Of a stretch of 35,833 bases of DNA, positions 1-35,833 are shown one piece after another; within the stretch, counting starts at the first letter, position 1, and each line of letters opens with the position of its first letter. The translations under genes and the position numbers were made by a program. Under the pieces are notes generated by a model, which had not been told where the DNA came from, searched no databases, and saw only the letters and a list, made by a program, of their open reading frames with translations. The stretch comes from a virus. Taxonomy: Duplodnaviria > Heunggongvirae > Uroviricota > Caudoviricetes. The stretch is taken from positions 1 to 35,833 of IMG/VR virus record IMGVR_UViG_2565956762_000002, one strand, 5' to 3'.

Positions 1-1521
1 TTATTCAGGCTTTAATTTATTGATAATAGAATCTACCATTTTAATGCCTGCCTCATTGACTATGACTGAATTGACTACTCTATCAAAATAGTCTTCTATA
101 TGGTGGGAAAATAGGAAAGCAGCACTTGATGGTTTTTTGTTCTTTTCAACTGCAGATTGCAAGACTTCATGAGGCGGAATTTTAAACCTTTTGCATGATG
201 CAATGAGATATTCAAACTCTTCAAATGATAGACAAAAAATATTCTCTGTAGGGATATGATAGTTATGTTTAAACTTGTCATATATCTTATTCATCTCATC
301 TTTAGCATAAGTATTAGCTAGGATACTACCATTGCCTAAGAAAAGGTTTTTATATGTAATGCAAATGATATATGAGTTAGCCCTGAATGGAGCTATTATT
401 CGCTCATTAGAGTATATTTCTCGATTAACTTCGTGAGATTGTTCGATTGCTTTTAATACCGATTTCTTTATTTTTCCTGCAATATCCTCAGGGCGTAATG
501 TTACCATGCCTTTTTGGTGTATCTCAACGCCTTTAGCATCAATGAAAATATTTGCCTCAGTATGTGGAATGAAATAATCAACTACTTTATTATCTTTAGG
601 TAGTCGTTCTTTAAGGTATTTTTCGTTATGAAAATCAATTTCGCTTTCTTTTAGTATTAATTCCAGTGCATTTTCAAATACATTTCCAAAGCTATCCATG
701 AACTTCTCGGCATCAGTTCTTCTTAAAAGATCATATATGAACGTCTGTATGCTTGTTGAAGTCAGTTGTGTGTGTATCTGAAAATACTCTGAACCTTTTT
801 TTATTAATGGTTTTTCAAGAAAAGGTGATGATGAGTAGTATTCAAGCAAAGGTTTATCATAGGTTTTTGATTTGCAAAATGTAGATAGTTCATTGTAATT
901 TATTGATATTGCATCAAGAAATTTCTCAATGGTATTTCTAGGAATGATGTCAAATAATATAGTAAATGTATCTACATTCATTTTTCTCACGGGATGCTCT
1001 TCTGTTATGTGAGTTATTAATATGTAAGATAGCTTAAGAAAGTCTTCGATAGATACATTCGTGATAGTAAAAAAACTTGTCTTTATTTTATGGTTTTTTT
1101 CAAGTTCTGAAAATAGAAAGACTTGTCTGCTAATTGTGTTTAGAGCGTCAATTTTCTGGTAGATTCCTTGTTGGTATAGATTATTTCTAATGAAGAAATG
1201 CATGCCATTCTTCCTCTCAAGACCGATAGGAATAATGTTCAAGGTTTCATAAGTTTTTTGGAAGAGTTTTATTGCTTGATTTTTATCGAGGATTTTGAAT
1301 TTTTTATTCTTGCCAGTTACTGACGCAGACCACTTTAGACATAAATTAACAATCCAAGGCATGTGTCGTAACATGTGGATATTATCTTCAAATTTTTGTA
1401 AGTTATATTGCATACACAATTCGATAAATAAATCAGGGGAATAACCTTGGATTTCTGAACGAATAGCATCCATTCTTAACTTTGCAACCGCATCAGATTG
1501 AATATCTAATTTTTGAATCAC
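1..1521 (-). CDS. Hypothetical 506-aa protein, integrase-adjacent cargo gene
   Basis: Uninterrupted minus-strand ORF ending with TAA at 1-3. GTG start at 1519-1521 lies 13 nt downstream of the int stop and is preceded by GGAGA (revcomp of 1526-1530), suggesting co-transcription with int. Visibly AT-rich versus the phage backbone. No motif I can assign. Confidence 0.6.
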   Translation of the reverse strand: MIQKLDIQSDAVAKLRMDAIRSEIQGYSPDLFIELCMQYNLQKFEDNIHMLRHMPWIVNLCLKWSASVTGKNKKFKILDKNQAIKLFQKTYETLNIIPIGLERKNGMHFFIRNNLYQQGIYQKIDALNTISRQVFLFSELEKNHKIKTSFFTITNVSIEDFLKLSYILITHITEEHPVRKMNVDTFTILFDIIPRNTIEKFLDAISINYNELSTFCKSKTYDKPLLEYYSSSPFLEKPLIKKGSEYFQIHTQLTSTSIQTFIYDLLRRTDAEKFMDSFGNVFENALELILKESEIDFHNEKYLKERLPKDNKVVDYFIPHTEANIFIDAKGVEIHQKGMVTLRPEDIAGKIKKSVLKAIEQSHEVNREIYSNERIIAPFRANSYIICITYKNLFLGNGSILANTYAKDEMNKIYDKFKHNYHIPTENIFCLSFEEFEYLIASCKRFKIPPHEVLQSAVEKNKKPSSAAFLFSHHIEDYFDRVVNSVIVNEAGIKMVDSIINKLKPE

Positions 1522-1533
1522 AATAGGTCTCCA

Positions 1534-2547
1534 CTACAAATTATAAAGAGGATTTTTAGTCACCGCGTCTTCAAGGTGATCGGGCGAAAAGTGGGCGTAA
1601 ATCATGGTCATTTTTATATCGGCATGACCCAAAATATCACGCAGTACCAGTATGTTTCCGCCGTTCATCATAAAGTGACTGGCGAATGTATGGCGAAGCA
1701 CGTGGGTGCATTGGCCCTCCGGTAGGTCAATACCGGCCCGCTTTACTGCCCGCTCAAAGGCTTTTCTGCATGGCGTGAATAACTTTCCTCTGTTTTTGGG
1801 GAGTTCATCATACAGATCCTGAGATATCGGCACAGTACGGTTTTTCTTGCCTTTTGTTTTTGTATAAGTAATTCGGTATTTCGATATTTGATGGCCCTGC
1901 AGATTTTCGGCTTCACTCCACCGTGCGCCAGTAGCCAGGCATATTTTTGCAATCATTAGTAAGCTAGGGCTTTGAGATTCAGCACATGCCGCCAACAGGC
2001 GCTTGATTTCGTCCGTGGAAAGAAAAGCCAGCTCACCTTCGGCAATTTTGAAGGTCGGAAGTCCTGCCAGCGGGTTTGGTGCTGACCAGTGTCCTAGTTT
2101 TTTTAATGTACCGAACACAGATGATAGATTGCGCTGTTCAAGGTTTACCGTGCGGGGCTTAACGGGCGACATCAGCGTGCCATCTTCATTTCGCACTTCA
2201 CCTTTTAGCCGTGCTTCGCGGTATTTCGTAAAGTCACCGGCAGTCAGCTCTGAAGCGATGGGATCGCCCAGACCATTACAGATAATTCCAAGTTTCGCCA
2301 TGAGTCGCTTGGGGTCTGCGAGTGTTTGACCATACAGGGAATACCACAGCTCAATTAATTCTGATAGGTGTCGCCGATCTTCCTTTTCTCCCAGCCAAGG
2401 TTTCTTGTTTACCTCGTCCATGGTGAAATTCTCAAACGCAATGGCTTCGCCTTTCGTCGCAAATTGTTTGCGTACGCGTTTGCCATCTCGCCCGTTTGGG
2501 TAGCATTCACATAACCACTTTCCGTTCGGCTGTTTTCTGATGGTCAT
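1534..2547 (-). CDS. int: Tyrosine recombinase / phage integrase (P2/186 family)
   Basis: 337-aa ORF with the C-terminal catalytic region typical of tyrosine recombinases (HVLRHTFASHF ... DIKMTMIYAH). Sits divergent from the early operon, adjacent to the repressor, as in P2/186. Confidence 0.92.
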   Translation of the reverse strand: MTIRKQPNGKWLCECYPNGRDGKRVRKQFATKGEAIAFENFTMDEVNKKPWLGEKEDRRHLSELIELWYSLYGQTLADPKRLMAKLGIICNGLGDPIASELTAGDFTKYREARLKGEVRNEDGTLMSPVKPRTVNLEQRNLSSVFGTLKKLGHWSAPNPLAGLPTFKIAEGELAFLSTDEIKRLLAACAESQSPSLLMIAKICLATGARWSEAENLQGHQISKYRITYTKTKGKKNRTVPISQDLYDELPKNRGKLFTPCRKAFERAVKRAGIDLPEGQCTHVLRHTFASHFMMNGGNILVLRDILGHADIKMTMIYAHFSPDHLEDAVTKNPLYNL

Positions 2548-2548
2548 A

Positions 2549-3181
2549 TCAAAGGCTCTTAATGATTTTCAGTGCGCGGCCTATTACCTCAATGTCATCC
2601 AGTTCGCACTCAAACGATGAATCATCCTGATGCACTACTAATCTGTTTCCCGGGAGTCGTGTCAATTTTACAATGCTTTTTATCCCGTCGATGTCCACTA
2701 ACCACGTACCATTTACTGGTGGTGTTTGGTTGCGATCTATTAAATAAGAATCACCAGAAGTAGTCACCAGCAGCAGGTTGCTTGAGTCTGAGGGGAGTAT
2801 GCTGCTATCAATGATTGCTTTTCCAGCATCGATCAGCAAACCTCCGTTGAGAGTTGCCTTGTCAATTTCAGGAGATACAAGCTCCGAAAGAGGTTTAACT
2901 TTGCTAGAGTTCACGGAATTGATATTTTTTTTAGGGTCAATGTTTGAACCTGGATCGCCCTGTCCGGTAGTTAGCCACAGTAAAGAAACTCCTGTTTCCA
3001 AAGCGCACTGAATCACCCATTCTGCAGGAAAACTATCTCTTAAGTATCTGTTTGCCATAGTGCTTTTTGATGCGCCCAAGTGATCGCAAAGTTGCTGTCT
3101 GGACTTGAAATCATAGGCTGCCATTAGCCTATGGATAGCCTCTCTTCCCCCTGTATTCTCGCCAGCTTTTACTTGTATCAT
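2549..3181 (-). CDS. cI: Immunity repressor, 186 CI-like
   Basis: 210-aa ORF between int and the divergent early operon. Motifs recalled from 186 CI (NRYLR ... CALETG ... LWLTTGQG ... GTWLVDIDG ... LTRLPG ... FECELDDIEVIGR). Confidence 0.85.
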   Translation of the reverse strand: MIQVKAGENTGGREAIHRLMAAYDFKSRQQLCDHLGASKSTMANRYLRDSFPAEWVIQCALETGVSLLWLTTGQGDPGSNIDPKKNINSVNSSKVKPLSELVSPEIDKATLNGGLLIDAGKAIIDSSILPSDSSNLLLVTTSGDSYLIDRNQTPPVNGTWLVDIDGIKSIVKLTRLPGNRLVVHQDDSSFECELDDIEVIGRALKIIKSL

Positions 3182-3193
3182 TTTTTAATCCTG

Positions 3194-3245
3194 TTGACGT
3201 ATCAAATATTGGATCGTAGTATCTTGGTGTATCAAATATTGAATC
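3194..3245 (+). promoter_or_regulatory. Candidate rightward early promoter with two direct-repeat operator-like sites
   Basis: -35 TTGACG (3194-3199), 17-nt spacer, -10 TAGTAT (3217-3222). A 17-bp direct repeat GTATCAAATATTG(G/A)ATC occurs at 3199-3215 and 3229-3245, 30 bp apart, in the cI-apl intergenic region. Confidence 0.4.
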
Positions 3246-3300
3246 AAATAAAACAAGATAAAACGACGTAAACCAAACCTTAATCGAGAGATACTGCACT

Positions 3301-3549
3301 ATGAGCAACGACATTTCAATTCGTGTACCAAAAGTGATGGCGACACCAGCTGAGTTCGCGGAATGGGAAGGCCGCTCTCGCGGTTCGGTATATCAAATGA
3401 TTCATAATGGTAAACTCGCTAAATTCTTGGAAAGAAAAGAAAAACCGAAAGACAGAGTATGTATACGTTACCTTGAGTACAAAAAGGAACAAGTCAGGAA
3501 AAACATGGGCCAATCCAATTTCAACTTTAATGTCATCGTTGGTGACTAA
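3301..3549 (+). CDS. apl: Apl/Cox-like excisionase and transcriptional regulator (HTH)
   Basis: 82-aa first gene of the rightward operon, divergent from cI, with an Xis/AlpA-like HTH segment (TPAEFAEWEGRSRGSVYQMIHNGKL). Confidence 0.7.
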   Translation: MSNDISIRVPKVMATPAEFAEWEGRSRGSVYQMIHNGKLAKFLERKEKPKDRVCIRYLEYKKEQVRKNMGQSNFNFNVIVGD

Positions 3550-3581
3550 GTTCAATTATGAGAACTTTCTAAGGGGGCAGC

Positions 3582-4091
3582 ATGTTTGATTACAAGATTT
3601 CCAAACATCCGCATTTTGATGAAGCCTGTAGAGCTTTTGCACTACGTCACAATATGGCAAAGCTGGCAGAACGTGCAGGAATGAATGTTCAGACACTGCG
3701 AAACAAACTCAATCCAGATCAACCGCATCAGCTCACCGCACCAGAAATCTGGTTGCTTACCGATCTGACTGAAGATTCAACGTTGGTAGACGGTTTTCTG
3801 GCACAGATTCATTGTCTGCCATGTGTTCCGATTAATGAGGTGGCAAAAGAGAAACTGCCGCATTACGTCATGAGTGCAACTGCAGAGATCGGGCGTGTTG
3901 CTGCAGGTGCGGTATCTGGCGATGTAAAAACCAGTGCAGGTCGTCGTGATGCTATCAGCAGCATTAACTCTGTAACACGACTGATGGCGCTGGCGGCTGT
4001 TTCATTGCAGGCCCGTTTACAGGCTAATCCTGCGATGGCAAGTGCAGTTGATACTGTAACTGGCCTCGGTGCGTCATTCGGTTTGCTGTGA
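3582..4091 (+). CDS. cII: CII-like lysogeny establishment regulator (186 CII family)
   Basis: 169-aa ORF with RBS GGGGG upstream. Sequence (MFDYKISKHPHFDEACRAFALRHNMAKLAERAGMNVQTLRNKLNP ...) matches my recollection of 186 CII closely; same length and position. Confidence 0.88.
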   Translation: MFDYKISKHPHFDEACRAFALRHNMAKLAERAGMNVQTLRNKLNPDQPHQLTAPEIWLLTDLTEDSTLVDGFLAQIHCLPCVPINEVAKEKLPHYVMSATAEIGRVAAGAVSGDVKTSAGRRDAISSINSVTRLMALAAVSLQARLQANPAMASAVDTVTGLGASFGLL

Positions 4092-4098
4092 GGTGCTT

Positions 4099-4299
4099 AT
4101 GCTGACGAAAGAACCATCATTTGCATCGCTGCTGGTAAAACAAAGCCCGGCAATGCACTACGGTCACGGCTGGATCATGGGGGAGGATGGTAAACGCTGG
4201 CATCCGTGCCGTTCACAAGATGAATTGCTGGCAGAACTATCTACGAAAAAACGGGGGAACAAATGGCTATTGAAGGCGCTGCGGCGACTGTTCCATTAA
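4099..4299 (+). CDS. Hypothetical early protein (position of 186 fil)
   Basis: 66-aa ORF with ATG at 4099 preceded by GAGGTG; lies in the early operon after cII. Confidence 0.5.
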   Translation: MLTKEPSFASLLVKQSPAMHYGHGWIMGEDGKRWHPCRSQDELLAELSTKKRGNKWLLKALRRLFH

Positions 4300-4604
4300 G
4301 CCCCGGAGAACGCCTGAATGGACTTAACCATATTGCGGAGTTAAGGGCGAAAGTATTTGGCCTGAATATTGAGTCAGAGCTTGAGCGGTTTATTAAAGAT
4401 ATGCGTGATCCACGGGATATCAATAACGAACAAAATAAACGGGCACTGGCTGCTATATTCTTTATGGCAAAAATTCCAGCTGAACGTCATAGCATCAGCA
4501 TTAATGAGCTGACCACTGACGAAAAGCGGGAGTTGATTAAAGCAATGAATCATTTTCGTGCAGTGGTGAGCTTATTTCCCAGACGGCTAACCATGCCGAA
4601 TTAA
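4263..4604 (+). CDS. Hypothetical early protein
   Basis: 113-aa ORF with G-rich RBS upstream, in the early operon. Confidence 0.5.
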   Translation: MAIEGAAATVPLSPGERLNGLNHIAELRAKVFGLNIESELERFIKDMRDPRDINNEQNKRALAAIFFMAKIPAERHSISINELTTDEKRELIKAMNHFRAVVSLFPRRLTMPN

Positions 4605-4671
4605 CCAACTAATGAAATTAATGGCGTAAACCCGCCGGGTATCCCTTTATCTAAATTCAGGAGAATTGATT

Positions 4672-4905
4672 ATGCGTAATATTGAAACCCTCACGACTAA
4701 AACCGGACCGGATGATGCAGGGCTTAATATTTTACTGACAGAGGCTCGTCTGGAAGAACGCCGGGCAAGGGCTGAAGCAATGGCAGCTCGCCTTGATAGC
4801 CTGGCGTGTCATATCACATCCCGCCAGCTAAACCACGTCGAAGCAGCAGAACTACTGCGTGTAACTGCTGAAGCAATCCAGAACGAAGCGCAGGAGATCC
4901 ACTAA
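4672..4905 (+). CDS. Hypothetical early protein
   Basis: ATG at 4672 preceded by AGGAG about 8 nt upstream; 77 aa; the six-frame ORF extends to 4666. Confidence 0.5.
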   Translation: MRNIETLTTKTGPDDAGLNILLTEARLEERRARAEAMAARLDSLACHITSRQLNHVEAAELLRVTAEAIQNEAQEIH

Positions 4906-5132
4906 TGGCTGATGCAATGGATCTTGTACAGCAGCGCGTTGAAGAAGAACGCCAGCGCCATATTCGTGCTGCCCGTGCCAAAACGCCGGGCGTGTCCCGC
5001 GTGCTTTGCATTGAGTGTGAAGCGCCAATTCCGCCAGCACGCCGCCGCGCCATTCCAGGTGTGCAGCTTTGCATTACCTGTCAGGAAATCGCAGAGCTGA
5101 AAGGCAAACATTACAACGGAGGTGCTGTATGA
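4905..5132 (+). CDS. TraR/DksA-family C4 zinc-finger protein
   Basis: 75 aa with CxxC-(17)-CxxC (CIECEAPIPPARRRAIPGVQLCITC), typical of phage TraR-like proteins; start overlaps the previous stop. Confidence 0.8.
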   Translation: MADAMDLVQQRVEEERQRHIRAARAKTPGVSRVLCIECEAPIPPARRRAIPGVQLCITCQEIAELKGKHYNGGAV

Positions 5133-5986
5133 GCACCATCCTGAAATGGGCGGGAAATAAAACCGCCATTATGTCCGAACTGAAAAAACACCTTCCTGCT
5201 GGCCCGCGACTGGTTGAACCTTTCGCGGGTTCCTGTGCTGTGATGATGGAGACGGATTACCCCAGCTATCTGGTTGCGGATATTAATCCTGATTTAATCA
5301 ACCTCTATAAAAAGGTTGCCGCTGATTGTGAATCGTTTATATCTCGCGCCAGAGTTTTATTTGAGATCGCAAACAGGGAGGTGGCTTATTACAACATAAG
5401 GCAGGAGTTTAATTACTCCACTGAAATTACTGATTTCATGAAAGCGGTATATTTCCTGTATCTCAATCGTCACGGTTACCGTGGTTTATGTCGCTATAAC
5501 AAGAGCGGGCATTTCAACATTCCCTACGGTAATTATAAAAATCCGTATTTCCCTGAAAAAGAAATTCGCGCATTTGCAGAAAAAACCCAGCGGGCAACGT
5601 TTATTTGCGCCAGCTTTGATGAAACGCTGGCGATGTTGAAGGCGGGGGATGTGGTGTATTGCGATCCGCCGTATGACGGCACGTTTTCCGGTTATCACAC
5701 TGACGGCTTCACTGAAGATGACCAGTATCACCTGGCATCCGTTCTTGAACATCGGTCATCAGAAGGACATCCGGTCATTGTTTCTAACAGTGACACATCC
5801 CTGATCCGTTCGCTGTATCGCAATTTTACTCACCACTACATCAAGGCAAAACGCAACATCGGTGTGGCAGCTGGAGAGGGTAAATCAGCAACAGAAATCA
5901 TTGCTGTTTCCGGGCCGCGCTGCTGGGTGGGATTTGATTATTCGCGTGGCGTGGACAGTTCTGCCGTGTACGGAGTACGTGCATGA
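5129..5986 (+). CDS. dam: DNA adenine methyltransferase (Dam-like, N6-A MTase)
   Basis: N-terminal SAM motif region LKWAGNK, FAGSCAV and catalytic DPPY ([10 protein letters not shown]). Start chosen at ATG 5129 ([11 protein letters not shown]) rather than the upstream in-frame 5069. Confidence 0.9.
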
Positions 5987-8397
5987 GTCATGCCGATATG
6001 AACAACTGCTGCGGCTTTAACGAGGCTGCCGCAGCATTCTCATGGAACAGCCCGAAAAAGGCCATTAACCCTTATCTGGACCCGGCGGAAGTTGCGCCGG
6101 TTTCTGCGCTTTCAAACCTGATCACTCTGTACGCTGCCGATAACGAGCAGGAACAACTGCGCCGCGAGGCACTGAGTGATCAGGTCTGGGAGCGTTATTT
6201 CTTTAATGAATCCCGTGATCCTGTCCAGCGCGAAATGGAGCAGGATAAGCTAATTAGCCGGGCAAAGCTGGCGCATGAGCAGCAGCGTTTTAATCCAGAC
6301 ATGGTCATTCTGGCGGATGTCAACGCCCAGCCTTCCCATATCAGCAAGCCGCTGATGCAACGTATTAAATACTTCAGCAACCTGGGCAGGCCAAAGGCCT
6401 ATTCCCGCTATTTGCGTGAGACGATTAAGCCATGCCTGGAACGACTGGAGCATGTACGCGACAGCCAGCTATCTGCATCTTTTCGTTTTATGGCAAGCCA
6501 TGAAGGGCTGGACGGTCTGCTGAGCCTGCCTGAAATGAGTCAGGATCAGGTGAAACGCCTGTCCACCCTTGTCGCTGCGCATATGAGCATGTGTCTTGAT
6601 GCCGCTTGTGGTGATTTGTACGCCTCCGATGATGTTAAGCCGGAAGAAATCCGCAAGACATGGGAAAAGGTGGCAGCAGAAACCCTGCGACTGGATGTCA
6701 TACCGCCTGCGTTTGAGCAACTCCGCCGGAAAAGAAACCGCCGCAAACCTGTGCCCTATGAACTCATTCCGGGTTCGCTGGCGCGTATGCTGTGCGCCGA
6801 CTGGTGGTATCGGAAATTATGGAAGATGCGTTGCGAATGGCGGGAAGAGCAGTTGCGTGCTGTCTGTCTGGTCAGCAAAAAAGCATCTCCCTATGTCAGC
6901 TATGAAGCCGTGATGCATAAACGTGAGCAGCGCCGTAAGTCGCTGGAGTTTTTCCGTTCTCATGAACTGGTGAACGAAGACGGCGACACGCTGGACATGG
7001 AGGATGTGGTAAACGCCAGCAGCAGCAACCCTGCGCATCGCCGCAATGAGATGATGGCCTGTGTTAAAGGCCTGGAGCTTATCGCGGAAATGCGCGGTGA
7101 CTGCGCCGTTTTCTACACCATCACCTGTCCGTCACGTTTCCATTCCACGCTAAATAACGGCAGGCCCAACCCGACCTGGACAAATGCGACGGTAAGACAA
7201 AGCAGTGATTATCTGGTTGGCATGTTTGCTGCATTTCGTAAGGCGATGCACAAAGCCGGATTGCGCTGGTATGGCGTGCGGGTGGCTGAGCCGCATCATG
7301 ACGGTACAGTTCACTGGCACCTGTTGTGTTTTATGCGCAAAAAAGATCGCCGCGCCATTACTGCTTTGTTGCGTAAGTTTGCCATTCGTGAAGACCGCGA
7401 GGAGCTGGGGAATAACACGGGACCACGCTTTAAGTCTGAGTTGATTAACCCGCGCAAAGGAACGCCGACAAGCTACATCGCGAAATATATCAGTAAGAAC
7501 ATTGACGGGCGTGGTCTGGCTGGCGAGATCAGCAAGGAAACGGGTAAATCCCTGCGTGATAACGCTGAATACGTGAATGCCTGGGCGTCTCTGCATCGTG
7601 TTCAGCAATTCCGCTTCTTTGGCATTCCGGGGCGTCAGGCTTACCGTGAACTGCGATTGCTGGCTGGTCAGGCGGCAAGGCAACAGGGTGACAAAAAAGC
7701 AGGTGCGCCGGTACTGGATAACCCGCGCCTTGATGCAATCCTGGCTGCTGCTGATGCTGGTTGTTTTGCCACCTACATCATGAAGCAGGGCGGCGTACTG
7801 GTTCCCCGTAAATATCACCTCATCAGAACTGCTTATGAAATCAACGAAGAGCCGACCGCCTATGGCGATCACGGCATTCGTATTTATGGCATCTGGTCAC
7901 CTATTGCAGAGGGCAAGATCTGCACTCATGCCGTGAAGTGGAAAATGGTTCGTAAGGCCGTTGACGTTCAGGAGGCGGCAGCCGACCAGGGCGCTTGCGC
8001 CCCTTGGACTCGTGGCAATAACTGTCCCCTTGCTGAAAATTTGAACCAACAAGGGAAAGACAAATCAGCTGATGGGGATACCAGGACGGACATTACCCGC
8101 ATGGATGACAAGGAGTTGCACGATTACCTGCACAGTATGAGCAAAAAAGAGCGCCGGGAACTGGCTGCAAGGTTACGCCTGGTGAAACCGAAACGGCGTA
8201 AAGACTACAAACAGCGAATTACAGACCATCAGCGACAGCAGCTCGTCTATGAACTGAAGTCAAGAGGATTTGATGGCAGCGAGAAAGAGGTCGATCTGCT
8301 CCTTCGCGGTGGCAGTATTCCGTCAGGAGCAGGCCTGCGTATCTTCTGTCGGAACCAGCGTTTGCAGGAAGATGATAAGTGGCGAAACCTGTATTAA
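5983..8397 (+). CDS. A: Replication initiation protein A (rolling-circle initiator, P2 gpA family)
   Basis: 804-aa ORF at the conserved position after the early genes; HxH motif (VHWHLLCF) and size consistent with P2/186 A. Confidence 0.9.
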
Positions 8398-8489
8398 TTA
8401 CGCGGGTTAACAATTCGTGCTCTTAATAATACCAGGCATATCAGGCTGATGAACGTAAAAAAACGTTTTACATCAGTAAGATTATTATA

Positions 8490-8509
8490 TACTGTAAATA
8501 TAAACAGTG
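8490..8509. promoter_or_regulatory. LexA (SOS) box
   Basis: TACTGTAAATATAAACAGTG matches the CTGT-N8-ACAG consensus exactly; located upstream of the small ORF and DinI-like gene. Confidence 0.6.
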
Positions 8510-8550
8510 GCTATGCATACAGTGTTGCTTGTGGTGTCATAGGAGGAAAG

Positions 8551-8739
8551 ATGCAGGACTATTTTTTGGAGTCTTTGAAGCTCCAGCGCATTGATTTTTT
8601 TCTTAAGCTTGTAGCGGCTAGTGAGTGTAGTGATGAAGAGAAGGGGCTGGCTTTGCAGTGGGTTTCTGAACTGACAGATGAACTCATGGCAAAAATCAGA
8701 ACTCACGAATACAACCGCTCAATGGATGTCATCAGCTGA
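8551..8739 (+). CDS. Small hypothetical protein, possible Tum-like antirepressor N-terminal part
   Basis: ATG at 8551 preceded by strong RBS AGGAGG; 62 aa; immediately downstream of the LexA box. Confidence 0.5.
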   Translation: MQDYFLESLKLQRIDFFLKLVAASECSDEEKGLALQWVSELTDELMAKIRTHEYNRSMDVIS

Positions 8740-8749
8740 GGTGACTTTT

Positions 8750-8983
8750 ATGCGCATTGAAATAATGATCGATAAAGAGCAGAAGATTAGCCAGTCTACC
8801 CTGGACGCCCTTGAATCCGAGCTTTACCGCAATCTGCGCCCCCTGTATCCCAAGACGGCGATCCGCATTCGCAAAGGCAGTGCCAACGGTATCGAGTTGA
8901 CCGGCTTAAAACTTGATGAGGATAAGCAGCGGGTAATGGAAATTATGCAGAAGGTGTGGGAAGACGACAGCTGGCTGCATTAA
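8750..8983 (+). CDS. DinI-family protein
   Basis: MRIEIMIDK ... QRVMEIMQKVWEDDSWL resembles DinI; the frame is open upstream to 8678, overlapping the preceding ORF. Confidence 0.75.
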   Translation: MRIEIMIDKEQKISQSTLDALESELYRNLRPLYPKTAIRIRKGSANGIELTGLKLDEDKQRVMEIMQKVWEDDSWLH

Positions 8984-9117
8984 GAAACGTTGCTGGCGTC
9001 TGAACTTGTTTCTGGCGTCAGCAAGGTTGAACAACGAGCCCTTGCGAGGCGTTAGCTCTGTAGTGCATGTCTATGCTGCATGAGATCGCATGATCGTTTG
9101 AGGATCGTTTTTGCTAA

Positions 9118-9143
9118 GGCCCGCCAGAACTGGTGGGCTTTTG
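9118..9143 (+). terminator. Rho-independent terminator of the early operon
   Basis: GGCCCGCCAG-AA-CTGGTGGGC hairpin followed by TTTT. Confidence 0.5.
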
Positions 9144-9187
9144 CGTAGATCATGCAGGTGCATGAAAACCACTACATAAAGCGGGCA

Positions 9188-9206
9188 GGCGTGGCGGGGA
9201 TACGAG
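9188..9206. other. Candidate cos (cohesive-end) sequence
   Basis: GC-rich 19-mer GGCGTGGCGGGGATACGAG resembling the 186/P2 cohesive-end sequence as I recall it (GGCGTGGCGGGGAAAGCAT), about 13-15 of 19 positions. Confidence 0.35.
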
Positions 9207-9292
9207 CGCGCGCTTAGCCATGAATCTGTGGACTTGATGGTGAAGCTAAGGTAATTTGTATCAAAAAAAGCAGTACAATAGGGATATATAGA

Positions 9293-10372
9293 GTGGCGTT
9301 ATCAGATGCGTTAATTACAGTAAATCAAGCCGAACGGGGCGGTGAAAACGCGTTGAGAGGCTTTTCATATCAAGCCTCTTGGGGGATAAATTATTTACTT
9401 GAGAAACAAAAAGAAAAGGAGAAATATTTATTTCTATTTGAATATCATGACGATATTCTTGTATTGAATTCATCTGTTTCTCCGACTAGTGCTGAGTTTA
9501 TCCAAGTTAAAACAAAAAAAGATGGTAAATGGACACTCGCAGCAATAGTGAACGCAACAAAAGCTAAACCTAAATCATTTGTTGCAAAACTATATGACCA
9601 TTTCTATCAATTCGTTGGTCACGAAATTTATATGGTTCTGTTATCGAATGCTGGATTCGATTTCTTAAATGATAATAACGAAAAAGGTAGTGATCTTAAT
9701 AATGAGCATAAGGAAATTATAATTAGTAAGGTTCAAGAGCAGCTAAATACTAAAAAAGAAGTTCCTCTTGATAAAATAAAATTTAAAACATCTGATCTTA
9801 GTTTGTTAGATCCTAACTCACATTTATACGGGAAAGTTGCAGTTTTTTTGAATTCTTACTTTGGGGATGATCATGGTATTAATTCAACAGCATTCACTAA
9901 ATTATTAATCAATAAATGTAATGAGAAGGTTAGTGTTGCTTCTAGTGATATCAAAACTTTTGAAGATTTAGTACTAAAGAAAGGTATATCTTCAGAATTT
10001 GTAACTGATTTATTATCTGGACTCATTGCAAGCATAAAAATAACGCCAAAATGGGAACAGGTTTGTATGTTGCTTGGTACTTTCTCAGATCCTTATGAGG
10101 GGATTAAATTACAATCAGTTTTTACACGCATATCAATAAAAGTGCTCAATGTCAATTCAATATACTATCTTTATTTTCTGGAATTTCAATCGGCTCTAAA
10201 GATTATAGAGCATTATCGTGAGATACCTGTTCGAGACCTCTTCTTTACACTCGAAAAAACAATTGCAGCGGGGGGCGGGGATTTCTCTTTATTAAATCAA
10301 GAAGAGAAATTTATGATTGCTATATATGCAATTATAAAGTTGACTTTTGAGGATGTTTCTTATGAAGAATAA
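9293..10372 (+). CDS. Candidate defense effector: predicted PD-(D/E)xK-like (Cap4/DUF4297-like) nuclease
   Basis: 359-aa ORF with GTG start at 9293 in an AT-rich island. N-terminal motifs RGFSYQASW ... EYHDDILVL ... EFIQVKTKK resemble a restriction-endonuclease-like D...(E/Q)xK core. Confidence 0.7.
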   Translation: MALSDALITVNQAERGGENALRGFSYQASWGINYLLEKQKEKEKYLFLFEYHDDILVLNSSVSPTSAEFIQVKTKKDGKWTLAAIVNATKAKPKSFVAKLYDHFYQFVGHEIYMVLLSNAGFDFLNDNNEKGSDLNNEHKEIIISKVQEQLNTKKEVPLDKIKFKTSDLSLLDPNSHLYGKVAVFLNSYFGDDHGINSTAFTKLLINKCNEKVSVASSDIKTFEDLVLKKGISSEFVTDLLSGLIASIKITPKWEQVCMLLGTFSDPYEGIKLQSVFTRISIKVLNVNSIYYLYFLEFQSALKIIEHYREIPVRDLFFTLEKTIAAGGGDFSLLNQEEKFMIAIYAIIKLTFEDVSYEE

Positions 10373-12020
10373 CGTTAAATTTAAAAATATAAAAATACTC
10401 TCATTAAGAGACAGAAAAGCTTTTTCTTATGAGTTTTCAGAAGGGGTTAACTTCATATATGGTACAAATGATGTTGGTAAATCAAGCCTGATTAAAAGTC
10501 TTTATTACACATTAGGTGGAGATTTAAGGCTTGATGATGCTTGGAAATCAGATGATATAGTTACACTGGTGGAAATTAATAACGGGGAAAATGATTTTAT
10601 TTTTTTACGTTATAAAAAGATTATTGGTGTCTTTGATTTGAAGAATGATGATCTAGTCGTGTATAACACGATTTCGTCATTAGCATCTCGTGTTTCAAAT
10701 ATATTTGGTTTTAAACTGGAATTACATAATAAATATACGGGTGCTACGACTCAGGCAAACCCTGCTTGTTTGTTTGCCCCATTCTTTATTGATCAGGATG
10801 AAGGATGGAAAGCGGTGATAAATTCTTTCGAAAACATGAGTATGTACTCAGAATGGCAAAAAAACATTCTTTACTATCACTCTGGAATTAAGCCAAAGGA
10901 ATATTATACAGTTCAAGGGAAAATCAAAGAAATTAAAGTTAAAATTTCAGAGTTAGATGGTTTTGTTAAGGTTCTAAAAAGAAGCAAAAGTAAGATTGAT
11001 GAATCTTTTGGCGTGGTTTTATTTGATGTTGATTTGGATTTTTATAAATCAAAGTTGGAACGTATATTAAATGAATATTCTAATTTGAATTTAGTTCAGA
11101 CAGAATATAGATTGAATCTTTTGAGGTTATATTCTAGGAAGAATTTCCTTGAGAGTGAACTCAAAGAGATAACTGCGATTATTGATAATGAATTTGAGAT
11201 TTCGAATTTTCGAGATGATAATGTTGCTTATTCAGTAAATGAATATAATTATATAAACCATAGAGATGAAATGCTCAAAAACATTGCTGTTCTTGCAGAT
11301 GAGAAAAGCAAGATTGAGGAAAATATTCCTAAATTGAATCAAAAGCTAGAAGAGTCAAGGGCTGCTTCAGAGGCGTTGCAGGCGCTGATTTTAGAAACTC
11401 AATCGGAAATAACGCTTCATGATGTTATTAAATCTGCTGCATACCATGAAATTGAATCTACTTTTATTTCACAGTTAGATGAGTTATTCGTTGAGATTGG
11501 TCGAAAAGAAGGCGAGTTGACAGAGTTACAAGAAGAATTAGAAGTATACAATGATAAGAAAAGAACTGTTAAAATAAATGACTGTTTCAAAGAGTATTTC
11601 GCTAAAGCTCTTAAAGAGCTTGGTGTCGAAAATACAAAGGTAGGTGGCCTTAGTAGTTATAATAATATTACTAAGGGCAAGACTGGTAGTCGAGGTCCTC
11701 GAGGTATATTTGCATTTCACTACGCGCTGCTTAGTGTTATGAAAAGCAACGCTTCAGTTGAGAATATGCCTATAGTAATAGACTCTCCAAAGCAACAAGA
11801 TTTGGATCCAGAGCATACGCATAAGCTTATAAAACTATGCTTGGATGGGTTTTCCCTTACAAATCAGATTATTATTGGAACTGTTGGTTATGAGAGTTTC
11901 ATGGATGGTTTTAATAGCATCAAACTTGAAAATAAATATCATCTTTTAAATGATGAACATTATGATAATGTTTATTCTCAATTAATGCCATTGTTTGAAC
12001 GGGTGATACTTTCAAGATGA
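10362..12020 (+). CDS. Candidate defense partner: SMC/Rad50-like ABC ATPase with long coiled-coil
   Basis: ATG at 10362 overlaps the upstream stop (ATGAAGAATAA); GAGGA lies upstream. N-terminal P-loop GTNDVGKSS, about 250 aa of heptad-rich coiled-coil, and a C-terminal head with MPIVIDSPKQQDLDPEHTH. Confidence 0.75.
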   Translation: MKNNVKFKNIKILSLRDRKAFSYEFSEGVNFIYGTNDVGKSSLIKSLYYTLGGDLRLDDAWKSDDIVTLVEINNGENDFIFLRYKKIIGVFDLKNDDLVVYNTISSLASRVSNIFGFKLELHNKYTGATTQANPACLFAPFFIDQDEGWKAVINSFENMSMYSEWQKNILYYHSGIKPKEYYTVQGKIKEIKVKISELDGFVKVLKRSKSKIDESFGVVLFDVDLDFYKSKLERILNEYSNLNLVQTEYRLNLLRLYSRKNFLESELKEITAIIDNEFEISNFRDDNVAYSVNEYNYINHRDEMLKNIAVLADEKSKIEENIPKLNQKLEESRAASEALQALILETQSEITLHDVIKSAAYHEIESTFISQLDELFVEIGRKEGELTELQEELEVYNDKKRTVKINDCFKEYFAKALKELGVENTKVGGLSSYNNITKGKTGSRGPRGIFAFHYALLSVMKSNASVENMPIVIDSPKQQDLDPEHTHKLIKLCLDGFSLTNQIIIGTVGYESFMDGFNSIKLENKYHLLNDEHYDNVYSQLMPLFERVILSR

Positions 12021-12026
12021 AAATAT

Positions 12027-12044
12027 GGCCTCAGAAATGAGGCC
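12027..12044. terminator. Bidirectional terminator hairpin between convergent genes
   Basis: Perfect hairpin GGCCTCA-GAAA-TGAGGCC between the cassette ATPase (+) and portal Q (-). Confidence 0.55.
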
Positions 12045-12060
12045 GACTAAATTATCTTAA

Positions 12061-13095
12061 TTAAATTTTTAGTTCGTAGGTTGAAAAATTTATAATTCTA
12101 TCGTTTAACCAATTATTTATTTCTAGAAACATTTTTTGTAGAGGCAGTAGCTCATTTCGTACAAATACTGTGCTTGCCTTTTCGATATCCCCAAACCCCC
12201 CGACATTATTAGGCATTATCCCCATCATTTGTGGCGGCACACGATGCGCCGCCATCATGTCGTCCCGGCTCACGTTCTTGATGTTTAAAAACTCATCCTT
12301 CGCCGCCACTTCTGACAACGGGATAATCTGAAGCCCGTCCTTTTTACCGTTAGGCGAGTACATAAACAGGTTACGGAAGTTACCAGGACCTTTGGCGCTT
12401 TTCATCGCATTGCGGAGGTTGTTCACATCCTCCTGGTTCTGCGCAGCATCGGTCATGTACATGATGAAGCCTGCATGACTGCCGTTAATGTAATACTTGC
12501 GGCGGAACAGCGTGGCGGACTCGTTGAGCAGAGCTGACGGAATGGCAGAAAGATAACCGGGCAGGCCGTAGATCTCCTGGTTAATGTCCGGTTCCATCAG
12601 ATGAAAAATGCTGCCTTTCGTGAACTGATACGGCTGGGTTGTCATACCGTATTGCACAAACCAGTAGGTATCCAGGTCTAACCCGCGTCGGGTGTATTTT
12701 GCCAGTGCAGGCTCAAGGGCGATAACTTCACCGAAGCGGTTCGTGCGTTTCTCCAGGTAGGCGTTACCAAAAACCAGATAGTCCTGCACAAAACGCGAAA
12801 AAGCCTGCTGGCTGAGCAGCGGGTGAGGGATGTAGGTGCTGGTCAGAATGTTGCACTTCACTGCAATCGGTGAGCTGTGATGCACGGCGGCGCGGAAGGT
12901 TCGCGCCAGTCCGTCGAAACTCACAGGCGGCTCATACCAACGATCCATCTGTACGCATTCCACATAGTCCAGCAGTTCGCGGCGGTCCAGAACAGGAACG
13001 GGATCACCGAAGCTGAATGCTTCGGCTGAAGTCTGGCTTTTATGCTGGATCTGTTTCGTCGACGCAGCGCGGTTCTTCTTACTCTTTCCCATCAA
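12061..13095 (-). CDS. Q: Portal protein (P2 gpQ family)
   Basis: 344 aa, same length as P2 Q; divergent from O-N-M as in P2. Confidence 0.92.
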   Translation of the reverse strand: MMGKSKKNRAASTKQIQHKSQTSAEAFSFGDPVPVLDRRELLDYVECVQMDRWYEPPVSFDGLARTFRAAVHHSSPIAVKCNILTSTYIPHPLLSQQAFSRFVQDYLVFGNAYLEKRTNRFGEVIALEPALAKYTRRGLDLDTYWFVQYGMTTQPYQFTKGSIFHLMEPDINQEIYGLPGYLSAIPSALLNESATLFRRKYYINGSHAGFIMYMTDAAQNQEDVNNLRNAMKSAKGPGNFRNLFMYSPNGKKDGLQIIPLSEVAAKDEFLNIKNVSRDDMMAAHRVPPQMMGIMPNNVGGFGDIEKASTVFVRNELLPLQKMFLEINNWLNDRIINFSTYELKI

Positions 13096-14858
13096 AAAAT
13101 CTCCACAATATTGCTGGTATTGGCGGACTCGCCCTGCAGCGGTTCGTTAAACAGTGCGTGCATTGTTGCCCAGGCCAGATCGGCATGGCTGGCTTCTTCG
13201 CTGCGGCTGGCTTCATAGGTCGGGCGGTTGCCACTGGCAGTGGTAGCGCGACGGATTGCCATAAATGACTGCGCAATGTCGGTGTGCCCGGCGTCAAACT
13301 CCAGACGGCGGTGGCTGATAATGTCGTAGGCCTTGAGTACCAGGGCGTTTTTAACGTTGGGGTTGTAGACAAACTCCCTGACGGCAGGAAAAAACGCTTT
13401 CACGTTCTCGTAAACCCCGTGACCGACGCCGGTTGAGTCGATACCGATGTATGTCACGTTGTACTGTTCAGTCAGTTTTTTGATGGCGTCAGCCTGGGCG
13501 CGGAAGTCCATCCCGCGCCACTGGTGACGCTCAAGAATGCGGAACTTACCGCCCGGCACGGCTGGCGGTGCCACCACCACGCACCCGGCGCTGTCGCCGT
13601 TTTGCGTACCTTTTGCCGGGTCATAACCGATCCACACTTCGCGCCAGCCAAACGGGCGCAGGGCTAGTGCATGAAAGTCGGTCCAGACTTCCCAGCTGTC
13701 CACCATGCACGCCTGCAGCTCGCTGAGCGGAAACACGGACGCGAGATCGTCCACAAACTCGCACATCAGCAGGTTCTGGTATTCGTCCGGGCTGTACTCC
13801 ATGCGCAACTGGTCGAGATCGAACAGGTTACATCCGCCGCGCACAGCATCTTCCACGGTGACTATCTGGCGGTATTGCCCGTCTGCGCACAGCAGGCCGG
13901 GGGCCAGATTGCTGTGGGACAGGTCGATGTCCACCTTATCGGCTTTGTTGCGCCCACGGTTGAACAGCGCACCGGACCAGAACGGATAAGCACTGTGTGT
14001 CAGGCTGGATGGTGTGGAAAAATAGGTTTGTCGCCATTTTTTGTGAATAGCCATACCGGAAGCCACTTTGCGCAGCTCCTGGAATTTCGGTATCCAGAAA
14101 TATTCATCCAGATACAGGTTGCCGTGGTAACTCTGGGCCGTGCGGGCATTGGTGCCGAGGAAGTAAAGCGTAGCCCCGCTGGGAAGCACCATCGGATCGC
14201 CTTTCAGCTCCACTTCCACTTCTTTGGCGAAGTCGATGATGTACTGTTTAAAGACGTGGGCCTGTGCCTTACTGGCGGAAAGGAAAATCTGGTTACGTCC
14301 GGTAAGCAGGGCGTCAATCAGGGCTTCACGGGCAAAGTAAAAGGTCGCGCCGATCTGGCGTGACTTCAGCAGGTTGCGGATGCGGTTGGTTTTTCCGGCT
14401 TCCCACCAGTGGCGCTGGTAGTTGAACATGGAGGAATGGAAGATTTTTTCCAGCTTCTCAATCTGTTCATCGGTGAAAACGTTCTTTTCCGGCTGACGAC
14501 GCGGGCCTTTGTTGCGGTTGGCGACGTTAGGGTTTAAGTCGGCTTCGTTGCCGCCATTGTTAAACTTGCCGATCCGCGCGTGGCGCTCCGACTGGCGCGC
14601 CAGCAGGTCAATCTCTTTGAAATCTTTCCCTTCTTTGTGCTCCTTCATGATGAGCTGGCAGTAGCGTGCGGCGGTGGTGAGCTGCATCTGATCCAGCGGC
14701 CCATAGTCACCCCACTTGTCGCGTTTCTTCCAGCTGTGAACGGTTGCAACTTTCTCGCCCAGCATTTCAGCAATGCGGGCTACGCGATATCCCTGAAAGT
14801 ACAGCAGCATGGCCTGCCGACGGGGATCGAGATCTGCGGATGTCAGTGTGGTGTTCAT
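13092..14858 (-). CDS. P: Terminase large (ATPase) subunit (P2 gpP family)
   Basis: 588 aa, overlapping the Q start; conserved position. Confidence 0.92.
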   Translation of the reverse strand: MNTTLTSADLDPRRQAMLLYFQGYRVARIAEMLGEKVATVHSWKKRDKWGDYGPLDQMQLTTAARYCQLIMKEHKEGKDFKEIDLLARQSERHARIGKFNNGGNEADLNPNVANRNKGPRRQPEKNVFTDEQIEKLEKIFHSSMFNYQRHWWEAGKTNRIRNLLKSRQIGATFYFAREALIDALLTGRNQIFLSASKAQAHVFKQYIIDFAKEVEVELKGDPMVLPSGATLYFLGTNARTAQSYHGNLYLDEYFWIPKFQELRKVASGMAIHKKWRQTYFSTPSSLTHSAYPFWSGALFNRGRNKADKVDIDLSHSNLAPGLLCADGQYRQIVTVEDAVRGGCNLFDLDQLRMEYSPDEYQNLLMCEFVDDLASVFPLSELQACMVDSWEVWTDFHALALRPFGWREVWIGYDPAKGTQNGDSAGCVVVAPPAVPGGKFRILERHQWRGMDFRAQADAIKKLTEQYNVTYIGIDSTGVGHGVYENVKAFFPAVREFVYNPNVKNALVLKAYDIISHRRLEFDAGHTDIAQSFMAIRRATTASGNRPTYEASRSEEASHADLAWATMHALFNEPLQGESANTSNIVEIF

Positions 14859-14904
14859 GGCACAAACCTACAGCCTTGAATGAAGGCTTTCCCCGCCTGC
14901 GGTT

Positions 14905-14922
14905 TGTGTGGTTGTCGGTACA
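14905..14922. promoter_or_regulatory. Late-promoter activator (Ogr) site, TGT-N12-ACA
   Basis: TGTGTGGTTGTCGGTACA in the P/O divergent intergenic region, about 80 bp upstream of the O start. Confidence 0.45.
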
Positions 14923-15000
14923 AATACCGCGCATTGTTTCACTGCCCTCATCACCGCAACCATAAGGCTCCAGTAAGTTTTTTCTAACGGAGCACGGCTC

Positions 15001-15834
15001 ATGACAGTGAAAGCAAAGCGTTTTCGCATCGGGGTGGAAGGTGCCACCACCGACGGACGCGAAATCCAGCGTGAATGGCTGGAACAGATGGCAGCCAGCT
15101 ACAACCCGGCAGTGTATACCGCGCTGATTAACCTTGAGCACATCAAGTCTTATCTGCCGGACAGCACCTTTAACCGCTACGGCAAGGTAACGGCGCTGTT
15201 TGCTGAAGAAATCACGGAAGGTCCGCTGGCAGGCAAGATGGCGCTGTATGCCGACGTTGAGCCAACGGAGTCCCTGTTGGAGCTGGTGAAAAAAGGCCAG
15301 AAATTATTCACTTCTATGGAAGTCAGCCCGAAGTTCGCTGATACGGGCAAAGCCTACCTGGTTGGCCTGGCTGCCACTGATGATCCAGCCAGTCTGGGTA
15401 CGGAAATGCTGACATTCAGCGCCAGTGCAGCCCATAACCCGCTGGCAAACCGCAAGCAGAATCCCGCCAATCTCTTTACCGCCGCAGAGGAAACGGTGAT
15501 CGAACTGGAAGAAATCCAGGATGACAAACCGTCCCTGTTTGCCCGCGTCACGGCGCTGTTCACCAAAAAAGAGCAGTCCGACGATGCCCGGTTCTCTGAT
15601 GTGCATAAGGCCGTGGAGCTGGTCGCCACTGAGCAGCAAAACCTGAGCGCACGCACCGAAAAATCCCTGTCTGAGCAGGAAGAACGCCTGTCTGAGCTGG
15701 AGACAGCCCTGCAGGCACAACAGGCCGCCTTTAACGAACTGGTGGACAAGCTGAGCCATGAGGACTGCCGCCAGGACTACCGCCAGCGTGCAACAGGCGG
15801 TAACGCCCCCGCTGACACTCTGACCAATTGCTGA
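15001..15834 (+). CDS. O: Capsid scaffolding protein (P2 gpO family)
   Basis: 277 aa; FRIGVEG ... NLEH motifs and position. Confidence 0.9.
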   Translation: MTVKAKRFRIGVEGATTDGREIQREWLEQMAASYNPAVYTALINLEHIKSYLPDSTFNRYGKVTALFAEEITEGPLAGKMALYADVEPTESLLELVKKGQKLFTSMEVSPKFADTGKAYLVGLAATDDPASLGTEMLTFSASAAHNPLANRKQNPANLFTAAEETVIELEEIQDDKPSLFARVTALFTKKEQSDDARFSDVHKAVELVATEQQNLSARTEKSLSEQEERLSELETALQAQQAAFNELVDKLSHEDCRQDYRQRATGGNAPADTLTNC

Positions 15835-15850
15835 TGGAGCATAAAACCCG

Positions 15851-16909
15851 ATGAAGAAGAATACCCGCTTTGCTTTTAACGCTTACCTGCAGCAGCTGGC
15901 GCGTCTGAACGGTGTGGCAGTTGAAGAACTGTCCAGCAAGTTCACCGTAGAGCCGTCTGTGCAGCAGACGCTGGAAGACCAGATCCAGCAGTCCGCCGCT
16001 TTCCTGACGCTGATTAACGTCACGCCAGTGACTGAGCAGTCCGGTCAGCTGCTGGGGTTGGGTGTTGGTAGCACCATTGCCGGAACCACTGACACCACCG
16101 CGAAAGAGCGTGAACCTGTCGATCCTACGCTGATGGTCGATGTGGAATACAAATGCGAGCAGACCAACTTTGACACGGTACTGACCTACGCGAAGCTGGA
16201 CCTGTGGGCGAAGTTTCAGGATTTCCAGGTGCGTATCCGTGACGCCATCGTGAAACGTCAGGCACTGGACCGCATCATGATCGGCTTTAACGGCGTGAAG
16301 CGTGCGAAAACCTCCAACCGCAGCGAAAACCCGCTGCTGCAGGATGTGAACAAAGGCTGGCTGCAGAAAATCCGTGAGGATGCACCGGATCACGTCATGG
16401 GCAGCACCACCACGGGTGGTGAAACCACACCGGGTGCGGTGAAAGTCGGTAAAGGTGGCGAATATGCCAACCTGGACGCCGTGGTGATGGATGCCGTTAA
16501 TGAGCTTATCGACGTGGTCTACCAGGACGATGACGATCTGGTGGTGATTTGCGGTCGTGAACTGCTGTCTGACAAGTATTTCCCGCTGGTCAACAAAGAG
16601 CAGGAAAACAGTGAAAAACTGGCAGCCGATATGATTATCAGTCAGAAACGCATGGGCGGTCTGCAGGCCGTGCGTGCGCCGTTCTTCCCGCCGAATGCGC
16701 TGCTGATCACCCGTCTGGATAACCTGTCCATCTACTGGCAGGAAGACACCCGCCGCCGTTCAGTTATCGACAACCCGAAACGTGACCGGATTGAAAACTT
16801 TGAATCTGTTAACGAAGCCTATGTGGTTGAGGACTACCGCTGCGCCGCACTGGTGGAAAACATCCAGATTGGCGATTTCAGCGCCGCCGCAGCAGAAGCC
16901 GGAGCGTAA
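15851..16909 (+). CDS. N: Major capsid protein (P2 gpN family)
   Basis: 352 aa; FKFNAYL, GFNGVKRA and QKRMG motifs recalled from P2 N. Confidence 0.92.
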   Translation: MKKNTRFAFNAYLQQLARLNGVAVEELSSKFTVEPSVQQTLEDQIQQSAAFLTLINVTPVTEQSGQLLGLGVGSTIAGTTDTTAKEREPVDPTLMVDVEYKCEQTNFDTVLTYAKLDLWAKFQDFQVRIRDAIVKRQALDRIMIGFNGVKRAKTSNRSENPLLQDVNKGWLQKIREDAPDHVMGSTTTGGETTPGAVKVGKGGEYANLDAVVMDAVNELIDVVYQDDDDLVVICGRELLSDKYFPLVNKEQENSEKLAADMIISQKRMGGLQAVRAPFFPPNALLITRLDNLSIYWQEDTRRRSVIDNPKRDRIENFESVNEAYVVEDYRCAALVENIQIGDFSAAAAEAGA

Positions 16910-16912
16910 CCT

Positions 16913-17563
16913 ATGAGCCTGAGTCCCGCACGGCAGCATCGCCTGCGCGTTCAGGCTGAACAGGCCGCCCGTGAAGGCGGCAGTGTTCGCCACGCGTCGG
17001 GCTATGACCTGATGCTGCTGCAACTGGCGGAAGACCGCCGCCGTCTCAAGGGCGTTCAGTCCACGGTGAAAAAAGCGGAAATAAAGGTGGAGCTGCTGCC
17101 GAAATATGCCGCCTGGGCGGAGGGCGTCCTGGCTGCCGGAGGCGCTCAACAGGATGACGTGCTGATGTACGTGATGCTGTGGCGCATTGATGCCGGAGAT
17201 TATGCCGGGGCGCTGGAGATCGGGCGTCATGCCCTGCGTCATGGCTGGGTGATGCCGCTGGGTAACCGCAACGTGCAGACCGTGCTGGCAGAGGAAATGG
17301 CAGATGCAGCGCAGAGCGCAATGCTTGCCGCCACCGGCTTTGATGCCGATCTGTTGCTGCAGACGCTGGAGCTGACAGACGGTCTGGATATGCCGGACCA
17401 GTCACGGGCGCGTCTGCATAAAGCGATTGGCGCTGTCCTGAGTGAAAGCAATCCGGCTTCCGCCCTTAATCATCTCAACCATGCGTTACAGCTCGATCCC
17501 CGCTGTGGCGTGAAAAAAGACAAACAGCAGCTGGAGCGCAGACTGCGCAATGACAGCCGCTGA
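16913..17563 (+). CDS. M: Terminase small (endonuclease) subunit (P2 gpM family)
   Basis: 216 aa directly after N. Confidence 0.85.
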   Translation: MSLSPARQHRLRVQAEQAAREGGSVRHASGYDLMLLQLAEDRRRLKGVQSTVKKAEIKVELLPKYAAWAEGVLAAGGAQQDDVLMYVMLWRIDAGDYAGALEIGRHALRHGWVMPLGNRNVQTVLAEEMADAAQSAMLAATGFDADLLLQTLELTDGLDMPDQSRARLHKAIGAVLSESNPASALNHLNHALQLDPRCGVKKDKQQLERRLRNDSR

Positions 17564-17658
17564 CAGAACGTGCCCCCGCGCACGGGCGGCACGGGGTGGC
17601 GAAAGGCACCGCCACATCAAAACCCCGTCCACCGCCCTCTATTTCAGGAGAAAGCAGC

Positions 17659-18123
17659 ATGAAGTTTGTTGCGCCAGAACAGGCACCGGAACAGGCGGAA
17701 ATCATCAGAAATACGCCGTTCTGGCCTGATGTGGACCTGTCGGAGTTTCGCAGCGTGATGCGCACTGACGGCACGGTGACGCAGCCGCGTTTAAAGCAGG
17801 TTGCGCTGTCGGCAATTTCGGAGGTCAACGCAGAGCTGTATGAGTTTCGCAGACGCCAGCAGATGCTGGGGTATGCCTCGCTGGCAGAGGTTCCGGCAGA
17901 ACAGCTGGACGGGAAAAGTGAGCGCATTCAGCACTATTTCAACGCGGTTTACTGCTGGGCACGCGCCATGCTCAACGAACGATACCAGGACTATGACGCC
18001 ACGGCATCCGGTGTGAAGCGAGGTGAAGAACTGGCAGAAGCCAGCGGTGATTTGTGGCGTGACGCCCGCTGGGCCGTCAGCCGGGTGCAGGATGCGCCGC
18101 ACTGCACAGTGGAGCTTATCTGA
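17659..18123 (+). CDS. L: Head completion/stabilisation protein (P2 gpL family)
   Basis: Start at ATG 17659 preceded by AGGAG; NTPFWPD ... LWRDARWAV motifs. Confidence 0.8.
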   Translation: MKFVAPEQAPEQAEIIRNTPFWPDVDLSEFRSVMRTDGTVTQPRLKQVALSAISEVNAELYEFRRRQQMLGYASLAEVPAEQLDGKSERIQHYFNAVYCWARAMLNERYQDYDATASGVKRGEELAEASGDLWRDARWAVSRVQDAPHCTVELI

Positions 18124-18323
18124 TGAAAGTACGTGCGCATCAGTATGACACGGTGGACGCGCTTTGCTGGCGTCATTACGGACGTACACAGGGTGTCACG
18201 GAGCAGGTACTGAAGGCAAATCCGGGGCTTGCCGAACACGGCCCCTTTTTACCTCACGGGCTGCAGGTGGAGCTGCCGGACATTCCGACCACCACCGTGC
18301 AGACCGTCCAGCTATGGGACTGA
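18123..18323 (+). CDS. X: Tail protein X
   Basis: 66 aa, overlapping the L stop; conserved position. Confidence 0.8.
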   Translation: MKVRAHQYDTVDALCWRHYGRTQGVTEQVLKANPGLAEHGPFLPHGLQVELPDIPTTTVQTVQLWD

Positions 18324-18326
18324 ATT

Positions 18327-18542
18327 ATGACGCTTGAGCGAATCAGCGCCTTTATCACGTATTGCATCGCCGTCGTGCTGGCCTGGCTGGGCGATTTGTC
18401 CATCAAGGATGCCTCAACGCTGGGCGGCCTGATGATTGGTGTGCTGATGCTGGCTATCAACTGGTACTACAAACACAAAGCCTACCAGCTTCTGCGCGAC
18501 GGGCAGATCTCGCGGGAGGATTATGAATCCATCAATCGTTAA
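18327..18542 (+). CDS. Y: Holin
   Basis: 71 aa with two hydrophobic segments and a charged C-terminus, directly upstream of the endolysin. Confidence 0.7.
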   Translation: MTLERISAFITYCIAVVLAWLGDLSIKDASTLGGLMIGVLMLAINWYYKHKAYQLLRDGQISREDYESINR

Positions 18543-19035
18543 ACGCTGCCTTGTCGGGACCGTGCTGGCTATTGCTGCCACGCTGCCGGGTTTTCAGCAG
18601 CTTCACACCTCCGTGGAGGGACTGAAACTGATTGCCGATTACGAAGGCTGTCGTCTGCAGCCGTATCAGTGCAGCGCGGGTGTCTGGACCGACGGCATTG
18701 GTAATACGTCGGGCGTCATTCCCGGCAAAACCATTACGGAACGACAGGCAGCAGAAGGGCTGATCTCCAACGTGCTACGTGTGGAGCGGGTGCTGGAAAG
18801 GTGTGTGAAGCAACAGCCGCCGCAGAAGGTGTATGACGCGGTGGTGTCGTTTGCCTTCAACGTGGGAACGGGCAATGCCTGCAGTTCCACGTTGGTGAAA
18901 TTGCTCAACCAGCGGCGCTGGGCGGATGCGTGCCGACAGTTACCGCGCTGGGTGTATGTAAAAGGTGTGTTTAATCAGGGGCTGGATAACCGCCGTGCGC
19001 GGGAGATGGCCTGGTGTTTACAGGGAGCAAACTGA
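18523..19035 (+). CDS. K: Endolysin (lysozyme)
   Basis: 170 aa with lysozyme-like motifs (EGLKLIADYEGCRLQPYQCSAGVWTDGIGNT). Confidence 0.85.
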   Translation: MNPSIVKRCLVGTVLAIAATLPGFQQLHTSVEGLKLIADYEGCRLQPYQCSAGVWTDGIGNTSGVIPGKTITERQAAEGLISNVLRVERVLERCVKQQPPQKVYDAVVSFAFNVGTGNACSSTLVKLLNQRRWADACRQLPRWVYVKGVFNQGLDNRRAREMAWCLQGAN

Positions 19036-19036
19036 A

Positions 19037-19414
19037 ATGAAAAAGAAATTAATCAGCGGACTGTTTCTGATGTTATGGATGGCGCTGTTAATCGCAGCAA
19101 TGGTTTATCCGCAGGGGATTTTTCCGGTACTGGCAGCGTCCGGCGTTTGGGTAGCCTGTTTGCTGACATGGGCGGTAATTCCGGTAGCACTGGCTGCGTT
19201 AATTAAGAATGGCCCGCTCTGGCAGGAGTTAAGGGCATCTTTGCTGAAGACAATTACCCGAAAAGAAAACGTATTTATCAGTTGGGTGATGCGATTGCTG
19301 ATTGTCGTAAGTCTCGCCTGGACGGGGTGGGCTATTACCCTGGTCTTTTATCTGCTGACCGTTATTGCCTTCTGGATCACCCGTAATCAGATGGCGCAAC
19401 AGGTAGCAGCATGA
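19037..19414 (+). CDS. lysA: LysA-like lysis-timing membrane protein
   Basis: 125 aa, multi-TM, right after K; start chosen at ATG 19037 after the K stop. Confidence 0.6.
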   Translation: MKKKLISGLFLMLWMALLIAAMVYPQGIFPVLAASGVWVACLLTWAVIPVALAALIKNGPLWQELRASLLKTITRKENVFISWVMRLLIVVSLAWTGWAITLVFYLLTVIAFWITRNQMAQQVAA

Positions 19415-19839
19415 ACCGGTTGCTGCTGGTTGTGCTGGCGTTATTACTGGCGGCGCTGGGCTGGCAGACGTGGCGGCTGGCTGATGCCAGCCAGACCATT
19501 AGTACGCAGGCAGACGAGCTGCAGAGCAAAAGCCAGGCACTGGCAAAGAGCAACAGCCAGCTTATTAGCCTGTCCATTCTGACTGAAACCAATAACCGGG
19601 AGCAGGCGCGGCTCTATGCCGAAGCAGAACAGACCAGCGCGCTGCTGAGACAACGACAACACCGGATCGAGGAACTGAAACGTGAGAACGAGGATTTACG
19701 CCGCTGGGCTGATACTCCTTTGCCTGCTGACATTATCCGGCTGCGGGAACGTTCGGCACTCACCGGAGGTGCAGCTTATCGTCAGTGGTTGTCCGCGAGT
19801 GACACCGTGTCGGCTGGAGCAGGCAGCGCCGCGCACTAA
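19411..19839 (+). CDS. lysB: LysB, Rz-like i-spanin
   Basis: N-terminal TM followed by a coiled-coil, 142 aa. Confidence 0.7.
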   Translation: MNRLLLVVLALLLAALGWQTWRLADASQTISTQADELQSKSQALAKSNSQLISLSILTETNNREQARLYAEAEQTSALLRQRQHRIEELKRENEDLRRWADTPLPADIIRLRERSALTGGAAYRQWLSASDTVSAGAGSAAH

Positions 19840-19972
19840 CGGTGATCTGAACGCGTTGTTGGATGAAACGGAGGCCGCCTGGGCGGTCTGTGCAGACAAA
19901 GTGGACATGATTATTGCGTGTCAGGAGCGAAACAGTGAACAAACCACAATCCCTGCGCCACGCCCTCAATAA
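19682..19972 (+). CDS. lysC: LysC, Rz1-like o-spanin lipoprotein
   Basis: Overlaps lysB in another frame; lipobox LTLSGC. Confidence 0.6.
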   Translation: MRTRIYAAGLILLCLLTLSGCGNVRHSPEVQLIVSGCPRVTPCRLEQAAPRTNGDLNALLDETEAAWAVCADKVDMIIACQERNSEQTTIPAPRPQ

Positions 19973-20366
19973 AGCGGTGCCTTATGTCCGCAATAACCCG
20001 GACAAACTGCATCTGTTTGTGGATAACGGTTCGCTGGTTGCCACGGGGGCCAGCTCCATGTCATGGGAGTACCGCTATACCCTGAACGTGGTGATAGAGG
20101 ATTTCAGTGGCGACCAGAATCTGCTGATGGCCCCGGTTTTACTGTGGCTTCGGGATAACCAGCCCGATGCCATCAATAACCCGGCGTTACGGGAAAAGCT
20201 ATTCACCTTTGATGTGGATATTTTGCGCAACGATGTCTGTGATATCAGCCTTAACCTGCAACTGACGGAACGTGTGCTGGTCAGCACTGACGGCAGTGTG
20301 TCGAGCGTTGAAGCTGTAGCAGAACCCGATGAACCTGAAGAAATGTGGACGGTGAAACGTGGCTGA
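19935..20366 (+). CDS. R: Tail completion protein R
   Basis: GTG at 19935 preceded by AGGAG; conserved order. Confidence 0.75.
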   Translation: MNKPQSLRHALNKAVPYVRNNPDKLHLFVDNGSLVATGASSMSWEYRYTLNVVIEDFSGDQNLLMAPVLLWLRDNQPDAINNPALREKLFTFDVDILRNDVCDISLNLQLTERVLVSTDGSVSSVEAVAEPDEPEEMWTVKRG

Positions 20367-20805
20367 ACTGCAGAAGGTGGACGACTGGCTGAGTGCCTTG
20401 CTGGCGAATCTGGAACCAGCCACGAGAAGCCGCATGATGCGCCAGCTGGCGCAGGAACTGCGCCGGACACAGCAGCAGAATATCAGGATGCAGCGCAATC
20501 CAGATGGCAGCAGTTATGAACCGCGCAGGGTAACAGCACGCAGCAAGAAGGGGCGCATCAAACGTCAGATGTTTGCAAAGCTGCGCACCACAAAATACCT
20601 GAAAACTGCCGCCAGCGCCGACTCTGCCAGCGTACAGTTTGAAGGCAAGGTGCAGCGTATTGCCCGTGTTCACCATTATGGCCTGCGTGATCGCGTCAGT
20701 CGCAAAGGACCGGAGGTCCGTTACGCAGAGCGCCGCCTGCTGGGTGTAAATGATGATGTTGAGGCAATGACCCGCGACATGATTCTGCAATGGCTGGCGG
20801 GGTGA
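20359..20805 (+). CDS. S: Tail completion protein S
   Basis: 148 aa overlapping the R stop; conserved order. Confidence 0.75.
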   Translation: MAELQKVDDWLSALLANLEPATRSRMMRQLAQELRRTQQQNIRMQRNPDGSSYEPRRVTARSKKGRIKRQMFAKLRTTKYLKTAASADSASVQFEGKVQRIARVHHYGLRDRVSRKGPEVRYAERRLLGVNDDVEAMTRDMILQWLAG

Positions 20806-20809
20806 TCTT

Positions 20810-20827
20810 TGTATCAGCACTGATACA
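20810..20827. promoter_or_regulatory. Late-promoter activator (Ogr) site, TGT-N12-ACA
   Basis: TGTATCAGCACTGATACA, a near-perfect dyad, upstream of V. Confidence 0.5.
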
Positions 20828-20873
20828 AGTTGCAGCACTGCCGCCTTTCTTCCCCTGATGGCAACCTTTCCCT

Positions 20874-21452
20874 ATGAACGCACAACTAACCGAAATCATG
20901 CGCCTCATCACCAACCTGATCCGCACAGGGGTAGTCACCGAAGTGGACAGGGAAAACTGGCTTTGTCGGGTGAAAACGGGCGACCTTGAAACCAACTGGA
21001 TCAGCTGGCTGACGCTGCGTGCCGGGAATGCCCGCACATGGTGGCGACCAACGGAAGGTGAACAGGTGGTGCTGCTGAGTCTGGGCGGAAATCTTGAAAC
21101 CGCCTTTGCGTTGCCCGCTGTCTATTCGAATCAGTTCGCTCCACCGTCGACGTCGGCGGACGCCTGCGTGACAGAACATCCTGACGGTGGCTGGTTTGAA
21201 TACGAACCCGCCACCGGGCGCTGGTATGTCAGGGGCATCAAATCAATGGTCATTGAGGCTGCCGACAACATCACCATGAAAACCAGTGAGTTTGTACTGG
21301 AGGCTGACCGCACGCGCATTAACAGCGAAGTGGTGATCAATGGTGGCGTTACCCAGGGCGGCGGAGCGATGAGTTCTAACGGGATTGTGGTTGATGCGCA
21401 TCAGCATACTGGCGTCCTGAAAGGCGGCGACACAACCGGAGGTCCGGTATGA
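20874..21452 (+). CDS. V: Baseplate spike/assembly protein V
   Basis: 192 aa; conserved position and motifs (TWWRP, EGEQV). Confidence 0.85.
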   Translation: MNAQLTEIMRLITNLIRTGVVTEVDRENWLCRVKTGDLETNWISWLTLRAGNARTWWRPTEGEQVVLLSLGGNLETAFALPAVYSNQFAPPSTSADACVTEHPDGGWFEYEPATGRWYVRGIKSMVIEAADNITMKTSEFVLEADRTRINSEVVINGGVTQGGGAMSSNGIVVDAHQHTGVLKGGDTTGGPV

Positions 21453-21808
21453 CGCTTTATAGCGGGATGAATAATACCAGCGGCAAAGCCATTACTGATA
21501 TTGACCATCTGCGCCAGTCGGTGCGGGACATTCTGCTGACACCGCAGGGTAGCCGTATTGCCCGTCGGGAATATGGTTCTCTGCTGTCGGCACTGATAGA
21601 CCAGTCACAAAATCCGGCATTACGCCTGCAGGTCATGTCGGCAGTGTATGTGGCGCTGAGTCGCTGGGAGCCACGGCTGACGCTGGATTCCATCACCATT
21701 AACAGCAATTTTGACGGTTCAATGGTGGTGGAGCTGACCGGGCGGCGTAATAACGGTGTGCCTGTTTCCCTTTCCGTATCAACAGGAGCAGAGAATGGCA
21801 GTGATTGA
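21449..21808 (+). CDS. W: Baseplate wedge protein W (gp25-like)
   Basis: 119 aa overlapping the V stop. Confidence 0.8.
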   Translation: MTLYSGMNNTSGKAITDIDHLRQSVRDILLTPQGSRIARREYGSLLSALIDQSQNPALRLQVMSAVYVALSRWEPRLTLDSITINSNFDGSMVVELTGRRNNGVPVSLSVSTGAENGSD

Positions 21809-22703
21809 CCTTTCGCAGTTGCCTGCGCCGCAGATTGTGGATGTGCCGGACTTTGAGACGCTGCTTGCCGAACGCAAGGCCGAATTTGTGGCGCTTCATC
21901 CGAAAGATGAACAGGAGGCTGTGATGCGTACCCTGGAACTGGAATCTGAACCCGTCACCAAATTGTTGCAGGAGAATGCTTATCGTGAGTTGCTTCTGCG
22001 CCAGCGCATTAACGAAGCCGCGCAGGCGGTGATGGTGGCTTATGCCATAGGGAGCGATCTGGACCAGCTCGCTGCCAACTACAACGTGACACGCCTGACG
22101 GTGACGCCTGCTGATAATGATGCTGTGCCGCCCGTTGCAGCTGTGATGGAAAGCGATGAAGCGTTACGCCTGCGTGTGCCTGCAGCCTTTGAAGGGCTTT
22201 CTGTTGCGGGGCCAACTGCAGCTTATGAATTTCATGCCCGAAGCGCCGACGGTCGGGTGGCGGATGCCAGTGCAACCAGCCCGGCACCTGCAGAGGTGGT
22301 GCTGACTGTCCTGAGCCGCGAAGGCGACGGAACGGCAGAAAAAGACCTGCTGGACGTGGTGGAAAAAGCTCTGAACAGTGAGAACGTCCGCCCGGTGGCT
22401 GACCGTCTGACGGTTCGCAGCGCAGAAATCATCCCGTACCGCGTGGAAGCCACCATTTTTCTCTATCCGGGGCCGGAAGCAGAGCCGGTAATGGCAGCGG
22501 CAAAAGCCAGTCTGCAGAAGTACATTGCCAGCCAGACGAGGCTTGGTCGGGATATTCGCCGTAGCGCCATCTTTGCTGCTCTGCATGTTGAGGGTGTTCA
22601 ACGTGTGGAACTGGCTTCTCCGCTGGCGGATGTGGTCCTGAACAAAACACAGGCGGCATCATGTACGCAGTGGAGCGTAACCAACGGAGGAACGGATGAA
22701 TAG
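21795..22703 (+). CDS. J: Baseplate protein J
   Basis: Start at ATG 21795 after GGAGCAGAGA; about 302 aa. Confidence 0.85.
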   Translation: MAVIDLSQLPAPQIVDVPDFETLLAERKAEFVALHPKDEQEAVMRTLELESEPVTKLLQENAYRELLLRQRINEAAQAVMVAYAIGSDLDQLAANYNVTRLTVTPADNDAVPPVAAVMESDEALRLRVPAAFEGLSVAGPTAAYEFHARSADGRVADASATSPAPAEVVLTVLSREGDGTAEKDLLDVVEKALNSENVRPVADRLTVRSAEIIPYRVEATIFLYPGPEAEPVMAAAKASLQKYIASQTRLGRDIRRSAIFAALHVEGVQRVELASPLADVVLNKTQAASCTQWSVTNGGTDE

Positions 22704-23301
22704 TCTGCTGCCACCGGGTTCAACTTCACTGGAGCGCCGACTGGCGCAAACCTGTAGCGGGATTTCTGATCTGCAGGTGCCGCTGCGTGACTTGTGGAAT
22801 CCGGCTACCTGTCCGGTCAGCTTCCTGCCTTATCTCGCCTGGGCGTTCTCTGTGGATCGCTGGGACGAGGGCTGGACAGAAAGCGTCAAACGCCATGTAG
22901 TGAAGGATGCTTTTTATATTCATCAGCATAAAGGAACTACCAGTGCCGTGCGGCGGGTGGTGGAACCGTTCGGATTCCTGATCCGCATTATTGAGTGGTG
23001 GCAGACCGGAGAAACACCGGGCACGTTTCGCCTGGATATCGGCGTGCAGGACCAGGGCATCACTGAAGATACCTATCTGGAACTTGAGCGGCTGATAAGC
23101 GATGCCAAACCATGTAGCCGTCACATGATCGGCATGTCCATCAATCTGCAGACTAGCGGTCCGCATTGGGTGGGGGCCGCCAGCTATCTTGGCGAAGAAA
23201 TCACGATCTATCCGTATATCAACGAAACAATTATTTCTGGCGGCACCGCGCATGAAGGCGGGGCGGTCCATGTTATTGACACAATGAGAGTGAATCCATG
23301 A
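22696..23301 (+). CDS. I: Baseplate/tail formation protein I
   Basis: 201 aa, overlapping neighbours. Confidence 0.8.
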   Translation: MNSLLPPGSTSLERRLAQTCSGISDLQVPLRDLWNPATCPVSFLPYLAWAFSVDRWDEGWTESVKRHVVKDAFYIHQHKGTTSAVRRVVEPFGFLIRIIEWWQTGETPGTFRLDIGVQDQGITEDTYLELERLISDAKPCSRHMIGMSINLQTSGPHWVGAASYLGEEITIYPYINETIISGGTAHEGGAVHVIDTMRVNP

Positions 23302-24704
23302 GCACAAAATTTTATACCCTGCTGACGGATATTGGCGCGGCGAAACTTGCCAGCGCCGCCGCGCTCGGTGTGCCGCTAAAAATTACCCATATGGCGGTCG
23401 GCGATGGCGGCGGAGTATTGCCAACGCCAGACTCAAAGCAGACTGCACTGGTAAATGAGAAACGCCGGGCTGCGCTGAATATGCTCTATATCGACCCGCA
23501 GAACAGCAGTCAGATTATTGCCGAACAGGTGATCCCTGAAAACGAGGGCGGTTGGTGGATACGTGAAGTGGGCTTGTTTGATGAGTCCGGGGCATTGATT
23601 GCCGTGGGCAACTGCCCGGAAAGCTATAAGCCGCAACTGGCTGAAGGTAGCGGGCGCACTCAGACCGTGCGCATGGTGCTGATTACCAGCAGCACGGACA
23701 ATATCACCCTGAAAATCGACCCTGCTGTAGTGCTGGCAACCCGCAAGTATGTGGATGACAAGGCACTGGAGCTGAAGGTGTACGCGGATGATCAGATGGC
23801 AAAACATCTTGCCGCACCGGACCCGCATTCACAGTATGCACCCAAAGAAAGTCCGACGTTTACCGGGACACCCAAAGCGCCAACGCCAGCAGCAGGGAAT
23901 AACACCACGCAGATTGCGACCACCGAGTTTGTTCAGGCGGCTCTGACGGCTCTTATTAATGGTGCGCCAGCCACGCTGGACACGCTGAAAGAAATAGCCG
24001 CAGCCATTAACAATGATCCGAAATTCAGTACCACCATTAACAATGCGCTGGCACTGAAAGCGCCGCTGTCGAGTCCGACACTCACCGGAACGCCAACCGC
24101 ACCTACTGCGGCACAGTCGGTCAACAATACACAAATTGCCACCACGGCATTTGTGAAATCGGCGATTGCGGCAATGGTGGGGTCTGCACCTGCGGCACTG
24201 GATACACTGAACGAACTGGCGGCGGCGCTGGGGAATGACCCGAACTTTGCCACGACAATGCTTAATGCACTGGCAGGTAAACAACCGCTGGACAATACGC
24301 TGACTAATTTGAGTGGAAAGGATGTAACTGGTCTTCTCACATACCTTGGTTTAGGAGAAGCGGCGAAAAGGGATGTGGGCACAGGAGATAATCAGATACC
24401 GGATATGGGAGCATTCGCTTCTGGTTCGGGATGGTTCAGGCTACCAGGTGGATATATTGTTCAGTTTGGCACTTTTTCAGGAAACACGACCCGCTTTATC
24501 AGTGGACACTTCCCTATACCATTCCCTAATCAGCCGATGGTTTCAGTCAGTGTTATGTCTGATGCCGTTCAGTCAGACCCGTCGAATCCTGCCCCGCAGG
24601 TTTTGTCTGTAAATTTTGAACATATCAGTAATTCAGCGTGGCGTGTGGCAACCAGTGATATCTCACAGCAATACAGATTCAGTTATATTTCGATAGGACG
24701 GTAG
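23298..24704 (+). CDS. H: Tail fibre protein H (currently expressed C-terminal variant)
   Basis: 468 aa; N-terminus matches P2 H as recalled (MSxKF ... MAVGDGGG ... ESYKPxLAEGSGR). The C-terminal about 120 aa lies inside the invertible segment. Confidence 0.88.
   Translation: MSTKFYTLLTDIGAAKLASAAALGVPLKITHMAVGDGGGVLPTPDSKQTALVNEKRRAALNMLYIDPQNSSQIIAEQVIPENEGGWWIREVGLFDESGALIAVGNCPESYKPQLAEGSGRTQTVRMVLITSSTDNITLKIDPAVVLATRKYVDDKALELKVYADDQMAKHLAAPDPHSQYAPKESPTFTGTPKAPTPAAGNNTTQIATTEFVQAALTALINGAPATLDTLKEIAAAINNDPKFSTTINNALALKAPLSSPTLTGTPTAPTAAQSVNNTQIATTAFVKSAIAAMVGSAPAALDTLNELAAALGNDPNFATTMLNALAGKQPLDNTLTNLSGKDVTGLLTYLGLGEAAKRDVGTGDNQIPDMGAFASGSGWFRLPGGYIVQFGTFSGNTTRFISGHFPIPFPNQPMVSVSVMSDAVQSDPSNPAPQVLSVNFEHISNSAWRVATSDISQQYRFSYISIGR
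24334..24359. other. Invertase crossover site (left), Hin/Gin/Cin-type
   Basis: TTCTCACATACCTTGGTTTAGGAGAA; it is the inverted repeat of the site at 26210-26235 and resembles hix/gix sites. Confidence 0.6.
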
Positions 24705-24706
24705 AA

Positions 24707-25147
24707 ATGCAGAAATATATTTTCAGTGCCGATAAAAATGCGTTTTTCCCTGTGGAGCTTAAAATCGCTTATCAGGAATCCGGCGAATGGCCCGATGATG
24801 GAATCGAAATTGACGACACTGTTGCCGCCGAATTTATGAAGGAAGCACCAGAAGGAAAATACAGATGTGTCATCGACGGAATGCCTGCATGGATTGATAT
24901 TCCACCGCCGACTCATGAGGAACAAATTGCCGCAGCCGAACTGGAAAAGCAGCAATTGATTAATCAGGTCAACGAATACATAAACAGTAAGCAATGGCCT
25001 GGTAAAGCAGCGATTGGTCGCCTGAAAGGTGAGGAACTGGCGCAATATAATTTGTGGCTGGATTATCTGGACGCACTGGAACTGGTTGATTCCTCCAGTG
25101 CTCCAGATATTGAATGGCCTACGCCTCCGGCAGTTCAGGCCAGATGA
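24707..25147 (+). CDS. G: Tail fibre assembly chaperone (G, expressed orientation)
   Basis: 146 aa directly after H; Tfa-like C-terminus. Confidence 0.8.
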   Translation: MQKYIFSADKNAFFPVELKIAYQESGEWPDDGIEIDDTVAAEFMKEAPEGKYRCVIDGMPAWIDIPPPTHEEQIAAAELEKQQLINQVNEYINSKQWPGKAAIGRLKGEELAQYNLWLDYLDALELVDSSSAPDIEWPTPPAVQAR

Positions 25148-25721
25148 CATCCGGTGCGGTGCTGGTATCTGTTGCCGTCACCGCGTCAATGTAATCCAGC
25201 ACGGCGTTAAGTCGGGTTGTTTCTGCCTGCGTCAGCTTCCGCCCGGCCCGTAATTTCAGTTGAATCAGACTGATGGAAGCCATTGCTGCATCAATCAGTG
25301 ACTGGCGCTGTGCTTCTGCCGCTTCTACTGCGGCGCTATGCTGTGCCTCAGTATCCGTCACCCATTTCTCACCATCCCATTTATCATATGGCGTTAACGG
25401 GGCGATAGTGGTTGTATTTTCAGGGTAATCACCCGGAGCTGTGATTTCTTTCGATTCTCCTGTTTCGGTGCTATAGATGATTTCACCGCGATGGTCTGGT
25501 ACATATTCCCATGAGTTACAATCTGCAGAACGGCAGATTGCATAACCAGCTTTATGTGTAACTGGTGCATCTAAACAAGAACATGCCGGGATACCGACGC
25601 CAACGGCAAGATATTCTGTTGATGATGAAATGTATTCCCGTGTCGTGTTGTCATAGTTATAGACGGTAATATCACCCGCTACTGTGGCAATAAATTCACT
25701 GTTTAATTTTGCCTGTGTCAT
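25119..25721 (-). CDS. Alternative tail fibre assembly chaperone (silent orientation)
   Basis: 200 aa on the minus strand, converging on G with a 29-bp overlap; Tfa-like C-terminus (LDYIDAVTATDTSTAPDVIWPELP). Confidence 0.75.
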   Translation of the reverse strand: MTQAKLNSEFIATVAGDITVYNYDNTTREYISSSTEYLAVGVGIPACSCLDAPVTHKAGYAICRSADCNSWEYVPDHRGEIIYSTETGESKEITAPGDYPENTTTIAPLTPYDKWDGEKWVTDTEAQHSAAVEAAEAQRQSLIDAAMASISLIQLKLRAGRKLTQAETTRLNAVLDYIDAVTATDTSTAPDVIWPELPEA

Positions 25722-26235
25722 TATGCAGCCCTCACGATGTAGTTAAATGCAATGTTGCGCGGGCGGGTTTCAGTGCTAATATTCGCTGCATTGTCAGAAG
25801 CAACCCCACGAGTGCTGATAGCTCTTACTGCTGAAGGTAGGCTTTGAGGCTCCCGGTCAGTATAGGCAATCCCCCCATCCCCTCCAGTTACTAGCGGACC
25901 ATAATTCCCGGTCTGACCAATAGTTGACGATGTTGTATTTGAACCTGTCCAGAACTCTTGGTTATGTGAGTGGTCTCTGAGTGAATGGCCTTGAGATGAA
26001 AGCAGCGCACGCCCGTTGTCGATACCACGACTATCATCCCATCCACGGATAAACTCACCGCGTAAATCAGGTAATTTATTTGTTGGATAAGCCTTTGCCA
26101 GTTCCGGGTATTCTTCAGCAGAAAATGCCGCACCGTTGCATTTCAGCCAGCCTGTTGGCGGTGTGGCTGAAGGCCATGGAACAGGCACACCAACAGGTAA
26201 TGCAGAGCCTTCTCCCAAACCAACGTTTATGAAAA
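25721..26235 (-). CDS. Alternative tail-fibre C-terminal segment (promoterless, P2 H-type ending)
   Basis: Minus-strand ORF ending NIAFNYIVRAA, as in P2 H; begins at the right crossover site (LGEG ... PVPWPS) and would fuse to the H constant region after inversion. Confidence 0.65.
26210..26235. other. Invertase crossover site (right)
   Basis: TTCTCCCAAACCAACGTTTATGAAAA; about 20 of 26 positions match the reverse complement of 24334-24359. Confidence 0.6.
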
Positions 26236-26290
26236 TGCAGAGATAATGGCTAACTGGCATCATCCACGGTTTTTATTCAGGGGATTGATC

Positions 26291-26857
26291 ATGCTTATTG
26301 GCTATGTACGCGTGTCAACAAATGACCAGAACACCGATTTGCAACGTAATGCACTGAACTGCGCGGGATGTGAGCGGATTTTTGAGGATAAAATCAGTGG
26401 CACTAAGTCCGACAGACCGGGGCTTAAAAAACTGCTCAGGACACTATCGGCAGGAGACACTCTGGTTGTCTGGAAGCTGGACAGGTTGGGGCGCAGTATG
26501 CGGCATCTTGTTACACTGATAGAAGAGTTGCGTCAGCGTGGCGTGAATTTCCGAAGCCTGACTGACAGTATTGATACCAGCACCCCAATGGGCCGTTTCT
26601 TTTTTCATGTCATGGGGGTCCTGGCTGAAATGGAACGCGAACTGATAGTTGAACGTACCATGGCAGGGCTGGCTGCAGCTCGTGCCAAAGGCAGAGTAGG
26701 TGGACGCCGTCCTAAGTTGACCACCGAACAGTGGGCACAGATTGGGCGTTTACTCGAGGCCGGAGAATCAAGACAGCGTATTGCACTGATTTTTGATGTA
26801 GGCGTTTCTACCATTTATAGAAAATTTCCGGCAAATAAGAGCAATGAATCCCCCTGA
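26291..26857 (+). CDS. Serine DNA invertase (Hin/Gin/Cin/Pin family)
   Basis: MLIGYVRVSTNDQNTDLQ with catalytic Ser and a C-terminal HTH; start at ATG 26291. Confidence 0.9.
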   Translation: MLIGYVRVSTNDQNTDLQRNALNCAGCERIFEDKISGTKSDRPGLKKLLRTLSAGDTLVVWKLDRLGRSMRHLVTLIEELRQRGVNFRSLTDSIDTSTPMGRFFFHVMGVLAEMERELIVERTMAGLAAARAKGRVGGRRPKLTTEQWAQIGRLLEAGESRQRIALIFDVGVSTIYRKFPANKSNESP

Positions 26858-26905
26858 ATCAGCATTATTTTGATTATCCCTGCAAGTAGACAAATACCGT
26901 CATTT

Positions 26906-26923
26906 TGTGTGAATAACGACACA
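26906..26923. promoter_or_regulatory. Late-promoter activator (Ogr) site, TGT-N12-ACA
   Basis: TGTGTGAATAACGACACA, about 80 bp upstream of FI. Confidence 0.5.
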
Positions 26924-26999
26924 ACCGCGCTTAGCTGTTTGTCAGGCACAATCACTTCAACATAGGGCGAAGCCTAATCCAATCAGGAGGTTCGCCACT

Positions 27000-28172
27000 A
27001 TGGCTCAGGATTACCACCACGGGGTGCGCGTTGTTGAAGTCAACGAAGGCACCCGATCCATTACCACGGTGAGCACCGCCATCGTGGGCATGGTCTGCAC
27101 GGGCGATGATGCCGATGCAAAAATGTTTCCTCTTAATAAACCCGTGCTGATCACTGATGTGCTTACCGCCAGTGGTAAAGCGGGTGAGTCCGGCACACTG
27201 GCCCGTTCGCTGGATGCCATCGCTGACCAGGCAAAACCCGTGACCATTGTTGTGCGTGTGCCGCAGGGTGAAACGGAAGAAGAAACCACGACCAATATCA
27301 TCGGCGCAGTGACTGCTGAAGGTAAAAAAACAGGCATGAAAGCCCTGTTATCTGCCCAGTCACAGCTCGGCGTTAAACCGCGCATTCTCGGCGTGCCAGG
27401 CCACGACACCAAGGCGGTAGCGACTGAGTTGCTGAGCGTGGCGCAAAGCCTGCGTGGGTTTGCTTACCTGTCAGCGTATGGCTGCAAGACGGTACAGGAG
27501 GCGATCACTTACCGTGAAAACTTCAGCCAGCGCGAAGGGATGCTGATCTGGCCCGACTTTACTGGCTGGGACACGGTGCTGAATGCCGAAGCAACGGCTT
27601 ATGCCACCGCCCGTGCGCTTGGTCTGCGCGCTAAAATTGACGAGCAGACCGGATGGCACAAAAGCCTGTCCAACGTGGGCGTTAACGGTGTCACCGGAAT
27701 TTCTGCTGATGTGTTCTGGGATCTGCAGGACACGGCAACAGATGCGGGACTGCTGAACCAGAACGACGTCACCACCCTTATCCGCAAAGACGGTTTCCGC
27801 TTCTGGGGTTCCCGCTGCCTGAGTGATGACCCGTTCTTTGCCTTCGAAAACTACACCCGCACGGCGCAGGTACTTATGGACACAATGGCAGAAGCGCATA
27901 TGTGGGCGGTGGACAAACCGCTGAACCCGTCGTTGGCCCGCGACATTATCGAAGGTATCCGCGCCAAAATGCGCAGCCTGGTCAGTCAGGGCTATCTCAT
28001 TGGTGGTGATTGCTGGCTGGATGAGTCGGTGAACGACAAAGATACTCTGAAAGCCGGGAAGCTCACCATCGACTACGACTACACGCCAGTGCCGCCACTT
28101 GAAAACCTGATGCTGCGTCAGCGCATCACCGATCAGTACCTGGTGAATTTCTCCAGCCAGGTCAGCGCGTAA
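27000..28172 (+). CDS. FI: Tail sheath protein FI
   Basis: 390 aa with RBS AGGAGG upstream; conserved position. Confidence 0.92.
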
Positions 28173-28181
28173 GGGGATAAC

Positions 28182-28697
28182 ATGGCTTTACCACGCAAAT
28201 TAAAACACCTGAACCTGTTTAACGACGGGAACAACTGGCAGGGGATCGTTGAGTCGCTGACGCTGCCGAAATTCACCCGCAAATATGAGAAGTATCGCGG
28301 CGGCGGAATGCCGGGGGCGGTGGATGTGGATCTGGGGCTTGATGACAGTGCTCTGGACACAGAATTTTCCATTGGTGGTACTGAACTGCTGCTGTTTAAG
28401 CAGATGGGCAAATCCACGGTGGATGGCATCCAACTGCGCTTTACCGGCTCTATCCAGCGTGACGATACCGGGGAAGTGCAGGCCGTGGAGCTTGTCGTGC
28501 GTGGGCGTCACAAAGAAGTGGATTCCGGCGAGTGGAAGACGGGCGAAAGCAACACCACCAAAGTGACCAGTACCAACAGCTACGCGAAGCTGACCATCAA
28601 TGGTGAGGTGCTCTATGAAGTGGACCTTATCAACATGGTGGAAATTGTGGACGGTGTGGACCTGATGGAAGCGCACCGCAACGCCCTCGGCCTCTGA
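28182..28697 (+). CDS. FII: Tail tube protein FII
   Basis: 171 aa directly after the sheath gene. Confidence 0.9.
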   Translation: MALPRKLKHLNLFNDGNNWQGIVESLTLPKFTRKYEKYRGGGMPGAVDVDLGLDDSALDTEFSIGGTELLLFKQMGKSTVDGIQLRFTGSIQRDDTGEVQAVELVVRGRHKEVDSGEWKTGESNTTKVTSTNSYAKLTINGEVLYEVDLINMVEIVDGVDLMEAHRNALGL

Positions 28698-28751
28698 TGT
28701 ATCTGAACGGCGCGGAATGCCGCGCCAGGACCCAATTTACAGGACAGCAAA

Positions 28752-29054
28752 ATGAGCGATAAGCAGACTGAAAAGACCATTCAACTGGATACCCCCATCA
28801 AGCGTGGTAAAACTGAAATCACCGAAATTGTGCTGCGTAAACCGCAGTCCGGTGCGCTGCGCGGTACACGCCTGCAGGCCATTATGGATATGGATGTGAA
28901 CGCGATGATGACCGTGATCCCCCGCATCTCCAGCCCGGCACTGACCGCACAGGAAATTGCAGAGATGGACCCGGCAGATCTCACTGCCATGTCGGTTGAG
29001 GTTGTCACTTTTTTGTTGAAGAAGTCGGTGCTTGCCGGTTTACCGACAGCCTGA
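28752..29054 (+). CDS. E: Tail assembly chaperone E
   Basis: 100 aa between the tube and tape-measure genes. Confidence 0.8.
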   Translation: MSDKQTEKTIQLDTPIKRGKTEITEIVLRKPQSGALRGTRLQAIMDMDVNAMMTVIPRISSPALTAQEIAEMDPADLTAMSVEVVTFLLKKSVLAGLPTA

Positions 29055-29188
29055 CGGTTGACGATCTGGTGGCAGATATCGCCACCATTTTTCACTGGCC
29101 GCCATCCGTTACTGACGTTATGCCGCTGACAGAAGTGCTGGAATGGCGGTATAAAGCGATTCAGAGAAGCGGGGCCAACGATGAGTGA
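28752..29188 (+). CDS. Tail assembly chaperone E+E' (programmed -1 frameshift product)
   Basis: Slippery heptamer T_TTT_TTG at 29009-29015 in the E frame; the -1 frame stays open to TGA at 29186-29188, overlapping the T start. Confidence 0.6.
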
Positions 29189-32100
29189 TAATAACCTGCG
29201 CCTGCAGGTCATTCTTAATGCGGTTGACAAACTCACCCGCCCATTCCGTGCTGCACAGGCCAGTTCGAAAGAGCTGGCTGGCGCAATCAGAAACTCCCAT
29301 GACGCATTAAAGCAACTCAATCAGGCGGGTAACAGCCTGGAAAAATTTCGCAAGCTGCAGGCCGATAACAAAAGGTTAGGCGACAGGCTGAACTATGCCA
29401 GACAGAAGGCAAATTTGCTTAGTTCTGAGCTGGAAGCGATGGAACAACCATCACAACGGCACCTTGTGGCTTTAGGTCGGCAAACGCTGGCAGTCCAACG
29501 CCTGGAAGAACAACAAAAATATTTGCAGAAGCAAACGGCGCTTGTGCGTGCAGAACTGTATCGGGCGGGAATTTCTGCGAACGATGATGCGGGAGCAACT
29601 GCCCGTTTAGCCCGTGAAACATCACGTTATAACCAGGAATTGTCGAAACAGGAGGCGCGGCTGAAGCGACTGGGGGAAGCTCAGCGCAGGATGAATGCGG
29701 CGCGTGCCAGTTATGCCCGTTCGCTGGAGGTGCGTGATCGTATTGCAGGAGCCGGAGCCACCACCACGGCTGCAGGGCTGGCAATGGGGACACCAGTGAT
29801 GGCGGCAGTAAAAAGCTATACCAGCATGGAAGATGCCATGAAAGGTGTGGCAAAGCAGGTCAATGGTCTGCGTGACGATAATGGCAACCGCACTGCACGT
29901 TTTTATGAAATGCAGGATGCCATCAAGGCTGCCAGCGAACAGTTGCCGATGGAAAACGGTGCGGTGGACTTCGCTGCACTGGTTGAAGGTGGTGCGCGTA
30001 TGAACGTCGCAAACCCTGACGACAGCTGGGAAGACCAGAAACGTGACCTGCTGGCCTTCGCCAGTACGGCGGCAAAGGCGGCAACAGCCTTTGAGCTGCC
30101 AGCGGATGAACTGTCAGAAAGTCTGGGGAAAATCGCCCAGCTCTACAAAATACCTACCCGCAATATTGAACAGCTCGGCGATGCGCTGAACTATCTGGAT
30201 GATAACGCCATGTCGAAAGGGGCGGACATCATTGATGTCATGCAACGTCTGGGCGGTGTGGCTGACCGTCTGGATTATCGTAAAGCGGCGGCACTGGGTT
30301 CCACCTTTCTGACACTGGGCGCTGCGCCGGAGGTTGCAGCCAGTGCAGCAAACGCGATGGTGCGTGAATTGTCCATTGCCACCATGCAAAGCAAGAGTTT
30401 CTTTGAAGGGATGAATCTGCTGAAACTCAATCCTGAAGTGATTGAAAAGCAGATGACGAAGGATGCGATGGGAACTATCCAGCGTGTGCTGGAGAAGGTG
30501 AACGCACTGCCGCAGGACAAGCGTCTGTCTGCCATGACCATGTTGTTTGGTAAAGAGTTTGGTGATGACGCGGCGAAACTGGCAAACAACCTGCCGGAAC
30601 TGCAGCGCCAGCTAAAACTGACAGCGGGCAATGATGCGCTCGGTTCCATGCAGAAAGAGTCCGACATCAACAAGGACTCACTTTCTGCTCAGTGGTTGCT
30701 GGTTAAAACCGGAGCGCAGAACACCTTCAGCAGCCTGGGCGAAACGCTGCGCCAGCCGCTGATGGATATTCTGTACACGGTGAAAAGCATTACGGGGGCG
30801 TTGCGCCGCTGGGTGGAAGCTAACCCGGAACTGACAGGCACACTGATGAAAGTAGCGGCTGTTGTGGCTGCGGTTACCGTAGGCCTCGGCACCTTAGCGG
30901 TGGCGCTGGCTGCAGTGCTGGGGCCGCTGGCAGTGATCCGTCTGGGATTCTCTGTGCTGGGTATCAAAACGTTACCTTCCGTTACGGCAGCAGTAACCCG
31001 AACCAGCAGCGCGTTGTCCTGGCTGGCTGGCGCTCCACTGGCACTGCTGCGACGCGGGCTTGCTTCATCGGGCAACGCAGCGGGTTTACTTACTGCGCTG
31101 TTGTCGTCTTTGCACCGCACGGCATCACTGACGGGAAATGTCCTGAAAACTGTAGCAGGTGCGCCGGTTGCACTGTTGCGGTCTGGATTATCCGGTTTAC
31201 GTGCGGTTGCTGTGATGTTTATGAATCCACTGGCAGCACTACGCGGCGGGCTGGCTGCCACAGGCACGGTGCTGCGAGTACTGGCATCTGGTCCACTGGC
31301 GATGTTGCGCGTTGCCCTGTATGCCGTATCTGGTCTGTTAGGTGCTCTGCTCAGTCCGATAGGTCTTGTGGTTACTGCACTGGCGGGTGTGGCACTGGTT
31401 GTCTGGAAATACTGGCAACCCATCACCGCATTTCTCGGTGGCGTGGTGGAAGGATTCAAAGCGGCGGCAGGTCCCATCAGTGCAGCGTTCGAACCGCTTA
31501 AGCCTGTGTTCCAGTGGATTGGCGACAAAGTGCAGGCGCTGTGGGGCTGGTTTACTGATCTGCTGACGCCCGTTAAGTCGACCTCTGCCGAACTGCAGAG
31601 TGCAGCGGCAATGGGGCGGAGATTCGGGGAGGCACTGGCGGAAGGGCTGAATATGGTCATGCATCCGCTGGACTCCCTGAAATCTGGCGTTTCCTGGTTG
31701 CTGGAGAAACTCGGCATTGTCAGTAAAGAGGCTGCAAAGGCGAAACTGCCGGAAAGCGTGACGCGTCAGCAACCTGCGACGGTGAATGCAGACGGTAAAG
31801 TGATGATGCCATTGGGTGGTTTTCCGTCATGGGGATATGGCTTTGCGGGGATGTATGACAGCGGCGGCTATATCCCGCGCGGGCAGTTTGGCATCGTCGG
31901 TGAAAACGGGCCGGAAATTGTTAACGGCCCGGCAAATGTGACCAGCCGGAGAAATACAGCTGCACTGGCTGCCGTTGTTGCCGGAATGATGGGTGTTGCT
32001 GCCGCGCCTGCAGAGCTTCCACCGTTGCATCCGTTGGCACTTCCCGCGAAAGGCGGCGAAGCGATGTTGAGTCGTGCAGCCACTGTGTCGCCCGTTCAAC

Positions 32101-32258
32101 GGATTGAGGCACCGACGCAGATCATCATTCAGACGCAGCCAGGACAAAGTGCGCAGGATATTGCGCGGGAGGTGGCCCGCCAGCTTGATGAACGTGAACG
32201 CAGGCTGAAGGCAAAAGCCAGGAGTAACTACAGCGATCAGGGGGGATACGACGCATGA
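29181..32258 (+). CDS. T: Tail tape-measure protein T
   Basis: 1025 aa, Ala/Leu-rich with a hydrophobic central region; conserved position. Confidence 0.9.
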   Translation: MSDNNLRLQVILNAVDKLTRPFRAAQASSKELAGAIRNSHDALKQLNQAGNSLEKFRKLQADNKRLGDRLNYARQKANLLSSELEAMEQPSQRHLVALGRQTLAVQRLEEQQKYLQKQTALVRAELYRAGISANDDAGATARLARETSRYNQELSKQEARLKRLGEAQRRMNAARASYARSLEVRDRIAGAGATTTAAGLAMGTPVMAAVKSYTSMEDAMKGVAKQVNGLRDDNGNRTARFYEMQDAIKAASEQLPMENGAVDFAALVEGGARMNVANPDDSWEDQKRDLLAFASTAAKAATAFELPADELSESLGKIAQLYKIPTRNIEQLGDALNYLDDNAMSKGADIIDVMQRLGGVADRLDYRKAAALGSTFLTLGAAPEVAASAANAMVRELSIATMQSKSFFEGMNLLKLNPEVIEKQMTKDAMGTIQRVLEKVNALPQDKRLSAMTMLFGKEFGDDAAKLANNLPELQRQLKLTAGNDALGSMQKESDINKDSLSAQWLLVKTGAQNTFSSLGETLRQPLMDILYTVKSITGALRRWVEANPELTGTLMKVAAVVAAVTVGLGTLAVALAAVLGPLAVIRLGFSVLGIKTLPSVTAAVTRTSSALSWLAGAPLALLRRGLASSGNAAGLLTALLSSLHRTASLTGNVLKTVAGAPVALLRSGLSGLRAVAVMFMNPLAALRGGLAATGTVLRVLASGPLAMLRVALYAVSGLLGALLSPIGLVVTALAGVALVVWKYWQPITAFLGGVVEGFKAAAGPISAAFEPLKPVFQWIGDKVQALWGWFTDLLTPVKSTSAELQSAAAMGRRFGEALAEGLNMVMHPLDSLKSGVSWLLEKLGIVSKEAAKAKLPESVTRQQPATVNADGKVMMPLGGFPSWGYGFAGMYDSGGYIPRGQFGIVGENGPEIVNGPANVTSRRNTAALAAVVAGMMGVAAAPAELPPLHPLALPAKGGEAMLSRAATVSPVQRIEAPTQIIIQTQPGQSAQDIAREVARQLDERERRLKAKARSNYSDQGGYDA

Positions 32259-32740
32259 TGATGGTGCTGGGATTATACGTGTTTATGCTGCGCACCGTGC
32301 CGTATCAGGAGCTGCAGTATCAGCGCAGCTGGCGACATGCGGCTAACAGCCGGGTTAACCGACGCCCGTCAACGCAGTTTCTGGGACCGGATAACGACAT
32401 GCTGACGCTTTCTGGCGTTCTTATGCCGGAAATAACAGGCGGCAGGCTGTCGTTGCTGGCACTGGAGCAGATGGCAGAACAGGGGAAAGCATGGCCCCTG
32501 ATTGAAGGCAGCGGCACGATTTACGGCATGTATGTGATTGAGGGACTGAATCAGACTAAAACGGAGTTTTTCCGCGACGGTATGCCGCGCAGGATTGAGT
32601 TCACCCTGTCGCTAAAACGCGTGGATGAATCCCTGTCCGATATGTTCGGTGATCTCAGTGCGCAACTGAATAATCTGCAGGGAACGGCAACATCTGCCTT
32701 AAGCGATATCAGTAAAACGGTGGGAGGGCTGCTGTCGTGA
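32255..32740 (+). CDS. U: Tail protein U
   Basis: 161 aa overlapping the T stop. Confidence 0.85.
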   Translation: MMMVLGLYVFMLRTVPYQELQYQRSWRHAANSRVNRRPSTQFLGPDNDMLTLSGVLMPEITGGRLSLLALEQMAEQGKAWPLIEGSGTIYGMYVIEGLNQTKTEFFRDGMPRRIEFTLSLKRVDESLSDMFGDLSAQLNNLQGTATSALSDISKTVGGLLS

Positions 32741-33837
32741 ATTTCAGCTCTGAACTGCTTAACAAAGGCAACAAAACTCCGGCATTCAGCATCAGTATTG
32801 AAGGCAGGGATATCACCACTGTGCTGGACAACCGCCTGATGGGGCTGACGCTGACGGATAACCGGGGATTTGAAGCGGACCAGCTTGATCTGGAGCTGGA
32901 CGACGCCGATGGAAAAATCGTGCTGCCGCGCCGTGGTGCGGTCATTACGCTGGCGCTGGGCTGGAAGGGGCAGCCGCTTTTCCCGAAAGGGGCATTCACG
33001 GTGGACGAGATTGAACACACTGGCGCACCGGACCGCCTGACTATCCGGGCGCGAAGTGCTGATTTTCGGGAAACCCTGAATACCCGCCGTGAAAAATCGT
33101 GGCATAACACCACCATCGGGGAAGTGGTGAAGGAAATAGCCGCGCGGCACAAGCTGAAGATGGCACTGGGTAAAGAGCTGTCGGATAAGCCCGTGGAGCA
33201 TATAGACCAGACTAATGAGAGTGACGGCAGTTTTCTGATGCGACTGGCGCGACAGTACGGTGCCATCGCGTCGGTGAAAAATGGCAATCTGTTATTCATC
33301 CGGCAGGGGCAGGGCAAAAGCGCCACTGGTAAACCACTGCCAGTGATCACTATCACACGCAAGGACGGCGACAGTCACCGCTTTACCCTGGCAGATCGCG
33401 GAGCCTACACGGGCGTAATTGCCAGCTGGTTGCATACCCGTGAACCTGCGAAGAAAGAAAGCACCACGGTGAAGCGTAAGCGCAGAACTAAGAAGCAGAA
33501 GAAAGAGCCTGAAGCGAAGCAGGGCGATTACCTGGTGGGTACGGATGAAAACGTGCTGGTACTTAATCGCACTTATGCCAACCGGAGCAACGCCGAACGA
33601 GCGGCGAAAATGCAGTGGGAACGCCTGCAACGCGGCGTTGCGTCATTCTCGCTACAACTGGCGGAAGGGCGGGCAGATCTCTACACGGAAATGCCAGTGA
33701 AAGTCAGTGGCTTTAAACAGCAGATAGATGATGCGGAATGGACTATTACCACCCTGACGCATACTGTCAGCCCGGATAACGGTTTTACGACCAGTCTGGA
33801 GCTTGAAGTGAAGATTGATGATTTCGAAATGGAATGA
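32737..33837 (+). CDS. D: Tail protein D (late control D)
   Basis: 366 aa overlapping the U stop. Confidence 0.9.
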   Translation: MNFSSELLNKGNKTPAFSISIEGRDITTVLDNRLMGLTLTDNRGFEADQLDLELDDADGKIVLPRRGAVITLALGWKGQPLFPKGAFTVDEIEHTGAPDRLTIRARSADFRETLNTRREKSWHNTTIGEVVKEIAARHKLKMALGKELSDKPVEHIDQTNESDGSFLMRLARQYGAIASVKNGNLLFIRQGQGKSATGKPLPVITITRKDGDSHRFTLADRGAYTGVIASWLHTREPAKKESTTVKRKRRTKKQKKEPEAKQGDYLVGTDENVLVLNRTYANRSNAERAAKMQWERLQRGVASFSLQLAEGRADLYTEMPVKVSGFKQQIDDAEWTITTLTHTVSPDNGFTTSLELEVKIDDFEME

Positions 33838-33927
33838 TTCTTCGCAATGGAGAACTTTTAAGTTTTCAAAATGGAATAATGCGGTATCATTATTGTGAAT
33901 TTAGCAAAAATGGGGAGAACTCGAAAA

Positions 33928-34146
33928 ATGATGATTTGCCCACTGTGTGGAAGTGCCGCCCATACTCGCAGCAGTTTTCAGGTATCTTCATTGACCAAAG
34001 AGCGTTACAACCAGTGCCAGAACATTAACTGCAGCCATACTTTTGTTACCCATGAAACTTTTGTTCGTTCGATTGCAACGCCAAAAGAGTCAAATCCGGT
34101 TCAGCCGCATCCTCATAAATTTAAACAGGTGGGTTTGCCGATTTAA
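33928..34146 (+). CDS. ogr: Ogr/Delta zinc-finger late-gene activator
   Basis: MMICPLCGSAAHTRSS ... ERYNQCQNINCSHTF is the Ogr C2C2 zinc finger; start placed at 33928 rather than the upstream in-frame ATGs. Confidence 0.85.
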   Translation: MMICPLCGSAAHTRSSFQVSSLTKERYNQCQNINCSHTFVTHETFVRSIATPKESNPVQPHPHKFKQVGLPI

Positions 34147-34209
34147 ATGGCGACATAACTACATGATTTAAAACTATACTTTTCTATAAGTTGAGGTTAA
34201 ATTAACAAT

Positions 34210-34388
34210 GCCTGACGTTAGCGGGGATTTATCCCCACTCCGTAGATATGTAGTTTGTCGCTTTGCGACTGCGGACCGATTACCTGATTGCCATGTAATC
34301 GGACGCCGACTTGTTAAGCTTTCTGGGCTAACTGGTTGTTATTTTTTATTTAGTTAGGGCCATGCGCTTGCGCTAAGAGACGTCAGGT
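34210..34388 (+). ncRNA. Candidate structured non-coding RNA upstream of the RT (retron msr/msd-like or DRT-type)
   Basis: 8-bp inverted repeat CCTGACGT (34211-34218) / ACGTCAGG (34380-34387) flanks about 160 nt with hairpins at 34223-34236, 34257-34269 and 34276-34302 (8-bp stem CCGATTAC/GTAATCGG). Confidence 0.25.
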
Positions 34389-34407
34389 ATCTATGGAGGA
34401 ACAAGTT

Positions 34408-34581
34408 ATGGATACAAACGAACTTGGCTTAGTTAAGGCGCGTGTTGAACTGATCACCGCTATGCTCAAATGCGCAACCGCGTTTGTTGGCTTAGTTGGT
34501 GCGGTTTACGCCGTTCTTAACATGGCCTTCAACTACAACAATTTAACTCATGACAATAGAAGTTCAAAGGTGGGAAGATAA
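34408..34581 (+). CDS. Small single-TM protein (57 aa), possible RT-associated effector
   Basis: ATG at 34408 preceded by GGAGG at 8 nt; hydrophobic segment ATAFVGLVGAVYAVLNMAF; the 3' end overlaps the RT start. Confidence 0.4.
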   Translation: MDTNELGLVKARVELITAMLKCATAFVGLVGAVYAVLNMAFNYNNLTHDNRSSKVGR

Positions 34582-35323
34582 ATTTGAGATTAAGCCCGGG
34601 GTTTGGGTTTATGTCCCAAGCGTTGAGGCACGTAAAGTCGGAGGGAAGATACTTCAGGCTGTCAGAAACAAGTGGATTCCGCCACTCTATTTTTACCATC
34701 TAAGAACTGGTGGGCATCTTAAAGCTGCCAGATTACACTTAAAAAGTGATTTTTTTGCCGTTGTTGATATTAAACATTTTTTTCAGTCAACGAGCCGTAG
34801 TCGTATCACCCGTGATCTAAAGAGCTACTTCACCTATTCTCAAGCGCGGGAAATCTCAACATTTTCAACTGTAAGAAACTTGTCCCATAGTCCACATAAG
34901 CATGTCCTCCCTTTTGGTTTTGTTCAATCTCCAATACTTGCAACCCTCTGCTTAGATAAAAGTTATTTTGGTAGCTTACTACGCCGATTGAACAAACATC
35001 ATGATCTCAAGCTAAGTGTGTTTATGGATGATGTGATCATCTCGTCAAACGATTTGGCCCAATTACAAGCGGCTTACGACGAAGCACTAGTGGCAATGCG
35101 TAAATCTGGTTATCAAGCCAACATGAGTAAAACTCAGGCACCATCGTCAAAGATTAGCGTGTTTAATTTAACTTTGAGTAAGGGAGTTATGAAAGTCACA
35201 TCTCAGAAAATGAGTGACTTCCTGATTGATTTCTATTCAAGCAATTATGAGCCGCACAGAATAGGGGTCAAAAACTACGTCGAAGCTGTTAATCCAGGGC
35301 AAGCGAAACTCTTTAAGTTGTAA
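34550..35323 (+). CDS. Compact reverse transcriptase (257 aa)
   Basis: RT motifs in order: RKVGGKIL, VVDIKHFFQS, PFGFVQSPILATLCL, FMDDVIISS (YxDD-like), then SKT and KVTS. Confidence 0.75.
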   Translation: MTIEVQRWEDKFEIKPGVWVYVPSVEARKVGGKILQAVRNKWIPPLYFYHLRTGGHLKAARLHLKSDFFAVVDIKHFFQSTSRSRITRDLKSYFTYSQAREISTFSTVRNLSHSPHKHVLPFGFVQSPILATLCLDKSYFGSLLRRLNKHHDLKLSVFMDDVIISSNDLAQLQAAYDEALVAMRKSGYQANMSKTQAPSSKISVFNLTLSKGVMKVTSQKMSDFLIDFYSSNYEPHRIGVKNYVEAVNPGQAKLFKL

Positions 35324-35397
35324 TTGCGATCGCATGTAGTAGCAACTGGGCTTGACTGAATGCCTGCCGCCATTTTGCCGCCACTACCAAAGAAAAA

Positions 35398-35421
35398 GGG
35401 GCTACGCTTTCACGTAGCCCC
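35398..35421. terminator. Hairpin terminator downstream of ssrA (also terminates the RT transcript)
   Basis: GGGGCTACG-CTTTCA-CGTAGCCCC flanked by T-runs on both strands. Confidence 0.6.
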
Positions 35422-35431
35422 TTGATTTATT

Positions 35432-35794
35432 TGGTGGAGCTGGCGGGAGTTGAACCCGCGTCCGAAATTCCTACATCCTCGGTACTACATGCTTAGTCAG
35501 TCTTTACATTCGCTTGCCAGCTGCGGACGGACACGCCACTAACAAACTAGCCTGATTAAGTTTTAACGCTTCAACCCCAGGCAGGGCTTCCACGCGATCT
35601 CTTTTGGGTTTGACCTCTCTTGATCCCCGTCCTAAGAGCGGAGGCTAGGGAGAGAGGGCTCTAAGCAGGTTATTAAGCTGCTAAAGCGTAGTTTTCGTCG
35701 TTTGCGACTATTTTTTGCGGCTTTTTACGAGGCCAACCGCCCCTCGGCATGCACCTTGGGTTTCGCAAATCCCGTCGAATCCAGAATCAGCCCC
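35432..35794 (-). ncRNA. ssrA: tmRNA (SsrA), 363 nt
   Basis: Minus strand reads GGGGCTGATTCTGGATTCGACGGG ... GGACGCGGGTTCAACTCCCGCCAGCTCCACCA, the enterobacterial ssrA 5' and 3' ends as recalled; length 363 nt. Confidence 0.95.
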
Positions 35795-35833
35795 AATGTG
35801 TAACGGCAAGTATACCAGATTTATGAGCGCCAT

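Follow-up and report, generated by a model that had tools for sequence, protein, structure and literature searches.

The window analyzed here is a stretch of 35,833 nucleotides of viral DNA (Caudoviricetes; IMG/VR record IMGVR_UViG_2565956762_000002) and holds a P2-type prophage, in which Lamassu is also present. A compact cassette at the prophage end has three parts: a structured RNA, a small protein (SP), and a reverse transcriptase (RT). The original prediction had placed the RT between ogr and the tmRNA gene ssrA, which was confirmed. It was right about the RT locus and overlooked two conserved partners, the SP open reading frame (ORF) and the structured RNA at 34208-34390. The features of the locus are as follows.

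33895/33928-34146: ogr (Ogr_Delta, E = 6.7e-22)
34208-34390, plus strand: structured noncoding RNA domain of ~180 nt, msr-msd-like, seen as conserved alignment blocks 5′ of SP
34408-34581, plus strand: SP, 57 aa (MDTNELGLVKARVELITAMLKCATAFVGLVGAVYAVLNMAFNYNNLTHDNRSSKVGR), a conserved ORF annotated by PGAP as "hypothetical protein"
34550-35323, plus strand: RT, 257 aa (ORF, Pfam, PADLOC, alignment, AF2, and fold search)
35021-35032, plus strand: codons of the RT catalytic motif FMDD (RT translation)
35364-35431: host-side sequence adjoining ssrA, matching Escherichia coli genomes without the cassette
35396-35423: bidirectional terminator hairpin (terminator scan)
35432-35794, minus strand: ssrA tmRNA (RNA scan)

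When the 1,537-nt sequence from ogr to ssrA was used as a query, the cassette was found in 21 of the 1,717 E. coli genomes that matched part of it. Only query positions 1470 to 1537 matched E. coli genomes without the cassette, placing the prophage/host junction at ~35364. The GC content of the cassette is 41.8%, versus 50.4% in the rest of the window; no att repeat longer than 12 nt was found within the window.

The 257-aa ORF named in the original prediction was confirmed at 34550-35323 on the plus strand; the start given there, 34408, is wrong and is the ATG of the separate 57-aa ORF. All of the quoted RT motifs, RKVGGKIL, DIKHFFQS, FGFVQSPILATL, FMDD, SKT, and KVTS, are present in the translation in that order, and the proposed search against RT profiles returned a Pfam RVT_1 match (E = 4.4e-21; 76 bits against a cutoff of 29.6). 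FMDD is present as predicted, but it is a window-specific variant of the family consensus Y[MV]DD, in which both Asp residues are invariant. KVTS is not the counterpart of the retron VTG motif: the VTG of Ec86 falls on the family-invariant V204-F205-N206 of the window RT, showing that VTG is absent, and KVTS lies 12 residues downstream of these residues and is not conserved. The counterpart of the retron NAXXH motif is A59-A-R-L-H63, which aligns with NARLH of a Type VI retron RT; A59 and H63 are invariant and the Asn is replaced, leaving a degenerate motif. The protein ends ~55 aa past the YxDD motif. PGAP labels it "reverse transcriptase domain-containing protein."

The short length remarked on in the original prediction is real, and it is a property of the family rather than of decay. 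At E ≤ 1e-30, the family comprises 284 clusters at 50% identity, nearly all of ~250 to 260 aa, and an alignment of 28 members (30 to 78% identity to the window RT) contains 27 invariant columns with the catalytic residues intact. The gene is 99.6 to 100% conserved among E. coli and Klebsiella prophages, and the AF2 model (pLDDT, 95) has a complete fold. The 257-aa ORF is thus a genuine, intact RT and not a fragment. Abi- or DRT-type RTs had been offered as options, and these are not supported; the best UG model, UG33, scored 33 bits and Drt3a 17 bits against a cutoff of 200, the C-terminal extra domain is absent, and no Abi-P2 model was among the 25 best PADLOC matches listed. A group II intron RT or maturase was not supported either (TIGR04416, 22.7 bits against a cutoff of 300; no Rfam intron match).

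The reading of the RT as retron- or defense-RT-like held up, as retron RTs lead the matches in HMM, solved-sequence, and fold searches alike. The closest folds are those of Ec86, Ec83, Eco7, and Eco8 (TM scores, 0.69 to 0.77), with the DRT9 and G2L4 RTs at ranks 19 to 22. The best-scoring PADLOC model is RT_VI, with 62 bits for the window RT and E = 1.9e-24 for the best family member. However, a true Type VI RT (Bacteroides uniformis pBUN2) scored 279 bits on RT_VI and covered the full model, so the window RT does not fall within the Type VI clade by this measure. Across retron models it scored 30 to 62 bits, whereas a true retron RT reached 100 to 160 bits even on foreign retron types. By sequence and fold, the family therefore appears nearest to the retron RTs, yet it fits no existing retron model. 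Because no retron-type model is matched at family level, the option "unclassified," also offered in the original prediction, applies. In a search for the nearest outgroup RTs, the representative library and a profile word search listed family members alone. The RT system reported from a P2/P4 hotspot (Rousset 2022) is a UG5 RT-nitrilase with a transmembrane protein at another locus and is not the window RT.

Relatives of the RT were found in 165 species genomes and 53 IMG/VR viral contigs, often at the contig end. P2-type prophages of both E. coli and Klebsiella carry them, as does the K. pneumoniae chromosome, and STY2879 of Salmonella Typhi encodes a 99%-similar RT. No third conserved gene (HTH, nuclease, etc.) accompanies the cassette, the best neighbor cluster being present at 11 of ~80 loci; an XRE-type HTH gene was nearby at just 6 of ~80, at variable positions and on either strand.

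SP consists of a single hydrophobic helix followed by an invariant NY, with a Kyte-Doolittle hydropathy maximum of 1.94 across residues 15 to 33. An equivalent ORF was present at 60 of 69 parsed loci and at most of the 79 distinct loci, and in 83 of 84 sequences the ATG falls into one shared alignment column. Substitutions at the three codon positions numbered 416, 324, and 660, a third-position bias, and the hydrophobic helix and basic N terminus are kept across Alpha-, Beta-, and Gammaproteobacteria outside the codons that pair with the RNA (see below). Family members are 40 to 60 aa long. No match to SP was found in Pfam, PADLOC, NCBIfam, or PHROG, and comparison by eye with the one Type VI SP retrieved gave no detectable sequence similarity.

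The two ORFs are closely coupled. In the window the SP ORF overlaps the RT start by 32 nt in a different frame, and at most loci the SP stop codon lies 4 to 41 nt inside the RT gene. The Shine-Dalgarno (SD) sequence of SP forms a duplex with 16S rRNA of −8.2 kcal/mol (family mean), while RT is not preceded by one (+2.6 kcal/mol in the window; −1.95 kcal/mol as the mean of the family, equal to background). In a K. pneumoniae relative, a very common allele, SP and RT form one in-frame ORF encoding a 302-aa polypeptide in which the SP part is an N-terminal, 42-aa hydrophobic peptide. This fusion constitutes a Rosetta-stone link of SP with RT. Because of it, SP may work as part of the RT, for instance as a membrane anchor or an effector domain, rather than as a free toxin.

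The RNA domain upstream of SP contains the following local elements, all on the plus strand.

34198-34203: possible −10 hexamer TAAATT, weak and inferred, which would start the transcript at ~34210
34211-34217 (extended, 34208-34218): 5′ arm of helix P1, a1-like CCUGACG, pairing with 34381-34387
34219-34221: invariant UAG directly 3′ of the a1 arm (alignment A2)
34223-34236: hairpin P2, GGGGA-UUUA-UCCCC, from predicted folds; relatives have a hairpin there, of variable sequence
34257-34269: hairpin P4, GUCGC-UUU-GCGAC (family consensus GUCAC-NNN-GUGAU)
34276-34338: variable hairpins P5a and P5b, from predicted folds; length and sequence vary among relatives
34364-34373: hairpin P6, GCGC-UU-GCGC, followed by UAAG/UAGG ahead of a2 (paired-cell count)
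34381-34387 (extended, 34380-34390): 3′ arm of P1, a2-like CGUCAGG, an inverted repeat with a1

At 77 of 79 distinct loci, an a1/a2 pair occupies the corresponding position. P1 showed compensatory changes in 6 of its 7 pairs, and 90.5% of alignment cells were paired, compared with 26 to 46% when the partner was slid. Within the adjacent UAG (columns 15 to 17 of alignment A2), A16 and G17 never vary and T15 hardly does. G34221 is therefore a candidate priming (branching) guanosine by analogy, lying where canonical retrons have their branching G (Mestre 2020, PMC7736814). P4 was paired in 96% of cells with compensatory changes in 3 of 5 pairs and is a possible recognition hairpin for the RT. The P5a/P5b region is presumed to be the msd stem-loop, the template, as it is variable in the way that msd stems are. 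P6 was paired in 99.6% of cells and is nearly invariant in sequence in Beta- and Gammaproteobacteria; in alphaproteobacterial members its stems are changed and, by eye, their complementarity is kept. The hallmarks of a retron noncoding RNA (ncRNA), namely a1/a2 inverted repeats, short hairpins, and a variable stem-loop, are thus represented by P1, P2, P4, and P5. An Rfam scan of 33800-35431 found no retron or other RNA family at the cassette RNA. A consensus scan for sigma-70 promoters gave no plus-strand match at the cassette; −10-like hexamers (TAnnnT) aligned with the window TAAATT lie just 5′ of the a1 arm in relatives.

Besides P1, two long-range helices connect this RNA to the SP message. 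Their strands, all on the plus strand, are as follows.

34238-34248: anti-SD strand CUCCGUAGAUA, pairing with 34388-34398 in the minimum free energy (MFE) fold
34350-34365: element E1, UUAGUUAGGGCCAUGC (family GUUGGUU...CAUGC), complementary to the SP coding region
34388-34400: SD strand of SP, UAUCUAUGGAGGA, with the SD GGAGGA at 34395-34400
34520-34536: element E2, SP codons N-M-A-F-N-Y, the partner of E1

All three long-range helices, P1, anti-SD:SD, and E1:E2, covary across ~75 loci. Because MAFFT aligned the anti-SD and E2 columns inconsistently, comparisons of cognate with noncognate duplexes stand in for a covariance model of the cassette RNA. Cognate anti-SD:SD duplexes averaged −15.0 kcal/mol, versus −10.1 kcal/mol for noncognate and −9.6 kcal/mol for shuffled pairs (0 of 5,000 permutations). 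For E1:E2, the cognate mean was −19.5 kcal/mol, versus −14.8 kcal/mol noncognate (0 of 5,000 permutations) and −12.6 kcal/mol shuffled. Synonymous recoding weakened the E1:E2 duplex to −13.9 kcal/mol, indicating that synonymous codon choice is constrained. The E1:E2 helix is present in both the MFE and centroid folds of 34208-34585 (window transcript, z = −3.56) and stops 14 nt short of the RT start codon; an early pairing signal near the RT start was traced to this specific helix. Folds forced to contain P1 or the anti-SD helix were isoenergetic over 75 loci (mean difference, 0.3 kcal/mol; split, 38:36). P1, anti-SD:SD, and E1:E2 cross one another, which leaves a complex pseudoknot or a set of alternative states as the two possible arrangements.

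Two other forms of pairing were considered and set aside. Pairing of the whole ncRNA with the body of the SP ORF was weak (47 of 2,000 permutations) and confounded by shared GC content. A 7-nt direct repeat between msd and SP message, in the style of Type VI retrons, was rejected as a general family feature; outside the clade of the window and a few others, TTAGTT does not recur in SP codons 8 and 9.

The architecture most resembles that of Type VI retrons (Retron-Vpa2, Retron-Eco12, and Retron-Sen3; Mestre 2020 RT clade 3), which have the same ncRNA-SP-RT order in one transcript. Previous studies describe an ncRNA and an SP toxin 5′ of the RT, with the SP ribosome binding site sequestered and long-range pairing between ncRNA and SP (bioRxiv 10.1101/2025.10.22.683967; bioRxiv 10.64898/2026.04.27.721009). 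In Retron-Vpa2, the 5′ part of the msDNA is needed to derepress SP translation and works in trans (bioRxiv 10.1101/2025.10.22.683967; bioRxiv 10.64898/2026.04.27.721009). The window shares with these published descriptions the small helical hydrophobic protein between ncRNA and RT, the sequestered SP ribosome binding site, and the long-range pairing of the ncRNA with the SP region. This pairing lies on the msd side, as in the "hybrid RNA" and IR1-IR2 descriptions, and the RT is likewise compact, with RT_VI as its top PADLOC model. In contrast, neither the window nor any of ~80 relatives has a Cro/C1 HTH gene, and the window RT is ~30 aa shorter, with (V)FN instead of VTG. The SPs of this family, at 40 to 60 aa with an invariant NY, gave no match in the four libraries scanned. 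In Type VI the long-range partner is downstream of the SP stop, whereas here it falls within the SP ORF; furthermore, SP overlaps an RT that lacks an SD.

Likenesses to other systems are more partial. Canonical retrons such as Retron-Eco1 (Ec86, type II-A) have a similar RT fold (TM score, 0.73), terminal inverted repeats that close short hairpins and a variable stem-loop, and a conserved G beside the closing helix, and they too are prophage cargo. In the Ec86 system, however, the 320-aa RT has NAXXH and VTG, the RT-msDNA complex neutralizes an effector that is a separate enzyme, and no pairing joins the ncRNA to the effector message. The K. pneumoniae SP-RT protein parallels the effector-fused retrons (I-C RT-Toprim, XI RT-protease, and XII RT-TIR), although its fused part is N-terminal and a hydrophobic peptide, not an enzyme domain, and in the window SP and RT are separate, overlapping ORFs. 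Type I toxins of the hok/sok and tisB/istR kind are peptides of ~50 aa with a single hydrophobic helix, and their translation is blocked because the SD is sequestered intramolecularly in a long-lived folded mRNA. The resemblance to these is in logic only, no homology having been found; there is no antisense sRNA gene here, and the proposed releaser is the RT encoded on the same message.

Taken together, the three conserved parts and their covarying helices lead us to read 34198-35323 as one operon that the prophage carries as cargo and that forms a minimal, retron-like toxin switch, an interpretation whose chances we judge to be even. By analogy, the RNA-SP-RT module would be a miniaturized, HTH-less relative of Type VI retrons and probably a phage defense switch. 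We infer msDNA synthesis, the toxicity of SP, the trigger, and the role in defense. A single transcript would start at ~34210, and its first ~180 nt would fold like a retron msr-msd RNA in which the G of the invariant UAG would prime. The anti-SD strand would clamp the SP ribosome binding site and E1 the NMAFNY codons; SP would therefore be kept untranslated, and so would RT, because it has no SD of its own and is overlapped by the SP stop.

E1 would lie in the portion of the template that is copied first. RT present at a basal level would prime from the G beside P1 and copy P6 and E1; the cDNA, together with RNase H, would then destroy E1 in cis or titrate it in trans, the latter because the 5′ part of the cDNA would be a sense-strand copy of E2. 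With the E1:E2 clamp lost and the RNA cut between anti-SD and SD, SP and RT could both be translated, creating positive feedback, and SP would act as a membrane-active peptide that arrests or kills the infected cell. If Type VI retrons are a guide, host nucleases would hold the switch in its off state by turning over the single-stranded DNA, which phage recombination or anti-RecBCD proteins would allow to build up. Since RT synthesis depends on the same gated SD, some RT must already exist through leaky expression. Moreover, with low scores on retron models, no VTG, and a degenerate NAXXH, retron-type priming is an extrapolation from the RNA architecture. A bolder form of this reading would make the cassette a new retron type and the smallest known, with only two genes and neither a protein antitoxin nor an HTH regulator. 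The template RNA would itself serve as antitoxin, as it clamps the toxin message at both its SD and its coding region, and the cDNA would be a sense-strand decoy of the codons for the toxin; reverse transcription would thereby directly alter how its own mRNA is translated, giving a switch that is RNA-only and self-amplifying. We offer this version tentatively and think it rather doubtful.

The same features could also be explained if SP were a leader ORF or N-terminal module that brings ribosomes to RT, with the helices acting as a riboregulator of RT dosage and the effector being the RT product or an unlinked host factor. Several observations fit: RT lacks an SD and always overlaps the SP stop, the common K. 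pneumoniae allele makes one SP-RT polypeptide, E1:E2 ends close to the RT start codon, and the RNA pairing explains part of the most conserved motif of SP. However, the conservation of the hydrophobic helix and basic N terminus outside the paired codons, in three proteobacterial classes, and the third-position bias of substitutions argue against it. Small hydrophobic helical SPs are also proven toxins of Type VI retrons, and fusions of effector to RT are common in retrons (Toprim, TIR, and protease in PADLOC models). We therefore regard a mere leader function as unlikely.

Alternatively, SP could be made constitutively at a low level and be held in check by an RT-msDNA antitoxin, from which it would be freed when phage proteins modify or degrade the msDNA. 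This is how most characterized retrons work (bioRxiv 10.64898/2026.04.27.721009), and translational coupling of SP and RT would yield both together in a fixed ratio, consistent with their fusion in K. pneumoniae. Two covarying RNA clamps, however, point to blocked SP synthesis rather than to neutralization of the finished protein. There is also no conserved antitoxin-type partner, and Type VI, the closest architecture, does not use msDNA as an antitoxin. Such a scheme seems to us quite unlikely.

Less probable again is that the cassette is no retron and that the RT uses its RNA as UG/DRT enzymes do, by DRT2-like repetitive cDNA synthesis, DRT9-like homopolymer synthesis, or AbiK/Abi-P2 protein priming. 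The low HMM scores on retron models, the missing VTG, and the DRT9 and G2L4 fold neighbors are in line with this. Against it, retron RTs fill the top ranks by both sequence and fold, the UG33 and Drt3a scores are low, 257 aa is too short for the C-terminal domains of UG/Abi RTs, and the RNA has a retron layout with terminal inverted repeats and an adjacent invariant G. Finally, a decayed or truncated RT remnant without function, an outcome raised in the original prediction and suggested by the short length and the PGAP label, is as good as refuted by sequence conservation, given the constant length across hundreds of clusters, the invariant catalytic residues, the confident complete predicted fold, the near-identical genes in E. 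coli and Klebsiella prophages, and a flanking RNA that covaries with the RT gene.

If the cassette is the minimal toxin switch proposed here, it bears on several questions. The RT family is common yet invisible to current defense finders, and it will therefore have been missed by censuses of defense systems. A retron-type RT of 250 aa with a compact, defined RNA would also be of interest to developers of retron-based editing tools. Descriptions of RT-triggered toxin translation in Type VI retrons date only from 2025-2026, and the picture there is complicated by an HTH protein that acts as a repressor or an antitoxin; the present family manages without one. It offers explicit covarying partners: the anti-SD pairs with the SD, and an element of the template pairs with codons of the toxin. 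These pairings make the question of whether reverse transcription throws the switch directly testable by compensatory mutations.

An original prediction placed a compact reverse transcriptase (RT) at 34408-35323, between ogr and ssrA. An RT open reading frame (ORF) of 257 aa carrying every quoted motif is present between these two genes at 34550-35323 (+) and matches the Pfam profile RVT_1 (E = 4.4e-21). The start at 34408 was wrong, as this position opens a separate 57-aa ORF in another frame (34408-34581), also annotated by PGAP in identical E. coli loci, whose product we call the small peptide (SP). A word-indexed search gave 72 RT relatives, most of 244-270 aa, and an exhaustive profile search (E <= 1e-30) gave 284 clusters at 50% identity, nearly all full-length ones of about 250-260 aa; the shortness of the RT is real and typical of its whole family. 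Relatives occur in 165 species-representative genomes (Alpha-, Beta-, and Gammaproteobacteria and a few other lineages) and on 53 IMG/VR contigs, often at the contig end. An alignment of 28 members has 27 invariant columns, among them those of both catalytic Asp, the QSP of motif B, and an FN pair. At the catalytic motif the consensus is Y[MV]DD, so FMDD, while present in the window RT, is a local variant only. The AlphaFold2 model is complete and confident (pLDDT 95); its nearest PDB folds are the retron RTs Ec86, Ec83, Eco7, Eco8, and Eco2 (TM 0.67-0.77), with G2L4, DRT9, group II, and DGR RTs ranking behind.

The class of the RT had been left between a retron, an Abi/DRT type, and an unclassified defense RT. 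With PADLOC, the window RT scored best on the retron model RT_VI (62 bits), followed at 47-58 bits by a CRISPR-associated RT model, RT_I-B, RT_IX, and RT_II-A. All 28 family members behaved in this way, the best reaching E 1.9e-24 on RT_VI. For calibration, the RT of Bacteroides uniformis pBUN2 was used (28% identity), the sole close non-family RT found in plasmids; it reached 279 bits on RT_VI, over the full length of that model, and 100-160 bits on models of other retron types. By these scores, the window family stands farther from each of the retron models than the types do from one another. On the NCBIfam retron, group II, and Drt3a models the window RT fell far under every cutoff. The VTG triplet of retron RTs (as defined in PMC7736814) aligns with a (V)FN invariant in the family, and NAXXH is degenerate (A-[AL]-x-x-H, His invariant). 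The retron-like reading thus stands on the PADLOC top model and the top PDB folds, and the unclassified one on the distance from all retron models; Abi-P2, UG, or DRT membership was rejected on the PADLOC and NCBIfam scores.

An ORF of 40-60 aa occurs in nearly every locus, its stop 4-41 nt inside the RT start. Its product begins with a basic stretch, continues as a helix of ~25 residues that is hydrophobic or amphipathic, and then has an invariant NY (e.g., LLNMAFNY); hydropathy of the window SP reaches 1.94 over 19 residues (Kyte-Doolittle). Of 84 aligned sequences, 83 have the ATG in one shared column, and substitutions by codon position (416/324/660) are skewed to the third. SP has no family match in Pfam, PADLOC, NCBIfam, or PHROGs. 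Its Shine-Dalgarno sequence (SD) is strong (mean, -8.2 kcal/mol across loci) and the RT has none of its own (mean, -1.95 versus a background of -2.41 kcal/mol); the RT is thus probably translated by coupling to SP. In a very common K. pneumoniae chromosomal allele (7,802 index blocks), SP and RT form a single in-frame ORF of 302 aa (...NIVPNY-MTLSMSTPSDWLHKFEIK...; protein P0036). This locus (L139, 1280-2409) is flanked by a umuC-like gene and an SRAP gene, outside any P2 prophage, and the RNA upstream of the fusion has kept all of a1, anti-SD, E1, and a2 (see below) and is intact. A conserved third gene was not found, the commonest neighbor cluster occurring at 11 of about 80 loci; an XRE-type HTH lies near 6 of about 80, at varying positions.

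Nucleotide-level conservation extends over the ~180 nt 5' of SP, even among loci whose RTs are just 35-50% identical; this stretch has no match in Rfam. The following elements were assigned:

34211-17, a1-like arm of the closing helix P1
34219-21, invariant UAG
34223-36, hairpin P2
34238-48, anti-SD strand
34257-69, hairpin P4
34276-338, variable hairpins P5
34350-65, element E1
34364-73, hairpin P6
34381-87, a2-like arm of P1
34388-98, SD strand
34408, SP ATG
34520-36, E2, SP codons for ...NMAFNY, pairing with E1

Three helices that join distant segments have support. For P1, 90.5% of cells are paired, versus 26-46% with the partner slid, and compensatory changes occur at 6 of 7 pairs. Cognate anti-SD:SD duplexes average -15.0 kcal/mol (non-cognate, -10.1; shuffled, -9.6), a value reached in 0 of 5000 permutations. 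Cognate E1:E2 duplexes average -19.5 kcal/mol (shuffled, -12.6; non-cognate, -14.8; 0/5000 permutations). Synonymous recoding, with the peptide left unchanged, gives a mean of -13.9, and in 69 of 72 loci the observed duplex is better. Compensatory E1:E2 variants are clear, e.g., UUGGUUGGUGAUC with GGUCACCAACUAC in Alphaproteobacteria, and in the window transcript E1:E2 forms in both the MFE and centroid folds (z = -3.56). The three helices mutually cross, and P1-forced and anti-SD-forced folds are isoenergetic (mean difference, 0.3 kcal/mol; split 38:36 over 75 loci); the RNA is therefore a complex pseudoknot or else a switch with several states. An imperfect inverted repeat of 20 nt (34227-34246/34564-34583), part of the MFE structure predicted for the full window transcript, pairs the P2 region with the SP stop/RT Trp8 region. 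The E1 hexamer TTAGTT (34350-34355) recurs in frame within SP at 34429-34434 and 34492-34497 (codons 8-9 and 29-30). It resembles the direct repeats of Type VI hybrid RNAs, but is confined to the clade of the window and is not family-wide.

Type VI retrons are described with the order ncRNA, SP, HTH, RT; in one study the HTH protein is the antitoxin (bioRxiv 10.64898/2026.04.27.721009). In Retron-Vpa2, a single "hybrid RNA" comprises msr-msd together with the SP ORF, and in it the RBS of SP, the toxin, is sequestered; SP translation requires msDNA, namely its 5' stem-loop, and msDNA given in trans suffices to induce it (bioRxiv 10.1101/2025.10.22.683967). The window system has in common with these the order RNA, SP, RT, as well as RBS sequestration and long-range pairing from ncRNA to SP. 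Unlike Type VI retrons, it lacks an HTH, its RT is much more divergent and shorter, and its SP is unrelated and overlaps an RT without an SD. In pBUN2 (locus L138, 2018-3115), the RT is a bona fide Type VI RT (279 bits on RT_VI). An ORF of 71 aa, its product basic at the N-terminus and with a hydrophobic helix, lies directly 5' of it; no HTH gene intervenes, and the nearest one is upstream and divergent. HTH-less SP-RT arrangements may therefore also exist within Type VI proper.

The cassette (34147 to about 35363) has a GC content of 41.8%, versus 50.4% in the remaining window. Copies with 99.6-100% identity are present in 21 of the 5,426 complete E. coli genomes and in 13 prophage records from Klebsiella; another 1,696 E. 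coli genomes match the 1,537-nt query (ogr to ssrA) in part only, in ogr or in the flank on the ssrA side. The cassette is thus optional cargo at the ogr/att end of the P2-type prophage. A search within the window found no att repeat. Also in this prophage is a Lamassu system (9293-12020, +), located at the classical hotspot of P2, with gpA (5983-8397) on one side and the portal gene on the other. It comprises LmuA (359 aa, 473 bits), which has a Cap4 nuclease domain, and LmuB (557 aa, 840 bits); the prophage hence has two separate cargo loci. A 506-aa ORF at the left window edge (1-1521, -), adjoining the integrase (1534-2547), has no match in Pfam or PADLOC; it may represent additional cargo, or else belong to the host. 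We found no paper describing the module; the sole mention concerns STY2879 of Salmonella Typhi, which encodes an RT of 257 aa with 99% similarity to WP_000151541, the E. coli copy of the window RT (PMC4409374), so the cassette is common to both species at the protein level. STY2879 is a LAMP diagnostic target described as S. Typhi-specific, its function explicitly left open by the authors (PMC4409374); near-identical cassette DNA occurs in E. coli and Klebsiella prophages. A P2/P4 hotspot study concerns other loci and a different RT (PMC9122126).

E1 sits just 5' of a2 and P6, where the presumed template would be copied earliest, so that a cDNA primed at the G beside P1 would be complementary to E1 and of the same sense as E2. 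E2 could then be freed in cis, by copying of E1 and RNase H digestion, or in trans, by free cDNA hybridizing with E1 of other transcripts. RNase H cleavage would also sever the RNA between anti-SD and SD, and the one SD would then drive synthesis of SP and, by coupling, of more RT, a positive feedback. Such a switch would reproduce the Vpa2 logic without an HTH. We give this reading, in which reverse transcription opens the E1:E2 clamp, roughly even chances; an anti-phage or abortive function in general is somewhat the better bet, and that RNA, SP, and RT form a real, selected unit is highly probable. Less probably, the system may follow canonical antitoxin logic, SP may be a leader or N-terminal module rather than a toxin, or the RNA may be used in a non-retron way. 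A fragment or decayed RT remnant is refuted by the conservation data. The finding is larger than the RT alone: RNA, peptide, and RT make up a minimal, probably RNA-gated peptide-RT module, a proposed new variant of the Type VI retron kind.

Follow-up and report, generated by a model that had tools for sequence, protein, structure and literature searches.

A P2-like prophage carries a conserved small-protein gene between a retron-like RNA and the gene for a compact reverse transcriptase: a probable minimal, HTH-less relative of Type VI retrons

Results

Gene content and setting of the locus

We analysed a stretch of 35,833 nt, hereafter the window, whose 3' end is the right arm of a P2-like prophage. 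Along this arm lie the P2-like prophage gene gpD (32737-33837), an Ogr/Delta zinc-finger gene (33895-34146; Pfam E = 6.7e-22), a structured RNA region (ncRNA, 34208-34390), a 57-aa small-protein gene (SP, 34408-34581, + strand) and a gene for a compact, retron-like reverse transcriptase of 257 aa (RT, 34550-35323, + strand; Pfam RVT_1 E = 4.4e-21). The host tmRNA gene ssrA (35432-35794, minus strand) adjoins the prophage, and in E. coli genomes with identical copies smpB comes next after ssrA. The ncRNA-SP-RT module occupies a cargo slot between ogr and attR of a prophage integrated at ssrA; direct repeats of the att site were sought across the whole window and none was found.

Copies of the locus at least 99% identical in DNA sequence occur in 13 GenBank phage records and, among 5426 complete genomes of E. 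coli, in 29. The same layout (59 aa + 256 aa) is found in a variant of 76% identity, whose prophage uses another attachment site, and another E. coli strain carries an RT 45% identical to that of the window, with a 57-aa ORF overlapping the RT start by 20 nt. No site passed in a sigma-70 promoter scan of the + strand upstream of the ncRNA, and the sole promoter-like site on the minus strand near the ncRNA (34200-34173) is directed away from SP.

The small protein gene

The SP frame runs from the ATG at 34408 to the TAA at 34579-34581 and is preceded by a Shine-Dalgarno (SD) sequence, GGAGG (34395-34399), with an 8-nt spacer, which bears out the earlier note's description of a 57-aa ORF with a good ribosome-binding site. 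In identical E. coli copies, RefSeq annotates SP as the hypothetical protein WP_000380485.1 (57 aa) and the RT as WP_000151541.1. An alternative ATG at 34393, which would give 62 aa, has no SD and is ACG in the relative L050, so we placed the SP start at 34408. The RT lies in the +1 frame relative to SP and overlaps it by 32 nt, and the RT frame is cut off by a stop codon, TAA at 34544-34546, one codon upstream of the RT ATG; both the overlap in a different frame and the stop had been pointed out before and were confirmed in the sequence.

Besides the window and one copy of it, 83 related loci were compared, which makes 85 loci in all. A genome-collection scan of species-representative genomes gave 152 relatives, and 80 of its loci were kept, most of them gamma-, beta- or alpha-proteobacterial and a few from elsewhere; the RTs of the examined loci were 33-100% identical to the window RT. 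An SP-type ORF of about 40-60 codons, overlapping the RT start and ending just inside the RT gene, was present in 80 of the 85 loci. Among the other five, two are fused in frame (L045 and L066), one is cut at a contig end and two are unresolved. The offset between the SP and RT frames differs across loci, and both non-zero frames occur.

The SP peptides have a basic N-terminus (MKK...), a hydrophobic or amphipathic helix of 25-30 residues, an invariant Asn-Tyr and a short variable tail. This Asn-Tyr (N42-Y43 in the window SP), located in the C-terminal part at a median Met-to-NY length of 38 aa, comprises the only invariant residues beyond Met1; the Tyr codon is TAC in 42 cases and TAT in 32. 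With the RT-overlapping part excluded, pN/pS for SP was 0.36 (14 independent pairs, Fisher p = 6e-13), indicating that SP is under purifying selection. Gene calling had independently yielded 54 clusters of SP homologues as hypothetical proteins, none with a Pfam domain, and the window SP matched no model of Pfam, PADLOC or NCBIfam. The earlier note had named a conserved small ORF in homologues with the same two-ORF arrangement as the mark of a real gene; as the ORF is conserved in the homologous two-ORF loci, the comparative data indicate that SP is a real, conserved gene.

The single hydrophobic helix that the earlier note saw in SP was also recovered. The best 19-residue Kyte-Doolittle (KD) window of the window SP scored 1.94, with one charged residue inside, and AlphaFold2, run on SP with 46 homologues, predicted a single helix over residues 3-52 with pLDDT >90 at about residues 11-40. 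Across the family, 55 of 74 SPs had a 19-residue KD window of at least 1.6, and the median net charge was +3. A single-TM membrane protein is plausible for the window allele, and for the family as a whole a cationic hydrophobic or amphipathic helix is the better description.

The reverse transcriptase

The RT carries the catalytic motif FMDD at 35021-35032 (+ strand). A protein search found 72 RT homologues, nearly all of 250-260 aa, and an exhaustive profile search at E <= 1e-30 found 282 clusters (50% identity) of about 255 aa, almost all between 245 and 270 aa. In these 282 clusters the profile matches begin at residues 2-7. In homologous RTs the conserved N-terminal motif W..KFE.KPG.WV.VP begins 3-10 residues past each RT's own start codon. 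The two ORF lengths had been said to sum to about 300 aa, the size of a typical retron RT. The actual sum is about 314 aa, and we regard the agreement as a coincidence; as a clue to a frameshift the argument fails, and it retains a point in that a few lineages carry an in-frame SP-RT fusion.

In a PDB profile search with the RT, the matches at the top of the list were all retron RTs, with Ec86 first (4.6e-13), followed by Kva2, Eco8, Ec78, Ec83 and Ec67. In an AlphaFold2 model of a fused homologue, P0036, the RT part had pLDDT >90, and the top 18 Foldseek matches of this model against the PDB were again all retron RTs. With PADLOC, RT_VI was the best model for each of the 24 family members tested; the window RT scored 62.3 bits on it (E = 1.1e-17), a weak score although its highest on any PADLOC model, scores across the family were 62-85 bits, and the best E value of the 24 was 1.9e-24. 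As a positive control we used an RT recovered by tblastn of the RT against plasmids, which returned mostly members of the same family and one genuine Type VI locus (L085, Bacteroides uniformis pBUN2). The L085 RT scored 279 bits on RT_VI (E = 9.5e-84), also exceeded 100 bits on many other retron models, and was 28% identical to the present RT family over 155 core residues. A match to RT_VI at the level of a member was reached neither by the window RT nor by the 24 family members. The NCBIfam retron and DRT models, including Drt3a and Drt5, all fell far below their cutoffs on the RT (retron_St85_RT, 49 bits vs a cutoff of 235), and the UG/Abi RT models were marginal (UG33, 33 bits; UG17, best at 3e-15), both below all retron models.

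NAxxH and VTG are retron-specific RT motifs. In an alignment to Ec86 both were absent from the RT family, which has AxxxH and VFN instead: a family-invariant FN sits at the position of VTG, and an invariant Ala replaces the Asn of NAxxH. The genuine Type VI RT of L085, for its part, carries NARLH and ITG. Relative to Ec86 the RT is missing about 45 N-terminal and about 25 C-terminal residues, with profile position 12 aligning to Ec86 residue 60, and some 30-48 positions of the RT_VI model have no counterpart in it. Judged by its sequence and predicted fold, the RT is retron-like, and it appears to represent an outlying, shorter lineage and no catalogued Type VI member.

The upstream RNA

The region 34208-34390 had a minimum free energy (MFE) of -67.7 kcal/mol, with z = -4.25 against shuffled controls. 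Across loci its elements recur in a fixed order, beginning with an arm a2, (A/U)UAG(G/C), a hairpin, a pyrimidine-rich anti-SD segment, a GUCAC-N-GUGAU hairpin and a variable region, and continuing with U(A/G)GUU-N6-8-CAU, a GCGC-loop-GCGC hairpin, UA(A/G)G, an arm a1, the SD and the AUG.

In the window all elements lie on the + strand. The arms a2 (AUGCCUGACGUU, 34208-34219) and a1 (GACGUCAGGUAU, 34379-34390) are the 5' and 3' arms of the basal stem and form 12 bp in the MFE fold. Directly after a2 comes a UAGC motif (34219-34222), a conserved block in alignment A7 (MAFFT, 32 loci); of 40 loci scored for it, essentially every one has (A/U)UAG(G/C) behind its a2 arm and, by analogy with canonical retrons, G34221 is a candidate 2'-OH priming (branching) guanosine. 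Next in the MFE fold is a first msr-like hairpin (GGGGAUUUAUCCCC, 34223-34236), with an equivalent hairpin after UAGG in other loci, and then the anti-SD segment (CUCCGUAGAUAU, 34238-34249), which a stem search identified as a 12-bp complement to 34387-34398. The conserved small hairpin (GUCGCUUUGCGAC, 34257-34269), GUCAC-N-GUGAU in relatives, is an RNAalifold helix (columns 75-78/84-87) with compensatory changes. The stem-loops of 34271-34340, seen in the MFE fold, form the part of A7 most variable in length and sequence and are the presumed msd, that is, the template for reverse transcription.

The 3' part contains IR1 (UAGUUAGGGCCAU, 34351-34363), the 5' arm of a long-range helix to SP codons 39-43, followed by the GCGC-loop-GCGC hairpin and UAAG (34364-34377), which is an invariant helix in A7 and was matched by pattern search in 42 of 74 loci. 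After a1 comes the SD-containing segment (GUAUCUAUGGAGG, 34387-34399), which shares 4 nt with a1 and pairs with the anti-SD segment. In the MFE fold of 391 nt, IR1, whose U(A/G)GUU motif is conserved, pairs with the 3' arm IR2 (AUGGCCUUCAACUA, 34522-34535), which covers the SP codons Met-Ala-Phe-Asn-Ty(r).

The basal stem covaries. Over the 32 loci 96.9% of the cells of the a2/a1 helix were paired, double-sided changes occurred in 6 of 7 pairs, and pairing fell to 29-39% when the partner was slid; there were 60 double-change cells vs 17.7 +/- 4.6 in shuffles, with none of 500 shuffles as high. We also compared pairing with a locus's own upstream region (cis) and with the upstream regions of other loci (trans). 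The cis duplex was the more stable for a1 (-16.5 vs -12.5 kcal/mol, p = 1.7e-8), for the SD window (-19.0 vs -16.6 kcal/mol, p = 1.6e-9) and for IR1/IR2 (-17.2 vs -12.5 kcal/mol, p = 8e-12; control window p = 0.39). Analogous anti-SD/SD pairs with different sequences occur in many loci. Since the anti-SD/SD and a2/a1 helices cross and share 4 nt, they either form a pseudoknot or alternate as conformers. Since the invariant Asn-Tyr codons are also the IR2 arm, part of the apparent protein conservation may act at the level of RNA.

The sequence comparisons thus point to an RNA next to the RT with the inverted repeats a2/a1 and a conserved G motif after a2, the features by which a retron is recognised. 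They likewise point to an SD of SP that is sequestered within the fold of this RNA and to a long-range pairing that reaches into SP, as in a hybrid RNA. A scan of 33800-35833 against Rfam at E <= 1 returned the ssrA tmRNA only and nothing on the ncRNA.

Translation signals, neighbours and SP-RT fusions

Family-wide, the SD of the SP start is strong (median -7.3 kcal/mol, 68% at or below -6) vs that of the RT start (median -1.6 kcal/mol, 7% at or below -6), and in every case SP extends past the RT start, by 4-116 nt. With its start codon within SP and no SD to serve it, the RT is probably translated by coupling to SP. A programmed +1 frameshift yielding an SP-RT fusion was considered and rejected: inspection by eye found no slippery P-site codon in the 32-nt overlap, where an SD-like AGGUGG precedes AGA-UAA, and the SP/RT frame offsets vary between loci.

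Clustering of all ORFs within 2 kb of the RT left SP as its sole conserved neighbour and hence as the sole candidate effector. The other recurrent neighbours were integrases in 7 loci and P2 gpD/Ogr in 5 loci. This clustering revealed no conserved HTH gene near the RT; a small XRE-like ORF was found in only 5 alphaproteobacterial loci, with varying position and strand. As SP directly overlaps the RT start, there is no room for an HTH or any other gene between them.

In-frame SP-RT fusions were found in P0036 (K. pneumoniae), P0019 (Serratia), L045 and L066, and the natural fused homologues are 302-309 aa long. The chromosomal K. pneumoniae form P0036 is listed in 7802 collection blocks and retains the full ncRNA architecture, although among cluster representatives fusions are rare (about 2 of the best 150). 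In the AlphaFold2 model of P0036 the SP helix had pLDDT 51-68 and the linker <50, with no confident docking on the RT; at such values for the helix the model leaves docking undecided. A MAFFT alignment mixing SP-only, RT-only and fused proteins scattered the SPs over the RT and was discarded.

Comparison with known systems

Type VI retrons (Retron-Vpa2, Retron-Eco12 and Retron-Sen3) belong to clade 3 of Mestre et al. 2020. Their gene order is ncRNA-SP-HTH-RT, their SP is toxic in a manner that needs its hydrophobic C-terminal helix, and, in one studied example, phage-induced msDNA derepresses translation of the SP (bioRxiv 10.1101/2025.10.22.683967). The Type VI SPs are helical proteins of 55-79 aa with a hydrophobic C-terminal core, and their ribosome-binding site is sequestered in the RNA (bioRxiv 10.1101/2025.10.22.683967; 10.64898/2026.04.27.721009). 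Retron-Sen3 produces its SP constitutively and relies on the HTH protein to neutralise it, and its SP gene is enclosed by a long-range pairing of IR1 with IR2; an HTH gene of the Cro/C1 type, next to or overlapping the RT, is present in about 78% of the Type VI systems catalogued (bioRxiv 10.64898/2026.04.27.721009).

The present family resembles these systems in having a structured msr-msd-like RNA first, a small helical SP gene next and a short RT last, in the sequestration of the SP ribosome-binding site and the long-range pairing from the ncRNA to the SP region, and in RT_VI being the best-scoring PADLOC model for every member tested. It differs in that no Cro/C1 HTH gene is found in or near the operon, the RT is about 255 aa long rather than about 280 aa and scores 62-85 rather than 279 bits on RT_VI, SP overlaps the start of an RT without an SD, and N-terminal SP-RT fusions exist. 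Moreover, IR2 lies inside the last conserved codons of SP, whereas in Type VI it lies past the SP stop codon. An hhalign comparison of the SP profile with the small ORF of L085, one genuine Type VI example, gave a probability of 0.4% and no similarity.

With canonical retrons such as Retron-Eco1 (Ec86) the locus shares an RT whose sequence and predicted fold are closest to those of solved retron RTs, an ncRNA directly upstream on the same strand with an a2/a1 stem and a G-containing motif after a2, and, in the window, a prophage setting. It departs from them in the RT motifs (VFN and AxxxH vs VTG and NAxxH), in the N- and C-terminal shortening of the RT, in its failure to match Rfam or to approach the cutoffs of the NCBIfam retron models, and in the position of the putative effector between ncRNA and RT with its translation signals within the RNA fold. 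SP also recalls toxins of Type I TA systems (Hok, TisB, Fst-like), being a cationic, hydrophobic, single-helix peptide of <60 aa whose translation is apparently controlled by SD sequestration and fold-back pairing in its own mRNA. Here, however, the RNA with the regulatory role would be a template of the retron type that goes with an RT, and SP has no sequence similarity to toxin families in Pfam, PADLOC or NCBIfam. A literature search found no description of an HTH-less ncRNA-SP-RT family; the sequence of Retron-Eco12 lay outside our comparison, and relatedness to it is possible.

Discussion

A minimal relative of Type VI retrons that lacks the HTH gene is the description that suits the locus best. 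We assign a probability of roughly 0.6 to the reading that the 57-aa ORF is the SP of a minimal, HTH-less retron-like defence module carried as cargo by a P2-like prophage, with SP probably acting as the small toxic effector of a stripped-down Type VI relative. The earlier note had offered a small membrane effector in the order ncRNA-effector-RT as one option. The order holds, with a retron-like ncRNA and a conserved SP between it and the RT, and the membrane part is plausible for this allele; we infer toxicity and membrane action of SP.

In such a module the RNA fold would gate translation of SP and hold down the basal level of SP and also of the RT, whose translation would be coupled to that of SP. 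The RT would prime from the G after a2 and copy the variable middle of the RNA into msDNA. During phage infection, an altered level of msDNA or an altered RNA fold, or release from an RT-msDNA complex, could allow SP to accumulate or act, and SP would then kill or arrest the cell, most likely at the membrane, and abort the infection. This logic would be that of Type VI retrons, in which a hybrid RNA harbours the toxic SP, with the difference that there is no HTH protein and the RT is distinct and shorter. One point is awkward for a free toxin: there is no antitoxin gene and, if the RT is coupled to SP, SP must be made whenever the RT is made. The in-frame fusions are viable and extremely common in K. 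pneumoniae, and a module associated with the RT would explain them no less well than a free toxin would. The role of SP is therefore the main uncertainty, as fusions, coupling and missing antitoxin also fit a module bound to the RT.

Several other explanations of the ORF have to be weighed. SP could be no toxin and instead serve the RT in structure or targeting, as its detachable N-terminal subunit or as its membrane anchor, made at about 1:1 with the RT through coupling and in some lineages fused to it; any effector function would then lie elsewhere or in the cDNA product. The fusions P0036, P0019, L045 and L066, the N-terminal residues missing relative to Ec86, the missing RT_VI positions, the SD-less RT start inside SP and the absence of an antitoxin gene from the neighbourhood all speak for it. 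Nevertheless, we consider it unlikely, since SP is far more hydrophobic and cationic than the N-terminal domains of retron RTs and resembles small membrane toxins, the genuine Type VI RT of L085 has its N-terminal region in full and a small ORF besides, AlphaFold2 did not dock the SP helix on the RT with confidence, fusions are rare among cluster representatives, and the system would be left without any effector. Distinctly less credible is a mainly translated leader, whose nearly functionless peptide would serve to bring ribosomes to the SD-less RT start and to melt IR1/IR2. The strong SP SD, the universal overlap, the IR2 arm inside the ORF and the restriction of invariance to N and Y, whose codons are part of IR2, would suit such a leader, but a pN/pS of 0.36 outside the RT overlap would not, nor would the retention of length, basic N-terminus and hydrophobic helix despite nucleotide divergence, the confidently predicted helix, or a length of 40-60 codons, which is more than a pure leader needs.

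Two explanations remain. That the ORF is untranslated, and open by chance or through conserved RNA structure, seems very improbable. Its coding region does join a conserved RNA pairing through IR2, and Type VI SP regions have been reported to be under RNA structural selection (bioRxiv 10.64898/2026.04.27.721009). Against this stand the strong SD at a conserved distance, a frame that stays open in 80 of 85 loci amid extensive nucleotide divergence, the excess of synonymous change and the independent gene calls in many genomes. The earlier note's alternative was a frameshift that split the RT. That an error of sequencing or assembly, or an indel that recently made a pseudogene, broke up a single RT of about 300 aa is hardly conceivable and in our judgement refuted by the comparative data. 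Although the lengths add up to about 314 aa and there are fused homologues of 302-309 aa, the same sequence recurs in 13 phage records and in 29 E. coli genomes that are complete and independent, the two-ORF layout recurs with both frame offsets, and homologous RTs of 245-270 aa have their N-terminal motif right behind their own ATG.

Beyond the favoured reading of SP as the effector of a minimal retron-like defence module, we tentatively suggest that the locus belongs to an unclassified, widespread two-gene retron lineage, in which a peptide of about 50 aa would be the sole effector, its mRNA part of the retron RNA, and the RT with msDNA its antitoxin or partner. This last role would agree with the repeated joining of the peptide to the N-terminus of the RT in evolution. 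Perhaps, and again with some doubt, the lineage would be characterised by a peptide SD held in a pseudoknot with the priming stem, Asn-Tyr codons that form one helix arm, and an obligatory coupling of the RT.

The family is common. Its members include cargo of E. coli and Klebsiella prophages of the P2-like kind, and its fused form occurs in very many K. pneumoniae chromosomes. With no PADLOC match above marginal, no NCBIfam match above cutoff and no Rfam match, it has probably been missed in model-based defence censuses. A toxic small protein inside the retron RNA of Type VI systems was shown only recently, and the two examples studied disagree on how SP is controlled, by msDNA-dependent translation or by an HTH antitoxin (bioRxiv 10.1101/2025.10.22.683967; 10.64898/2026.04.27.721009). 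As the present family has no HTH and ties SP to the RT by overlap, coupling and sometimes fusion, it isolates the question of how a peptide toxin is controlled by an RT and its RNA. The 255-aa RT and its template RNA of about 180 nt form a very compact retron scaffold, of interest for genome-editing tools. If the tentative reading as a two-gene lineage is true, no smaller self-contained immune module of the retron type would be known, and the system would be a natural test bed for how reverse transcription is converted into the release of a toxin.

Comparison with a Type VI locus and nearby HTH genes

A genuine Type VI retron reverse transcriptase (RT) locus, used as the positive control, lies on the Bacteroides uniformis plasmid pBUN2 (NZ_AP019726.1; locus L085, 1512-2615), where the PADLOC model of the Type VI RT, RT_VI, scored 279 bits. 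Directly 5' of this RT lies an ORF of 71-73 aa; its product is very basic at the N-terminus and carries an amphipathic helix. The two genes have no HTH gene between them, and the sole HTH gene in the vicinity is divergent and lies ~470 nt upstream of this ORF. Arrangements of a small protein (SP) gene and an RT gene without an HTH gene thus occur within bona fide Type VI retrons too.

A small XRE-type HTH ORF (~116 aa) was found within ~1 kb of the RT in five alphaproteobacterial loci (L060, L063, L071, L076 and L082). Since its side and strand vary, we left this ORF out of the system; a prophage repressor is one possibility, a loosely linked regulator another.

Repeats in the ncRNA, the RT catalytic box and a downstream hairpin

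On each inner flank of the a2/a1 stem, the ncRNA has one copy of a short direct repeat with the sequence (G)CG(A/C/U)UA(A/G)G. One copy lies directly after a2 (34217-34223; columns 18-25 of the 32-locus ncRNA alignment), the other directly before a1 (34371-34377; columns 222-229). This repeat is reminiscent of the conserved 7-nt direct repeats reported in the hybrid RNA of the Type VI retron Vpa2, which were proposed to allow msDNA to pair with the riboregulator.

The catalytic box of the window RT (35021-35032) reads FMDD, where the family consensus is YMDD. The first residue of YxDD is changed here in a lineage-specific manner, and the enzyme is probably still active. The interval from the RT stop to the ssrA 3' end contains a strong bidirectional terminator-like hairpin of 11-12 bp with 7 GC pairs (35396-35423), which could act as a terminator for the RT operon and for ssrA alike.

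Fusion, interruption and probable exchange of the module

An in-frame SP-RT fusion of 302 aa (P0036) is extremely common in K. pneumoniae, with 7802 collection blocks in the index. Its locus (L087, 2290-2680; CP128442.1) is chromosomal with umuD/umuC-like genes upstream, and retains a2, the anti-SD, IR1, the GCGC hairpin, a1, the SD and IR2. Another RVT_1 gene, of 494 aa, is found just upstream at locus L086.

Among the 34 element-carrying E. coli genomes, seven (matches H60-H66) have the ncRNA interrupted by a copy of IS421, an IS4-family element. The insertion (L003 1440-1590, corresponding to window ~34223/34224) falls after the a2/UAGCG segment and ahead of the first ncRNA hairpin; since it separates the ncRNA from its own 5' arm and any promoter, these copies are probably inactivated.

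A comparison of window 34140-34640 with the S171-1 variant locus (L002 1501-2010) showed near-identity through the ncRNA and as far as about SP codon 26, whereas identity in the remaining SP and the RT was just ~67-76%, which points to a recombination breakpoint within the SP gene. The whole ncRNA-SP-RT region (34140-35340) is 99.8-100% identical in 13 unannotated GenBank phage records (OK490395 and 12 others; 35.5-46.7 kb) named 'Klebsiella phage Kp48xx', and this near-identity indicates that the P2-like carrier phage of the module circulates in both Klebsiella and E. coli.
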